A stretch of DNA of 64,000 nucleotides. Origin: Candidatus Iainarchaeum sp. (GTDB taxonomy: Archaea; Iainarchaeota; Iainarchaeia; Iainarchaeales; DTGL01). The translations under genes were made by a program, and so were the position numbers. This document shows, one piece after another, positions 1 through 64,000 of this stretch. Positions within the stretch are counted from its first letter, which is position 1. Each line of letters starts with the position of its first letter. Below the pieces are notes generated by a model. It did no database searches, was not told the origin of the DNA, and worked only from the letters and a program-made list of their open reading frames with translations. Location of the stretch: assembly GCA_026413945.1 (NCBI GenBank), contig JAOAJX010000001.1:96001-160000 (forward strand). The letters run 5' to 3'.

Positions 1-1
1 A

Positions 2-295
2 ACAATAGGAGTCTGCACTTCACAAGGCATAAAACACTGCTATTTTAGGTATGTCCCATTTTGCTACATGTACGGCGCAATAAATTTTATAAGCGAGTAT
101 GCTGCAAAGGAGTCCCTTAAGGAAAATCATATAGGCCCGGAATTTGAGGATCTTGACGTTGAAAAAAACCGCGCAAAGTATGGCCGAATAAAAGGGCCTC
201 AATGTTTTGGGTGCAAGTACAACAACGTTTGCGAAGGCATCTTCAGAGAATATGCTGAGAAGCGCGGTTTTGAGGAACTTGTGCCAGTACCGTGA
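2..295 (+). CDS. Radical SAM protein, HxsC-like, C-terminal part (5' truncated by window edge)
   Basis: Frame open from base 2 (TIGVCTSQGIKHCYFRYVPFCYM...). Shares PxC, CxxCx5C (CFGCKYNNVC) and the C-terminal YxxxxGxEExxP signature with the radical SAMs at 4760-8353. Confidence 0.75.
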   Translation, partial: TIGVCTSQGIKHCYFRYVPFCYMYGAINFISEYAAKESLKENHIGPEFEDLDVEKNRAKYGRIKGPQCFGCKYNNVCEGIFREYAEKRGFEELVPVP

Positions 296-308
296 GCAAG
301 GTGTTTTA

Positions 309-764
309 GTGGAACTAAAAATATTAGTTAAGGCCTTAAGAAGGAAAGAGTTTGCAATTCCGATAGCTTTCCTTTTGTTCCTTTTGTTTTTTGGAGCAAT
401 AATGCTTCTGGTTGATACTACAAAAAATGTTAAAAACATTGAAAGAGCAAGGATTTCTGGCTGCGTTTTGGAGTATGGGCCTTGGCAATGTATTGATGAT
501 AAAATAGCTGTACCTTTTTATAATTCCGGGGTTTTAGACATAACAATGGTAAGACTTAGATTTCCTGTAAGAAATGGCTGGAATGTGTATGAGGCAAGTG
601 GCATGCTCAGAAAAGGCGAGGCTGGAACATTGCTAACTGAAAGCTGTGCAGATGCGATAATGGAAGGCACAAAAGTTGAGTGGTGTTGCTCAAGCGATTG
701 CTTTATCAGTGACCTTAAAAACCCAAACCAAAATGTTTTAGTAAAAATAAATTCTTTTGGTTAA
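309..764 (+). CDS. Membrane-anchored pilin-like hypothetical protein
   Basis: GTG at 309 after AAGGTG. Basic N-terminus (RRK), one hydrophobic helix, then a Cys-containing domain with NSGxxDI as in archaeal pilins. Confidence 0.5.
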   Translation: MELKILVKALRRKEFAIPIAFLLFLLFFGAIMLLVDTTKNVKNIERARISGCVLEYGPWQCIDDKIAVPFYNSGVLDITMVRLRFPVRNGWNVYEASGMLRKGEAGTLLTESCADAIMEGTKVEWCCSSDCFISDLKNPNQNVLVKINSFG

Positions 765-765
765 T

Positions 766-1404
766 ATGGCAAAAATATTTTTTGGAGATGAACACCTTCC
801 GGTTTGTGAGACAAATATCGAAGCCATAAGTAAAAACAGCAAAGCGGTATTAAGCTTTACTTTTAGAGAAGTTTTTCAACAAAAAACATTTGCGGAGAAT
901 GCTAAACTGCTTGAGATTTGCCTAAAAGCAATGAAATATAAGGGAATAAGATTTTTTAGTGTGCCTTTTTGTGTCGCTGAGCCAGAAAAGGTTTCTGTTT
1001 TCAATAGCTTAGCTCTTAAGGTAAAGAGTGGGTTCTACTTTGAAGGTGCATATATGGTTCCTTTAGATAGTTGACCAGGAAAATTACCTGCCTTAAAAGT
1101 ATACGATTGCTGTTTCAGACGCGGTTTATTCGATGTATTAATGGCAATTAATTCTTTTAGTCATTTTAAGGATCCGGCTAAGAGTGTCATTGAAGCTAAG
1201 AGAGTATTGAAAGAAGGCGGCTTATTTATTTTGGTGGAAAATGAAATGGCTGAAAGAGATTTTGGGAGTAGAGATGGCTTTGATTCACATAATAGCCTAA
1301 AAAAGAAGCAGATAAAGGAGTTATTTCTGAAAAATGGGTTCATGTTAAAGACACAAAGAAAGGTTAGGCCTTACTACTTTTTGATGTTTGAGAAGGTTAA
1401 TTAA
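766..1404 (+). pseudogene. Degenerate class I SAM-dependent methyltransferase interrupted by one in-frame TGA (1072-1074)
   Basis: ORFs 757-1074 and 1141-1404 are in the same frame with no other stop between them. Read-through gives ...GAYMVPLDS*PGKL...FDVLMAINSFSHFKDP...EAKRVLKEGG, matching methyltransferase motifs. Confidence 0.6.
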
Positions 1405-1449
1405 CAAGCTGAGATGCTTGGGATTTCGCTCAAGCACCTACTTTATAAT

Positions 1450-2391
1450 TTAGCTTAGCAAAATAGCAATTGCGCATTGGCATTGAATGTCTTCTATTTT
1501 TTCGTATTTTTTCAAAATAGCATCTTTTACTTCTTTTTCTTCTTTTTGCTCTAGTAGTGGCTTTGCCTCACAAAGCTTCTTTATAAGCAGATAATCACGA
1601 ACAAAACATAAGTCTTTTGTTTTTTCTTTAATAATTATTTCTCCCATGGTATTGCAAATATTTTGTTCAAAAATGGCAGCCACCTTGCTGTTTTCTTTTC
1701 TGAGTTCTGAAAGGTTTTTGTCAAAAATGTTTAGTGCGGTTGTTGCTTTTGTTTTGAGTTTTCTTAGTTGCTCAGAAGGATCAGTTTTGTCAATTTTTAT
1801 TTCAAGTATTTTGAGTGCAATGTTTTTATCCAAAAAGTTTAAATCTCCGCATTCTTTCTCCGCTGTGACATAGCCGTACAAAGAGTCTAAGTCGTCTTCA
1901 GCGAGTTGTTTCTTTTTAAAATATTCTCTCCAGTAAGTCAGGGCTTTTGAAAACTTTGAGTTATCTAAGATTCTTTGCTTAATTTCTATCCAATTACTAT
2001 CTCTATTAAGCACTCTGATGCTAAAGCAGTATCCACCAAGTACTTTGTTTGGGTCACAAGATTCGGGCACCACACATTTTTTTTCAAACGATGCTTCTAT
2101 TAGCTTTATATGTTCTGGTTTTGTTTCTGCCAACCTTCGTTTAGCTTCAGTATCGCCTGCGAGAAAGGCAAATGTCGATTTCACAACAATGGTGTTGTGT
2201 ATTGCCTGAGGGGTGTTTTCATCAGATAATTTCATAGGTATTTCATCATAGCTGTAAAGGTAAACTTCATAACCTTTTTTTGTTGGATTTATTAGGTGCA
2301 TAATAACAAGTATTAAGGAGATAGCAAAAATTAGCAGCAGTAAAAGCATAACTAAGAACTTCTTTCTGCGATTTAGCAGAATCACGGCCAA
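1450..2391 (-). CDS. Hypothetical protein, N-terminal membrane anchor with Cys-containing helical domain
   Basis: 313-aa ORF; RRKK followed by a long hydrophobic run; last gene of the minus-strand hxs run. Confidence 0.7.
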   Translation of the reverse strand: MAVILLNRRKKFLVMLLLLLIFAISLILVIMHLINPTKKGYEVYLYSYDEIPMKLSDENTPQAIHNTIVVKSTFAFLAGDTEAKRRLAETKPEHIKLIEASFEKKCVVPESCDPNKVLGGYCFSIRVLNRDSNWIEIKQRILDNSKFSKALTYWREYFKKKQLAEDDLDSLYGYVTAEKECGDLNFLDKNIALKILEIKIDKTDPSEQLRKLKTKATTALNIFDKNLSELRKENSKVAAIFEQNICNTMGEIIIKEKTKDLCFVRDYLLIKKLCEAKPLLEQKEEKEVKDAILKKYEKIEDIQCQCAIAILLS

Positions 2392-2433
2392 ACACCTTTC
2401 TTTTGGATGATATTTATATGTCCAGTGCCCTAT

Positions 2434-4287
2434 TTAAACCTTTTTTATTTGGTTTTGCAAAAAGTATTTTTCGTAAAGGGTCTTGCGATCTAAAATATTG
2501 CCAATTTTTGGCCCGGGGCGGTCATTGCAAAACTTTATCTTTCCATCTTGTACAACTTTAAAAAGCTCTAAGCAACCAAAACAGTCCGAAGGGATTCTAA
2601 ATTCGCTGTAGAATTTCTTTTCAGCCTCTTTGCTCATCTCTTGGACAAATATTGGTTTTGTGACTAAAAAAAGCACTCTTGCGGCTTTCAAGTTGTATAG
2701 GAACTCTTTGAAAACAATTGTTTCTCTTGGATTTAATTGTTGTTTGCAAATTGGTGAAAGCAAAACCAAGCCCAATCCTTTTGATCTTTTGTTGAAACTT
2801 ACTATTTCAAAGAATAGCCTGTCAAAATCTTCCTTTTGAGGATCAAATTTAATCAAAAGCACGTCCTTCTTTATTGCAGAGTGGATACTTTGGGAAATGG
2901 TTGCTATGAAGTAATGCCCAAGCAATCTCAAGCCATCTTTGCCATCTTCTAGATAAGGTCTTAGCTTAATTGTTTCTTTATTTGCAAGGTATCTAAAATA
3001 TTCTAAAATCTCCTCTTTTCTATCATCACAATGCATCTTATCTGGAATATAAATTGTTTTGTTTTCTCTCAGGTTTCTTAGCAGACAGCCTCCCCAGCAT
3101 AGCTTAAAATCACATTTTTGGCAAAGTTTAACTTTTTTGTACCAATTTCTTAACTCTTTTAGCTTCTTGTAATCTAAAACAATTTTTTTACTTTTAACGT
3201 CATATCTGCCGAAAATCAAATATGAAGCACCATGATTGAGTATATCTTCTTTATCTCCGAGCATCGCACAGGGAGTTATAAAACCTTCGGGTGTCACCAA
3301 AAAAGTGTTGCATACAGCACACCCGCAAGCAAACTTGTTTCCTAAAGATTTTTGTGCCGGAACAAGACAGCGCAGGTTAACAAGGTCGCACATTTCTTTT
3401 ATGGCAAGCTGCGATCTGATAAGCTTTCTGTAATAATTCATGTGCCTTTTTTTGTTTTTTTTATTTGTAGCTGCTTTACCCATACAACCTACAATTGACA
3501 CAAATATTTTTTCTACACCAAGTGAGTTGAAATACTTTACGGTCTTTTGTTCTTTACCAATATGTGCATATGTCAAAGTTATTTTTATAGTAAAGTCTTG
3601 ATTTTTTGAAACGAGCGCTCTTATATGATTTTCCACTATAATACTACTTTTACCTTCATTCGTGAAAGGTCGCACTTTGTCTTGTATCTCTGGTGGCCCG
3701 TCACAAGATATTTGAAAAGAATCACCAAAATAGTTTTCTTTTAATACAGCCAAATAATTTGAAGGCGAAATGGTACCATTCGTAGAAAGTTTGAATTGTT
3801 TTACGTTAAGCTTCTTTTTTGCATAATTTATTGTTTTTAAAAATAGGTGTTCATTGAGAAGTGGTTCTCCTGAAGTTACGAAGTCAATCAACATAGGCCA
3901 ATTTTGATGCTTGGCCAAAAAATCAGTCGAAGCTTTTATTAATTCAAACGAGGAATCTTTGCCTTTCTTAATACCACCATAACCAACGCAATAACTGCAG
4001 TTCAGGTTGCATTTAGTAGTTATTACAGGAATAAAGTTTTCGAATCTGCTTATTTTTGCAAATGGCTTTTTTGAATTTATGGCAATATATTTTCTTCCAA
4101 ATTTAAGAAAAGCTTCTTCATCCATTAAAAAGAAGTTTGAGGTGTTGCTGCATATAAAGAAAAAAAAGCTTTTTCTTTTGAAGAGCATATGGAGAAAAGG
4201 CTTTCTTTGTATTAGCTCTTTTTTCACTGTCACAAGATTGCTGCTATTAAATTTTTCATTGGAGCCTTCAAAAATCTTTAAAAGCAT
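2434..4287 (-). CDS. Radical SAM/SPASM peptide maturase (HxsB-like position) with extra C-terminal domain
   Basis: CNLNCSYC, SGEPLL, STNGT and ISCDG motifs; SPASM cysteines (CGCAVC...PC...CQKCDFKLCWGGC...C); starts 15 nt after the precursor stop. Confidence 0.85.
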   Translation of the reverse strand: MLLKIFEGSNEKFNSSNLVTVKKELIQRKPFLHMLFKRKSFFFFICSNTSNFFLMDEEAFLKFGRKYIAINSKKPFAKISRFENFIPVITTKCNLNCSYCVGYGGIKKGKDSSFELIKASTDFLAKHQNWPMLIDFVTSGEPLLNEHLFLKTINYAKKKLNVKQFKLSTNGTISPSNYLAVLKENYFGDSFQISCDGPPEIQDKVRPFTNEGKSSIIVENHIRALVSKNQDFTIKITLTYAHIGKEQKTVKYFNSLGVEKIFVSIVGCMGKAATNKKNKKRHMNYYRKLIRSQLAIKEMCDLVNLRCLVPAQKSLGNKFACGCAVCNTFLVTPEGFITPCAMLGDKEDILNHGASYLIFGRYDVKSKKIVLDYKKLKELRNWYKKVKLCQKCDFKLCWGGCLLRNLRENKTIYIPDKMHCDDRKEEILEYFRYLANKETIKLRPYLEDGKDGLRLLGHYFIATISQSIHSAIKKDVLLIKFDPQKEDFDRLFFEIVSFNKRSKGLGLVLLSPICKQQLNPRETIVFKEFLYNLKAARVLFLVTKPIFVQEMSKEAEKKFYSEFRIPSDCFGCLELFKVVQDGKIKFCNDRPGPKIGNILDRKTLYEKYFLQNQIKKV

Positions 4288-4302
4288 TTTAAAGACCTAA
4301 GC

Positions 4303-4701
4303 TTAGTAGCAGTAAGCTGCATCACAGGCACCGATTCCACTATAATGGCTGCTGTGGCTTCCGTGGCTGCCGTGGCTTCCGTGACTTCCGTGGCTTCCGT
4401 GACTTCCGTGGCTGCTGTGGCTGCTGTGGCTGCTGTGGCTTGCGTGACTTGCATGGCTTGCGTGATGGCCGTGGCTAGCGCTAATATTGCCTGCATTCCA
4501 TCCAACGCTAAAGTAGTTTGTGTGTGTTGCTGCCACTTCAGGCAAAATATTGAGTATTGAAATCGACCCCAAAAAAGCACCAAGGGCAAGCATTTTGTGC
4601 TTTGAAATGCTGCCACGCTCTTCTAGAACAAATGATTTTATAGTTTTTTTTACTTTTGGAAGCAGAGATTCGTTTTCAGATGATTTTTCTTTTTTGGGCA
4701 T
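4303..4701 (-). CDS. hxsA: His-Xaa-Ser repeat RiPP precursor (HxsA-like)
   Basis: 132 aa: leader, hydrophobic segment, 14 tandem HxS triplets, C-terminal GIGACDAAYCY; flanked by radical SAM genes. Confidence 0.9.
   Translation of the reverse strand: MPKKEKSSENESLLPKVKKTIKSFVLEERGSISKHKMLALGAFLGSISILNILPEVAATHTNYFSVGWNAGNISASHGHHASHASHASHSSHSSHSSHGSHGSHGSHGSHGSHGSHSSHYSGIGACDAAYCY
4339..4464 (-). repeat. 9-bp tandem repeat x14 encoding (HAS)3(HSS)3(HGS)6(HSS)(HYS)
   Basis: Counted directly; plus-strand units are variants of gct-nnn-gtg with synonymous codon variation. Confidence 0.95.
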
Positions 4702-4738
4702 CTATTAAATAATAGATATACTTATTTAAAATATTTCC
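4700..4738 (-). promoter_or_regulatory. Putative BRE/TATA promoter of hxsA with a palindrome over the start site
   Basis: Minus strand reads GGAAATAT-TTTAAATA about 22-29 nt before the ATG (leaderless-like spacing); perfect 8-2-8 inverted repeat ATCTATTA-AA-TAATAGAT at 4700-4717. Confidence 0.45.
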
Positions 4739-4759
4739 TAAAAGTTGAATGGCTGAAAA

Positions 4760-5602
4760 TCATATAATTGGGTTGAATTCTTCTTCGCCAGCAAGGGGTA
4801 TGTAACTTTTCCATATTTTTGGGCATTTTTCCTTAACCTTGCAGATTTCGCACGCTTCAATTAGCGTTAGTTCTGTTTCTTGCTTAGTTATTCCTTCTGC
4901 GAGATGCCAATACTTTTTGTCCATTATACAAAGAGGAAAATGAAACAGCATTACTTCAAAATTTGCCCTTAGTAAAGTTTCTGCTGCCTTCTCTACAAAT
5001 GGCGCTGCTTTGCTATACCTCACAAAAACCTTGCGCCTGTTGATGAACGCATTACCAGTGTATTTTAGGTTGATAAAAACAACCCTTTCAAGTCCTTTGA
5101 AGTTTTTCACAATGAATTCAGCGGTTTTTTTTAGATGCTTATAATTTATCTTCTCCACAAGAATTCTTAACTCAACTTTGAACCCTTTTTCCAGAAGTTT
5201 TTTTATACCATTCACGGTTTCATTCCAGCTTCCCTTGAATTGTGTTATGGAATCATGCACTTCTGGCTTGTGGCTGTACAAAGCTATGCCAAAACGTATT
5301 GGTTCAAGCTTATGCTTGCTTATCTTATCCACAAAGTCTTTACCTGAAAACTTTCGCCCATTGCTGACAACAAATATGAACTTATTAGGGTGTTTCTTTC
5401 TTGCGTATGCTAAGATATCAACGAAATCTTCCCTGAGTGTTGGCTCTCCGCCGGTAACGCCAAAAATCTCGGTTTCCGGAATCTTGTCTATAATCTCAAA
5501 TAATTTTGCTTTGCTTTGCTGCCCCAACCAGCAAGTCATTCTTGTATCAATTATGCAGCTTATGCAATTATTATTGCATTTGAAGGTTAGTGGCCACTCC
5601 AT
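4760..5602 (-). CDS. hxsC: His-Xaa-Ser system radical SAM protein, HxsC-like
   Basis: CNNNCISC, TGGEPT, SNGRKFS, HDSITQFKGSW, FPLC, CEICKVKEKC; directly upstream of the precursor. Confidence 0.75.
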   Translation of the reverse strand: MEWPLTFKCNNNCISCIIDTRMTCWLGQQSKAKLFEIIDKIPETEIFGVTGGEPTLREDFVDILAYARKKHPNKFIFVVSNGRKFSGKDFVDKISKHKLEPIRFGIALYSHKPEVHDSITQFKGSWNETVNGIKKLLEKGFKVELRILVEKINYKHLKKTAEFIVKNFKGLERVVFINLKYTGNAFINRRKVFVRYSKAAPFVEKAAETLLRANFEVMLFHFPLCIMDKKYWHLAEGITKQETELTLIEACEICKVKEKCPKIWKSYIPLAGEEEFNPII

Positions 5603-6489
5603 TTTAAGTCATCTCCAAGCAATTCTAAGCCTCTAAAGGCAACATACTTCTTGGATATACCAGGGCAATTATTTGCAAAGCGGCAATCTTTACAAATTTT
5701 CAGCTTTTCACAACTGCTTTTTATTTTCGTTTCTAAGTCAACTTTCATATCAAACCAGTACATCTTTGTCTTTAATTGGCCACAAGTAGCGCTGTCCTTG
5801 TTCTTCTTCAATGAGCATGGAGGCATATTCATTACCCAAACTGTAATGCCATGATTTTTTAGTATTGACGCAGCCGAATCCACACTTTCAGAAACCTGTG
5901 CAAACGTAGGTATGAGCCATTTGTTATTAAGCAAGTTACCGTCAATATCCGGGAATATTATGCACATTGCACGAATTTGGTAATTATTGCAGAGGAATTC
6001 TGCTAATTTAGGTAACTCATTGAAATTTATTTTATTTAATACAAAATTTACATCAATGGTAAGGTTTGCTTTTGATGCATTTTCCAGGCCTTTTATTGCT
6101 TTCTCAAATGCGCCTTTAACATTGCAAAGGAAGTCGTGCGTTTCCGGATTTAAGCCATGGATTGAAAGTATTACACCGGTTAGTCCTGCTGCAATCATTT
6201 GATCCAAAAATGCTTTATTTGAAAGCAAAAGGCCGTTTGTTGTAATCCTAACTTCTTTGGCCCCATTTTTTCTTGCAAATGCTATTAGCTCACACAGATC
6301 TTTGCGTATTGTTGGCTCGCCACCAGTAAAGTTAATCTCCTCAGCAAAGTCTTTACCTAACGCTAACATAATTTCCTTCTTTATCTCCTCTGTGCTCTTA
6401 TTCTGGTTCCTATTCCCAACAGAGCAAAAGAGGCAATTGTTGTTGCATGCAAAGCCCAAAACAATTTCAACTTTTCCTAAGTATGTCAT
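5587..6489 (-). CDS. Radical SAM protein (HxsC-like paralogue)
   Basis: CNNNCLFC, TGGEPT, TTNG, MPPC, CKDCRFANNC; AGGTG RBS. Confidence 0.85.
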   Translation of the reverse strand: MTYLGKVEIVLGFACNNNCLFCSVGNRNQNKSTEEIKKEIMLALGKDFAEEINFTGGEPTIRKDLCELIAFARKNGAKEVRITTNGLLLSNKAFLDQMIAAGLTGVILSIHGLNPETHDFLCNVKGAFEKAIKGLENASKANLTIDVNFVLNKINFNELPKLAEFLCNNYQIRAMCIIFPDIDGNLLNNKWLIPTFAQVSESVDSAASILKNHGITVWVMNMPPCSLKKNKDSATCGQLKTKMYWFDMKVDLETKIKSSCEKLKICKDCRFANNCPGISKKYVAFRGLELLGDDLKWSGH

Positions 6490-6504
6490 CAAAGCACCTG
6501 TGCA

Positions 6505-7389
6505 TCAGCTAAATTGCAGCAACAGACCTTTTTCAATTTCCCCAACAAACTTTTTGCCAGAGTAAACTCTTAAAGAATCTTCTTTTGCAATAATGGAGTT
6601 TCCTTTGGATAAGATACCTTTAAACCCACTGAAGTCAATGGATAATTCACCAATAATTGAAGAGTATCTTATTGAATCACCTTCTTTGTGGCCTTCAAAT
6701 GTGCAAAACTCATGATCATTCCACACGATAATTGGCTTCTTTAAAAAATGTTCTGCGCTCTTGCAGAAAGCGGGTATTTGTTTGCTTAAGATATGTTGCA
6801 TTTTTCTTCCAAATTTTAGGCTTTCCTTACAGTCAAAAGAACATGGTTGGTGTGGTATGAAAAAAAGGTTATAAGTGCTTATCCTAATAAAATTTTCATC
6901 ATTGCCAATCAAAGCATAGTCGCCTTTGCTAGAGAAATTGTATGTTGAGTTAAGAAGGAAGTTAAGCTTTTTGCTGTTTTGGAAGATCCTTTCAATAAGG
7001 TTGTAGTCATACTTACCGCCCTGTTTTGAACAGGGGTTTTTTTCAGACAAGGTTTTAATGAAAAAGGAAGTGCAGCAAGGCGGATAGCCAAAAAGGTCAC
7101 CAACATCTATTCTATTGGCATTAGCTTCTGCTCTGGCTGCTTTTTCAATATCTTGCCTCGATTTTGAAATATATGCCAGAAGCATGCTTTCTTTTGTTTC
7201 GTAAATTTTAATCCTCTTTACTTCGCATTCTAAGCCCCAGCCCTTTGCGAGTTTTTTTACGCTTCCCTTGTCATTTTCTGATATTCCTGTTCGCGAAACC
7301 GGCTTTAGGTCATAAACTACTCCAAAAAAATCCACTGGTGAAAAGAACCCAAGCCAAGTTGGTTTTTCAAATAAAATTTTGCTACGCAT
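6505..7389 (-). CDS. DUF483-like protein
   Basis: GDLFGYPPCCTSFF and FIPHQPCSFDC motifs; ATG at 7389 directly follows the upstream stop. Confidence 0.7.
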   Translation of the reverse strand: MRSKILFEKPTWLGFFSPVDFFGVVYDLKPVSRTGISENDKGSVKKLAKGWGLECEVKRIKIYETKESMLLAYISKSRQDIEKAARAEANANRIDVGDLFGYPPCCTSFFIKTLSEKNPCSKQGGKYDYNLIERIFQNSKKLNFLLNSTYNFSSKGDYALIGNDENFIRISTYNLFFIPHQPCSFDCKESLKFGRKMQHILSKQIPAFCKSAEHFLKKPIIVWNDHEFCTFEGHKEGDSIRYSSIIGELSIDFSGFKGILSKGNSIIAKEDSLRVYSGKKFVGEIEKGLLLQFS

Positions 7390-7390
7390 A

Positions 7391-8353
7391 TCAATACTCC
7401 TGCAGCTTAAATTCTTCTGTGGTAATTTGTTTTCCTTCAATAGGCTTGAATTCTGAAAAGCCCCTTACACGAGTATATTCCTTGAAAGGGCCAACGCAGA
7501 GTAAAAAATATTTGCATTTTTTGCAATTTGCGCCTTTGCTTCTGTACTTCTGCCTGTTTTTTTGTATGTCTGCCCTGAACTTTGGCCCAATCAAAATTGT
7601 GTTTGTGACAGTGAGCTCAGACATAATGTTTGTGTAGCTTGGCAATATGCAAGGATACATATTATGCAAAAAAGGCTTTCCACCCTCTTTGAGTAGAATA
7701 TCACACGCCTCTTTGATGTAAGAAGCAGCTTCATCTATCCTTGGAACCATTCGCTCGAAATCCTGTTTAGCGAAGCCGTCTGGTATTGCAAAATTTAAGT
7801 GATAGCTTTTGGTGTTCTTCTTGAACTTGAGAAGGAAAGCAGCCATTTCAGGCAGTTTTTCATAATTGTAGGTGTTTATTACCGTGCTTGTGCGCTTTTC
7901 AATGCCAAGATCTTCAAGATTTTTCAAGCCAGCAACTTTGTCATCGAAAGAACCTTTTGTTTGCGTAAGGAAATCCTCTAATTTTGCATTTGGCGCGTGT
8001 ATTGATACGAGTACTCGGTTTACACCTAAATCAAAAATTTTCTTCGCATAGTTACGGTACTTAAGCATGCAGCCATTTGTCTGGATCTCAATGACTTCAA
8101 AACCAAGCTTTTTTGCATATCTTATTGCCTCAAACAAATCTTTCCTTATAGTTGGCTCGCCGCCGGAAAAAGATATTATGTCTGCGCCGCATCTCTTGGC
8201 AAACTCCAAATCCTTTTTTATTTCCAACCAGCTTTTTGCGCGGCCATCTGAAACAAGCTTGTGGCCTACCGAGCAAAAAATGCAGCGCTGATTACATTGC
8301 CAATTAACCAGAATTTCAACCTTTTTAAGCCCAATTTCAGCTCTTTCATTCAT
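7391..8353 (-). CDS. Radical SAM protein (HxsC-like paralogue)
   Basis: CNQRCIFC, SGGEPT, IQTNG, YPC, CKKCKYFLLC, YxxxRGxxEFxPI. Confidence 0.85.
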   Translation of the reverse strand: MNERAEIGLKKVEILVNWQCNQRCIFCSVGHKLVSDGRAKSWLEIKKDLEFAKRCGADIISFSGGEPTIRKDLFEAIRYAKKLGFEVIEIQTNGCMLKYRNYAKKIFDLGVNRVLVSIHAPNAKLEDFLTQTKGSFDDKVAGLKNLEDLGIEKRTSTVINTYNYEKLPEMAAFLLKFKKNTKSYHLNFAIPDGFAKQDFERMVPRIDEAASYIKEACDILLKEGGKPFLHNMYPCILPSYTNIMSELTVTNTILIGPKFRADIQKNRQKYRSKGANCKKCKYFLLCVGPFKEYTRVRGFSEFKPIEGKQITTEEFKLQEY

Positions 8354-8371
8354 TTTCAATACCGCATAAAA

Positions 8372-8608
8372 TCAAGGTGAAGCGCCCTTTATTAGGCTCA
8401 AGACATAATTGCAGAACTCAAGGGTTAACTTTTCAGCAGAAACAGCCTCTGTTTTCATTGTAATGTGAAAATATCTGCCGGACTCTTTTTTTGTTATTTT
8501 TGCGCCTTTAACCTCTTTAAGCGCCTTATTAACTATTTTTCTTGGGTAAAAGGCCTTTGAAAGGTTTAATGTTGCTTTTTTTCCATCTTCTTTTACTTCC
8601 AATAACAT
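8372..8608 (-). CDS. Small HxsD-like protein
   Basis: LSKAFYP...LEFCNYVL resembles the HxsD pattern; GGGTG RBS before the ATG at 8608. Confidence 0.6.
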   Translation of the reverse strand: MLLEVKEDGKKATLNLSKAFYPRKIVNKALKEVKGAKITKKESGRYFHITMKTEAVSAEKLTLEFCNYVLSLIKGASP

Positions 8609-8641
8609 TTTAAGCACCCTGCATGGGCAAATGCTAAACCT

Positions 8642-18474: not shown

Positions 18475-18841
18475 ATAGTTTCATCACCACAAGTTTATGA
18501 TGTGTTATGTTTCCGTCAAAAAGGTATGCTACAAGTACATAGTTTCCAGATTCTGGCTTTTGTCCTATGCATTGATTGTTCTCATCGCATATTTGAACTT
18601 CAAAAGGGTATTTTATGTAACGTGACATTTGTTCCTTTATTGCGAGCAAAGAGTTTTCATCGGAGGCGGCTATAATTGAAGCCCTGAGAGAATTGTCCTC
18701 GGCTATGGAAAGAAGAGCTGATTCGCAGTTTGCTCTGACTTCAGAATATTTTGCTTGTGGAGTAATAGTTGGTATGGAGAGCATAGCTAACATGCCAATT
18801 ATGATAACGCCTGCAATCATAACCTCAAAAGTTTTCATCAC
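18449..18841 (-). CDS. Minor pilin-like protein
   Basis: MKTFEVMIAGVIIIG hydrophobic N-terminus with Glu; one internal Cys pair. Confidence 0.65.
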   Translation of the reverse strand: MMKTFEVMIAGVIIIGMLAMLSIPTITPQAKYSEVRANCESALLSIAEDNSLRASIIAASDENSLLAIKEQMSRYIKYPFEVQICDENNQCIGQKPESGNYVLVAYLFDGNITHHKLVVMKLYARPYDSQ

Positions 18842-20868
18842 CTTTTGAGCCTCCTTATAAAAATGAACATTAGAATTGAAATTAATATAAGAATAAAAAG
18901 TGTAATAAAATCAAAATTTTTGTATTTATTTATAAAAGTCATTTCTGCATTTATATCTTCAGACGGCACAGGGATGTTGAAATTCGAGATCTCTATTTTT
19001 AGCCCATTAAATTCATCTTCTGATAGTATTTTTCCACGGTATTTCAACTCAGTGCTTTCATTTGGCTTTAAGGCCATAATCTCAATAGAAATTTTTTTTG
19101 ATGACTGATTTATTTGGGCTGGATAATTGCTTTTTATCTCATTAATATCTTTATCAATTATTTCAGGAATAAAGTCAATCAAATAAAATTTGCTTAATGG
19201 CTCAGAACCGGTGTTTTTAATTGAAAGAATAATCAAAATGGCGTAACTTTTTCCTTGTATTGAGTTTATTTCTAAGATTTGAACTTCTCTTTTTATTGCA
19301 AGTGAGTTCCAGATTTTTTCTGTAGAAGTTGGGATTGTTTTAAAATAATCTTTGAGCTTTTCATAGAATAAAATCTTCTCTTCATCGTAATCTATAAGGT
19401 AACTTTTCAATAATGAAATTTTGGCTATCTTTGAGCTTAGCTGTTCAAGGCCGCTCTTTAATTCTACAAGAGAGGTTCTTGCGGTTTCATAATCGCCATA
19501 GTTTATTTTCTCTTTTAAGGCAACAATCTTGTTTTTTAGGTTTAGCAGCTCTTCTTCGGCTTCTTTTTGTTCAAGCAAGGCCAGAGCATTGTTCTTTGAA
19601 ATTTTTTCAGAGATTTGTTCTGCAAGCTTCTCAAGGTCTTTTGCTTTGGACTCTGCATTTAGCAGGATTATTTTTTCTGATTCAATTTCTGCTTTGTTTA
19701 AGGCAGCATCAAAAGCAGTAAAGTGCAGCATTATTTTCTCGGAAGTTGTATTGTTTAGATTGATTTTCAAAATCGACTCTTTAGATGAATCACTTGGTTC
19801 CTGCTTAAATATCTGTTGTTGCTTGTCAAACGACACAATTATTTTGAAAACATCACCGGAATGGTTTAATTTAGCAGTTAGCTCATTTCTGTCTGTTTGT
19901 GTTATTGAAATAATATTGATTTCGGGCGGCTTAGAATCAACAAAGAAGCTAATTGTTTGGGTGCTATTTAAGTCCAGTTCATCTACTAAGGTTACAGTTA
20001 CCTTGGCCTCACCATCTATGCTCTTCAGCTCAAACTCAGAAATAAAGCCTTTTTCAGTCTTTACGAAGCTTAGCTTTTCTGTTTCGGTACCTTGCGTTAT
20101 TATCCCAGAAATGCTTTTTATGTTAGCGTTTGAATCGAAGGGCTCAACAATAACATTAACCCTCTCTGCTGAAAAATACCTCAAGCCGTTTAAATCTCTG
20201 TGACTCATGTTTAAATCTAAGATACTTAGAGCAAATTCTGGACCTTTGGTTGAGGTTACTAAGCAGCTTTCTTTTTGGCTTGTAGAGCTATTTCCAGCCA
20301 CATCATAAGCCGTTACTGTATAACAGTATTTTCTTCGCTCAAGTGCATTGTGCTCGTATTTTGTTTCATCTGAAGGTACCTTTATATAGAATTCCTTTTT
20401 TATCACACCAAATTCAGTGATCTTAATAACATAATAATCAATGCCACTCAAATCAGAAGCTGCGGCCCATGAGATATTCGCTTTTTTATCTGAAAGAAAC
20501 GCTGAAACGTTTGAAGGTGCTGTTGGTGCCTTTCTATCTAAAATTATGCTTGCCGCAGCAAGAGCTTCGCTATTGGAATCTCGTGCTTTAACATATATTG
20601 TTTTGTTTCCATCTGCCAAATTGCAACCATATGAATCGGTAAGTAAAAACTTCATCTTTTGTGAATATGGTTGCCAATTTGTCCAGCTTTCTGAATCACA
20701 AGAAAAGCAAATCTCCTCAGCATTAGCAATTATTGAAACATTTAGCTTAAGGTCATTTGTGTATTTATTACCGTCTTCGATCAAAACATAATCTATGTGG
20801 GCAGCTATAGAAAAAGATTGGCAAATAACAAGAGCAAAAATGCAGTAAACTAGTGATTTATTATCCAT
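18838..20868 (-). CDS. Cell-surface protein with Ig/FN3-like domains, coiled region and C-terminal TM anchor
   Basis: Signal peptide; LDRKAPTAP...ISW...DLSGIDYY...YTVTAYDVAGN; C-terminal hydrophobic run then RRLKR. Confidence 0.8.
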   Translation of the reverse strand: MDNKSLVYCIFALVICQSFSIAAHIDYVLIEDGNKYTNDLKLNVSIIANAEEICFSCDSESWTNWQPYSQKMKFLLTDSYGCNLADGNKTIYVKARDSNSEALAAASIILDRKAPTAPSNVSAFLSDKKANISWAAASDLSGIDYYVIKITEFGVIKKEFYIKVPSDETKYEHNALERRKYCYTVTAYDVAGNSSTSQKESCLVTSTKGPEFALSILDLNMSHRDLNGLRYFSAERVNVIVEPFDSNANIKSISGIITQGTETEKLSFVKTEKGFISEFELKSIDGEAKVTVTLVDELDLNSTQTISFFVDSKPPEINIISITQTDRNELTAKLNHSGDVFKIIVSFDKQQQIFKQEPSDSSKESILKINLNNTTSEKIMLHFTAFDAALNKAEIESEKIILLNAESKAKDLEKLAEQISEKISKNNALALLEQKEAEEELLNLKNKIVALKEKINYGDYETARTSLVELKSGLEQLSSKIAKISLLKSYLIDYDEEKILFYEKLKDYFKTIPTSTEKIWNSLAIKREVQILEINSIQGKSYAILIILSIKNTGSEPLSKFYLIDFIPEIIDKDINEIKSNYPAQINQSSKKISIEIMALKPNESTELKYRGKILSEDEFNGLKIEISNFNIPVPSEDINAEMTFINKYKNFDFITLFILILISILMFIFIRRLKR

Positions 20869-20919
20869 AGTTCTCAATAGAATACGCTCTCTTTGTTTAA
20901 AAGCATTATCGGAAATTGA

Positions 20920-21312
20920 CTATGCTTTTGAAAGAGCGATTATTTTACTTTTAAGCCACATTTCATCTAAGCTTAAGCTCAAAGTTTCGTTGCCTAAAAT
21001 AAAACAGGGCACTTGTTTTAATTCAATGCCATAAGCATTTAGCTTTTCTGTGCTAATATCAACAAATATGACCTCATAAGTAAATTTTTCAGCCAATTCT
21101 TTGTCTAAAGACAATTTTTTTAGCATTTGTTCGAATCTGGCTGACTCAGAATCATCTGATTTCAAGAAAGCTATAATCTTTATTTTACTCTTAGCTTTTG
21201 GGTCTTGAGTAATGCTCTGGTTTATGAAAGATGGCAAAAAAACTGCAAAAAAGAAAAGCGAAAAAATAAGCAAAAGAACAATTGAAACCTTGACAAAGGG
21301 CTTTAGCGCCAT
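20920..21312 (-). CDS. Membrane-anchored thioredoxin-like protein lacking CxxC
   Basis: N-terminal TM; KIIAF...VIFVD...YGI..VPCFIL pattern. Confidence 0.5.
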   Translation of the reverse strand: MALKPFVKVSIVLLLIFSLFFFAVFLPSFINQSITQDPKAKSKIKIIAFLKSDDSESARFEQMLKKLSLDKELAEKFTYEVIFVDISTEKLNAYGIELKQVPCFILGNETLSLSLDEMWLKSKIIALSKA

Positions 21313-21345
21313 AAAAATGCCTCTTTCTTGTTTATTTTTGTCGTT

Positions 21346-21786
21346 TTAGCTGCATGATGATGTTGTGTCGCTAATTGTATCGCATTGTAATGGAATTATC
21401 TTAATCTCTGAAACTGTTTTTTCATGATTTGCAGTCAGATATGCAATGCCTGTTGCCCCAACATCAATGTAAAGGTTGCTGTTCTTGTTTGAATCTGAGC
21501 TATTATCAGCATACTTTGCAATAACCTTGAAGCCATTTAAGTCAACAGAACCTGTGTTTTCTATCTTGACTGAGACAAGCTCGCTTCTGCCTTTGTCATA
21601 AGTGCAAGAAATTATTGTTATGCCAGCATTGCTGCAGTTTATTCTTTTTCTGCCAATTTCTTCGCCTTTGGTTATACTTTCACCAACAAAACTGTGAAGC
21701 CAACCAAAATACGTGGCTGCCAAGATAACACTTACAAGTACTAGTAAGACAGTAGCAATTATTGGGCTTATGCCTTTTTGTGACAT
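21346..21786 (-). CDS. Archaeal type IV pilin
   Basis: MSQKG|ISPIIATVLLVLVSV; IENTGSVDL. Confidence 0.9.
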   Translation of the reverse strand: MSQKGISPIIATVLLVLVSVILAATYFGWLHSFVGESITKGEEIGRKRINCSNAGITIISCTYDKGRSELVSVKIENTGSVDLNGFKVIAKYADNSSDSNKNSNLYIDVGATGIAYLTANHEKTVSEIKIIPLQCDTISDTTSSCS

Positions 21787-21852
21787 GTGAGTGTTTAGCA
21801 TAGGTAGCATAGGAACACATAAAAAATAAAAAAATAATAAATTTAAGTATAT

Positions 21853-22269
21853 TTAGCTTGTGCAATCTCTTTCAGCATATATTTTTGGATATTCAACAGA
21901 AGTCACTCTTACTCGAGTTGTTGTTGCAGTGCATGTCGCTGTCTTAGTATCAGTTTCTTTTGGTGAAAGCACATCAAAAGAAATCGTGGCTGTTGCTTTT
22001 GTTGCTCCTGTTGAATCTAAGCAGTTTACAGTGAAGTTATTGAGGTCGGTTGTACCTGTGTTATCCAATAAAAGAGTTATTGTTGTTCCGGAACGAGTGC
22101 AAGTCTTAATCGCAAAACTTCCTCCAAGGCCTTTTAAGTCTTCCCCTGTTTTTGCAGTAGTTTCTTGTGTTGTGCTCATTAAGAAAGGAAGTAAAACCAT
22201 CACCAGTGCAACCGCAACTAAAACTAAAAGAACTGTTGCAATTACTGGGCTGATGCCTTTTGAGTTCAT
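21853..22269 (-). CDS. Archaeal type IV pilin (probable major pilin)
   Basis: MNSKG|ISPVIATVLLVLVAVAL; strong GAGGTGAT RBS; first gene of the locus. Confidence 0.9.
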   Translation of the reverse strand: MNSKGISPVIATVLLVLVAVALVMVLLPFLMSTTQETTAKTGEDLKGLGGSFAIKTCTRSGTTITLLLDNTGTTDLNNFTVNCLDSTGATKATATISFDVLSPKETDTKTATCTATTTRVRVTSVEYPKIYAERDCTS

Positions 22270-22381
22270 TATATCACCTCATATAAGTTTATTTGCTGAA
22301 GTATAATAAGAATTCGTAGTTTATAATCTTTTCTATTACATTTTTCAAACTAGAAAATCCGTCAGTGTGCTGAGATTATTT

Positions 22382-22786
22382 CTATTTGTTCTCTTCGAGA
22401 AGCTTTGCTTGTACAATGCCATTCTGCCCAGGCCTACTTGTAACAATAGCTTTGAGCTTCTTGCCTTCGTGCTCAACCTCTATGATCGCACCTTTTGTTA
22501 TAACATTTTGCCTTGCGTATTGCCTATTTGCATCATTCTTTATTACTTGTTTTATCTCTGCAGTGAAAACTTTGCCATTATTGCTTATAGATGCCATTCT
22601 TGCCTTTTGGAGCTTTACTTTTTGTGTTTTTCCTCGAGCTTTTGCCTTCTTCCTTTGCTCTTTTTCTGCAACCTTAGTCATTGTTGGTGGATTACCTTTC
22701 CAAGCAAGTTTCTTGTCGCAACGTTCAGTGCTATGCCTTAGGCCACCGCTAACTTTCCTTTTTGACTTTAACATATATTCTGCCAA
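22382..22786 (-). CDS. rps8e: 30S ribosomal protein S8e
   Basis: N.ANRQYARQNVITKGAIIE...TSRPGQNG; TTG start after AGGTGA. Confidence 0.95.
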   Translation of the reverse strand: MAEYMLKSKRKVSGGLRHSTERCDKKLAWKGNPPTMTKVAEKEQRKKAKARGKTQKVKLQKARMASISNNGKVFTAEIKQVIKNDANRQYARQNVITKGAIIEVEHEGKKLKAIVTSRPGQNGIVQAKLLEENK

Positions 22787-22841
22787 AAAAATCACCTAAA
22801 AACATTAAAACATTTTTGTAAAAGCATTAGTATAGTCCAAC

Positions 22842-23357
22842 ATGGCTCGAAAAAAAATTTTTCTGCTTTTAAGTAAAACAACTTCTGATTTAAATAGTTT
22901 GATGCCAAAAATTAATAAATGTTTGTCTTACTATAAAAAAGACGTTTGCTTTGTTGCTATAGTTCCTGCCAATAGCATACTTAGCAGAAGACAAATTTTA
23001 AGTGCTGCTGAAAAGTCTATTGAATCGTTCTGCTCTAAACAGAGATTTTCGAAGAAGCTTGATATCGAATTTTTACTATACCTTTATGGAAAAACAAAAA
23101 TTGATGAAGCCATAAAAATTGCTAATTCTGGGAAAAGAGATTTGCTCATTGCTATCTCAGAGAAAAAATCTTTTATAAAATGCCTAAAAAAAGAGGGCTT
23201 GGGTAGAAGATCGTTTTCTCTTAAACCAAAAATTGCAGAAATGAAAAAAATATATAGTGACGCTATAAAACACATCCGTGGCAAATTATGTAAAAATGAG
23301 TTAGAGCTTGCGGTTATAGAAATGCAAACTATGCTCTTGGCAAGGACTTGCAAATGA
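22842..23357 (+). CDS. cgi121: KEOPS complex subunit Cgi121-like
   Basis: QILSAAEKS...SKKLDIEFLLYLYGKTKIDEAIK pattern. Confidence 0.65.
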   Translation: MARKKIFLLLSKTTSDLNSLMPKINKCLSYYKKDVCFVAIVPANSILSRRQILSAAEKSIESFCSKQRFSKKLDIEFLLYLYGKTKIDEAIKIANSGKRDLLIAISEKKSFIKCLKKEGLGRRSFSLKPKIAEMKKIYSDAIKHIRGKLCKNELELAVIEMQTMLLARTCK

Positions 23358-23415
23358 AAAATTTGTGAATAGTTTTTTAATTTTTGCCAATCACTATTGG
23401 TTATGCGGTGATTTT

Positions 23416-23691
23416 ATGGAATTTCCAAAGAAAATGAGCAGATACTGCAAGAAATGTAAGAGGCATACCGAACATAACATAAAGGAATACAAAGGCGGCA
23501 GAGCTAGAAAAATGGCAAAAGGCACAAGAAAGCACGAAAGGAACAATCTTGGTTATGGTGGCAAATATCAAGCAGTAGCGCATAAAAAGAAACTTAACAA
23601 AAAACCAACATTTAGTGCAATTTGCAATGTCTGTGGCGCAAAGAAGGTCTTTACTATAGGAAAAAGGTTAAAGAAGCCGCAGCTTGTTTAG
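23416..23691 (+). CDS. rpl44e: 50S ribosomal protein L44e
   Basis: PKKMSRYCKKCKRHTEH...GYGGK...CNVCG; GGTGA RBS. Confidence 0.95.
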   Translation: MEFPKKMSRYCKKCKRHTEHNIKEYKGGRARKMAKGTRKHERNNLGYGGKYQAVAHKKKLNKKPTFSAICNVCGAKKVFTIGKRLKKPQLV

Positions 23692-23737
23692 CTAAAAAAT
23701 GAAAGTGGTTTAAAGCTTGCTTATTTAAAATATTAAC

Positions 23738-24517
23738 ATGGTTTCAAAGGAAGCTGTGCTGTTAATCCTGAAACAGAGGCAAGGCATCAAGTATAATGAT
23801 GTTTTGTCGAGCATACTAAGCGATTATTCAAGCATAAATTCTGCAAGGGCTGCATTAAGTAGAATTGTGAGGTATTTTTCTGCTCTTGGCTACATAACAA
23901 GAAAGTCCGGATCTCTTTACATTACTGATAAAGGAAATGCTTATTTATACAGTAGGATGAAAAGTAAGCTTATAATAAAGCTTAACAGTAGCATAAAAGA
24001 AAAAAATGTAAACGAAACTGTGAAGCAACTTTCTGTTTTAATTGAGCGCAGCAAAATAGAAGATGGACTACTTGATATTGCAAGAAAAAATGCTGGATTT
24101 TACTTATGTGAAGTCGAGCAAATTTGGTGTGAGCTCGACAAGCAATCAAAGCAGCTAGCTTATTTGAGTGGCGTACTTAAAAAGCAAATCGAGATGTTGA
24201 GGGAAATGGATTTTCCAAACAAGAGAGTTTTCAGCAGGGATTTATTGAAGGAAATCTTTGCAAGATTATTTGAGCGTGGGGAAAAAGATACTTTAGTTAT
24301 AACTGCACCAAAGCAGACTTTAGATACAATTGCGTTGAAGATTGGTCTCCAGACACAAGCAAACACATTAGCAGTACCACCAGATAAGGCGTTTGATTTG
24401 TTAGATTTTTTAGAAGAAAAAAATGTAAGGGTGAGTATTGCTTTGCATGGTTTTTTGTTTTCAGTTGGTGAGAATATAGAAGTTGTTGCACCGGCCAGCA
24501 AACTTGATCTACTTTAG
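23738..24517 (+). CDS. Hypothetical protein with N-terminal winged helix-turn-helix
   Basis: SARAALSRIVRYFSALGYI...LYITDKG. Confidence 0.6.
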   Translation: MVSKEAVLLILKQRQGIKYNDVLSSILSDYSSINSARAALSRIVRYFSALGYITRKSGSLYITDKGNAYLYSRMKSKLIIKLNSSIKEKNVNETVKQLSVLIERSKIEDGLLDIARKNAGFYLCEVEQIWCELDKQSKQLAYLSGVLKKQIEMLREMDFPNKRVFSRDLLKEIFARLFERGEKDTLVITAPKQTLDTIALKIGLQTQANTLAVPPDKAFDLLDFLEEKNVRVSIALHGFLFSVGENIEVVAPASKLDLL

Positions 24518-24541
24518 GATAATACTAGGGGGTCTTAATAA

Positions 24542-24612
24542 TGCGGCTGCCGGGATTTGAACCCGGGCTAAGAGCTTGGAAGGCTCTCGTGCTGCCACTA
24601 CACCACAGCCGC
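24542..24612 (-). tRNA. tRNA-Gly(TCC)
   Basis: Acceptor GCGGCTG/CAGCCGC; anticodon arm AGAGC-CTTCCAA-GCTCT; GGTTCAAATCC; no CCA. Confidence 0.95.
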
Positions 24613-24677
24613 GTTATGATTGATACTTCACTAAAATTGTTTTTTATTTGTTTTTGTTGTATATATTTGGGGGTTTG

Positions 24678-25289
24678 ATGGGGTGTTTTATAGTCTTTGA
24701 AGGGATAGATGGTTGTGGTAAAGGAACGATGCTTTCGCTTGCTGCAAAATGGCTTTTCTCTATGGAGTTTGATAACATACTCCTTACAAGAGAGCCAACT
24801 TATTCAGGTATTGGCAAACAGATCAGGAGCATATTGAAGTCTGATACAAACCCCATAGAAAAAGCAAAGATTATGTTGAGCTTGTATATCGAAGATAGAA
24901 AAGAGCATGTTGAAAAGGTTATAAAGCCTGCTTTGCGGCTAAACTCAATCATACTATGTGATAGGTATAAGTACTCGACAATGTGTTATCAACATGCTCA
25001 AGGAATCCCTATTGAAAAAATAATTGTTGCACATAAGAGAATGCTTGTTCCAGATCTTGTCCTTGTGCTTGATGTTGATGTGGAAATCGCGATGGCCAGA
25101 ATGAGCTTAGAAAGAAAGAAGAAAGAAAAGTTTGAGCATAGAGACTTCCTAAAAGAAATCAGAGAAACTTATCTTGAAATACCGAAGCTACTTCCTGATG
25201 AAAACATAAAAGTAATAGATGCAAACAGAAGCACTGATGAAGTATTTGATAGTGTAAAGAGAGAAATATCTAAAGTATTGAAGGATTAG
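24678..25289 (+). CDS. tmk: Thymidylate kinase
   Basis: FEGIDGCGKGT, TREPT, CDRY, PDLVLVLD. Confidence 0.95.
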   Translation: MGCFIVFEGIDGCGKGTMLSLAAKWLFSMEFDNILLTREPTYSGIGKQIRSILKSDTNPIEKAKIMLSLYIEDRKEHVEKVIKPALRLNSIILCDRYKYSTMCYQHAQGIPIEKIIVAHKRMLVPDLVLVLDVDVEIAMARMSLERKKKEKFEHRDFLKEIRETYLEIPKLLPDENIKVIDANRSTDEVFDSVKREISKVLKD

Positions 25290-25305
25290 CATAAGGCAGT
25301 TGCTA

Positions 25306-27210
25306 CTACAATTGGTCTTTAAATTTTTCCCTGAAATGACTCCAAGTTATGAGAAAGACGCCGTGAGCTGGCAAGTATGGTTCTAATATGTGGGCGATAT
25401 TGTTTGTGTAGTCTGGGTGCTTTCTTGTGCCTTCAATCATCAATAGGGTTTCTCTGTCAATAAGACCCGCGTCATTTAGATCCGAAACTAATGCTTCGAA
25501 ATCCTCTTTTGTAGAAATATACTTTGGCAATTTCAAGTCAGCTGAAACACTTAATATCCACTGCATGTAATCTTTTGCTTCATCAAAATTGTTTTGTGAT
25601 GTGTGGTAATCAGCCAAAAGCATTGTGAAAAAGGTACTTGCCCCTACGCCGCTGCTTTCTTGACCATAAGTTGGTGGATAATCCATAATTCCGCCCAAGG
25701 CACTGTACTTTAAGTTTTTTTCTGTGAAATCAACTGTGCTTTTTAGTCGTTCATCATTGCTTGGGAAAACATTAAAAAATGACAATGCAAGCACTGATGC
25801 ATCTGGGCCAGTGATAACACTTGTTGCGTCTTCAACTTTTATTGTTTTTATAAAGGTGTTGAGTCGGCTGTTCCACATGAATGACATTATAGATTCGCGA
25901 AGGAGATTCTGCTTGTCTAAAGGCGGATATTGTAATCTTATTCGATCGGCCACCGCACTCAACTCCCTAAGTGCTGCACAACACACTGCATTGCACCATA
26001 TTTCATAGCCGTAATCCATTGGGCTATAATCATGTATTGATGATGGTGTAAGAACAAGGTTTTTGCCAGGTATTATTTTTGAATTTATAAAATCAACTGA
26101 TTTTTCAATGCGCTCCCAATTATGCTCAGCAAACTCATAATCTGAGCTTTTAGAGACATACTTAGCAAAAGCGTATAAGAAAAGTGCTGTGCAATCTGGC
26201 TCAACTTTGCGGTAGCTTGCATCATTACCATGATAATCCCATCTTTGTGGCAACGCACCTGTGTGTCTATTTTGACCTTTTATTGCAAATGAAAGCGCTT
26301 TTTTTGCCTCTTCGTACTTTCCGGCATAGACTAGGCCGAGTGTTGAAAGTAAGTGTGATCTGGGGTATATGTAATTAAGCATGGCGCTTAAGCCTGAAGT
26401 TATTCCACCATTTTCCAGCTGTGCTTTTGTGATGAGTTCAATGGAGTTCTTGAAAAGCGCTTCGGCGTTTTCTTTATCAAAAGATACGATAGATATACTT
26501 GCTTTTTTCTTTTCTTTTTTCTGCTTTTTTTCCTGTAAAATTGGCCTTGCAATTACTTCTTGCTGTTCTATTGGCATTTCTTCTTTTTCCTCTTCTGTGA
26601 GGGTTTGTGTATCTTTACTTTCAGAAGCGAATTCCTCAAATACGCTTTTTACTTCTTTCTGTGTTTTATCACTCATATAATAGTTATCGCTTTTTGGCAC
26701 TGAATAAGAGATTGTTTTTTGAAGTGGTTGCTTCTGAAGTGGCTTTTCTTCAATTATGGGCTCAAATGCATTTGAAATTTTTTCTTTAGGAATCACATCT
26801 TTTGGCTCTTGTTTTTCTTGGTCTTCAAATAAAGTCTTTTCAGCACCAATCTCCTGACTTGGAAAATCTGTTTCAAGAGGACTCTCTTGGATGGTTTTTT
26901 GGTCTTCGATGAGAGGCTTTTTTATCTTACTTCTAAGCTCTTCCAGGGCATCGGCTGATTCCACTGCTTCTTTTTTCGGTAGGCGTTGCTCTATGTTGTC
27001 TGCTAGGAGCGTAGCGCGCTTTAAAGCACTTTCATCGCCGCTCTTGGCCTTTTCAAGCTCTTTTTCAAATTGATAAAGAAACATTGAAATGGAATCATCT
27101 TGTATTTCTTCTTCAACAACTTTCGCCTTAAGGTAATTTAATTTTTCTTCAAGCGGTTTTACTCGATCTAAGTTAAAATCTTTTTTGCTAGGGACAAATA
27201 GTTGGACCAT
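25306..27210 (-). CDS. GH15-like (alpha/alpha)6 domain protein with long charged N-terminal extension; catalytic motifs degenerate
   Basis: NGGI, YIYPRS, LPQRW..G, EPDCTA, DASVL; about 240-aa E/K/Q/P-rich N-terminus. Confidence 0.65.
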   Translation of the reverse strand: MVQLFVPSKKDFNLDRVKPLEEKLNYLKAKVVEEEIQDDSISMFLYQFEKELEKAKSGDESALKRATLLADNIEQRLPKKEAVESADALEELRSKIKKPLIEDQKTIQESPLETDFPSQEIGAEKTLFEDQEKQEPKDVIPKEKISNAFEPIIEEKPLQKQPLQKTISYSVPKSDNYYMSDKTQKEVKSVFEEFASESKDTQTLTEEEKEEMPIEQQEVIARPILQEKKQKKEKKKASISIVSFDKENAEALFKNSIELITKAQLENGGITSGLSAMLNYIYPRSHLLSTLGLVYAGKYEEAKKALSFAIKGQNRHTGALPQRWDYHGNDASYRKVEPDCTALFLYAFAKYVSKSSDYEFAEHNWERIEKSVDFINSKIIPGKNLVLTPSSIHDYSPMDYGYEIWCNAVCCAALRELSAVADRIRLQYPPLDKQNLLRESIMSFMWNSRLNTFIKTIKVEDATSVITGPDASVLALSFFNVFPSNDERLKSTVDFTEKNLKYSALGGIMDYPPTYGQESSGVGASTFFTMLLADYHTSQNNFDEAKDYMQWILSVSADLKLPKYISTKEDFEALVSDLNDAGLIDRETLLMIEGTRKHPDYTNNIAHILEPYLPAHGVFLITWSHFREKFKDQL

Positions 27211-27761
27211 TCAATCACCTTTAAAATTCTATACATATATAACATGCGGTATATAAAAACTTATCGCATTGGGGCTATAATTTTATTTTTTCAGCAACTC
27301 ATGAAAAGATGTTTTTATCAACAAAGGTTGTAATTTGTGAATAGTGAAAGAAACACTTTTCCCTGAAATTTGTGATTTTTGTTACATTTTTCTGGGCTAA
27401 GTTTAATTAAGGCTATTTTTATGTGTATGCTGATTGTTTCTATATGATTAGTGATCAAACATTAAGCATTTTTTGCATAATTTGGAAACGTTCTTGTATT
27501 GCGTTTTAGCAATTTTTTGGTTAAATGTTTAAAAGAAGAAAAGCTATGAGAATAGCGTTTCGGTATTTTGTGAAAAGGTTTGTTTACTAAGCTTCTCTCT
27601 TATGTCTCTTATGGCTTTTTTTAGTTATATCATTAAACCAAAATCACCTATTCTCTCTTGTTTCGGTTTCTACAAAAAAGCAATAAATTTGCATGAGGGC
27701 GTAATTTGTTTTTATTTGATGCTGTGCAATAATTATTAATGTTTTTACAGCAGTTTTACAT

Positions 27762-28658
27762 ATGAATAAAAAAATTCTAGTAACTGGAAGCAGCGGTTTT
27801 GTCGGAAAAGCCCTTGTTAGTGAATTAAAGCGAAGGGGTTTTGAGGTAAAAGAATTTGATCTGAATAATGGCATGGATATTCTTAATTATCATGATTGTA
27901 AAAAAGCAGTAAAAGGATGCTATGCTGTTGTGCACTGTGCGGCAATTCTCGATGAAAGCTCCAAAATGCTTTTTAAAGTAAATGTTGAAGGTACTGAAAA
28001 TATTATAAAGGCGGCTTCCGAAGAAAAAGTGGAGAGGTTTTTGTTTATAAGTACTGCTGGCGTTCATGGTCCGCAAGATGGCAAAGTAAGTGAAGAAAGC
28101 CCGGTATTACCACAAACAAAGTATGAAAAATCAAAAGCCATGGCTGAAGAAAAAGTTGAAGAGTTTCAAGAAATGATACATATTACAATAATAAGGCCCG
28201 CAATTGTTCTCGGACCAAACGAATATTGGAAAAAGATATTTAAAATGATAAAAAGTGGTTTTCCTCTCATAGGCTCAGGGAAAAATAAATGGCAAATAAT
28301 ATACATAGATGATCTTATAGATGCAATTGCTTTTTGCTTGGAAAATGAAAAAACCTCTGACGAAAAGTTTATTGTTGCAGAAGAAAAAGCACTTACTCTT
28401 GAAGAACTTTGTCTGGAAATAAGAGTTGCTTTGGGCCTTGAAAGAAAGATTATGAAAATTCCTGTTTGGTTAGGAAAGTTAATTGCTTATTTATACATAA
28501 TACCTTTTGGGAAAAAGATAATAACTCCCGCACATGTTGACAGGCTGATAAGGAATCGAGAATATTCTATTGAGAGAATAAAGAAAGCTGGTTGGAAACC
28601 TAAGTGGGATGCAAAAAAAGGTATTCTGGCATTGGCGAAATCTGCAAAAATGCATTAA
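27762..28658 (+). CDS. NAD-dependent epimerase/dehydratase family protein
   Basis: TGSSGFVG, HCAA, YEKSK, RPAIVLG. Confidence 0.9.
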   Translation: MNKKILVTGSSGFVGKALVSELKRRGFEVKEFDLNNGMDILNYHDCKKAVKGCYAVVHCAAILDESSKMLFKVNVEGTENIIKAASEEKVERFLFISTAGVHGPQDGKVSEESPVLPQTKYEKSKAMAEEKVEEFQEMIHITIIRPAIVLGPNEYWKKIFKMIKSGFPLIGSGKNKWQIIYIDDLIDAIAFCLENEKTSDEKFIVAEEKALTLEELCLEIRVALGLERKIMKIPVWLGKLIAYLYIIPFGKKIITPAHVDRLIRNREYSIERIKKAGWKPKWDAKKGILALAKSAKMH

Positions 28659-29455
28659 TTTTTCTTTCTGCTTTTTGCACCGTCCTCAGCTGATTTTACC
28701 ATTTTTGCCAAGTGCTTTTTTGCTTTTTCTAAATCATTTGAAAGTTTCTCTATTGCTGCACCAACATGTAAAATGTCAGCACCTGCTTTTGTACAATTTT
28801 TTGCTTGTTCACATGTTTTTATACCACCAGCAACCACTATAGGTATATCTACCATGGACTTGGCTTCAAAAATCATGTCTATTGGCACGGGCTCATGAGC
28901 GCCGCCACCCGCTTCCAATATTGCGATGTGTGCGCCCATGTATTGGCCTGCAAGTGTAGTGACTGCTGCAAGGTAAGGCAGTTCTCTTGGAATTAGCTTT
29001 GCCCTACCAATCCAACCAGCCGCTCTCCCAGGCTCCACGAGTATGTATGATGTTGGTATTACTTCTATGCCCGCTCGCTTTACAGGATAGCTTGAGGCAA
29101 TCTGTGCACCGCTTATATAGTATGGGTCTAAAGAATTTAGCATGCTCATAAAATATATCGCATCGGCTTTTGGGGATATTGTTGCAATGTTACCTGGAAA
29201 AAGAATTACTGGGATGTTTGTGTTATCCTTTATTTTTTTTATTGTATCGTCAAGCAATGTTCCCTGGGCTCCAACTGAACCACCAACACTTATTGCAGAA
29301 ACTCCGGCTTCTTCAGCTATTTTTGCTAACGAACCAGCCTTCTCTGGCTCTTGGTTTGGAGGATCAATTACTAAAAATATAAGCCCCTTTCTTTCCTCAA
29401 TCCTATCCAGAACTTGGCGATAAACCTTACCAAAATGCTTCTCAAATATTTTCAT
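28655..29455 (-). CDS. Geranylgeranylglyceryl phosphate synthase (GGGPS)
   Basis: VIDPP, VGGS, LFPGN, ADAIYFMSMLNS.DPYYI.GAQ, LEAGGGA, GGI. Confidence 0.92.
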   Translation of the reverse strand: MKIFEKHFGKVYRQVLDRIEERKGLIFLVIDPPNQEPEKAGSLAKIAEEAGVSAISVGGSVGAQGTLLDDTIKKIKDNTNIPVILFPGNIATISPKADAIYFMSMLNSLDPYYISGAQIASSYPVKRAGIEVIPTSYILVEPGRAAGWIGRAKLIPRELPYLAAVTTLAGQYMGAHIAILEAGGGAHEPVPIDMIFEAKSMVDIPIVVAGGIKTCEQAKNCTKAGADILHVGAAIEKLSNDLEKAKKHLAKMVKSAEDGAKSRKKN

Positions 29456-29467
29456 AAAAACACCACA

Positions 29468-30127
29468 CTATAAGTATTTGGCCTTAAGGGTTTTTAAGAC
29501 GAAGTCAATGTTTGCTTTTTGGTCGCTTTTTAGAATAACCCCATGTCCTGGAAGTAGCAACTTGAAATCAATATTTTTAAGCATTGAAATTGAGTTTAAA
29601 AGTTTTTTTTCGTCACCACCCGGAAGATCTGTCCTACCACAATTACCTGCAAAAAGAGTATCACCCGAAAAAAGAAGCTTTTGCTTTTGTTCGTAGTAGC
29701 AGACAGAGCCTTTTGTGTGTCCCGGCGTGTGAATAATCTTTAGTGAAAAAGGTTCGATATTTATGTTTTCATTCCCTGAGAGATGCTTATCTATATTGAA
29801 AATAATTTCTTGGCCAGTGATGTTTGCCAGAGTATAGTGAAGGTCACCAAGTTCAATTGCTTCAGCATCTTTTTCATGCATGAATTTCTGAGAATTTCTA
29901 AAAAGGTTAGCGCAGCCTATATGATCTGCATGTGCATGAGTGAAGAGAAGTATTGAAACATCTTCTGGTGAGATGTGTAGCTCAGAGAGACCTTCTTTAA
30001 GTTGCTTTTCATTTGTGTTTATGCTTGTATCAATAAGCACTATTTCTTTTCCACATAGGATATAAACGTTGCTACCAAGATTGGGGGAATAAAAAGCGAA
30101 AATGTTTTTTGTAATGCTTTCAATCAT
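29468..30127 (-). CDS. MBL-fold metallohydrolase (glyoxalase II-like)
   Basis: THAHADH, HTPGHT, FSGDTLF, GRTDLPGG, PGHG. Confidence 0.92.
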   Translation of the reverse strand: MIESITKNIFAFYSPNLGSNVYILCGKEIVLIDTSINTNEKQLKEGLSELHISPEDVSILLFTHAHADHIGCANLFRNSQKFMHEKDAEAIELGDLHYTLANITGQEIIFNIDKHLSGNENINIEPFSLKIIHTPGHTKGSVCYYEQKQKLLFSGDTLFAGNCGRTDLPGGDEKKLLNSISMLKNIDFKLLLPGHGVILKSDQKANIDFVLKTLKAKYL

Positions 30128-30215
30128 ACTTATTAGATGTGGTTTCTTGTTTTTATTTCTTACTTAAATTGCCACCAGTATTAAAATAAAATGCTATGCG
30201 GCAGATATCAGTAGT

Positions 30216-31583
30216 ATGACAACCGTGCTAGATTATAGGAAAATTGTAGATAGCATACTGGCAAAGACTGGTAAGAGTGAAAAAGACATAAAAGACATGA
30301 TTAGCAACAAGATTGAAAGATTCGCTGGTTTGCTAACTGAAGAGGGAGCAGCATTCATGGTTGCAAAAGAGCTTGGATTAGAAGTTGAAATTGAATTCCA
30401 ATCTGAAAGAAATTTGAAGATAAGTGATCTGAGAAAAGGGCTAAAAAACGTGTGTTTGCTTGCAAGAGTCCTTAATATTGGCGAAATTAGATCTTTTGAG
30501 CGAGATGGTAGGAAAGGCCGATATTGCAAAATAGTTATTGCTGATGAAACCGGAGAAACTACACTAACTCTTTGGGATAGACAAGTTCAGATGATAGACT
30601 CAGAAAAAATATGCAAAGGGGGTGCTTTGTTTGTTGATGGGTGTTATGTTACTGAATTCAGAGGAAATCTTGCATTGTCCCTTAGCTTAAGAGGAAGAAT
30701 ATATAATGCTGATGGCAGATATGATTTGAGTAAACTTCCCCGAGTAAAGCCATCTCTTGTAAGACTGTCTGATATTAAAGAGCCAACAAAAAATGTTGAC
30801 TTCTTTGCTAGAGTAACAAGGGTTTTTGACAGGTTCGAATTTGAAAAAGATGGTGACAAAGGAGATGTCCTACGATTTGAGGTTTGGGATGGAAAAAAGA
30901 TTACAAAGGTGGTGGCTTGGCACAATATTACTAGCAAAGCCCAAAAATTATATAGTGGCGAATTGATTAAGATTGAAGGTGCTGATGTGAAAGAAGGTCG
31001 CAATGGCCTTGAAGTACATCTTGGCACGAGATCAAGGATTATTGAAAACCCAAAAACAGAAATTGTTATTCCGGAAATTTACGAAATCACGGGCAAAAGC
31101 TATGTCAGGAAGAAGATAAATGAGATTACTGAAGCAAATTATTTTGCCGAGGTTTTTGCAGAGATAGTTTCTGTTAGAAAAAGCAAATTCTTATACGATT
31201 TTTGTAATGAATGTCGAGCTAGCTCATCAAACTCTGTTTGTGAAAGATGTGGAAAAAAAACTAAGAAAAGGCTTGTTGTTTCTTTAAGGATAGATGATGG
31301 CTTCGCAAATATCAATTGCATTATGTTTGGGCGTGTTGCTGAAAATGTCACGGGCTTTAGCACATTGAAGCTCACTGAGTTGGTTGAAAAAGATGGAACT
31401 GACAAAGCACTAAAGTTGCTTGAAGAAAAAATGATTGGTTCTTTCGTTTTGCTTCATGGGACAAGCCGTAAATCAATTGGTCAAAAAGAAGAAATTGAGA
31501 TGATTGTGGATGATATTTTGCCTATAGATAATAAAAAAGAGGTTGAGGGGTTTTATTATGCTTTATCGGAAATGAAGCCCTGA
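30216..31583 (+). CDS. rpa: Replication protein A (multi-OB-fold with Zn finger)
   Basis: GLLTEEGAAFMVAKELG, ADETG..LTLW OB folds, CNEC..CERC, IDDG; adjacent to radA. Confidence 0.85.
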   Translation: MTTVLDYRKIVDSILAKTGKSEKDIKDMISNKIERFAGLLTEEGAAFMVAKELGLEVEIEFQSERNLKISDLRKGLKNVCLLARVLNIGEIRSFERDGRKGRYCKIVIADETGETTLTLWDRQVQMIDSEKICKGGALFVDGCYVTEFRGNLALSLSLRGRIYNADGRYDLSKLPRVKPSLVRLSDIKEPTKNVDFFARVTRVFDRFEFEKDGDKGDVLRFEVWDGKKITKVVAWHNITSKAQKLYSGELIKIEGADVKEGRNGLEVHLGTRSRIIENPKTEIVIPEIYEITGKSYVRKKINEITEANYFAEVFAEIVSVRKSKFLYDFCNECRASSSNSVCERCGKKTKKRLVVSLRIDDGFANINCIMFGRVAENVTGFSTLKLTELVEKDGTDKALKLLEEKMIGSFVLLHGTSRKSIGQKEEIEMIVDDILPIDNKKEVEGFYYALSEMKP

Positions 31584-31628
31584 AAAAACCATAAAAAGCT
31601 ATTATTCAAATATATTTTTGGTGTGAGT

Positions 31629-32588
31629 ATGAGCACTCAAAGGATAAGGGATTTAACAGATCTTCCAGGTATAGGCACACAAGCAGCCGAGAAACTCATG
31701 GCTGCAAACTATAAGACAATAGAAAGCATTGCCATTGCTTCACCGATTGAGCTCACAGAAATTGCAGGCCTCGGCGAGAAAACCGCTGAAAAAGCTATTA
31801 ACGCTGCAAGGGAAGCATTAGGTATGGGTTTTGAAACTGCCGATAAAGTACATGAAAGACGTGCTAAAATTGGTCGTATAAGTACAGGCAGTAAAGAACT
31901 TGACGCGCTCCTAGGCGGTGGCGTTGAAAGCCAAAGCATAACAGAGGTATACGGAAAAATGGCTTCGGGTAAAACTCAATGGTGTTTTCAGCTTTGTGTA
32001 ATGGTACAGCTTCCTTTAGAAAAGGGGGGACTTGAAGGCAAAGCAATATATATCGACTCAGAGTCAAGCTTTAGACCTGAAAGAATCGTTCAGATAGCAG
32101 AGGCTAGAGGCCTTGAGCCCAAAAACGTTTTAAAAAACATATTTGTAGCCAGAGCATATAATGCTGATCACCAAATATTACTTACAGAAAAAGCTGATGA
32201 GATTATTAAAAAAGAAGGCGTTCGTCTATTGGTTGTTGATTCCCTCACATCGCAGTTTAGAGCAGAGTATATTGGCAGAGGAATGCTTGCGGAAAGACAG
32301 CAAAAATTAAATAAGCACATGCATCAGCTGGCAAGAATGGCTGAAATGCATAATCTTTGCGTTTTAGTTACAAATCAGGTTATGGAAAGGCCAGATATAC
32401 TATTTGGAGATCCCACTGCACCGGTTGGCGGGAATATTGTAGGTCATGCATCAAAAACCCGTTTGTATCTCAGGCAGAGCAAAGGGGAAAAAAGGGTAGC
32501 AAGACTAATAGATTCGCCGAGCTTACCTGATGGGGAGGCAATATACAAAATAACTGAACGCGGCATAGAAGACGTTGATTCTGAGTAA
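31629..32588 (+). CDS. radA: DNA repair and recombination protein RadA
   Basis: HhH N-terminus, [32 protein letters not shown]; no intein. Confidence 0.97.
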
Positions 32589-32705
32589 ACGATAGTAACC
32601 AGATCATGAATAGTTTTTTTGAAGCTTGAAAAACAATTATTCAAAGAGATAAGAAAGAAGTAAGAGCAACAAAAGTTTTATTAAATTACAGTTTGTTATT
32701 ATTAC

Positions 32706-33383
32706 ATGCCTAAACTTCCTGCCCTTTTTATAAACTTCAAGCTATATGAATCTGGTACTGGAAAAAAAGCATTAGAAACCGCAAAAATAATTGAAAAATC
32801 AGTTTATGGCAAAGATATTGGTGTTATACTTGTTGTTCAAGCATGTGATATACGGCTTATAGCACAAAATGTTAGCTTGCCAATTTTTGCACAACATATC
32901 GATCCTGTAACATATGGGGCGTATACTGGCCATATATTACCCGAAGCGATAAAAGAAGCTGGTGCAATCGGTACGATCTTAAATCATGCTGAGAACAAAA
33001 GAGATGATAATTTTCTTGGGTTGGCAATAAAGCGTGCTAAAGAGTGTGGGCTTGAAGTAATGGTTTGTGCAGAATCAGTTGAAAGGGCTAAAAAAATTGC
33101 TTCTTTTTTGATAAAACCGGATTTGATTGCAATAGAGCCACCTGAGCTAATATCTGGAGATATATCTGTTTCAACTGCAAAGCCAGAGCTCATAAGTAAG
33201 GTTGTTTCATTGGTTGGCAAGAAAAACGCAATACCAATAATAACAGGTGCTGGAATAAAAAATTCACTCGATGTTAGAAAATCTATCGAGCTCGGCTGTT
33301 CTGGTGTTTTTGTAGCATCTGGTATAATGAAAGCCAAAGATAAAGAAAAGGAAATTGGTGAGCTTTTGTCTGGCTTTGAATGA
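32706..33383 (+). CDS. tpiA: Triosephosphate isomerase (archaeal type)
   Basis: INFKLY, AQHID, NHAE, IEPPELI, GAGI, VASG. Confidence 0.95.
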   Translation: MPKLPALFINFKLYESGTGKKALETAKIIEKSVYGKDIGVILVVQACDIRLIAQNVSLPIFAQHIDPVTYGAYTGHILPEAIKEAGAIGTILNHAENKRDDNFLGLAIKRAKECGLEVMVCAESVERAKKIASFLIKPDLIAIEPPELISGDISVSTAKPELISKVVSLVGKKNAIPIITGAGIKNSLDVRKSIELGCSGVFVASGIMKAKDKEKEIGELLSGFE

Positions 33384-33392
33384 GGTGATTTT

Positions 33393-34514
33393 ATGATAAA
33401 AGCCAAAGATCTTATTTTGAGAGATATTGCAAAAATAGATGCTGAAGCGAAAATATCAGAAGCTTTTAGTATGATGCTTAAGCTTGGCGAAGATAGTTTA
33501 GCTGTTTTTTCAGGAGACTCTTTTTTAGGTTTAGTATCCCTTAGGGAATTCCTTAGGAGACATAGGTTTTACTCTGAAGCAAAGGTTAAGTCTTTTGTTG
33601 AAAGCAGAGTGCCGTTTCTATTGGAAGAAGATAGTTTAAGCAGAATTGCTGAGCAAATGTATCATTCTGGCCAAAAAATACTGCCTGTTATGCGGTTAAA
33701 TAAGATTGTTGGGTTTGTACATGTAAGAGATGTGCTATCACATGCGCTTAAAGATAAAAATATCGCTAATATCAAACTCAATAATATTTGCTCTAAGATT
33801 GTTATAGCACAAAAAGAAGATAGCATAGCAAAAGTTTTGTCAATAATGCGTAAGATTGATGTGAAGCAGGTACCAATAGTAGATAACAATAATGAATATT
33901 GTGGTTTAGTAACTTTAGATGGTCTTATAGAGAAATATTTCATACATGCAACTAAAAACGGCCTTTTCTCTCTATACGGCAGAAGACCAGAATCAAAAAG
34001 GATATTGGATATAAAGGTTCGAGAGCTTTTGGAAGAAACTAAAACTTTCCATCCTTTAGACAATTTAATAAATGTAAAGGATGAGCTTATTGCTAACAGT
34101 GTCGTTTTGTTGGTGGATGGTCAAAATATTACTGGGGTTGTTACAGTGAACGATGTCCTTAAGGTATTAATGCATGAAGAAGAGCCAAGTTACAGGATAC
34201 AGATATCAGACATGCCTAAGTTGAGCAAGTTGGATGAAGAAAAGGCAAGGGCAAAAATAAAGAGTATCTATGAGAAAATCAAAAGAATTTTACATGATGA
34301 TGTGATGCTCTCAATACACTTCAAATCGCAGAAAAAAACAGGATTGCGAGCCAAGCATTTTGTGAAAGCCAAAGTAACTTCTGGAAGCTTTAAATTTAAT
34401 GCCTCTTCAGAATCATGGAATTTGTTTACTGCATTAGAGAATGTACTTAGCATATTGAGTAAAGAAGCTTTAAAAAATTCTAAAAGGAGATGTAGAAAAG
34501 GTTACATAAAATAG
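33393..34514 (+). CDS. CBS-domain protein with C-terminal HPF/RaiA-like domain (candidate ribosome hibernation factor)
   Basis: Four CBS repeats, then IQIS...YEKIKR...LSIHFK...KHFVKAKV...ASSESWNLFTALENVL. Confidence 0.65.
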   Translation: MIKAKDLILRDIAKIDAEAKISEAFSMMLKLGEDSLAVFSGDSFLGLVSLREFLRRHRFYSEAKVKSFVESRVPFLLEEDSLSRIAEQMYHSGQKILPVMRLNKIVGFVHVRDVLSHALKDKNIANIKLNNICSKIVIAQKEDSIAKVLSIMRKIDVKQVPIVDNNNEYCGLVTLDGLIEKYFIHATKNGLFSLYGRRPESKRILDIKVRELLEETKTFHPLDNLINVKDELIANSVVLLVDGQNITGVVTVNDVLKVLMHEEEPSYRIQISDMPKLSKLDEEKARAKIKSIYEKIKRILHDDVMLSIHFKSQKKTGLRAKHFVKAKVTSGSFKFNASSESWNLFTALENVLSILSKEALKNSKRRCRKGYIK

Positions 34515-34522
34515 TTCTTTGA

Positions 34523-34787
34523 GTGGGCATTCCGAAGTTGACAATAGACTAAAAACAAAGTTTGCCCACAGCATACCTCCGCTCTGAGATCCCACAGCAC
34601 TTCACTATGCGGCTACCGTTGCTCCCTTCCGGGCCTAGCGGGTTCACCACAAAGTGAAGCCGGTGGGGGCAAAGCATCAATGTTTTGCTGTGGCTTTGCT
34701 TTTAGCCTAAAGCCTTCTCCGGAACTTCAGCCCGGCATAAAGCGGATTTCCGGTACAGGGAACCGCTAGCTCCCCGGCCTAGCCCAC
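34523..34787 (-). ncRNA. ffs: SRP (7S) RNA, about 265 nt
   Basis: 5' GTGGGCTAGGCCGGGG pairs with 3' GCCCAC; Alu-domain TGTA motif; helix 8 CCGCTAGGCCCGGAAGGGAGCAACGG. Confidence 0.92.
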
Positions 34788-34889
34788 AATAAATTATTGT
34801 TTATTTGGGTTTTTAAGGATAGCGTCAAATAGTGCCACAACCATTAACAAATCACTTGTAACTATAATTACTTTTTATTAATTATTTAG

Positions 34890-36728
34890 ATGAATATATT
34901 TGTGGGTTGCGAAGTAGAATGCGAGCTTTTTTTTAGAAAGTTGGTCGAAGTTCTTGATAATATTAGCCTTAATAATGTAATAAAGGCTTTTGATTTTGCC
35001 AAAAAGTTTTCTGATGAAAAAAAATTTTGCCATCAATTGAGAACAGCAATAATAGCTTTAGAACTAAAACTTGATCAAAGAACTATTGCGGCCTGCTTAA
35101 TTCATGAGTTAAAGGAAAAGCTCCCTTTTGCTAAAGTAGATGGAAAGACAAAAGAAATAGTAATAGAATCTGCAAATATTTGCGATATAAAGGAAAGAAA
35201 TTTTAGACGCCTTAGCAGTGAGAGTTTAGCAAAAATACTTTTGGCTTCATCAAAAGATGTTAGAGGCATAATAGTTGAGATATTATCTCAGCTTGATAAA
35301 ATGAGATGCCTTCAAAAGAGTAAAAACATGGCAACATCGAGGGAAGCAAAAATTACTCTTGAAATACATTCGAAGATAGCTCAAAGACTGGGGCTTGTAG
35401 AAGTTAGCTCGGAATTGCAAGATTTGGCAATGTCAATTGTTTTTCCAAAAGAGTACAAAGTAACAAAAGCAAAAATGTTTAATAAGATCCCAAATCCACA
35501 AGAAATCATGGAAAAAGCAAAACTAGTTATAAAGGAAATTCTGGATCGTCAAGGCATGGCTGCAGCAGTACAAGGCCGAGTTAAAAGCGTCTATAGCACA
35601 TATAAGAAGCATCAAGAAGAAGGAAGAAAAGTTGAAGAAATAAAGGATCTTATAGGCATAAGGATAATATGCGGCTCAATAAGAGATTGTTATAAAGCAC
35701 TAGTAGCGATTATTGAGTCGTTTGAGTTGATTGGAAAGGTTGATGATTATATTATCAATCCAAAAGAAAATAGGTACCGGTCAATACATCTGGTTGTAAA
35801 ATTAGTTGGATATCCTGTTGAAATTCAAATAAGAACTATTGAAATGCATAGAGATGCTGAATATGGCGTTGCTGCACATTGGCGTTATAAGAAAGGTTAT
35901 CAATACAGTGAATTAGATTCTGCTTTATCTTTGGCAAAGCAATTAGTGGAGCTTCAGCAAAACTTAGCAAAAAACCTTTTTGATTATGTGAAATTTTCAA
36001 TTACTGATGATTTCATTTTTGTTTTTACTCCAAAGAAAGATGTTATTATATTGCCAAAAAAGGCCACTATTCTGGATTTCGCATACGCTATTCACACTGA
36101 TTTAGGAAACAAATTCAAATATGGTTTAGTAAATAATATCAAGAGGCCTATTAATTATAGGCTAAATTGTGGAGACACGGTAAAAATTATTCGTGGAAAG
36201 ACAAAAACAGTCAGCCTGAAGTGGCTAAAATTTGTTAAAACTCGAAAAGCAAAATCAGCCATAAGGAAAGAATTTGGGGTCAAAAAAAGTAAATTTAAGA
36301 AAGTAATTGTGACTCCAAAAATTGGTGAAAGAATTATTATTGCGAAGTGTTGCATGCCGTTGCCGGGGGATACCTTTGTTGGATATGAAACAAGAAAAAA
36401 CGAGATTACAATTCACAGGGTTGACTGCGCACTTTTATCACACCTTTCTGATAAAAAGATATTTTTAGTTAATCAGAGCATACTTAAAAAGAAAAGATAT
36501 GCTGTAAGAATTGAAGCATGGGCTTTTAGAAGGGCAGATATACTGAGTGATTTATTTAAGGAGCTAGAAAAAAACAAAGTAAAAGTGCTTAATAGTGAGA
36601 TTAAAATAGACTCCCAAAACACAATAAGAATGTTATTCGACCTCAAAATAAGAGATCGTACACACTTGGAAAGAGTGAGCAGAGCACTTGAGAAAACTCA
36701 AAATGTAATCTACGCAGAAAGGGTTTAG
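34890..36728 (+). CDS. Long RelA/SpoT homologue ((p)ppGpp synthetase): degenerate HD, SYNTH, TGS, Cys motif, ACT
   Basis: GRVKSVYS..KK, DLIGIRII, DYI.NPKENRYRSIH, EIQIRT.EMH..AEYGVAAHWRYK, FTPK..LP..AT.LDFAYAIHT, AKCCMPLPGD, IHRVDC. Confidence 0.95.
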   Translation: MNIFVGCEVECELFFRKLVEVLDNISLNNVIKAFDFAKKFSDEKKFCHQLRTAIIALELKLDQRTIAACLIHELKEKLPFAKVDGKTKEIVIESANICDIKERNFRRLSSESLAKILLASSKDVRGIIVEILSQLDKMRCLQKSKNMATSREAKITLEIHSKIAQRLGLVEVSSELQDLAMSIVFPKEYKVTKAKMFNKIPNPQEIMEKAKLVIKEILDRQGMAAAVQGRVKSVYSTYKKHQEEGRKVEEIKDLIGIRIICGSIRDCYKALVAIIESFELIGKVDDYIINPKENRYRSIHLVVKLVGYPVEIQIRTIEMHRDAEYGVAAHWRYKKGYQYSELDSALSLAKQLVELQQNLAKNLFDYVKFSITDDFIFVFTPKKDVIILPKKATILDFAYAIHTDLGNKFKYGLVNNIKRPINYRLNCGDTVKIIRGKTKTVSLKWLKFVKTRKAKSAIRKEFGVKKSKFKKVIVTPKIGERIIIAKCCMPLPGDTFVGYETRKNEITIHRVDCALLSHLSDKKIFLVNQSILKKKRYAVRIEAWAFRRADILSDLFKELEKNKVKVLNSEIKIDSQNTIRMLFDLKIRDRTHLERVSRALEKTQNVIYAERV

Positions 36729-36860
36729 CAATGTTTTGGAGATAGAAATAAATATGGCTGTGCATATTATACTATTGGTAGTTCATAAGAAATAACAAAT
36801 TGCTGGCTTTTAACCAGCAGGTAAAGAGGAAAATCAATAGTAAGTTAAGAAGGTGATTTA

Positions 36861-37595
36861 ATGAAGAAAACAAAAACAGGCATATATGGTCTCGATGAGC
36901 TCATCGATGGTGGTTTCCCTACAGGTAGGACAATATTAGTTAGTGGCTCTTGTGGTTCTGGAAAAACCACCTTTGGAATACAATATATTTACAATGGTGC
37001 TGAGCTCTATAATGAGCCAGGTATATATGTAACACTTGATGAAAGACCATCACTGCTTAGAGAAGATTGTCTAAATTTTGGCTGGGATTTAAAAGAACTA
37101 GAAAACAAGAACATGATAAGAATAATTGATGGCACTGTTGCTAGAATGGGGTTCCCTACAGAGGAAGAGTTTGCTTTACCGAGCACAGGTCTTGACATAG
37201 ATAAGCTTCTTTTAGAAATATTAGCATCAATAAAGAGGTTTGGGGCCAAGAGGATTGTTATAGATTCAGTAGCATCTCTTGGACTTACTTTGAGAACAGA
37301 AGAAGATATAAGAAGAGGGCTTCTGAAGCTAAATTATCTCTTAGGTAAAGCCGGTACAACCTCCTTGCTTATATCAGAAATAGAAGTAGACGATAAAAGA
37401 TTTAGCAAATATGGTGTTGAAGAATACATTGCAGATGGAGTAATACTTATGCATTATATCGGAGTCGGTGGCGGCATAACTAGGGCTCTACAAGTTGTAA
37501 AAATGCGTGGTGTAAAGCATTCTGAGTATATACATCCTTTAGAGATAACAAAAAGAGGGATTGAAGTAAAGAGGATTGAGCAAGCAGACATTTGA
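36861..37595 (+). CDS. KaiC-like RecA-superfamily ATPase (single domain)
   Basis: KTGIYGLDELIDGGFP, GSCGSGKT, VIDS, EEYIADG, KMRG..H. Confidence 0.9.
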   Translation: MKKTKTGIYGLDELIDGGFPTGRTILVSGSCGSGKTTFGIQYIYNGAELYNEPGIYVTLDERPSLLREDCLNFGWDLKELENKNMIRIIDGTVARMGFPTEEEFALPSTGLDIDKLLLEILASIKRFGAKRIVIDSVASLGLTLRTEEDIRRGLLKLNYLLGKAGTTSLLISEIEVDDKRFSKYGVEEYIADGVILMHYIGVGGGITRALQVVKMRGVKHSEYIHPLEITKRGIEVKRIEQADI

Positions 37596-37625
37596 GTTAT
37601 TGATTTAGACCCTAATTTTGTTTAG

Positions 37626-37697
37626 TGGGGCGGGCGAGACTCGAACTCGCGACACCACGGTCTTCAGCCGTGTGCTCTCCCTCTGAGCTACCGCCCC
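37626..37697 (-). tRNA. tRNA-Phe(GAA)
   Basis: Acceptor GGGGCGG/CCGCCCC; anticodon arm CACGG-CTGAAGA-CCGTG. Confidence 0.95.
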
Positions 37698-37725
37698 GGC
37701 TAATGAGAATATAGCAAGAGATCTT

Positions 37726-39231
37726 TTAAACATCACTTTGTGGTCTCATATGTGGGAATAATATGACTTCTTTTATTGATGTCTTGTTTGCTAAGAACAT
37801 AATTAATCTGTCTATGCCAATTCCTACACCACCCGTTGGTGGTAAGCCGTAACCAAGAGCCTTTATATAATCATAATCCACTAATTTTGTAACGTTATCT
37901 TTTTCGAGGGCAATTTGTGACTCTAGTCTTTCTTTTTGTTCTATTGGATCGTTGAGTTCTGAAAAACCATTTGCAAGTTCATAACCATTGACAAATAGCT
38001 CAAACCTTTCTGTAAAATAATTTTTATCTCTGCTTTTCTTTGCCAGAGGAGATACTTCAATTGGGAATTCTGTTACAAATGTTGGTTGTATCAAAGAATC
38101 TTCTACAAAATTTTCAAAGAGAAGTACAACTAGCTCGCCTTTGGTCTCAATATTTTCTGCTTCTTTTAGTCCTTTTTTTTGGGCCTCAGTCAATAGTTTT
38201 TTGAAACTTAAGGACTCAACATCAATATCCAGAAAATCTTTTATGAGATCGCTCATGCTTTTAATCTTCCATTTTGGCTTAAAGTCAATTTCAGTATCAG
38301 CAAATTTAATCTTATATTTACCGTTTGTCTCTTTTATAACCTCACTTATAAGCTCTTCAGTTAATTCCATCATGCCATTATAGTCTTTATATGTCTCATA
38401 TATCTCAATCATTGTAAATTCGGGGTTATGTAATGTGTCTATGCTTTCGTTTCTAAAATTTTTTGCAATTTCGAAAACCTTTTCAAAACCACCAACTACG
38501 AGGCGCTTTAGATATAATTCTGGTGCTATACGAAGATATAGCTTCTGTTTTAGAAAATTATGATATGTTTCAAATGGTTTTGCTTTTGCACCACCATAAA
38601 TTGGCTGTAATATTGGAGTTTCAACTTCTATGAATCCTTTGGATTCTAATATGTGTCTTATTTTAGATATTGCTTTTGCTCTCTTTAGGAAGACATCTCT
38701 AGTCTCCTGATTACAGATAAGGTCAAGATGTCTTTCGCGATATCTTCTTTCTGTATCTTGAAGGCCATGAAACTTTTCTGGAAGAGTTGCGATAGACTTT
38801 GAGAGAAGAACATAATTGTTCACCCAAACGGTAAGTTCGCCCATCTTTGTTCTAAAAACCCAACCATTTAAGCCGATTATATCACCAGTATCAATTAACT
38901 CCTTGAAGAAATGGAATTTCTCTCTGCCAAGTTCATCTTCTTTTAGGTATAATTGTATCTTGCCAGTAAAATCTCTAATATCCGCGAATATTGCTTTGCC
39001 ATGGTGTCTAATAGCATAAATTCTCCCAGCTAATGAAACAGTTTCTTTTGCTTTCTCGTGTGTTGCTTTTTCATATTTTTTTATAACAGCATCTATTCTT
39101 TGTGGATTCTCAAAACTATATTCATAAGGGTTAACTTTACTTGAGATTATTTTTTTGAGTTTACCTATTTTTATTTCATCGAAGCCAAGCTTCTTAATTT
39201 CTAGGTCATTTAATGTATTCTCCAAAAACAT
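37726..39231 (-). CDS. lysS: Lysine--tRNA ligase, class II
   Basis: LPEKFHGLQD.E.RYRERHLDL, GGAKAKPF, LRIAPELYLKRL, FRNE, HNPEFT, YGLPPTGGVGIGIDRL. Confidence 0.97.
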   Translation of the reverse strand: MFLENTLNDLEIKKLGFDEIKIGKLKKIISSKVNPYEYSFENPQRIDAVIKKYEKATHEKAKETVSLAGRIYAIRHHGKAIFADIRDFTGKIQLYLKEDELGREKFHFFKELIDTGDIIGLNGWVFRTKMGELTVWVNNYVLLSKSIATLPEKFHGLQDTERRYRERHLDLICNQETRDVFLKRAKAISKIRHILESKGFIEVETPILQPIYGGAKAKPFETYHNFLKQKLYLRIAPELYLKRLVVGGFEKVFEIAKNFRNESIDTLHNPEFTMIEIYETYKDYNGMMELTEELISEVIKETNGKYKIKFADTEIDFKPKWKIKSMSDLIKDFLDIDVESLSFKKLLTEAQKKGLKEAENIETKGELVVLLFENFVEDSLIQPTFVTEFPIEVSPLAKKSRDKNYFTERFELFVNGYELANGFSELNDPIEQKERLESQIALEKDNVTKLVDYDYIKALGYGLPPTGGVGIGIDRLIMFLANKTSIKEVILFPHMRPQSDV

Positions 39232-39244
39232 CACTTCTTTTTAT

Positions 39245-39332
39245 TGGGGCTGCTGGGATTTGAACCCGGGTCTCCAGCTTTTTTGAATGATTCCCAAAGC
39301 TGGTATGCTAAGCCAAACTACACCACAGCCCC
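39245..39332 (-). tRNA. tRNA-Pro(TGG) with 13-nt intron at 37/38 (39280-39292)
   Basis: Acceptor GGGGCTG/CAGCCCC; CCAGC-TTTGGG[AATCATTCAAAAA]A-GCTGG. Confidence 0.9.
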
Positions 39333-39334
39333 TT

Positions 39335-39407
39335 TGGGCCCGACGGGACTTGAACCCGCGACACCTGGATTAAAAGTCCAGTGCTCTGCCAGCTGAGCTA
39401 CGGGCCC
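39335..39407 (-). tRNA. tRNA-Lys(TTT)
   Basis: Acceptor GGGCCCG/CGGGCCC; CTGGA-CTTTTAA-TCCAG; discriminator A. Confidence 0.95.
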
Positions 39408-39541
39408 ACAAAGTTATAAAATATCATTTTGTAGAAAATACATAAAAGAGTTGCACCGAGCTATTTAAAAAACTGCCATACTGTGTGATAATAAAAAGTA
39501 TTTACACAAAAGTTAATTAAGAGTTTTGCTGAAAGAAATAA

Positions 39542-40078
39542 ATGATGCCAGAAGTGGTAGTTCTTAGGTATGGTCATAGGCCTATTAGGGATGAACGTGT
39601 TACAACACACTGTTGTTTGGTTGCAAGAGCTTTTGGTGCTGATGAAATAACAATAATAGGCAATACAGATGAAAATCTAAAAAAAAGGATTGAGAAAGTA
39701 GTTAAAAATTGGGGCGGAAGATTTAAGGTTGATTTTAAAAAATCTTGGTTAGAAGAGGTCAGAAGACTTAAAGAAGAAGGTTTTAGTATAGTTCATCTTA
39801 CAATGTATGGAAAACCTCTTGAAAAAATAATTGAAGATATTAGAAAGCATAAAAAAATAGCAATAATTGTTGGCTCAAAGAAGGTTGAACCTAATGTGTA
39901 TATTGAAAGTGATTATAACATATGTGTTACAAAACAGCCACACAGTGAAATTGCTGCTCTTGCAGTTTTTCTTGATTGGTACTTTGATGGGTCTGAGCTT
40001 TCGAAAGCTTTTGCTGGTGCAAAAATGAAAGCAACAGAAAAAAAATTTAAAAAAACAGGTGGAAAAAATGGCTTTTAA
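39542..40078 (+). CDS. trm56: tRNA (cytidine(56)-2'-O)-methyltransferase
   Basis: LRYGHRPIRDERVTTH..LVARAFGA, VHLTMYG, QPHSEIAALAVFLD. Confidence 0.95.
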   Translation: MMPEVVVLRYGHRPIRDERVTTHCCLVARAFGADEITIIGNTDENLKKRIEKVVKNWGGRFKVDFKKSWLEEVRRLKEEGFSIVHLTMYGKPLEKIIEDIRKHKKIAIIVGSKKVEPNVYIESDYNICVTKQPHSEIAALAVFLDWYFDGSELSKAFAGAKMKATEKKFKKTGGKNGF

Positions 40079-40595
40079 AATATATAAAGAGGCGGCATTT
40101 GTTGATTTTTTAAATAAAAATGCCGGGAAGGGTTCACACTTAGTAGTTGTAGTATTGTGGGAAAGTCGCAAACCAATGAAAGATGAAAAAATAGCTGATA
40201 AAACAGGTCTTAAAGTAACAGAGGTGAGGACAATATTAAATAGGCTGCATTACCGTGGCATAGCAAACTATGAAAAGGAAAGAAATGAAAAAAGTGGCTG
40301 GTATAATTATAGTTGGTTTATTGACAAGAAAAAGCTCATAGGGCTTATAATAGAAGAGCTTTGTGAAACAGCAGATAAGCTAGAAAAAGAGAAAACAATA
40401 AAAGAGAATTATACAATATTTGTATGTAAGCAGGGTTGCTCAGAGATTCCTTTCGAAATTGCGGCAGAATATAATTTCAGATGTCCGGAATGTGGAAGAG
40501 ACATGAATTGTATTAATCCGAAAAAGCTTAAAAATGAGATCAGGAAGAAAGTAATTTCAATTAAGAAGCAGATTGAGGCTTTGAAAAAGGCATAA
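40068..40595 (+). CDS. tfe: Transcription factor E (TFE alpha)
   Basis: DEKIA...EVRTILNRL...GWYNYSW winged helix; Zn ribbon CKQGC...FRCPECG. Confidence 0.9.
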   Translation: MAFKIYKEAAFVDFLNKNAGKGSHLVVVVLWESRKPMKDEKIADKTGLKVTEVRTILNRLHYRGIANYEKERNEKSGWYNYSWFIDKKKLIGLIIEELCETADKLEKEKTIKENYTIFVCKQGCSEIPFEIAAEYNFRCPECGRDMNCINPKKLKNEIRKKVISIKKQIEALKKA

Positions 40596-40766
40596 TTACG
40601 CAAAATGTTGGACAAATAATGCATAAGATGGTGAAATTTTATTTTAAATAAATATTAATTATAAAGATTTATTTTAGGAATTGGTCGTTTAATAAGGTTA
40701 TTTAGAAAAAAATAGCCTAAAAATCTGAAAAAATATATTAAATAAGTCCAAAAAAGTTATTTTTGT

Positions 40767-40841
40767 AGCGGGGTGGGGCAGCTTGGAGTGCCCGTCGGGC
40801 TCATAACCCGAAGGTCGATGGTTCAAATCCATCCCCCGCTA
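40767..40841 (+). tRNA. Initiator tRNA-Met(CAT)
   Basis: A1-T72 pair, three G-C pairs in the anticodon stem, loop CTCATAA. Confidence 0.95.
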
Positions 40842-40896
40842 TAATTAAATTTTTAATATCTTTTTAAAGTTAAAAACAAATTTTACAAAATTTTGC

Positions 40897-41073
40897 TATG
40901 TAAATTAAAATATTTTATAAAATTTTATAAGAAGTAACTATGTAATAAGTTTATAAAAAACTTTTTAGAGATGTTTGGGTTTAAATCAAATATGTAATAG
41001 TCTTCAAATTGAAGTATTTTATATGAAATATTTTATAAAGTGGTTTAAGAAAAGTTATTTTATAACTATGTAA
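40897..41073. repeat. Very AT-rich intergenic tract with four TATGTAA and several TTTTATAA copies
   Basis: TATGTAA at 40897, 40939, 40991, 41067; TTTTATAA at 40913, 40923, 41031, 41058. Confidence 0.5.
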
Positions 41074-41161
41074 TTTTAGAAAATCTTTCATTACTTGTAA
41101 TTACTAAAATTAATGGTTTTTACCGTAAGTTTTTTAAGTAAATACTGTAATAAATGTAAAT

Positions 41162-41629
41162 ATGGTAGTTAAGAGAATATTGAAAGCATTAATAAAGTTA
41201 GGTATTAAAATTAAAAATTGGGCTATTGAAGAAGACGAAAGTTCTGTTTATAGTAGGGTGGAGTATAGTGAGAGTAACAAAGAGCTGAGATCTCTTTGGG
41301 ATTTTTTATCTTTCAATGAGAACACCCAAGCATATCATTTAGTAAATGTCCTGGGTTTTGATGAATGGGTAGATATGCCAGAGATAAGAAGAAGAATAAA
41401 AGAACTTTTTGGGGTGGATTACAAAAATGAACGCAGCTTATATCCATATTTAAAAACACTTGTAGATATTAACTTAGTTGAAACACATAGCATAGGTGGC
41501 CGCAGAAAATGGAGAAAAAGAGAGTTTCTGTTTGAAGTAAATGTCTATGAAAATCAATCAAAAGACAATGCTGATTTAGCAAAAAGGAAAGAAATCAGAA
41601 AGAAACTGAATCTAAAGAGTTCCTTTTAA
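41162..41629 (+). CDS. Hypothetical protein, probable winged-helix DNA-binding domain
   Basis: EIRRRIKELFG...SLYPYLKTLVDINLVE...RRKWR. Confidence 0.6.
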   Translation: MVVKRILKALIKLGIKIKNWAIEEDESSVYSRVEYSESNKELRSLWDFLSFNENTQAYHLVNVLGFDEWVDMPEIRRRIKELFGVDYKNERSLYPYLKTLVDINLVETHSIGGRRKWRKREFLFEVNVYENQSKDNADLAKRKEIRKKLNLKSSF

Positions 41630-42190
41630 AGATTCACAGAGCCTTTTGAAGTTAGTTAAACGTTCGGAGTAAGAATAGCTTTTCAGAAACCATTCATGAG
41701 AAATTAATTTGTTACAAGTAGGCAATATTATTTCCTTACTGTTTTGATCCGTTCTCGTTGTGGGTAGTTTCGAAAGAAAGTTCTCTAAAAGAATTTTTTC
41801 ATTATTGCTGCTAACCCATTGTCTATCTAAAACTTTTTCGCATGCTTTTGCAGCCAGTTGTTCATTTATTTGCTTGTCACTTAGGTAATAAACTGCTTTC
41901 CATTCGCCTTTAGATGACCATCTATGTGCTGGATTCTCACCAGTATTAAAGAAGTTAATCAGTTTCTGAAAAGAATCAACTGGGATTATAATTGAATTTT
42001 TAGAAGGCCTTATAAAAGGTACATCTGACAAAACCCCTTTTCTATGGTACTTATATCTTTTACCACTAGATTTGTTAACTGCCTGTGTATAGCCATAAAG
42101 TGCCCTAAATAATTTTTGATATGTGTAAGATGCTCTACTAACTGACTTTGGAATTATAAATTTATATTGTACAAAATAGGCTTTTAGCGT
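41612..42190 (-). CDS. Hypothetical protein, probably 192 aa with ACG start (ORF track calls only 41612-42031)
   Basis: Frame stays open 53 codons upstream of the TTG to an ACG, preceded by GAGGGTGG and an in-frame TAA. Confidence 0.6.
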   Translation of the reverse strand, partial: TLKAYFVQYKFIIPKSVSRASYTYQKLFRALYGYTQAVNKSSGKRYKYHRKGVLSDVPFIRPSKNSIIIPVDSFQKLINFFNTGENPAHRWSSKGEWKAVYYLSDKQINEQLAAKACEKVLDRQWVSSNNEKILLENFLSKLPTTRTDQNSKEIILPTCNKLISHEWFLKSYSYSERLTNFKRLCESLKGTL

Positions 42191-42347
42191 TTAGACCACC
42201 CTCTATAGTTCCGATAATACTGTTAGAGTATATTTGGAGCTTTTTATGTATAAGTATCTAAGTATTATTGCGATAATTATTAAAATATTGCTTATACATA
42301 ATGTTTTTTAGCTTTTGATCAATAACTTTAAGTCTCTTTTTAATAAC

Positions 42348-42599
42348 TTACTTTGGTACTTCCTGTCTTGTCGAAATAAGCAAAATATCCTTAGACGAGA
42401 TGACTTTGCTGTAAGGTATGCTTTTTTCAGTTATTATCTTTCTAGCTTCAGCTTTTGAGTTCGCTTTTAAAGGTTCTGTAGTTATTGTTTCTATTCTTCC
42501 CTTTTCGAGGTTAATTACAAGGTCAAAAACTTTACCTTTGCGTTCGCCATCAATTGTATATATTTCTTTCCCAAAAAGTTCTGAAAGTCTCACAGTCAT
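42348..42599 (-). CDS. PRC-barrel domain protein (CdpB-like)
   Basis: LSELFGKEIYTIDG...GKVFDLVINLE.G.I...IPYSKV....DILLI. Confidence 0.85.
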   Translation of the reverse strand: MTVRLSELFGKEIYTIDGERKGKVFDLVINLEKGRIETITTEPLKANSKAEARKIITEKSIPYSKVISSKDILLISTRQEVPK

Positions 42600-42735
42600 T
42601 TAAAACCCTCCCTTCAACAATTATAAAATCTCATAATATATTATCTTCTTAATATTTAAACCTTGTGTTTAGTCTACTAATTTTATTGCTCACATTAACG
42701 TTTTGATTATCGGAACAATGACCTCTCAGTATTTT

Positions 42736-43602
42736 TTAGCTATTTAACTCATCAAGTGGACTCTTAACCTTTTTTAGCTCCTCAACAGAAACTTTCGTGT
42801 ATATTTGCGTAGTTGACAAATTACTATGCCCCAAAAGCTCTTGTATTTTTCTTATATTCTCTCCTCGTTCAAGTAAATGTGTTGCGAAAGTATGCCTAAA
42901 GCTGTGCGGTGTCACATTTTTATTTATCCCCGCCTTAATCCTAGCTTTCCTCACAATCCTTTGAATAGTGTCCACTGATATTGGCCTTCCCTTATAATCT
43001 GAAAAAACATATTCGCTATTTTTTTTCCTCTTTTGCAAATAACTTTTAAAATCATTTATCCAAGAATCTGAAAGTATTATAATTCGGTCTTTGTTTCCTT
43101 TCCCACCTCTTACAAGTGCTGTTTTTTCAGCCAAATTTAAATCATTTATTTTCAACTTAGTGACTTCACTAACTCGCAGACCGCTTGAATACAAAAGCAT
43201 CATTATAAGCTTATCTTTCTTTCTTGTAGTGGAATTTATAATTCTCAGTACCTCTTCGCGGGTCATCACAACAGGCAACTTGGTGCCTTTTTTTGGTCTT
43301 TTTATATCTTCCATAACCTCGCTTTTAAGATACTCTTTGAAGAAATGCCTCAACGCAGAATAAACCAAGCACATTGTTGAATCCGTTGCATTATTCTGTT
43401 TTTTGTATGCCATGTAAGCAATGATATCTTCTCGATTTACATTTAAGGGATCTTTCTTAACAAACTCGAGAAACTCTTTTAAGTAAAGCAAATACATCTT
43501 CAGAGTTCTGGCTGAAAAACCACCAACTATAAGTTCTCTTCTAAACGCTTCTACGTACTTCTCAATAAAATCATCTTTTTGTGACTTTGCAATGTCCATC
43601 AT
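42736..43602 (-). CDS. xerA: Tyrosine recombinase XerA-like
   Basis: SAM-like N-terminus, LPVV.T.EE, SGLRVSE, GKGNKDR, HSFRHTFATHLLE, LLGHS..STTQIY. Confidence 0.85.
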   Translation of the reverse strand: MMDIAKSQKDDFIEKYVEAFRRELIVGGFSARTLKMYLLYLKEFLEFVKKDPLNVNREDIIAYMAYKKQNNATDSTMCLVYSALRHFFKEYLKSEVMEDIKRPKKGTKLPVVMTREEVLRIINSTTRKKDKLIMMLLYSSGLRVSEVTKLKINDLNLAEKTALVRGGKGNKDRIIILSDSWINDFKSYLQKRKKNSEYVFSDYKGRPISVDTIQRIVRKARIKAGINKNVTPHSFRHTFATHLLERGENIRKIQELLGHSNLSTTQIYTKVSVEELKKVKSPLDELNS

Positions 43603-43672
43603 TAATATATTGCTTAATCATTTAAAAAAAGCATTTGGTAAATAATCATAAAAAACCACTTTGATCAAAAAT

Positions 43673-45553
43673 TTAACTATGAATTGTTGTCCTTATTGAA
43701 TCACCTTGCTTTTTCACCGCTATACTAACTTCTTTCCCGCTAAAATTGATTCGCCTTTTTAAGTAGTTCACATTATATGGCAATTTTGGATTTATGCTTA
43801 TTTCTCCTTTTGGAGCAAACGGCTTAATACCCAACATAAATTCATCTATGGCCCTTATTACAAGTGCAGCACCCCATAATTGTAATTTACAACCCATCGG
43901 CTCAAAATTGTTACTATTCCATGATTCGCCTATACAGCCAACAGCGTCATCTTCAGTTAACTGATCCATAATTTTTAAGATTTCATAGCCTTTCTCAGTT
44001 CTACCAAGCATGAACTCAGCGCAGGCCAGCCAACCGGTGCAAAGAGACCAAGCTTGGCCATTGTGATATGCTGCTGGATTATACTCCTTGCTATTTCTTG
44101 ATAGACTCATAACCCCTTTTTCACAGAACATGTCCTCGGATTCGAAGCTCTCAATTTTTTTGCTAAAAAGACCCATTAATATTGCCACAAGTGCATTTGG
44201 TCTTTTAGAAAAATCCATTTGATCTCCAACAAGACGATCAGCGTATACACCATCAGAGTAAAAACTTTTTTGAATAATATGTCTTTGCCTTCTAGCCACG
44301 CTTTCAGACTCACAGGCCAAAGCCAAAGCTTTACTGCTCGGTCTTTTTGTGATAAAAACTAGTTTCGAGAAATCATCCAGAGCTTTAGAAAATAATGCTT
44401 GTATTTCTATGGCATTGTCACGTCTGTTGATAGTATCCATCCATGTTTCATTTTCTTTTGAATCATGCGATATAAAACCACGACTATCACACCTAGATAG
44501 TAAGTACTCAATTATTTGACACATCACTTCAAGATTTTTTTCCAAAAAACTTAAGTCTCCAGAGAATGCAATGTAATCATAAATAGCAGATATATACATA
44601 ATGCTAGAGTCTATAGAAGAATAGTTTCTTTCATTTTCATAGATGTAATTTGGAACTTTTCCATCAACTACATTTTCAGAAAATAGTGTTAATATTTCTT
44701 TTGCACGACCCAAAAAACCAGAATATAATATTGCCGGTATGCTCCAAAAAAGATCTCTTCCCCAAAATTGCAAAAACCAAGGCAACCCAGCATAGTAGGC
44801 TCTACCACCAAAAAGCAACTCCATATTTATTGTAGCTTTCTTGTAAAGATTAGAAATCAATAGATCATCTGATTCAATGTTTTTTGCCAATAACTCATAA
44901 AAATTTCTTTTTACAAATAAATCATCACTGCTAATTTTCTTCTCAGAACCAATCGAGAAAACAATTCTTACTTCTTTCCCATCTAAATAGAATCTGCCGG
45001 GAACATAGAATCTTTGTCTTTCTCCACATGGGCTGTGTTCTTTATACTGCGGCTCTAATCTAAAAGACATTTTTCCAAGCAAGCAGGAAATGCAAATCTT
45101 TCCAAGCTCAGATTCTACCTCAACTATATTAGAATCTTCTAAAAACTTTGTTTGATATGTTCTTTCATGCCAATTTTCTTCACGTCTTCTGATATTTAAT
45201 GCGACCTCTAATTCAGCATCAATATTTTTTTCATTTGCATTTTTCAGTTCAACAACTATACAGGCATCACTCAAAGGGGTCCAAACCGACTGCAAAAAAA
45301 CACCATCTTTCAAACTATGAGCATGAGTGGCTCTTGCAAAATCATATGTTGTTTTAATACAGTTATTTTCTGATAGGTATTCTCCACCAACTTTAAAATC
45401 AAAAAATTCCAGGAACTTTTTATTTTGCGACCAAAAACCAGTCCATTTTGTTTTGAATCCAGTGTCGCAATACCTATGAAAAAAACAATTTTTGTTGCTT
45501 AAAAAATAAGAGTATTTTCCTAAATTATAATTTTTACTTAAAGATGAAAACAT
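43673..45553 (-). CDS. Amylo-alpha-1,6-glucosidase (glycogen debranching enzyme-like)
   Basis: AGLPWF..FWGRD, SIDS, ETWMD, EIQAL, RPNA, YHNG.AW, Q.W. Confidence 0.85.
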   Translation of the reverse strand: MFSSLSKNYNLGKYSYFLSNKNCFFHRYCDTGFKTKWTGFWSQNKKFLEFFDFKVGGEYLSENNCIKTTYDFARATHAHSLKDGVFLQSVWTPLSDACIVVELKNANEKNIDAELEVALNIRRREENWHERTYQTKFLEDSNIVEVESELGKICISCLLGKMSFRLEPQYKEHSPCGERQRFYVPGRFYLDGKEVRIVFSIGSEKKISSDDLFVKRNFYELLAKNIESDDLLISNLYKKATINMELLFGGRAYYAGLPWFLQFWGRDLFWSIPAILYSGFLGRAKEILTLFSENVVDGKVPNYIYENERNYSSIDSSIMYISAIYDYIAFSGDLSFLEKNLEVMCQIIEYLLSRCDSRGFISHDSKENETWMDTINRRDNAIEIQALFSKALDDFSKLVFITKRPSSKALALACESESVARRQRHIIQKSFYSDGVYADRLVGDQMDFSKRPNALVAILMGLFSKKIESFESEDMFCEKGVMSLSRNSKEYNPAAYHNGQAWSLCTGWLACAEFMLGRTEKGYEILKIMDQLTEDDAVGCIGESWNSNNFEPMGCKLQLWGAALVIRAIDEFMLGIKPFAPKGEISINPKLPYNVNYLKRRINFSGKEVSIAVKKQGDSIRTTIHS

Positions 45554-45621
45554 TATTCCAAATATAAAAATGAAAGTTATTTAATCTTTATTATTTTTAT
45601 TTACTATCGAAAGGCGGTTTA

Positions 45622-47433
45622 ATGCAAAAAGATTTCACGGTTTTTGAAGTTGGTTGGGAAGTTTCAAATAAAGTTGGTGGCATATACGCTGTTCTTTCAA
45701 CAAAGGCAGCTGAATCTAAAAACAGCCTTAAAAACTTTTTTACAATAGGGCCTTATTTTAGAAGAAATGCAGCCATTGAGTTTGAGGAAGAAACTCCTTC
45801 AAAAGAGTTCGCACAAGTATTTGATTACTTAAAAAAAACCCACGGCATTATCTGCCACTCAGGCCATTGGCTTGTTCCAGGCAGACCAAAGTGCTTACTA
45901 GTAGACCCTAATGATTTAAAAGCAAAAACCAACGAAATAAAACGCGAATTTTGGGATCTATATAAGATCGATTCTCTGGGCTCAGGTGATGATTACAACG
46001 AACCAATTGTTTGGGGCAAAGCAGTCGGCCTCTTGCTGGAACAACTCATTAAAGAAGTCTTCTCAAAAGAACACGAGTTAAAAAAATGCATAGTTCATTG
46101 TCATGAATGGCTTTCTGGTGGAACACTGCTTCATTTAAAGCATTATTTGCCAGAAGCAAAAACAATTTTTACAACGCATGCAACCATGCTCGGAAGGTGT
46201 ATAGCTGCCTCAGGAGAACCGTTACATGAGGAAATACTTTCAAAATTAAATACTGATGAAACAATGCCAATAGATCGCGCTTACCGATATGGCATACAGG
46301 CAAAGCACCTCACTGAAAAAGCCTGCGCAAAAAATGCGACAATATTTACAACAGTTTCCGATTCTTGTGCAAATGAAGCCAAATATATTCTTGGGCGAAA
46401 ACCAGATATCCTGACACCAAACGGCCTTAATGTTGAAAAGTTTTATGTGATGGAAGAACTCGCAAACTTGCATGTTGTTTATAGGAATATCATTAGAAGA
46501 TTTTTATTGGATTACTTTGCGCCTTATTACTATATAAATGTCGAAGATAGTTTATTTTATTTTATATCCGGCAGATACGAAACAAGAAACAAGGGAATAG
46601 ACCTTTTCATAGACGCGCTTGGCTTACTCAACAAAGAACTTAGCTCAGACCAAAAAAGCACCACCTTATTTGCTTTCATTTTTGTGCCCGCACCAAATAG
46701 AGGTAAAAATATAGAGCTTTTGAAACATATGGCATTATATGAGCGCTTAGAAGACGAAATTGAGGATGAAATAAGAAAAATAAAAAACCGCTTATATTAC
46801 AGCATATCTAAAGGAGAGCCACCAACAGGCAACAATCTTCTTGATGACGAGTTTCTATACAAAGTCAAAAAGATGCTCTTTGAACTTAAGCATGAAAATA
46901 ACGAGTTACCACCAATAAGTGTTCTTGAGGTTGACGAAAATGATACAATACTAAATCTAATAAAAAAGAATGGCTTACTAAATAGAGAAACAGATAAAGT
47001 AAAGGTTTTATATTACCCAACTTATCTTAGCACAGCCGATGGTTTGATAGGCCTTGAATATTATCAAGCAGTGATTGGTTGTCATTTAGGGGTTTTTCCG
47101 AGCTACTATGAGTCTTGGGGATATACTCCGTTGGAGACTATTGCACTAGGGCTGCCAACAGTAACAACTGACCTTAGTGGCTTTGGCCAATATATAATGA
47201 AGACCGTTAATAGTGACATAGCTAAAAAAGCGGTAAAAGTTATTCAGAGAGCAAACGTGCCTTATGCACAATCCCTGTCTGAGCTTGTCAGCCATTTGCG
47301 CTACATCTATGATCTTCCCAAAAGAAATCGCGGCGATCTTAAAATAATTGCTAAGCAACTAAGTTATGACTTGTCTTGGCAAAATCTAATTGAAAATTAT
47401 CTTAATGCGTATGAGCTTGCTGCTCAGCGCTAG
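45622..47433 (+). CDS. Glycogen synthase, GT3 family
   Basis: FEVGWEVSNKVGGIY, HCHEW, FTTHATMLGR, GRYE..NKG.D, GCHLGVFPSYYESWGYTPLE. Confidence 0.92.
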   Translation: MQKDFTVFEVGWEVSNKVGGIYAVLSTKAAESKNSLKNFFTIGPYFRRNAAIEFEEETPSKEFAQVFDYLKKTHGIICHSGHWLVPGRPKCLLVDPNDLKAKTNEIKREFWDLYKIDSLGSGDDYNEPIVWGKAVGLLLEQLIKEVFSKEHELKKCIVHCHEWLSGGTLLHLKHYLPEAKTIFTTHATMLGRCIAASGEPLHEEILSKLNTDETMPIDRAYRYGIQAKHLTEKACAKNATIFTTVSDSCANEAKYILGRKPDILTPNGLNVEKFYVMEELANLHVVYRNIIRRFLLDYFAPYYYINVEDSLFYFISGRYETRNKGIDLFIDALGLLNKELSSDQKSTTLFAFIFVPAPNRGKNIELLKHMALYERLEDEIEDEIRKIKNRLYYSISKGEPPTGNNLLDDEFLYKVKKMLFELKHENNELPPISVLEVDENDTILNLIKKNGLLNRETDKVKVLYYPTYLSTADGLIGLEYYQAVIGCHLGVFPSYYESWGYTPLETIALGLPTVTTDLSGFGQYIMKTVNSDIAKKAVKVIQRANVPYAQSLSELVSHLRYIYDLPKRNRGDLKIIAKQLSYDLSWQNLIENYLNAYELAAQR

Positions 47434-48601
47434 CTCCAAGGCGCATCTTGAGATCGCTTATTGCATTTAAATAATTTATGTAAGCGTCATAAGGAGTTTC
47501 ATAAGGGTTGAAGTACTTATGTACGTCGCCATCAGCAAACCACTTTGTGCACATATAGTAAAAATGATCGGATGTTTGCAGTAGTCGCCAATTGTGTAAA
47601 AGCTTAGGATCTTTATTCCTTTTAATTTTACCTTCAAGTGCCCTAATCTCATTAAAAGCATGCAGTTGGATTTTATTTTCAATCCAAGCAGATAAATCCC
47701 TATCAATATCGGCCCAAGATAAGAAATGTGGAACATCGATTTCGTCTTTTGGTTCGAGTTTTTTTATTAAACTAGACGCACATGAAAACTCACAATCTTT
47801 GTACTTAAGTATCTCTAGAGGCAAGTACCTAAGAAATTCAAATATTCCTGTTTCAGGCCATTGATGTTCGCCAAATGTTTCATAATCCATAAATATATTC
47901 ACACAATCCCCTTGTGTAGCAGCTATCCATGATGCATATTTATCTGCAGTTAACGGGTATTCTACCCAATTTCTCTCAGAAAACCTGAATGCAACATCAT
48001 CACTAAGACGGTAATTGCGAAGCAATAGCATAAGATTTTCACCTTTTGCCTTATAAAGATAATTTGGGCTTCTCCACCCCAGTATCCTTTCACTCCCTTC
48101 CGTTATTGCCCCTTTAAAACCAAGCTTAGCAACAATCTTTGCAATATCGTTATTATAAACTGCCTCTGTGTTTCTGAATATTTTTGGCTTAACCCCAAAA
48201 ACCGATTTTATCTTTTTCCTGTGCAGCTTTACTTGCTCCCTAAATTCTCTTTCAGAAATCAAAAAAGAGAGTGAATGGTAATATGTTTCACTAAAAAGCT
48301 CAGCACATCCGCTTTCAACAAGTGCGGCAAAGCTTTCAATAGTTCTTGGAGAATAAAATTCAAGCTGTTCAATAAGTGTCCCAGTTATACTAAAATTAAC
48401 CTTTAAAAGCCCATCTGTTTTGTTTATAAGCTCAAGAATTAGGTTATTAGTTGGCTCATAGCATTTCCTTACAACACGCTCAAGATATGCTTTGTTCTTA
48501 TCCTCATCAAAATAACTCTTTCCCGACCCAATATCAAAAAAAGAGTAGTTACCTATCCTCATCGGCTGATGAACTTGAAAATAGAGACAAATTTTTTTCA
48601 T
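47402..48601 (-). CDS. GH57 alpha-amylase family protein
   Basis: FQVHQP, ETYYHSL, RNTE, DYETFGEH, SWAD, LQTSDHFYYM. Confidence 0.92.
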   Translation of the reverse strand: MKKICLYFQVHQPMRIGNYSFFDIGSGKSYFDEDKNKAYLERVVRKCYEPTNNLILELINKTDGLLKVNFSITGTLIEQLEFYSPRTIESFAALVESGCAELFSETYYHSLSFLISEREFREQVKLHRKKIKSVFGVKPKIFRNTEAVYNNDIAKIVAKLGFKGAITEGSERILGWRSPNYLYKAKGENLMLLLRNYRLSDDVAFRFSERNWVEYPLTADKYASWIAATQGDCVNIFMDYETFGEHQWPETGIFEFLRYLPLEILKYKDCEFSCASSLIKKLEPKDEIDVPHFLSWADIDRDLSAWIENKIQLHAFNEIRALEGKIKRNKDPKLLHNWRLLQTSDHFYYMCTKWFADGDVHKYFNPYETPYDAYINYLNAISDLKMRLGASAEQQAHTH

Positions 48602-48605
48602 AAAA

Positions 48606-49793
48606 TCACCTTGCGACTGAGTAATAAACATTCAAACAATCTTTTGCTACATCATTCCAATTACGGTATCTCAAAATCTCAGCCTTTGCCCTTTCTTTGA
48701 GCTCTTCATTTAATGGTTTGTAACTGAGAAGGGCAAGTATCTTATTTGCTAGACCATTAACATCCCAAAAATCTATCTTTAGACAATTTCTAATTACTTC
48801 ACTAACGCCACTTTGTTTGCTTATTATCACCGGAACTTCACAGGCAAGTGCCTCTAATGCTGTTAGACCAAAAGGTTCAGAGACGCTTGGCATAACAAAC
48901 ACATCCGCAATCGAGTAATACTTTGAAACATCGCTTTCAAAACCAACAAAATGAATCCTATCAGCTATCTCCAAATCTACGCTTTTTTGCATAAGATAAG
49001 GCATTTGGTCGCCAGTACCGACAATAACAAACCTAACATTTTTATTTTTCTCTAAAACTTTTTTTGCAGCATCAATGAAAAATTCAACACCTTTTTGTAT
49101 CGTAAGACGTCCAACGTATAGCACTATTTTGTCATTAAACATCTTTTCAATATTCATGCGCTTATATTTATCGAGGTCAATTGCGTTATAAATTACTGTT
49201 ATCTTGTTTGGATTTATTCCATACCTGTCAACAAGTTGCCTTTTCTCGTATTCACTAACTGTTATAATGGCATCTGCCTCAAGAAGACCTAACCTTTCTA
49301 TGTGCATTATCTCAGTATTCGGAAAAAGGTTGCCTGTACGATCATATTCTGTGCTATGGATCGTAACAACCAAGGGTTTCTTTAAAACCCTCTTTAGGGC
49401 TATCCCTGCAGAATAAGTCATCCAGTCATGGCAGTGTATGATATCACAATCAATTTTTGAGCCGATTTCTATCGCCCTGTTGTTATAATATCTTACTTCA
49501 TCAAAGAAGTGCCAACCATAAATAACATCAATTGATCTTTTGTATTTACTTTCAACAGGTAAAGTAATGTATGGTGTTAATTTTGAGCTTACACCAAAAA
49601 ATTCAACTCCGTTAGCTTGTATTATATCAATGAAATCATATTTGATACTTTTGCCAGTATATGGCATAATGAAAGTTATTTTAGTATTTAATGAACTCAA
49701 CGCTTTCGTGAAACCTAAAAGGTATGTTCCTAATCCGCCAGATTTAAAAGGTGGAAATTCCCAACCCAACATTAAGACGTGAAACTTTTTCAT
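48606..49793 (-). CDS. GT4 glycosyltransferase (glycogen-associated)
   Basis: GWEFPP..SGGLG, HCHDW, HSTE.DR, EPFGLTALEA. Confidence 0.9.
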   Translation of the reverse strand: MKKFHVLMLGWEFPPFKSGGLGTYLLGFTKALSSLNTKITFIMPYTGKSIKYDFIDIIQANGVEFFGVSSKLTPYITLPVESKYKRSIDVIYGWHFFDEVRYYNNRAIEIGSKIDCDIIHCHDWMTYSAGIALKRVLKKPLVVTIHSTEYDRTGNLFPNTEIMHIERLGLLEADAIITVSEYEKRQLVDRYGINPNKITVIYNAIDLDKYKRMNIEKMFNDKIVLYVGRLTIQKGVEFFIDAAKKVLEKNKNVRFVIVGTGDQMPYLMQKSVDLEIADRIHFVGFESDVSKYYSIADVFVMPSVSEPFGLTALEALACEVPVIISKQSGVSEVIRNCLKIDFWDVNGLANKILALLSYKPLNEELKERAKAEILRYRNWNDVAKDCLNVYYSVAR

Positions 49794-49909
49794 CTTTATC
49801 ACAAAGAAGATTATATTAAATTATTGGCTTTTATATTTAAAATAGTTACCTTTCAGGAATTAGTGAAAGTTAACCAGATAAATTACTACTTCTTAGAAGA
49901 ATAATTCTT

Positions 49910-51145
49910 CTAATTTCTTTTATTTGCTTTCGCCAATGCTTCTAGCCCAAACAACCGTTCGCCAGAAATAAGCTCGAGCAATGCTTTACCAGCTAGGCTT
50001 ACATGACTAAACTCACTTTCTTTAAATCCAAGTCTGCCTAAAGCCGTAACTGTGTCTCCGCCACCGATCAAGCTAAAGCCTTTAGAAGAAGCCATTGCTT
50101 CTAATACTTTTCTTGTTCCAAAAGCAAAAAGCTCTGATTCAAACTTTCCAACAGGGCCATTCGCAATTACACTCTTTGCTTTTTTTATTTCTCTTGAATA
50201 TATTTCTGCGGTTCTTTCACCTATATCAAATGTCATTTCATTTACAGGTAAATCCTTGATAAGTAACTCTTCACGAAGCGTATGCCTTTCAATAGCCAAA
50301 TCAACTGGCAATAATAGTTTTTTTTCGTGTTTTTGCATTATTTCTTTTAGCTTTGGCAAAAAATCGAGTAGACCTTTTTCTTTCAACATTTGTTCCTTAG
50401 AACCAAGTTTTATTCCTTCAGCAATAAGAGCCATTTCTCCTAAGCCACCACCAAGAAGAATTTTATTTGCTTTCCCCATAACAAGGAGTTTTTCCATAAT
50501 GGCTATTGAATCATCAGGTTTCATTCCCCCAAGCACAAGTGTATATTTTCCCTTTATTTTGGATAGCTTTGCAAGGGCCTTCAACTCTTCGTATAGCAGT
50601 GGTCCAGCATAGCTTTCCAGCAAAGGTATAAAACCAACAACACTAGCATGCCCTCTATGGGAGACACTAAGTGCATCTAATACAAAGAAGTTACTAACTG
50701 ATGCTATCCTCTGTATCAATGGGTTTTTTGAGTGCTCATCTTCGCTCAATTCATTTGTTTCAAAATCTAGGAAGCGAGTATTTTCAAGAATTAATGCTTG
50801 TCCAGGCGTAAGACTTTTTATCTTGCTCACATAGTCGTCATCCCATTTGCAAAATCCGATGCTTTGGCCTAGCATTTGCTCCAAAACTGCTTTGTGCTGC
50901 TCCAGAGATATGAAGTCATCCCTACCTTTTCTTCCTTGATGCGCTAAAACCACTACCTTTGCTTTATGGTCAATAAACTTTTTTATTGTGCGAAAATGCC
51001 CAACTATTCTCGGGCTTCTAATAAGTTTGCCATCTTTTACAGAGCTATTTAAATCAACTCTTAACAACACAACTTTATCTTCAACTCTTCCAAAATCAAT
51101 TTCCTTTATATTCTTAACAATTTCCTTTATCTTCATCGCTGGCAT
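49910..51145 (-). CDS. pgk: Phosphoglycerate kinase (archaeal type)
   Basis: LRVDLNS, AHQGR, LENTRF, HRGHAS, NGPVGKFE, GGGDT, HVSLAG. Confidence 0.95.
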   Translation of the reverse strand: MPAMKIKEIVKNIKEIDFGRVEDKVVLLRVDLNSSVKDGKLIRSPRIVGHFRTIKKFIDHKAKVVVLAHQGRKGRDDFISLEQHKAVLEQMLGQSIGFCKWDDDYVSKIKSLTPGQALILENTRFLDFETNELSEDEHSKNPLIQRIASVSNFFVLDALSVSHRGHASVVGFIPLLESYAGPLLYEELKALAKLSKIKGKYTLVLGGMKPDDSIAIMEKLLVMGKANKILLGGGLGEMALIAEGIKLGSKEQMLKEKGLLDFLPKLKEIMQKHEKKLLLPVDLAIERHTLREELLIKDLPVNEMTFDIGERTAEIYSREIKKAKSVIANGPVGKFESELFAFGTRKVLEAMASSKGFSLIGGGDTVTALGRLGFKESEFSHVSLAGKALLELISGERLFGLEALAKANKRN

Positions 51146-51149
51146 GTGA

Positions 51150-52151
<1,002 letters not shown>

Positions 52152-52175
52152 TTAAATATTTTGCTTTCAAAATAT

Positions 52176-53579
52176 TTAAATCTTACGTGTATTTTCCAAT
52201 ATTTTTTCAGCCTCTTTTTCGTCAACGCCAAAATAAATCAGCTTCTTATAAAGCATTTTAGTTATTTCGGCTAGCTTTTTTTCGCTTTTTGCTTCAGCTC
52301 TCACAATAAGTTTTGCACTTGTATTACTTGCCCTAACCAAAAACCAACCATCTTCCAAAATAACACGCGCACCGTCAATGCTTATTACCTCATACTCTTT
52401 GTCAAAATAATCTTTCATATCTTCAACAATTTTCCATTTTTTTAACTCTTCACAAGAAAGCCTTATCTCAGGTGTTATATAGTATCTTGGAAATTCTGAA
52501 ATCATCTCACTAAGTGATTTGCTTGAGCTACAAACAATTTCACAAAGCTTCAGTGAAGCATAAATTGCGTCATCAAATCCAAAATAATTTTCCCGAAAAA
52601 ACATATGCCCAGACATTTCACCAGCAAGCAAAGCGTTTTCATCAACCATTTTCTTTTTTATAAGGGAATGCCCTGTTTTATACATTATCGGGATTCCGCC
52701 GTTTTTTCTTATTATTTCAGGCAGAGCCTCTGAGCACTTAACCTCAAAAACAACTTTTGCCCCTTTCTTTCTGTCGAGCAAATCTTTTGCAAATAATGCT
52801 AGTAAGTAATCGCCTGCAATTATGTTACCTTTCTCATCAACAGAACCAATGCGGTCAGCATCACCATCAAAAGCGAGGCCAATATCTGCCTTAATCCTGC
52901 GAACCTCTTTAATCAAATGCCTGAGGTTTTCTGCTTCTACCGGATCAGGGTGATGATTTGGGAAACTCCCGTCAGATTTACAAAAGAGGAACTTTGCTTT
53001 ACAACCAGCGCCTTCAAAAACTTCTTCTGCAACTAAAGAAGAGCAGCCATTGCCACAGTCAACTACAACATCAATCGGTTGGCTTATTTTGATCCTTTTA
53101 AGGATATTTTCAATATAATTTTCTAATACATCTGCCTTTTCCAGATTTCCTTTCCCATGCTCAAAATCTTCTCCTATAACCATATCCTTTATCTGCCTAA
53201 TCTGCTCACCATACATAGTTAGCGCATCTTTTGATGCGCTTAGCTTAAGCCCATTAAAATTTTTTTCCAAATGAGAGCCAGTTATCATTGCTCCGCCATC
53301 CGCTTTTAGATGTATTATGGAAAAATATAACGCGGGTATAGGCACTAAGCCAATTGATATAACATTGCAACCGCTCTCAAGAACTCCTTTGCAAAAAGCA
53401 TTCATTATTCTATCACTGCTTTCCCTATCATCTTTGCCAACCACAACTTCTTGCCCAGAATTTCTAAGCACAATGGTTCCAAAGGCTCTACCAATAGCAT
53501 AAACAGTTCTATCATTTAATTCATTTGCTTCACCACGAATATCATATTCGCGGAATATTTCTGCTCTAATTTTCAGCAT
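52176..53579 (-). CDS. Phosphomannomutase/phosphoglucomutase
   Basis: FREYDIRG, ITGSH, FDGDADR, GEMSGH, VRASNT. Confidence 0.95.
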   Translation of the reverse strand: MLKIRAEIFREYDIRGEANELNDRTVYAIGRAFGTIVLRNSGQEVVVGKDDRESSDRIMNAFCKGVLESGCNVISIGLVPIPALYFSIIHLKADGGAMITGSHLEKNFNGLKLSASKDALTMYGEQIRQIKDMVIGEDFEHGKGNLEKADVLENYIENILKRIKISQPIDVVVDCGNGCSSLVAEEVFEGAGCKAKFLFCKSDGSFPNHHPDPVEAENLRHLIKEVRRIKADIGLAFDGDADRIGSVDEKGNIIAGDYLLALFAKDLLDRKKGAKVVFEVKCSEALPEIIRKNGGIPIMYKTGHSLIKKKMVDENALLAGEMSGHMFFRENYFGFDDAIYASLKLCEIVCSSSKSLSEMISEFPRYYITPEIRLSCEELKKWKIVEDMKDYFDKEYEVISIDGARVILEDGWFLVRASNTSAKLIVRAEAKSEKKLAEITKMLYKKLIYFGVDEKEAEKILENTRKI

Positions 53580-54543
53580 TTTTGGCCCTTATGTTTTTTC
53601 TATACAAAGTAGCTGCCTCTTCAGGCGAAACTATATTTATTATGCACTCAGTTGCTTCTTCAAAGCCAGCTCTTTGGATGACTCTGGGTGATATGCAAAG
53701 ATGCATATGGAAATCGCCTTTACATGGCATCTGAAAAAAATAATTAAAATCAGCATTAATGCTTTTCAATGCCAACAAGGCTTTCTTTAACACAGATGCG
53801 AACTCATCAATTGTTCCGTCACTCATTTTTCCTATATTTGGGACGTGCTCTCTTGGGAAGATCCAAAGCTCGTAAGCAGCTCTAGACGCAAAAGGAGTAA
53901 AGGCCACTACATTCTTTCCAGAATACACCATGCGTTTAGAGTTTAGCTCTTTTTCTATGGCCTTACAATATGGGCAAATTTTGTGCTTCCTTTTGTAACT
54001 TTCAAAAGCCCGTATTTTTGAGTCAAGCCGCTCAGAAACTCTATTAGTTGCAATTATTTGTGAATGTGCATGTGATAGGCTCGCACCTGCACTCGCACCC
54101 TGGTTTTTGAATATAGTTACTTCTTTTATTCTATTGTCTTTAACTATCTTCACAAACCTTTCTCTATAAACTTTTATAAGATCAGAAATATCTCCCTCCG
54201 GAAGATCGCAAAGGTCTTTTCTATGGTCCGAGGTCTCAATTATAACCTCATGTACGCCAACAGCATCGCACCTTTCCAATAGCATTTCTTTTGTCCAACC
54301 TATCTTTCCCCTCTTTAAGACCGCCGGGAATTTGTTTGGCACAACCCTTATCCTCCAGCTCTTAGCATTTTCTGGATAACGTTTAATTTCGGCTGGTGTC
54401 CAATCCTCATGCTCAGGACAGAATGGACATTTGCTTTTTGGCGATCTTTTTGTAATTGCTTTTAAATGATGTGGTCGCTGGCTTCGTGAAGTTGCAATTA
54501 TAACCCAACTACCTGTTATGTAATCTTTCCTATACTCGTGCAT
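53566..54543 (-). CDS. galT: Galactose-1-phosphate uridylyltransferase family (GalT-like)
   Basis: R.QRP, CPFCP..E, VPNKFP, GVHEVIIE, KNQG..AGASLSHAHSQ. Confidence 0.8.
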   Translation of the reverse strand: MHEYRKDYITGSWVIIATSRSQRPHHLKAITKRSPKSKCPFCPEHEDWTPAEIKRYPENAKSWRIRVVPNKFPAVLKRGKIGWTKEMLLERCDAVGVHEVIIETSDHRKDLCDLPEGDISDLIKVYRERFVKIVKDNRIKEVTIFKNQGASAGASLSHAHSQIIATNRVSERLDSKIRAFESYKRKHKICPYCKAIEKELNSKRMVYSGKNVVAFTPFASRAAYELWIFPREHVPNIGKMSDGTIDEFASVLKKALLALKSINADFNYFFQMPCKGDFHMHLCISPRVIQRAGFEEATECIINIVSPEEAATLYRKNIRAKNAEN

Positions 54544-54566
54544 GATTTATAAAGTGTGTCGAACAA

Positions 54567-55007
54567 TTATAATTCTTTATGTTTTTTTATTTTTCCCAGT
54601 CTATCTAAAAAAATATTTGCCTTTTTAAGTACTTCGGCCGAATTACTAAAAGTAATCTTTTCTAGGGCTTTTTTGCAAGATAACCATTCATATCCAATAT
54701 GCTCATCCGAAAGATAAACTTCCTTAGTTTTACTCTCAACAAGGAAAAAAATAACCTCTTTCTTTACAACCTGACCTTTCTCGATAAATGAGTAACTTAT
54801 TCTTTTGCGGAATCCACAAATAATCTCGAAATCAGAAATACCTGTTTCTTCCAAAAGCTCTCTTAGCATTGCCTCTTGTTCGCTTTCACCTTTCTCAACA
54901 TGTCCTTTTGGAAAATCCCAGTGGCCTTTAGCATAATGAAGAACCAAGAAAACCCTTGGCTTAGAGTCAAAGAAAACTATTGCGCCTGCACTTTTTTCTT
55001 TTTTCAT
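54567..55007 (-). CDS. NUDIX hydrolase (Ap4A hydrolase-like)
   Basis: EKSAGAIVF, HWDFPKGHVEKGE....AMLRELLEETG, LSDEH. Confidence 0.9.
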   Translation of the reverse strand: MKKEKSAGAIVFFDSKPRVFLVLHYAKGHWDFPKGHVEKGESEQEAMLRELLEETGISDFEIICGFRKRISYSFIEKGQVVKKEVIFFLVESKTKEVYLSDEHIGYEWLSCKKALEKITFSNSAEVLKKANIFLDRLGKIKKHKEL

Positions 55008-55017
55008 ATAAACATCA

Positions 55018-55731
55018 CTATTCTATAAATTGCCTGTATTCAAAGCGATTGAACTTATAGAGCAGCCGCCTTATTTTAATACCATTAACTGAGAAGTCTT
55101 GAAAAAGATTGAAAATATCACCCGAAAAATCTTCAAATTCATGGTTTTGCGTAGCATCTAAAAAATATGTCTTGTTTTTGTAGTCAAACATAACAAACGC
55201 ATGCGTCCTAAGATCTTCTAATTCTGCTATCGTTACACTTGCATTTTCACAACCAAGAGCATAAAGTATTGAGCAAAGGAAAACAGCCATATCCTCATCA
55301 TCAGCTATTTTATTTGACAGTATTTCAGTAGGCGTTAACCAAAAATTAATATCAACATCAGGACTAACAAAAGCAACCTCTCTCTTAACAAAGTCAAATG
55401 CCTTTTTTGCTGCAAAAAGAAAGTCTTTTTCATATTGGTAATTATCTTTTTTAAACTCTTCAGCTAGTGACTGAACTGTCAAATCATCTTTGTTTATAAG
55501 GCCTTTAATCTCACCAACTGTTTTGGTTTCCCTCTCGTTTATCATGGGGGCATATTTCTTTAGCAAAAGTCGATAAAGTTTTAGCTTTAATCCTTTATCT
55601 GAAAATTCGAATATGTTAGAAGAACCCACCTTGGCTTTAAGATCAGCAATATGTCTATCCTTTTCTTTTATTTCTTTTTGAAGCTTAGAGATCTTTGATC
55701 TGAGTTCAACACAATCCTTACAGTTAGCCAT
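55018..55731 (-). CDS. Transglutaminase-like domain protein with N-terminal coiled coil; catalytic Cys absent
   Basis: FWLTPTEIL..KIADDEDMAVFLCSIL...THAFV...FLDAT. Confidence 0.6.
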   Translation of the reverse strand: MANCKDCVELRSKISKLQKEIKEKDRHIADLKAKVGSSNIFEFSDKGLKLKLYRLLLKKYAPMINERETKTVGEIKGLINKDDLTVQSLAEEFKKDNYQYEKDFLFAAKKAFDFVKREVAFVSPDVDINFWLTPTEILSNKIADDEDMAVFLCSILYALGCENASVTIAELEDLRTHAFVMFDYKNKTYFLDATQNHEFEDFSGDIFNLFQDFSVNGIKIRRLLYKFNRFEYRQFIE

Positions 55732-55856
55732 ATATACATAATTAGATGCGAAAGCCCTTAAAACTATTTCCATTCTGCCTTCTGTGAGCATGGCTTATTT
55801 ATTGTTCATTTACATAAAAACATATTTTTTTAAATGAGAGAACCTAATTTAGATAC

Positions 55857-56657
55857 ATGGCAACTGTTGCTAAAATATTTGATAAAAACAAACTTAAAAA
55901 AGCACTCAGGCGCTTTAGGCACCAAAAACTTAAAGAAATAGATTCTGAAATAATGCAAAAGGTTCCATTTAAAGATTTTGAAAAAATAACTAAAAGCGAG
56001 ATAAAAAAGATGAAAAATCTTTGCTTCAAAAACAGAAGCGAGCAGCTTGGCTATGAAATGCTCGCAAACATTTGCAATGAACTGCTAAAACAAAACAAAT
56101 CACAAATAATATTTCTCGAATCCATTGAAATTACTCTTAAAAATGATTTTTTGAATAGGTCAATAACAATAAGAGAATACCGCGAGATGGTTTTTCCAAT
56201 AAGAGAAAAGATTGAATACTTGAAATGCAAAAACACAGAGCTCGAAAAAACACTTTCTGAGGCCCTGGATGGTCTAGCACTATTCAAAAGGCTACCTAGT
56301 TTTGTCAGTGCTATGCATGAAAGAAAAACCGCTGCAGCTAAAACAAGTTTGACACTGTGTGGAATATTTGAAAAGATAAAAATTGATCAGCTTTCAAACT
56401 TGGAAAAAGAAATAATGCTAAAATATGGGCTTACAGAACAAGATATGAAAAAATTTACAAAAAAATCAAAAACACCAAATCTTAGCATTTATGAACTCGA
56501 GAAAAAAATTAAACGCGCTCTTTCACTAGCTGATAGAAATGAGTTGATTCTAAACAGAGAAAGAGAGCGAGTAGCCGAGCTCTTAGCTGAGCTTAGGAGA
56601 CATAAAAAAGGCAAAATCAACAAGAAATCCAGAAAAATTTCCGTTATCTTGCTTTGA
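55857..56657 (+). CDS. Hypothetical basic coiled-coil protein
   Basis: 266-aa K/E-rich ORF filling the gap between neighbours. Confidence 0.6.
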   Translation: MATVAKIFDKNKLKKALRRFRHQKLKEIDSEIMQKVPFKDFEKITKSEIKKMKNLCFKNRSEQLGYEMLANICNELLKQNKSQIIFLESIEITLKNDFLNRSITIREYREMVFPIREKIEYLKCKNTELEKTLSEALDGLALFKRLPSFVSAMHERKTAAAKTSLTLCGIFEKIKIDQLSNLEKEIMLKYGLTEQDMKKFTKKSKTPNLSIYELEKKIKRALSLADRNELILNRERERVAELLAELRRHKKGKINKKSRKISVILL

Positions 56658-57138
56658 ACTTTTTATATAACGTCTCTTGAACATTTTCAGGTACAAGATC
56701 TTTTAAGCAAGCACCCATTGATGCAAGCTCCTTTACCGTGCTAGAATTCACATAAAAATACTTGGGGCTTGTCATGATAAAAACAGTGTCAATATCCTCA
56801 CATAGCTTCCTATTTATAATGGCTTGCTGAAACTCATAGCTAAAGTCGCTCATCTCACGAAGGCCTCTCACTATAGCTTTTGCACCTCTTTTTATCATAT
56901 AATTCACTAAAAGACCATCAAAAGAATCAACTTCTACATTTTTTATATAAGCCAATGCATCTCTTGCCATTCTTACTCGCTCTTCAACTGTAAAAACTGG
57001 TTGCTTTCTTGGATTGTTTGTTATGGCAACTATAACCTTATCAAAAATATTGCTAGCTCTTTTTATAACATCAATATGGCCTAAAGTTATTGGATCAAAA
57101 GTGCCAGGATAAACCGCAACCCTTACTCTTTCTCTCAA
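56644..57138 (-). CDS. coaD: Pantetheine-phosphate adenylyltransferase (bacterial type)
   Basis: YPGTFDPITLGHIDVI.RA, RGLR..SDFSYE, SS.VKE. Confidence 0.95.
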   Translation of the reverse strand: MRERVRVAVYPGTFDPITLGHIDVIKRASNIFDKVIVAITNNPRKQPVFTVEERVRMARDALAYIKNVEVDSFDGLLVNYMIKRGAKAIVRGLREMSDFSYEFQQAIINRKLCEDIDTVFIMTSPKYFYVNSSTVKELASMGACLKDLVPENVQETLYKKFKAR

Positions 57139-57695
57139 GATCTCACCTTTGCAATAATTTCTCTGGCAATTCTTTTTAATTGTTTTTTGCTTTTATCCCC
57201 ATTAACTACAAAATTAGCTTTTTTTATTTTTTGATAAAGAGGCATTTGCGACCTTATCCTTAAAATTGCCTCTTCTTTAGAATACCCGCGCTTAATAAGG
57301 CGTTCCATTTGCTTTTTTCTTGAAGCACGAACTACAACAACATAATCAAAAAGATTTTCAATGGACCCCTCATACAGTAAAGGGGCTTCAACAAAGATTG
57401 TTTCATTTCTTTTCAAAGAAGCAAGCTCTTTCTTCAATTTTCTCAATATCCGTGGCTGCAAAATGCTTTCAAGAATCTTTCTTTTTTCATAGTCTTTAAA
57501 TACAATCTTTGCAATCTCCTTTTGCTCAGCAGTTCCAAAGCTGCGCTTAAGTTCTTTTTTCACAATAGGCATGTCATAAACGCTCTTTGCAATATCATCA
57601 CAATCAATACATTTTTCGCCAAGCTCAATTAATTCAGCCATAAGCGCACTTTTCCCACATGCAATATTTCCAGTTATAGCAATTTTCATCATCAT
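57135..57695 (-). CDS. coaE: Dephospho-CoA kinase (bacterial type)
   Basis: ITGNIACGKS, IDCD, EAPLLYE, RIRSQMP. Confidence 0.92.
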   Translation of the reverse strand: MMMKIAITGNIACGKSALMAELIELGEKCIDCDDIAKSVYDMPIVKKELKRSFGTAEQKEIAKIVFKDYEKRKILESILQPRILRKLKKELASLKRNETIFVEAPLLYEGSIENLFDYVVVVRASRKKQMERLIKRGYSKEEAILRIRSQMPLYQKIKKANFVVNGDKSKKQLKRIAREIIAKVRS

Positions 57696-58981
57696 TACCT
57701 TAGAGTTATCTCGTAACCAAAAATAGTAGAAAGCATTTTTGAAAGTTCTGCCTTTTTACTTTCAAATTCTTTGTTTGAGGTTAGAATATTATCTCTAGTT
57801 TTATCAATCTCAAGCAAAATATCTTTAAGGTCCCTTTCAGCCCTAGAAATCTCGCCTTTATGCTGCGATATTTGTAAACCTATTTTGTTATTCCTAAGCT
57901 CTTTTTCAATTTGTAATATTCTTGCATCAATCTCATTAATAGGCCAAAAATACTCGCCAAAAAAGTCTTCCTTCAACAGCTTTTCGATAATGGGTAACTG
58001 TTGTTTCTTCTCTTTGTCATCAAGCTTTAATGTGCCTACCTCAACCGCATTTTTTAGCTCACCCAAAACTTCTTTTATAGTATTTCCTTTAGGATCCGAC
58101 TTCAAAGCAGTATCAAGATCTTTAATAATCTTTTCAATGTTTTTCATCTTCTCATGGTTAATTTCATAGTTGCCCTTTTTACATATGCTATAAAACTTCT
58201 TCAGGAGTCGTCCAACTGATAGAAAATCGCCGACCAGATGCTCTTTTATTTCAACCTTTCTTTTTTGCAATTTTTCCATCTCTTCCTGTAATGAAAGAGC
58301 TTTCTTTGCTTGTTCTGAATCAAGTAATGTGTTGAGCTGCGATCTTAATGAACCAATGTGCTCTTCAATAACCTTTCTTTTTTCTTCAAGTTCTTTCAAT
58401 CTTGACTCAAGCACAACTATTTTTTGTTGGCTATTCTCAACATCTAAAATCTTTGAGTCAATAGTATTAGAGAAAAGCAACCCATTTTCTTCAATGATTT
58501 TTCCTAAAGCGTTCAATTTGCTCGAAATAGAATCTAAGCGCCTTCCAATTTCATACATGCTTTTTGGAACGCCTGCTGAAGCATAAGCTATGTTTCTTCT
58601 GCTTCTAAATACACTCTTTTGAATGGCAGCACTGGCTGCTTCATAGTACTCTTTGATCTTAATTACATCAGATTCTAATGGCGGTTCCAGTTTATCTAAC
58701 AGAGGCCTTATGCTATTAATAAATCCCTTCTTGCTTGTCTGAACAATTTTTTTAAAAGGCCCATCTTCAATGTCGGGAAGTTCTTTTTCTAATTCGACAA
58801 AAGTAGCACGTGCCTCAGCAACATCAATTTTTATATCAGAAATAATGCTTTGCAACTCTTTTCTTATGCTTTTTTTGAGCCTTTCTTCATTGAGCATCTT
58901 TTTTGCTTCATTAATGCCTATCTTTGCAACCTTCTTTTTTTGCCTAAAAAAGAAGCCGATTATATTTTTCAAAAAGCCCAT
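57695..58981 (-). CDS. Hypothetical coiled-coil protein
   Basis: 428 aa with heptad-rich segments and an amphipathic N-terminus (MGFLKNIIGFFF). Confidence 0.7.
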   Translation of the reverse strand: MGFLKNIIGFFFRQKKKVAKIGINEAKKMLNEERLKKSIRKELQSIISDIKIDVAEARATFVELEKELPDIEDGPFKKIVQTSKKGFINSIRPLLDKLEPPLESDVIKIKEYYEAASAAIQKSVFRSRRNIAYASAGVPKSMYEIGRRLDSISSKLNALGKIIEENGLLFSNTIDSKILDVENSQQKIVVLESRLKELEEKRKVIEEHIGSLRSQLNTLLDSEQAKKALSLQEEMEKLQKRKVEIKEHLVGDFLSVGRLLKKFYSICKKGNYEINHEKMKNIEKIIKDLDTALKSDPKGNTIKEVLGELKNAVEVGTLKLDDKEKKQQLPIIEKLLKEDFFGEYFWPINEIDARILQIEKELRNNKIGLQISQHKGEISRAERDLKDILLEIDKTRDNILTSNKEFESKKAELSKMLSTIFGYEITLR

Positions 58982-59076
58982 ACAAAAGAATAATGCAAAG
59001 GAGTAAATATATTTAACCTTTTTATTGGAAAATAGCCTGATAAATATTTTAAAGAACCAACATTTAAATTAGATAA

Positions 59077-60513
59077 ATGGAATGCAAAAATAACAAACAA
59101 ATAGCAACTATTACTAAACACGCAGAGATACTTGCAAACAAGATATCTTCTCATAACAGAATAATAATTGTCCATCATTATGATGCTGATGGCATTGCTA
59201 GCGCAGCAATATTGGCAAAGGCGCTTCAGGATTCCGGAAAAACCTTTTCAGAAATATCAATAAAGCAACTCTACAAGGATAGTTTAAATGAAATACTCAA
59301 AAAAGGAGAGCCAAAAGAAGATTTTTTTATTTTTGCTGATTTTGGCTCTTCACACTTAAATGATATTGAAGATTTCTTTGGTAACAATTTTGCAATCATA
59401 GACCACCATCAGCCAAAGTGCCCAAGATCAGATAACTTTTTGAATTGTTGGCATTTCGGCCTTGACGGATCAACTGAAGCATGTGCTGCTTCACTATCCT
59501 ATATTTTGGCAAAATCATTAACTAAGCCCGAAGCTTTAGCAAATTTTGCTCCTTTGGCCATAGTTGGTGCACTTGGTGATATTCAAGATAGTGTGGGTGC
59601 ATTAAAAGGTCTTAACAAAGCAATCCTTGATGAAGCAAAGTACAAAGGCAGTATAAAGATTACAAAGGATTTAAGACTATATGGGCGCTACACACGACCT
59701 TTGATACAGTTTATAGTCTACTCTACTGATCCAATAATCCCAGGATTAACAGGCAATGAGGAAAACACAACCAAATTTTTGCTTGCGAACGGCTTTGAGC
59801 TAAAGCGTAATGGGGTTTGGCTTTGCTATGAAAACCTATCATTTGAAGAAAAGCAAAAGCTCGCAACTGCATTGATCATTTACATGCGTTCCATAGATAT
59901 GCCGGAATGGAAAATAAATCGCCTAGTAGGGGAAGTTTACACATTAACAGAAGAACCAGTCGGGCCTCTTAAGGATGCAAAGGAATTTGCAACATTGCTC
60001 AATGCTTGTGGCAGAAATAATTGCCCAGAAATTGGCTTCGAGATTTGTTTGGGTGATAGGGGCTATTTTTATGAGCAAGCTTTAAGCATATTGGCTGAAC
60101 ATAGAAAAAAACTTCGCGAAGGTCTTGAGCTCATGCTAGAAGAAGGGCTTCAGGAAGCACGGCACTTTTACTATTTTAATGCTGGTAGCCGCATAAAAGA
60201 TTCATTGATAGGCATAATAGCTGGAATGCTCTATTCCAGTAATTTAATCTCAAAAGAGAAACCAATAATTGCTTTTGCCAACCAAGATGATGGCTTTGTT
60301 AAGGTTAGCGCTAGAGCAACCCACGAGCTCACTGAAAAAGGATTAAATCTCGGGCTTTTGATGAGGTCTTGCAGTGAAGAGCTCGGATTTGACTCCGAAG
60401 GTGGTGGACACCAAATCGCGGCAGGTGCAAAGATACCTAAAGATAAACTAAACGAATTTATAGAATTGCTAGACGAGAAATTGGATAAGAAAAACAAGTT
60501 TATTAAACATTAG
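59077..60513 (+). CDS. DHH family phosphoesterase (archaeal RecJ-like)
   Basis: HYDADG, DFGS, DHH, GALGD.Q, KEFATLLNACGR, GGGHQIAAGA. Confidence 0.9.
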   Translation: MECKNNKQIATITKHAEILANKISSHNRIIIVHHYDADGIASAAILAKALQDSGKTFSEISIKQLYKDSLNEILKKGEPKEDFFIFADFGSSHLNDIEDFFGNNFAIIDHHQPKCPRSDNFLNCWHFGLDGSTEACAASLSYILAKSLTKPEALANFAPLAIVGALGDIQDSVGALKGLNKAILDEAKYKGSIKITKDLRLYGRYTRPLIQFIVYSTDPIIPGLTGNEENTTKFLLANGFELKRNGVWLCYENLSFEEKQKLATALIIYMRSIDMPEWKINRLVGEVYTLTEEPVGPLKDAKEFATLLNACGRNNCPEIGFEICLGDRGYFYEQALSILAEHRKKLREGLELMLEEGLQEARHFYYFNAGSRIKDSLIGIIAGMLYSSNLISKEKPIIAFANQDDGFVKVSARATHELTEKGLNLGLLMRSCSEELGFDSEGGGHQIAAGAKIPKDKLNEFIELLDEKLDKKNKFIKH

Positions 60514-60529
60514 ACACAATATTAAAATT

Positions 60530-61594
60530 ATGGCTTATGATGCTATGAAACTAATCAGCAAAAGGAAAGAAATTATTGATAAAGAGCTTGAAGCATTATT
60601 TCCAAGGTATGCTAAAGAGTGGATTGAGAGAGCATTGGGAAAGCCAAAATATTTTTATGATACTAGAACAGTGCAATACGGATTAACTGAGCAGATCTGG
60701 GAGTTTCTTAATAGGGGTGGAAAGCGTTGGAGACCAGCACTTATGATTTCAGCATGCAAGGCCCTAAATGGTCCGGAAAAATTAGCTGCAAAATTTTCTC
60801 CACTAATAGAGTTTGTCCATGAGGGTACGCTGCTGGTTGATGATGTTGAAGACAATGCTGATTTAAGGCGCGGAAAACCAGCAATGCATAAAATCTATGG
60901 CATTGACTGTGCAGTCAACACCGGCAATGCAATGTATTTCATACCACTTGAAATACTTTACAAAAATGAACTTAAACTTACTGAAAAAAAGATTGTGGAA
61001 ATATACAACATATACGCCCAAGAGATGCTAAGGCTAAGTGTTGGACAAGCAATGGATATTTGGTGGCATAAGGGAAAAAACAAAGCAATAAGCGAACCCG
61101 CTTACCTGCAGATGTGTGCTTATAAAACAGGTGTGCTTGCAAGATTTGCAGCTAAGCTTGGTGCCATACTTGCTGATGCTAAAAGGTCACAAGTGGAAGC
61201 ATTAGGCAACTTTGGTGAAGCCTTAGGTGTCGCTTTTCAGATACAAGATGATATTCTAAACATTGCTCCAAAAAGCGAGCATTGGGGTAAAGAAATAGGT
61301 GAAGACATAAGCGAAGGTAAACGCACACTTTTAATTATAAGGGCAAAAAAGGTTTTGCCGAAGAGAGAAGCAAAGTTGCTAGAATCAATACTTAATTCAC
61401 ATACAAAAAACAAAAAAAAGATACTAAAGGCAATTGCATTAATAAAAAAATCTGATGCAGTAGTTTATTCAGCAAAAAAAGCCAGACTCATAGTTGAAAA
61501 AGCATGGGCTGATCTCGAGAAAAAGATTCCTGAGAATGAAGGCAAACAAGAGCTAAAGGCATTTGCCGATTTCGCAATAAATAGGAATATCTAA
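60530..61594 (+). CDS. Polyprenyl diphosphate synthase (GGPP synthase-like)
   Basis: GGKRWRP, DDVED...RRG, GQAMD, KTG, FQIQDD, EDISEGK. Confidence 0.92.
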   Translation: MAYDAMKLISKRKEIIDKELEALFPRYAKEWIERALGKPKYFYDTRTVQYGLTEQIWEFLNRGGKRWRPALMISACKALNGPEKLAAKFSPLIEFVHEGTLLVDDVEDNADLRRGKPAMHKIYGIDCAVNTGNAMYFIPLEILYKNELKLTEKKIVEIYNIYAQEMLRLSVGQAMDIWWHKGKNKAISEPAYLQMCAYKTGVLARFAAKLGAILADAKRSQVEALGNFGEALGVAFQIQDDILNIAPKSEHWGKEIGEDISEGKRTLLIIRAKKVLPKREAKLLESILNSHTKNKKKILKAIALIKKSDAVVYSAKKARLIVEKAWADLEKKIPENEGKQELKAFADFAINRNI

Positions 61595-61600
61595 GCTTAA

Positions 61601-62614
61601 CTAATCTGATTCTTGCTCTATTATCTCAATAACATCTAATTCAACACACTCACACTTAGTCCCAATAATTTCTGAAATGCTCGGCTTTGTGCGCAAATTA
61701 TCCCCTGAGATGAATTCTTTTACATAAAGGCCAGAATCAGCAACAATTTCTATAATTAAAGAATTGCCTTCAATATGTGCAGATCTTACTTCAGCCTTCT
61801 TTTTTCTGACCAAATCCGGGCGTCTCCTTAAAACACGCAATGGTGTTCTTTGCTTTATTTCGTATTTTCCAATTACAATATCGGTTTTTTCCAAAGGCCC
61901 CTCACAAACTACCTTTGCTCTATAAACTTTTCTGCTTTTTTTAGATTTAATATGCACAACATAATCTTTTTCACAGTACTCTAAGCCAAAAACTTCAATT
62001 TTTTCCTTTTCACAATTGTTTATTTTTGCTTCTAACCATTTTAGGTCAACAGACCTTTTCTTCGGACTTATAATTTGCATAACAAACTCCCTGCCATTAC
62101 CAAGCATCCTTACATCCGCATCCTCCCTACCAGCACCATGCATTTTAGCACCCTCCGCATCAAAAGCAGGGATGAGGTGCTTTGAAATTAGTTCCTCTAC
62201 CGATTCATTGCTTAAAGTGCCAACACCTTTGCACTCTTCACAGCCAGAGCCCTTGCATCTGAAGCAGTAATGCTTTGTTTGGTAAATTTTAGCGTATTTT
62301 TTGTATCTTCCTTTCACATAAACAGAGTGAACAAGAAAGTATACTAAGTCTTGGTTAAAGTTTATCAAAATCTCAATATCAGGCCTTAAGTAATCTGCTT
62401 TCTTCCCAAGAGATTCTTCTAATCTCCTTACTATTAATGGCTGAAATTCTTTTCTCAAAATTTCTTTTCCTTCGTTGCTCAAATAATCTTCAAAGGTGCA
62501 ACCAACAAGGAAACCGCTAAAATCATACTCTTCTAAAGCCTTTGATATTTTGGAGCAAAGTTTTTCTATTAATTCATGGTTAAAGCCATCAAACTCAAAC
62601 CTTATTGGTTCCAT
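61601..62614 (-). CDS. pus10: tRNA pseudouridine(54/55) synthase Pus10
   Basis: GRYKKY, QTK..C, HGAGREDADVRMLGNGR.F, QRTPLRV..RR, GLYVKEFISGD..RT.PS. Confidence 0.95.
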   Translation of the reverse strand: MEPIRFEFDGFNHELIEKLCSKISKALEEYDFSGFLVGCTFEDYLSNEGKEILRKEFQPLIVRRLEESLGKKADYLRPDIEILINFNQDLVYFLVHSVYVKGRYKKYAKIYQTKHYCFRCKGSGCEECKGVGTLSNESVEELISKHLIPAFDAEGAKMHGAGREDADVRMLGNGREFVMQIISPKKRSVDLKWLEAKINNCEKEKIEVFGLEYCEKDYVVHIKSKKSRKVYRAKVVCEGPLEKTDIVIGKYEIKQRTPLRVLRRRPDLVRKKKAEVRSAHIEGNSLIIEIVADSGLYVKEFISGDNLRTKPSISEIIGTKCECVELDVIEIIEQESD

Positions 62615-62650
62615 CTTAAAAGTAATGAAAGTAATGTTTATATGCCTGCA

Positions 62651-64000
62651 CTATCTTTTCTTTCCCTTTTTTTTCTTGAGCAAACCTTGGCTTTTTATTG
62701 TAGCTTGAGCAGCAGCAATTCTCGCTACTGGGACTCTAAAAGGAGAACAGCTTACATAATCAAGGCCAATTTTGTGGCAAAACTCAATAGAAGGCGGATT
62801 TCCACCATGCTCGCCGCAAATACCAAGCTCTATTTTTTCATTTGTTTTTCTTGCTTTTTCGACAGCCATTCTCATTAGCTCACCGACGCCTTCTGTATCA
62901 AGCCTGGCAAATGGGTTTTCAAGCAGTATCCCCTTTGCAATATACTGTGGCAAGAACTTTGGCTCAGCATCATCTCTTGAAAAACCAAAGGTTGTCTGTG
63001 TTAAATCATTAGTGCCAAAAGAGAAAAACTCGACATGCTTGGCTATCTTATCTGCCACCACACAAGCGCGAGGCAACTCAATCATTGTCCCAACTTTATA
63101 GCTAATCCTTAGACCCTCCTTTTTCATGATGTCTTCTGCCTTTTTTCTCACAAGGTCAGCCATTATTTCAATCTCTTTCTCTATGCCAACAAGAGGTATC
63201 ATTATCTGCAACTTTACCTTATAACCTTCCCTTGTTGCTTTTGCAGCTGCCTCAAAAATTGCCTGTACCTGCATTTCATAAACTTCAGGCATTGTTATGC
63301 CAAGGCGTACCCCTCTATGACCAAGCATTGGATTTGCTTCAGATAATGCCCTTGCTTTTTCAAGAAGGATTGCCTTTTCCTTTATCTCTGAGAGCGAAAT
63401 ATTTTTTTTGCATTGTTCACATTCAAGAACTCTTATATCCTTCAACAAGGCGTCTTTGCTGGGCAAAAACTCATGCAAAGGCGGATCTAAAAGGCGTATA
63501 GTTACTGGCAAATTGTTCATTATTTTGAACATCTCATAAAAGTCTTGCCTTTGCATTGGCAAGAGCTTTTCCAAAGCTCTCTTTCTTTCTTCTGTTTTTG
63601 TTGCAATTATCATCTCTTGTACAACAGGAACTCTTTCCTTTGCCATAAACATATGCTCTGTTCTGCAAAGGCCTATGCCTTCTGCACCGAATTCCCTCGC
63701 TTTTGCAGAATCTGTGGGATTATCTGCATTTGTTTTAACTCCAAGAACTCTTATTGAGTCAGCCCAAGAAAGAAGTGTTTTTAGCTCACTGCTTATCTTT
63801 GGCTCAATAGTTGGCGCTTCACCAAGTATTACATCTCCAGTATTTCCATCTATTGTAAGAACATCAAACTCTTTTATTATTAAAGCCCCAATACGTGCTT
63901 GCTTATTTTCAAGATCAATCTGCAATGCCTCGCAACCAGCAACACATGGCTTTCCCATACCACGAGCTACTACTGCTGCATGGCTCGTCATGCCCCCTCT
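62651..64000 (-). CDS. ppdK: Pyruvate, phosphate dikinase (5' truncated by window edge)
   Basis: GMTSHAAVVARGMG, GIGLCRTEHMF, RLLDPPLHEFLP, FSFGTNDLTQ, GICGEHGG, SCSPFRVP. Confidence 0.97.
   Translation of the reverse strand, partial: RGGMTSHAAVVARGMGKPCVAGCEALQIDLENKQARIGALIIKEFDVLTIDGNTGDVILGEAPTIEPKISSELKTLLSWADSIRVLGVKTNADNPTDSAKAREFGAEGIGLCRTEHMFMAKERVPVVQEMIIATKTEERKRALEKLLPMQRQDFYEMFKIMNNLPVTIRLLDPPLHEFLPSKDALLKDIRVLECEQCKKNISLSEIKEKAILLEKARALSEANPMLGHRGVRLGITMPEVYEMQVQAIFEAAAKATREGYKVKLQIMIPLVGIEKEIEIMADLVRKKAEDIMKKEGLRISYKVGTMIELPRACVVADKIAKHVEFFSFGTNDLTQTTFGFSRDDAEPKFLPQYIAKGILLENPFARLDTEGVGELMRMAVEKARKTNEKIELGICGEHGGNPPSIEFCHKIGLDYVSCSPFRVPVARIAAAQATIKSQGLLKKKKGKKR

Follow-up and report, generated by a model that had tools for sequence, protein, structure and literature searches.

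The question raised by this locus is what becomes of the small peptide encoded at 4303 to 4701 on the minus strand of the window (the whole stretch of 64,000 nucleotides that was analyzed), that is, whether its histidine-rich core leaves the cytoplasm and which neighboring enzymes handle it. A preliminary description of the DNA had proposed an exported, modular precursor that may serve as a metal-binding rod or as an adhesion or competition factor. All of the sequence elements that it named (leader, FVLEERG, hydrophobic segment, AxA-type site, repeats, and Cys tail) were found, and the product is modular, with leader, segment, module, repeats, and tail all present. The precursor is read here, with moderate confidence, as the only substrate that an enlarged archaeal His-Xaa-Ser (HXS) system has; the leader of the precursor would be clipped by the A24 peptidase of the cluster, and its core would be displayed outside. 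The gene and its parts are as follows (↓, predicted cut).

4303..4701, minus strand: HxsA3/HxsA4-like precursor gene, 132 amino acids (aa) plus stop, the sole copy in the genome
4612..4701, minus strand: putative cytoplasmic leader, residues 1 to 30, with the conserved end P15-K-V-K-K-T-I-K-S-F-V-L-E-E-R-G30
4543..4611, minus strand: S31-I-S-K-H-K, then the hydrophobic helix M37-L53, a putative transmembrane or signal-anchor segment with an invariant Gly41
4528..4542, minus strand: P54-E-V-A-A58, a possible signal peptidase I site (V-A-A↓T) read from the sequence
4465..4527, minus strand: His-bracketed module T59-H79, HTNYFSVGWNAGNISASHGH, a predicted beta-hairpin
4339..4464, minus strand: 14 His-Xaa-Ser units, (HAS)3(HSS)3(HGS)6 HSS HYS, residues 80 to 121, predicted to be disordered (AF2)
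4306..4338, minus strand: C-terminal tail GIGACDAAYCY, residues 122 to 132, containing two Cys and ending in Tyr
4723..4731, minus strand: TATA-like TTTTAAATA, 22 to 30 nucleotides upstream of the ATG within the 58-nucleotide spacer, read directly

The open reading frame (ORF), which runs from an ATG to a stop codon at 4303 to 4305, is a genuine gene. A search of 5.8 billion proteins returned two close homologues (E of 3e-35 and 4e-25), a search of 1.84 billion representatives returned 48 relatives of the leader at E ≤ 1e-3, and the family profile matched the genome once, at 4303 to 4701. Compared with two congeneric orthologues (66 codons), the precursor had dN/dS values of 0.034 and 0.028. 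The preliminary description had also seen selection on the peptide, in the synonymous variation among the 9-bp units; the selection stands, and it is the between-genome comparison (dN/dS of approximately 0.03) that shows it, since the synonymous changes within the repeats are few (CAC/CAT, AGC/AGT, and GGA/GGC) and weak when taken alone. The TATA-like TTTTAAATA is possibly the gene's own promoter, or it may have arisen by chance because the genome is AT rich.

HxsA4 (46.6 bits; cut-off, 55) and HxsA3 (38.9 bits; cut-off, 65) were the only NCBIfam models matched by the precursor, and TIGR03979 (HxsA) gave no match at E ≤ 0.01. The HxsA3 model was matched by 39 of 41 members of the precursor family, with scores under the curated cut-offs, and its positions 2 to 49 align with the leader and hydrophobic segment. 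Among 215 genomes of the phylum, the HxsA3 cut-off was reached in none, and any such leader-type precursor was present in 28.

Judged by its sequences, the surrounding cluster is an expanded archaeal HXS radical SAM system of a DPANN, Iainarchaeum-like genome, a known type that the preliminary description did not name. It spans approximately 13 kb in two divergent arms and holds seven radical SAM genes (encoding HxsB, five HxsC-like enzymes, and one extra SPASM enzyme), two HxsD-like genes, and an A24 peptidase gene. It continues to the left of the window into an adjoining stretch (L009), in whose own coordinates the last three features are given.

2..295, plus strand: C-terminal end of a 304-aa HxsC4-like radical SAM enzyme, where the cluster runs on to the left
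207..1074, plus strand: two small ORFs, one of 185 aa that includes a hydrophobic segment and one of 105 aa, found in close relatives only, with no family match
1450..2391, minus strand: 313-aa protein encoded downstream of the 617-aa enzyme, with a hydrophobic segment at its N terminus, kept in close relatives, with no family match
2434..4287, minus strand: radical SAM/SPASM enzyme of 617 aa, the next gene downstream of the precursor
4760..5602, minus strand: HxsC-like radical SAM enzyme, 280 aa (TIGR03977, 203.8 bits; cut-off, 267.9)
5587..6492, minus strand: HxsC-like radical SAM paralogue, 301 aa (TIGR03977, 119 bits; HxsC4, 111 bits)
6505..7440, minus strand: 311-aa protein with no NCBIfam match and a weak match to DUF483, conserved in the clusters of close relatives
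7391..8359, minus strand: HxsC4-like radical SAM paralogue, 322 aa (NF038332, 136 bits; cut-off, 500)
8372..8617, minus strand: HxsD-like protein, 81 aa (NF038315, HxsD_rel, 43.3 bits, above the cut-off of 41)
8642..9154, minus strand: HxsD-related protein, 170 aa (TIGR03976, 40.2 bits, below the cut-off of 50)
L009, 9821-10753: 310-aa radical SAM enzyme
L009, 10746-12251: HxsB, 501 aa (TIGR03978, 429.2 bits, above the cut-off of 370)
L009, 12260-13330: A24 peptidase (PF01478, 36.7 bits, above the cut-off of 26.5), also matching Arc_PepC

HxsC or HxsC4 was the top model for all five HxsC paralogues, the best of which fell under the TIGR03977 cut-off (203.8 versus 267.9 bits). The 617-aa enzyme scored 99.9 bits with the PapB-type model (cut-off, 340) and 61 bits with HxsB, both below the cut-off. 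PADLOC, with a library of 2023 that predates the HXS paper, gave just a generic radical SAM similarity to viperins and left the precursor, both HxsD-like proteins, and the A24 peptidase unmatched.

The N-terminal part of the precursor, in which FVLEERG represents residues 24 to 30 and the hydrophobic segment (ISKHKMLALGAFLGSISILNIL) represents residues 32 to 53, is kept across 51 precursors even though their cores differ widely. With the Gly30 column (Gly in 50 and Ala in 1) taken as position 0, these sequences share P at −15 (47 sequences), K at −12 (45), F or Y at −6 (51), E at −2 (50), I at +2 (46), S or T at +3 (48), K at +4 (50), and G at +11, which is Gly41 (51), so the F-x3-E-x-G motif is almost invariant. 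Positions +1 to +6 read x-I-S-K-x-x (the six polar residues S-I-S-K-H-K in this precursor), and the helix begins at about +7. The mean Kyte-Doolittle hydrophobicity of the segment is at most 1.69 over 19 residues and 2.05 over its 17-residue core. In 50 of the 51 precursors, the N-terminal flank is more positive than the C-terminal flank (medians, +4 versus −1), which indicates an N-in/C-out topology. An AF2 model of the precursor, with a mean pLDDT of only 64.9, has a helix at 13 to 27, a loop at 28 to 33 that contains G30, and a helix at 34 to 52 (block pLDDT, 79 to 86). The preliminary description had counted loss of the hydrophobic segment among homologues as evidence against export; the alignment showed the opposite, and with the segment and its preceding motif conserved in 51 homologues and the charges N-in/C-out in 50, an exported or membrane-tethered core is most likely.

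The same conservation could be read another way, in which the peptide is never exported and the leader and helix form a long recognition element for the HxsD and radical SAM enzymes, with a cytoplasmic product. Radical SAM enzymes are cytoplasmic, the invariant Gly41 and the conserved small residues of the helix could reflect protein-protein packing, and in two relatives an HxsD-like domain (a match under the cut-off) is fused ahead of the leader. This reading is improbable, given that the positive-inside rule is obeyed in 50 of 51 precursors, that hydrophobicity reaches 2.05 over 17 residues, that the linked protease is an integral-membrane protein predicted to bind the segment, and that bacterial HxsA is reported to be exported (PMC13128918).

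Two other assignments of the N terminus were rejected. The segment had been likened in its spacing to a Tat signal; the twin Arg is absent, the position S-K-H-K is kept as S-K-[QH], and TatC was not found in this 92%-complete genome by a search that detected the controls in control genomes. Membership in the Flp or class III signal peptide families was rejected by profile, as Flp_Fap and Class_IIIsignal of Pfam matched 0 of 41 members even at E ≤ 10, a count that is to be read with the fact that HMMER filters discard most weak matches. Departures from the canonical class III/Flp signal include the −2 residue (with Gly30 counted as −1), which is Glu in 25 of 51 precursors, and the absence of E5/Y6.

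Beyond the helix, PEVAA↓TH occupies residues 54 to 60, and V-A-A↓T, which fits the −3/−1 rule, is a possible signal peptidase I site. On this basis the leader could be the overlong n-region of an ordinary Sec signal peptide, from which signal peptidase I would free a soluble peptide beginning T-H-T-N by cutting after V-A-A58, and the A24 enzyme would act on other substrates or just clear the remnant signal peptide. That reading overlaps partly with cleavage by the A24 peptidase, because both cuts could occur; as the sole explanation, it is judged unlikely. It accounts for the positive n-region, the 17-residue h-region, and the Pro at −5, and close orthologues repeat V-x-A ahead of x-H-[TS]-N, although the Pro54 column holds Pro in only 11 of 51 precursors and the pattern of Pro54 plus A-x-A is confined to the close subfamily. 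The genome carries an archaeal signal peptidase I gene (74.3 bits, above the cut-off), and E. coli HxsA has a Sec-type signal peptide at residues 1 to 22 (PMC13128918). Conservation of the leader motif by motif across phyla would nevertheless be unusual for a signal peptide, the A24 gene accompanies the precursor and HxsB, and the model described below puts residues 23 to 50 on the peptidase.

The stretch that follows, with Y63, F64, and W68 as its lone aromatics, had been taken for a spacer. It is not a mere spacer: residues 60 to 81 form a conserved predicted beta-hairpin (AF2 strands at 60 to 69 and 72 to 81; block pLDDT, 79), with His60 and His77 each kept in at least 90% of 41 sequences. 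The repeat array was detected by Tandem Repeats Finder at 4346 to 4464 (period, 9 bp; 13.2 copies; 84% matches). Its blockwise order, pointed out in the preliminary description, is present in this genome and specific to it, as orthologues interleave A, S, and G at the X position and carry 7 to 27 units. Contigs assembled from one DNA sequencing data set break up within the array.

Orthologue tails vary, each with 1 to 4 Cys. The 617-aa SPASM enzyme adjoins the precursor in all 9 loci with a Cys tail versus 0 of 11 other loci, and it is probably the enzyme that acts on the Cys/Tyr tail. The earlier suggestion that different radical SAM paralogues act on different blocks or on the tail thus gains some support for the tail from this link; the assignment of paralogues to separate blocks is unsupported because the blocks are not conserved among orthologues. 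One congeneric genome has two fewer HxsC-like genes and one HGS unit instead of six, a single case from which no conclusion on blocks and paralogues follows.

The genome has three A24 genes, of which the cluster copy scores lowest. Its two catalytic Asp residues, D20 and D76, are found in each of 15 orthologues, and W-[SP]-A-[GA]-D takes the place of G-x-G-D as its second catalytic motif. In loci centered on the precursor, the A24 gene was present in 16 of 20, the other four being short, ending beside HxsB, or missing HxsB as well in the stretch; the order A24-HxsD-HxsB-precursor-radical SAM was kept in 11 of these loci. The alignment of the A24 peptidase alone retrieved 80 loci, and 46 of them held a leader-type precursor, 60 held HxsB, 44 held both, and 18 held neither, with no precursor seen within the flank in 34. 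The 46 of 80 compares with 28 of 215 for such a precursor among genomes of the phylum. The genomes behind these co-occurrence counts are related and hence are not independent observations.

The A24 peptidase was modelled in complex with precursor residues 1 to 76. The complex scored 0.65, versus 0.00 for the best of 3 controls, in what is the model's own confidence. Among 157 solved complexes, 116 attain this mark, compared with 2 among 215 mismatched pairs; these counts are a rough guide here because our own alignments were used. At least 67% of the contacts agreed between runs, and the pLDDT of the partner was low (at least 53; 54 to 55). The modelled interface comprises D20 and residues 70 to 78 of the peptidase and residues 23 to 50 of the precursor, with D76 touching I32 and no direct Gly30-Asp pair among the best contacts. 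The peptidase is thus predicted to hold residues 23 to 50 at its active site. The resemblance to Flp prepilins that had been noted in FVLEERG therefore holds at the level of the F-x3-E-x-G motif, the dedicated A24 peptidase, and the modelled complex and fails at the level of the family profiles (0 of 41).

A prepilin-type peptidase of its own and a pilin-like leader also invite the reading that the peptide is a minimal pilin, which after A24 cleavage is built into a His-rich surface filament by neighboring type IV FlaI/FlaJ-like machinery. FlaJ-like and FlaI-like genes do lie beside the cluster, at 12976 to 16949, and likewise in two close relatives; across the larger sets, however, FlaI/FlaJ homologues were near the A24 gene in 3 of 80 loci and in none of 11 loci of a second family. 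The polar N terminus S-I-S-K-H-K and the missing pilin profile match are also unlike known pilins, and this reading is considered highly improbable.

If the preferred reading holds, in which the A24 peptidase clips the leader and the core is displayed outside, the basic leader of approximately 30 residues would stay in the cytoplasm as a handle that lets the seven radical SAM enzymes and the HxsD-like proteins act on the core. The His-Xaa-Ser array would be the shared target of these enzymes, and the Cys/Tyr tail would probably be that of the 617-aa SPASM enzyme. After modification, the hydrophobic helix (residues 37 to 53) would insert N-in/C-out, which would place the hairpin, repeats, and tail outside the membrane. 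The dedicated third A24 peptidase, a prepilin-type, GxGD-like aspartyl peptidase, would cut at the cytoplasmic face, within the loop that follows the invariant Gly30 (F-x3-E-x-G↓x-I-S-K); prepilin peptidases cut Flp pilins and archaeal pilins in like manner. The product would either stay tethered by its helix or be freed when signal peptidase I cuts after V-A-A58. The bacterial antiphage system suggests by analogy that the exported, modified His-rich peptide most likely acts in the cell envelope, possibly against viruses. Because radical SAM chemistry must precede export, membrane passage would be posttranslational and would involve a modified and possibly cross-linked core of approximately 80 residues, an unproven step that counts against the proposal.

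The DPANN locus appears to be a much larger version of the HXS system, and relatives of it occur in CPR bacteria. In the DPANN version, the substrate leader is conserved and pilin-like, and a prepilin-type peptidase is encoded alongside, set against a bacterial HXS system for which the accessible text of the published report identifies no trimming protease. If confirmed, this would add a new class of protease for RiPP-type leader removal, with a predicted cleavage site at Gly30, and would mean that genomes of less than 1 Mb devote approximately 13 kb to one exported His-rich peptide, presumably for envelope defense or metal handling. A literature search found no paper linking A24 peptidases with radical SAM peptide maturation. 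More speculatively, and with little expectation that it is correct, the A24 enzyme may be a RiPP leader peptidase whose helix-bearing product forms a His-rich surface filament or a dense envelope layer that, in both archaea and bacteria of ultra-small size, bars viral DNA entry or captures metals. If true, the filament or layer would combine pilin biogenesis with RiPP chemistry, and the role of A24 as leader peptidase would point to the missing processing step of bacterial HXS defense.

Flp/Tad prepilins are served by TadV/CpaA and archaeal class III signal peptides by FlaK/PibD/EppA (MEROPS A24). Both classes carry a short basic leader with F-x-x-[DE]-E-x-G at its end, have Gly or Ala at −1 followed by a membrane helix, and are encoded near a membrane aspartyl peptidase with two catalytic Asp. 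The archaeal precursor resembles them in its short basic leader with that end motif, the Gly or Ala at −1, a later helix, and a nearby A24 enzyme with two Asp. It differs in the six polar residues between the Gly and the helix, the lack of E5/Y6 and of a profile match, the W-[SP]-A-[GA]-D motif of the peptidase, the lack of a consistent linkage to pilus assembly, and its cargo, a putatively radical SAM-modified repeat peptide.

Among radical SAM maturases, the 617-aa enzyme resembles the PapB-type, sactipeptide, and ranthipeptide SPASM enzymes, which act on Cys-containing cores, in that PapB is its best model and it accompanies Cys-tail precursors; it is unlike PapB-type maturases in falling far under the cut-off (99.9 versus 340 bits) and in its long N- and C-terminal extensions. 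In Bacillus, the intramembrane metalloprotease EpeP (M50) takes part in epipeptide maturation (review, PMC10885120). The archaeal enzyme would likewise be a membrane-embedded protease acting on a radical SAM-modified peptide with coupling to export, differing from the EpeP metalloprotease in being an A24 aspartyl peptidase; the words prepilin, A24, aspartyl, and aspartic do not occur in the accessible text of that review.

The HXS antiphage system HxsD-HxsB-HxsC-HxsA of Pseudomonadota (NCBIfam TIGR03976 to TIGR03979; Li et al., Nat Commun 2026, PMC13128918) has been known only since 2026 to stop phage DNA from entering E. coli. In that host, HxsA is exported and shows a mass shift of +8 Da, and its N-terminal cleavage depends on HxsB, HxsC, and HxsD, with the protease not identified; a term search of the accessible text found no mention of archaea or of any protease. 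According to the same report, 99.7% of HXS systems are in Pseudomonadota and 99.6% have the four-gene hxsD-hxsB-hxsC-hxsA organization, from which the archaeal cluster departs. HxsA3 (NF038309), HxsA4 (NF038313), and HxsC4 (NF038332) are named NCBIfam variants for which no study was found. The archaeal cluster has seven radical SAM enzymes versus two in bacterial HXS, and it also encodes a pair of HxsD-like proteins and an A24 peptidase of its own. Unlike bacterial HxsA, the archaeal precursor (132 aa) has no peptidoglycan-binding domain, and it has a conserved pilin-like leader and a Cys tail in contrast to the 22-residue Sec signal of HxsA. Its 14 repeats have neutral residues (Gly, Ser, or Ala) at X, whereas E. 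coli HxsA has five basic repeats, whose basic residues underlie its DNA-binding model. The host is an archaeon and not a member of the Pseudomonadota, and the suggested function is drawn from the bacterial antiphage system. What the two have in common is a His-Xaa-Ser substrate, an HxsB-type SPASM enzyme (above the cut-off here), HxsC-type enzymes, and a small HxsD-type protein, together with an N-terminal export segment on the substrate and, as predicted for the archaeal peptide, N-terminal cleavage during maturation.

The ATG-start open reading frame (ORF) at window positions 4303 to 4701 on the minus strand encodes a precursor of 132 residues. Every element named in the preliminary description was recovered by codon-by-codon listing, as follows (slash, proposed cleavage site).

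Residues 24 to 30: FVLEERG, in a Lys/Glu-rich N terminus
Residues 32 to 53: ISKHKMLALGAFLGSISILNIL
Residues 54 to 60: PEVAA/TH
After PEVAA/TH: segment containing lone Y, F, and W
Residues 80 to 121: (HAS)3(HSS)3(HGS)6-HSS-HYS
C-terminal end: GIGACDAAYCY

Queries with the first 76 residues returned two close homologues (87% and 68% identity) among 5.8 billion proteins; against 1.84 billion cluster representatives, they returned 48 relatives with E ≤ 1e-3. Over 66 codons (Pro15 to His80), dN/dS values against two congeneric orthologues were 0.034 and 0.028, with 27 synonymous and 6 nonsynonymous differences from the first. These comparisons show the ORF to be a real gene. Synonymous variation among the repeat units had been read as a sign of selection; within the array (4346 to 4464; Tandem Repeats Finder, 9-bp period, 13.2 copies, 84% matches) it is slight and insufficient alone, and the between-genome comparison carries the argument. 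Serine codons from residue 65 on are all AGC or AGT, and seven of the eight before it are TCN, a pattern compatible with array growth from one founder unit. At 4316 to 4400, public contigs of run X1 were split inside the array into pieces of 35 to 76 nt with a few variant letters, an assembly problem and possibly also strain heterogeneity.

The precursor serves as substrate in an archaeal His-Xaa-Ser (HXS) radical SAM system of expanded form. Its NCBIfam scores were 46.6 bits for HxsA4 (cutoff, 55) and 38.9 bits for HxsA3 (cutoff, 65), the latter alignment taking in the leader too. The genome (0.95 Mb, 92% complete) has its closest named relatives among “Candidatus Diapherotrites”/Iainarchaeum MAGs, and the window, positions 96001 to 160000 of contig 11, starts inside the cluster, whose other members are listed here.

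Immediately left of the window: HxsC4-like enzyme
Immediately left of the window: HxsB, bona fide (429.2 bits; cutoff, 370)
Immediately left of the window: 356-aa Peptidase_A24 protein with an archaeal C-terminal domain
Starting left of the window, end at 2 to 295: 304-aa HxsC4-like enzyme
Same strand as precursor: HxsC-like radical SAM enzyme (203.8 bits; cutoff, 267.9)
Same strand as precursor: two more HxsC/HxsC4-like paralogues (NCBIfam)
6505 to 7440, minus strand: 311-aa protein of no known family (only a weak DUF483 match, 18.5 bits versus 25)
Same strand as precursor: HxsD-like protein, above cutoff
Same strand as precursor: second HxsD relative, below cutoff
Directly downstream of precursor, same strand: 617-aa SPASM radical SAM enzyme (best model, PapB)

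One substrate gene, the only copy found in the genome with the family profile, thus stands amid genes for a prepilin-type peptidase, a pair of HxsD-like proteins, and as many as seven radical SAM enzymes. The 311-aa protein is kept within the cluster of close relatives, one of which (locus L036) has three paralogous regions. Between the two cluster arms, an 87-aa ORF (1141 to 1404, plus strand) is probably what is left of a gene, since its match to a class I methyltransferase domain is confined to the final 30 positions. Beside the cluster, positions 9225 to 16949 encode a secreted protein of 1,238 aa that has a Big_3_3 domain and, recognized by eye, two membrane proteins resembling FlaJ/TadC and an ATPase of 761 aa resembling FlaI; synteny of these genes with the cluster was found only in close relatives. 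In a congeneric genome (L032, 10242 to 11948), the gene for the 311-aa protein is absent, as are those for the HxsC-like enzymes of 301 and 322 aa, and the precursor has one HGS unit versus six here; this single case may be coincidence.

Alignment of the precursor with 50 homologous proteins, anchored on Gly30 (position 0), revealed leader and hydrophobic-helix positions kept across the 51 sequences.

Conservation of leader and helix positions (sequences of 51)
Pro-15: 47
Lys-12: 45
Lys-11: 43
Phe/Tyr-6: 51
Glu-2: 50
Position 0: Gly 50, Ala 1
Ile+2: 46
Ser/Thr+3: 48
Lys+4: 50
Gly+11 (Gly41): 51

Judged from the alignment, this conservation is far above that of any ordinary signal peptide. The cores downstream are fully divergent, with HxS arrays of 0 to >30 units, HSSC repeats, and Cys-rich or Gly/Thr-rich stretches, and the last residue is aromatic in roughly half of them (Y, 18; W, 4; F, 3; n = 51). 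Such a pairing of constant leader and hypervariable core is typical of substrates whose maturation is guided by the leader. AlphaFold2 (41-sequence alignment; mean pLDDT only 64.9, structured parts 72 to 86) predicted a leader helix (13 to 27), a loop containing Gly30, a 19-residue helix (34 to 52), a beta-hairpin (strands 60 to 69 and 72 to 81), and disordered repeats and tail. The presumed spacer with lone aromatic residues is instead this predicted hairpin, bracketed by His60 and His77, each kept at ≥90% in the 41 sequences. In all but one of the 51 precursors, the charges flanking the helix follow the positive-inside rule (medians, +4 before the helix and −1 after), so the core is expected outside the membrane, in agreement with the proposal of a secreted or membrane-tethered product.

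In two metagenomic precursors, P0021 and P0047, an HxsD-like domain (residues about 28 to 87 and 103 to 150; below cutoff, 23.7 and 27 bits versus 41) is fused ahead of the leader. The fusions would fit a cytoplasmic leader docking maturation proteins and, read as Rosetta-stone proteins, may point to binding of the leader by HxsD-type proteins. In P0006 (367 aa), P0047 (508 aa), and L120 (3742 to 5052, minus strand), which have the same leader family, an intein/Hint domain directly follows the core (P0006: N-terminal model, 25.4 bits, cutoff 24.5; C-terminal model, 21.8 bits, cutoff 15.6), which suggests self-cleavage setting the C terminus of the core. Two Woesearchaeota precursors (L097, 12689 to 13288, and L107, 6847 to 7419, both plus strand) carry a C-terminal extension after the HxS repeats that starts S-D-x-[RK]-L-K-Q and may be similar to Peptidase_S74, the intramolecular chaperone domain by which phage tail spikes cleave themselves.

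The likening of FVLEERG to Flp prepilins was the lead that pointed to the main result, a link to the A24 peptidase. An A24 homologue was found in 16 of 20 precursor-centered loci of relatives; the other four were a 3.3-kb contig, a stretch ending 232 nt after HxsB, a stretch covering 13.5 kb of a contig of 14.2 kb, and a stretch also without HxsB. Eleven loci (L039 to L049) have the gene order A24, HxsD, (HxsD-like), HxsB, precursor, radical SAM enzyme. The genome itself has three A24 genes, and the one in the cluster gives the poorest match to the Pfam model; it is therefore an extra paralogue and not the housekeeping enzyme. The catalytic residues D20 and D76 are invariant in 15 orthologues, with a second catalytic motif of W-[SP]-A-[GA]-D-[AS]-K-L-F. 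In locus L033 (2902 to 3712, plus strand), the homologue lies in two adjacent pieces (2902 to 3288 and 3293 to 3712) with no single ORF across them, which may be a frameshift or assembly error.

Searching the peptidase alignment against one genome per species gave 168 relatives, the best 80 of which were from DPANN archaea (Iainarchaeum, Aenigmatarchaeota, Nanohalarchaeota, Woesearchaeota, Pacearchaeota, Micrarchaeota, and Undinarchaeota), CPR bacteria, and Omnitrophota. In the converse test, within 8 kb of the A24 gene in 80 loci, many incomplete and not independent by relatedness, a precursor matching a leader-only HMM was found in 46, HxsB in 60, both in 44, and neither in 18; for scale, of 215 genomes from the phylum, no more than 28 gave any HxsA3-like match. 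A modelled complex of A24 with precursor residues 1 to 76 scored 0.65 versus 0.00 for the best control, with contact agreement between runs of at least 67% and partner pLDDT of at least 53; among reference cases, 116 of 157 solved complexes but only 2 of 215 mismatched pairs attained this mark, counts that apply only roughly here because our own alignments were used. The predicted interface comprises enzyme D20 and residues 24 to 28 and 70 to 78 and precursor residues 23 to 50, with D76 contacting Ile32; a Gly30-Asp pair was absent among the best-defined contacts. The model supports A24-precursor binding, short of showing it.

Other routes were considered. Tat-like spacing had been noted, and a Tat signal was rejected: the twin-arginine position reads S-K-H-K, conserved as S-K-[QH], and TatC was not found in the genome (92% complete) but was detected in control genomes. 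Membership in the Flp/class III pilins was likewise rejected, with profile matches in 0 of 41 members even at E ≤ 10; six polar residues lie between Gly30 and the helix, and FlaI/FlaJ-type assembly genes, although present beside this cluster, were found near the peptidase gene in just 3 of the 80 loci. At the putative AxA-type site, V-A-A/T obeys the −3/−1 rule and the genome encodes signal peptidase I; in the 51-sequence alignment, however, both the V-x-A pattern and Pro54 are limited to the close subfamily.

The ordering of repeats in blocks holds for this genome but not for the orthologues, in which A, S, and G units are interleaved and number 7 to 27. The order here looks like recent local duplication, since the HGS block has an 18-bp subperiod. 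Assignment of radical SAM paralogues to separate blocks thus found no support. The idea of a radical SAM enzyme acting on the Cys/Tyr tail fared better: when each region was assigned its best hit, the 617-aa SPASM enzyme adjoined the precursor in all 9 loci of the Cys-tail subfamily versus 0 of 11 in the other group, where 10 of the 11 peptides end in S-H-x-S-Y without Cys. Among 49 precursor ORFs of A24-selected loci, a second SPASM-type enzyme accompanied 8 of 19 cores with at least two Cys versus 2 of 30 with fewer. Both counts, weakened by incomplete loci and shared ancestry, lend some support to a putative link between this enzyme and the tail.

The anatomy first described is accurate, and its meaning is more specific than proposed. 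In the scheme that we infer at every step, the conserved leader would stay cytoplasmic, A24 would cleave after Gly30 as the probable site, and the hydrophobic segment would act as a membrane helix. Beyond these lie a conserved His-bracketed hairpin, an expanding and contracting repeat array, and a lineage-specific Cys tail. The function may be envelope defence or metal handling.

Bacterial HXS (PMC13128918) is a four-gene antiphage system, with 99.7% of systems in Pseudomonadota. HxsA has a Sec-type signal peptide (residues 1 to 22), is cleaved N-terminally only with HxsB, HxsC, and HxsD present, shows a +8-Da change in one SHRSS unit, and works in the periplasm, where it probably binds DNA on entry (PMC13128918). 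A term search of that paper found no mention of archaea, prepilin, peptidase, protease, or HxsA3, and the terms prepilin, A24, aspartyl, and aspartic are absent from a review of RiPP leader proteases (PMC10885120). No paper retrieved with “prepilin peptidase” and “radical SAM” linked the two, judged by title and abstract. Given the features shared with bacterial HXS, the present locus would work by analogy in the same way, its radical SAM enzymes maturing a leader-guided His-Xaa-Ser peptide for export. It differs from the canonical family in several membership criteria, its neutral X residues are at odds with the electrostatic model of DNA binding put forward for Escherichia coli HxsA, and it adds to the bacterial system a proposed pilin-style processing step.
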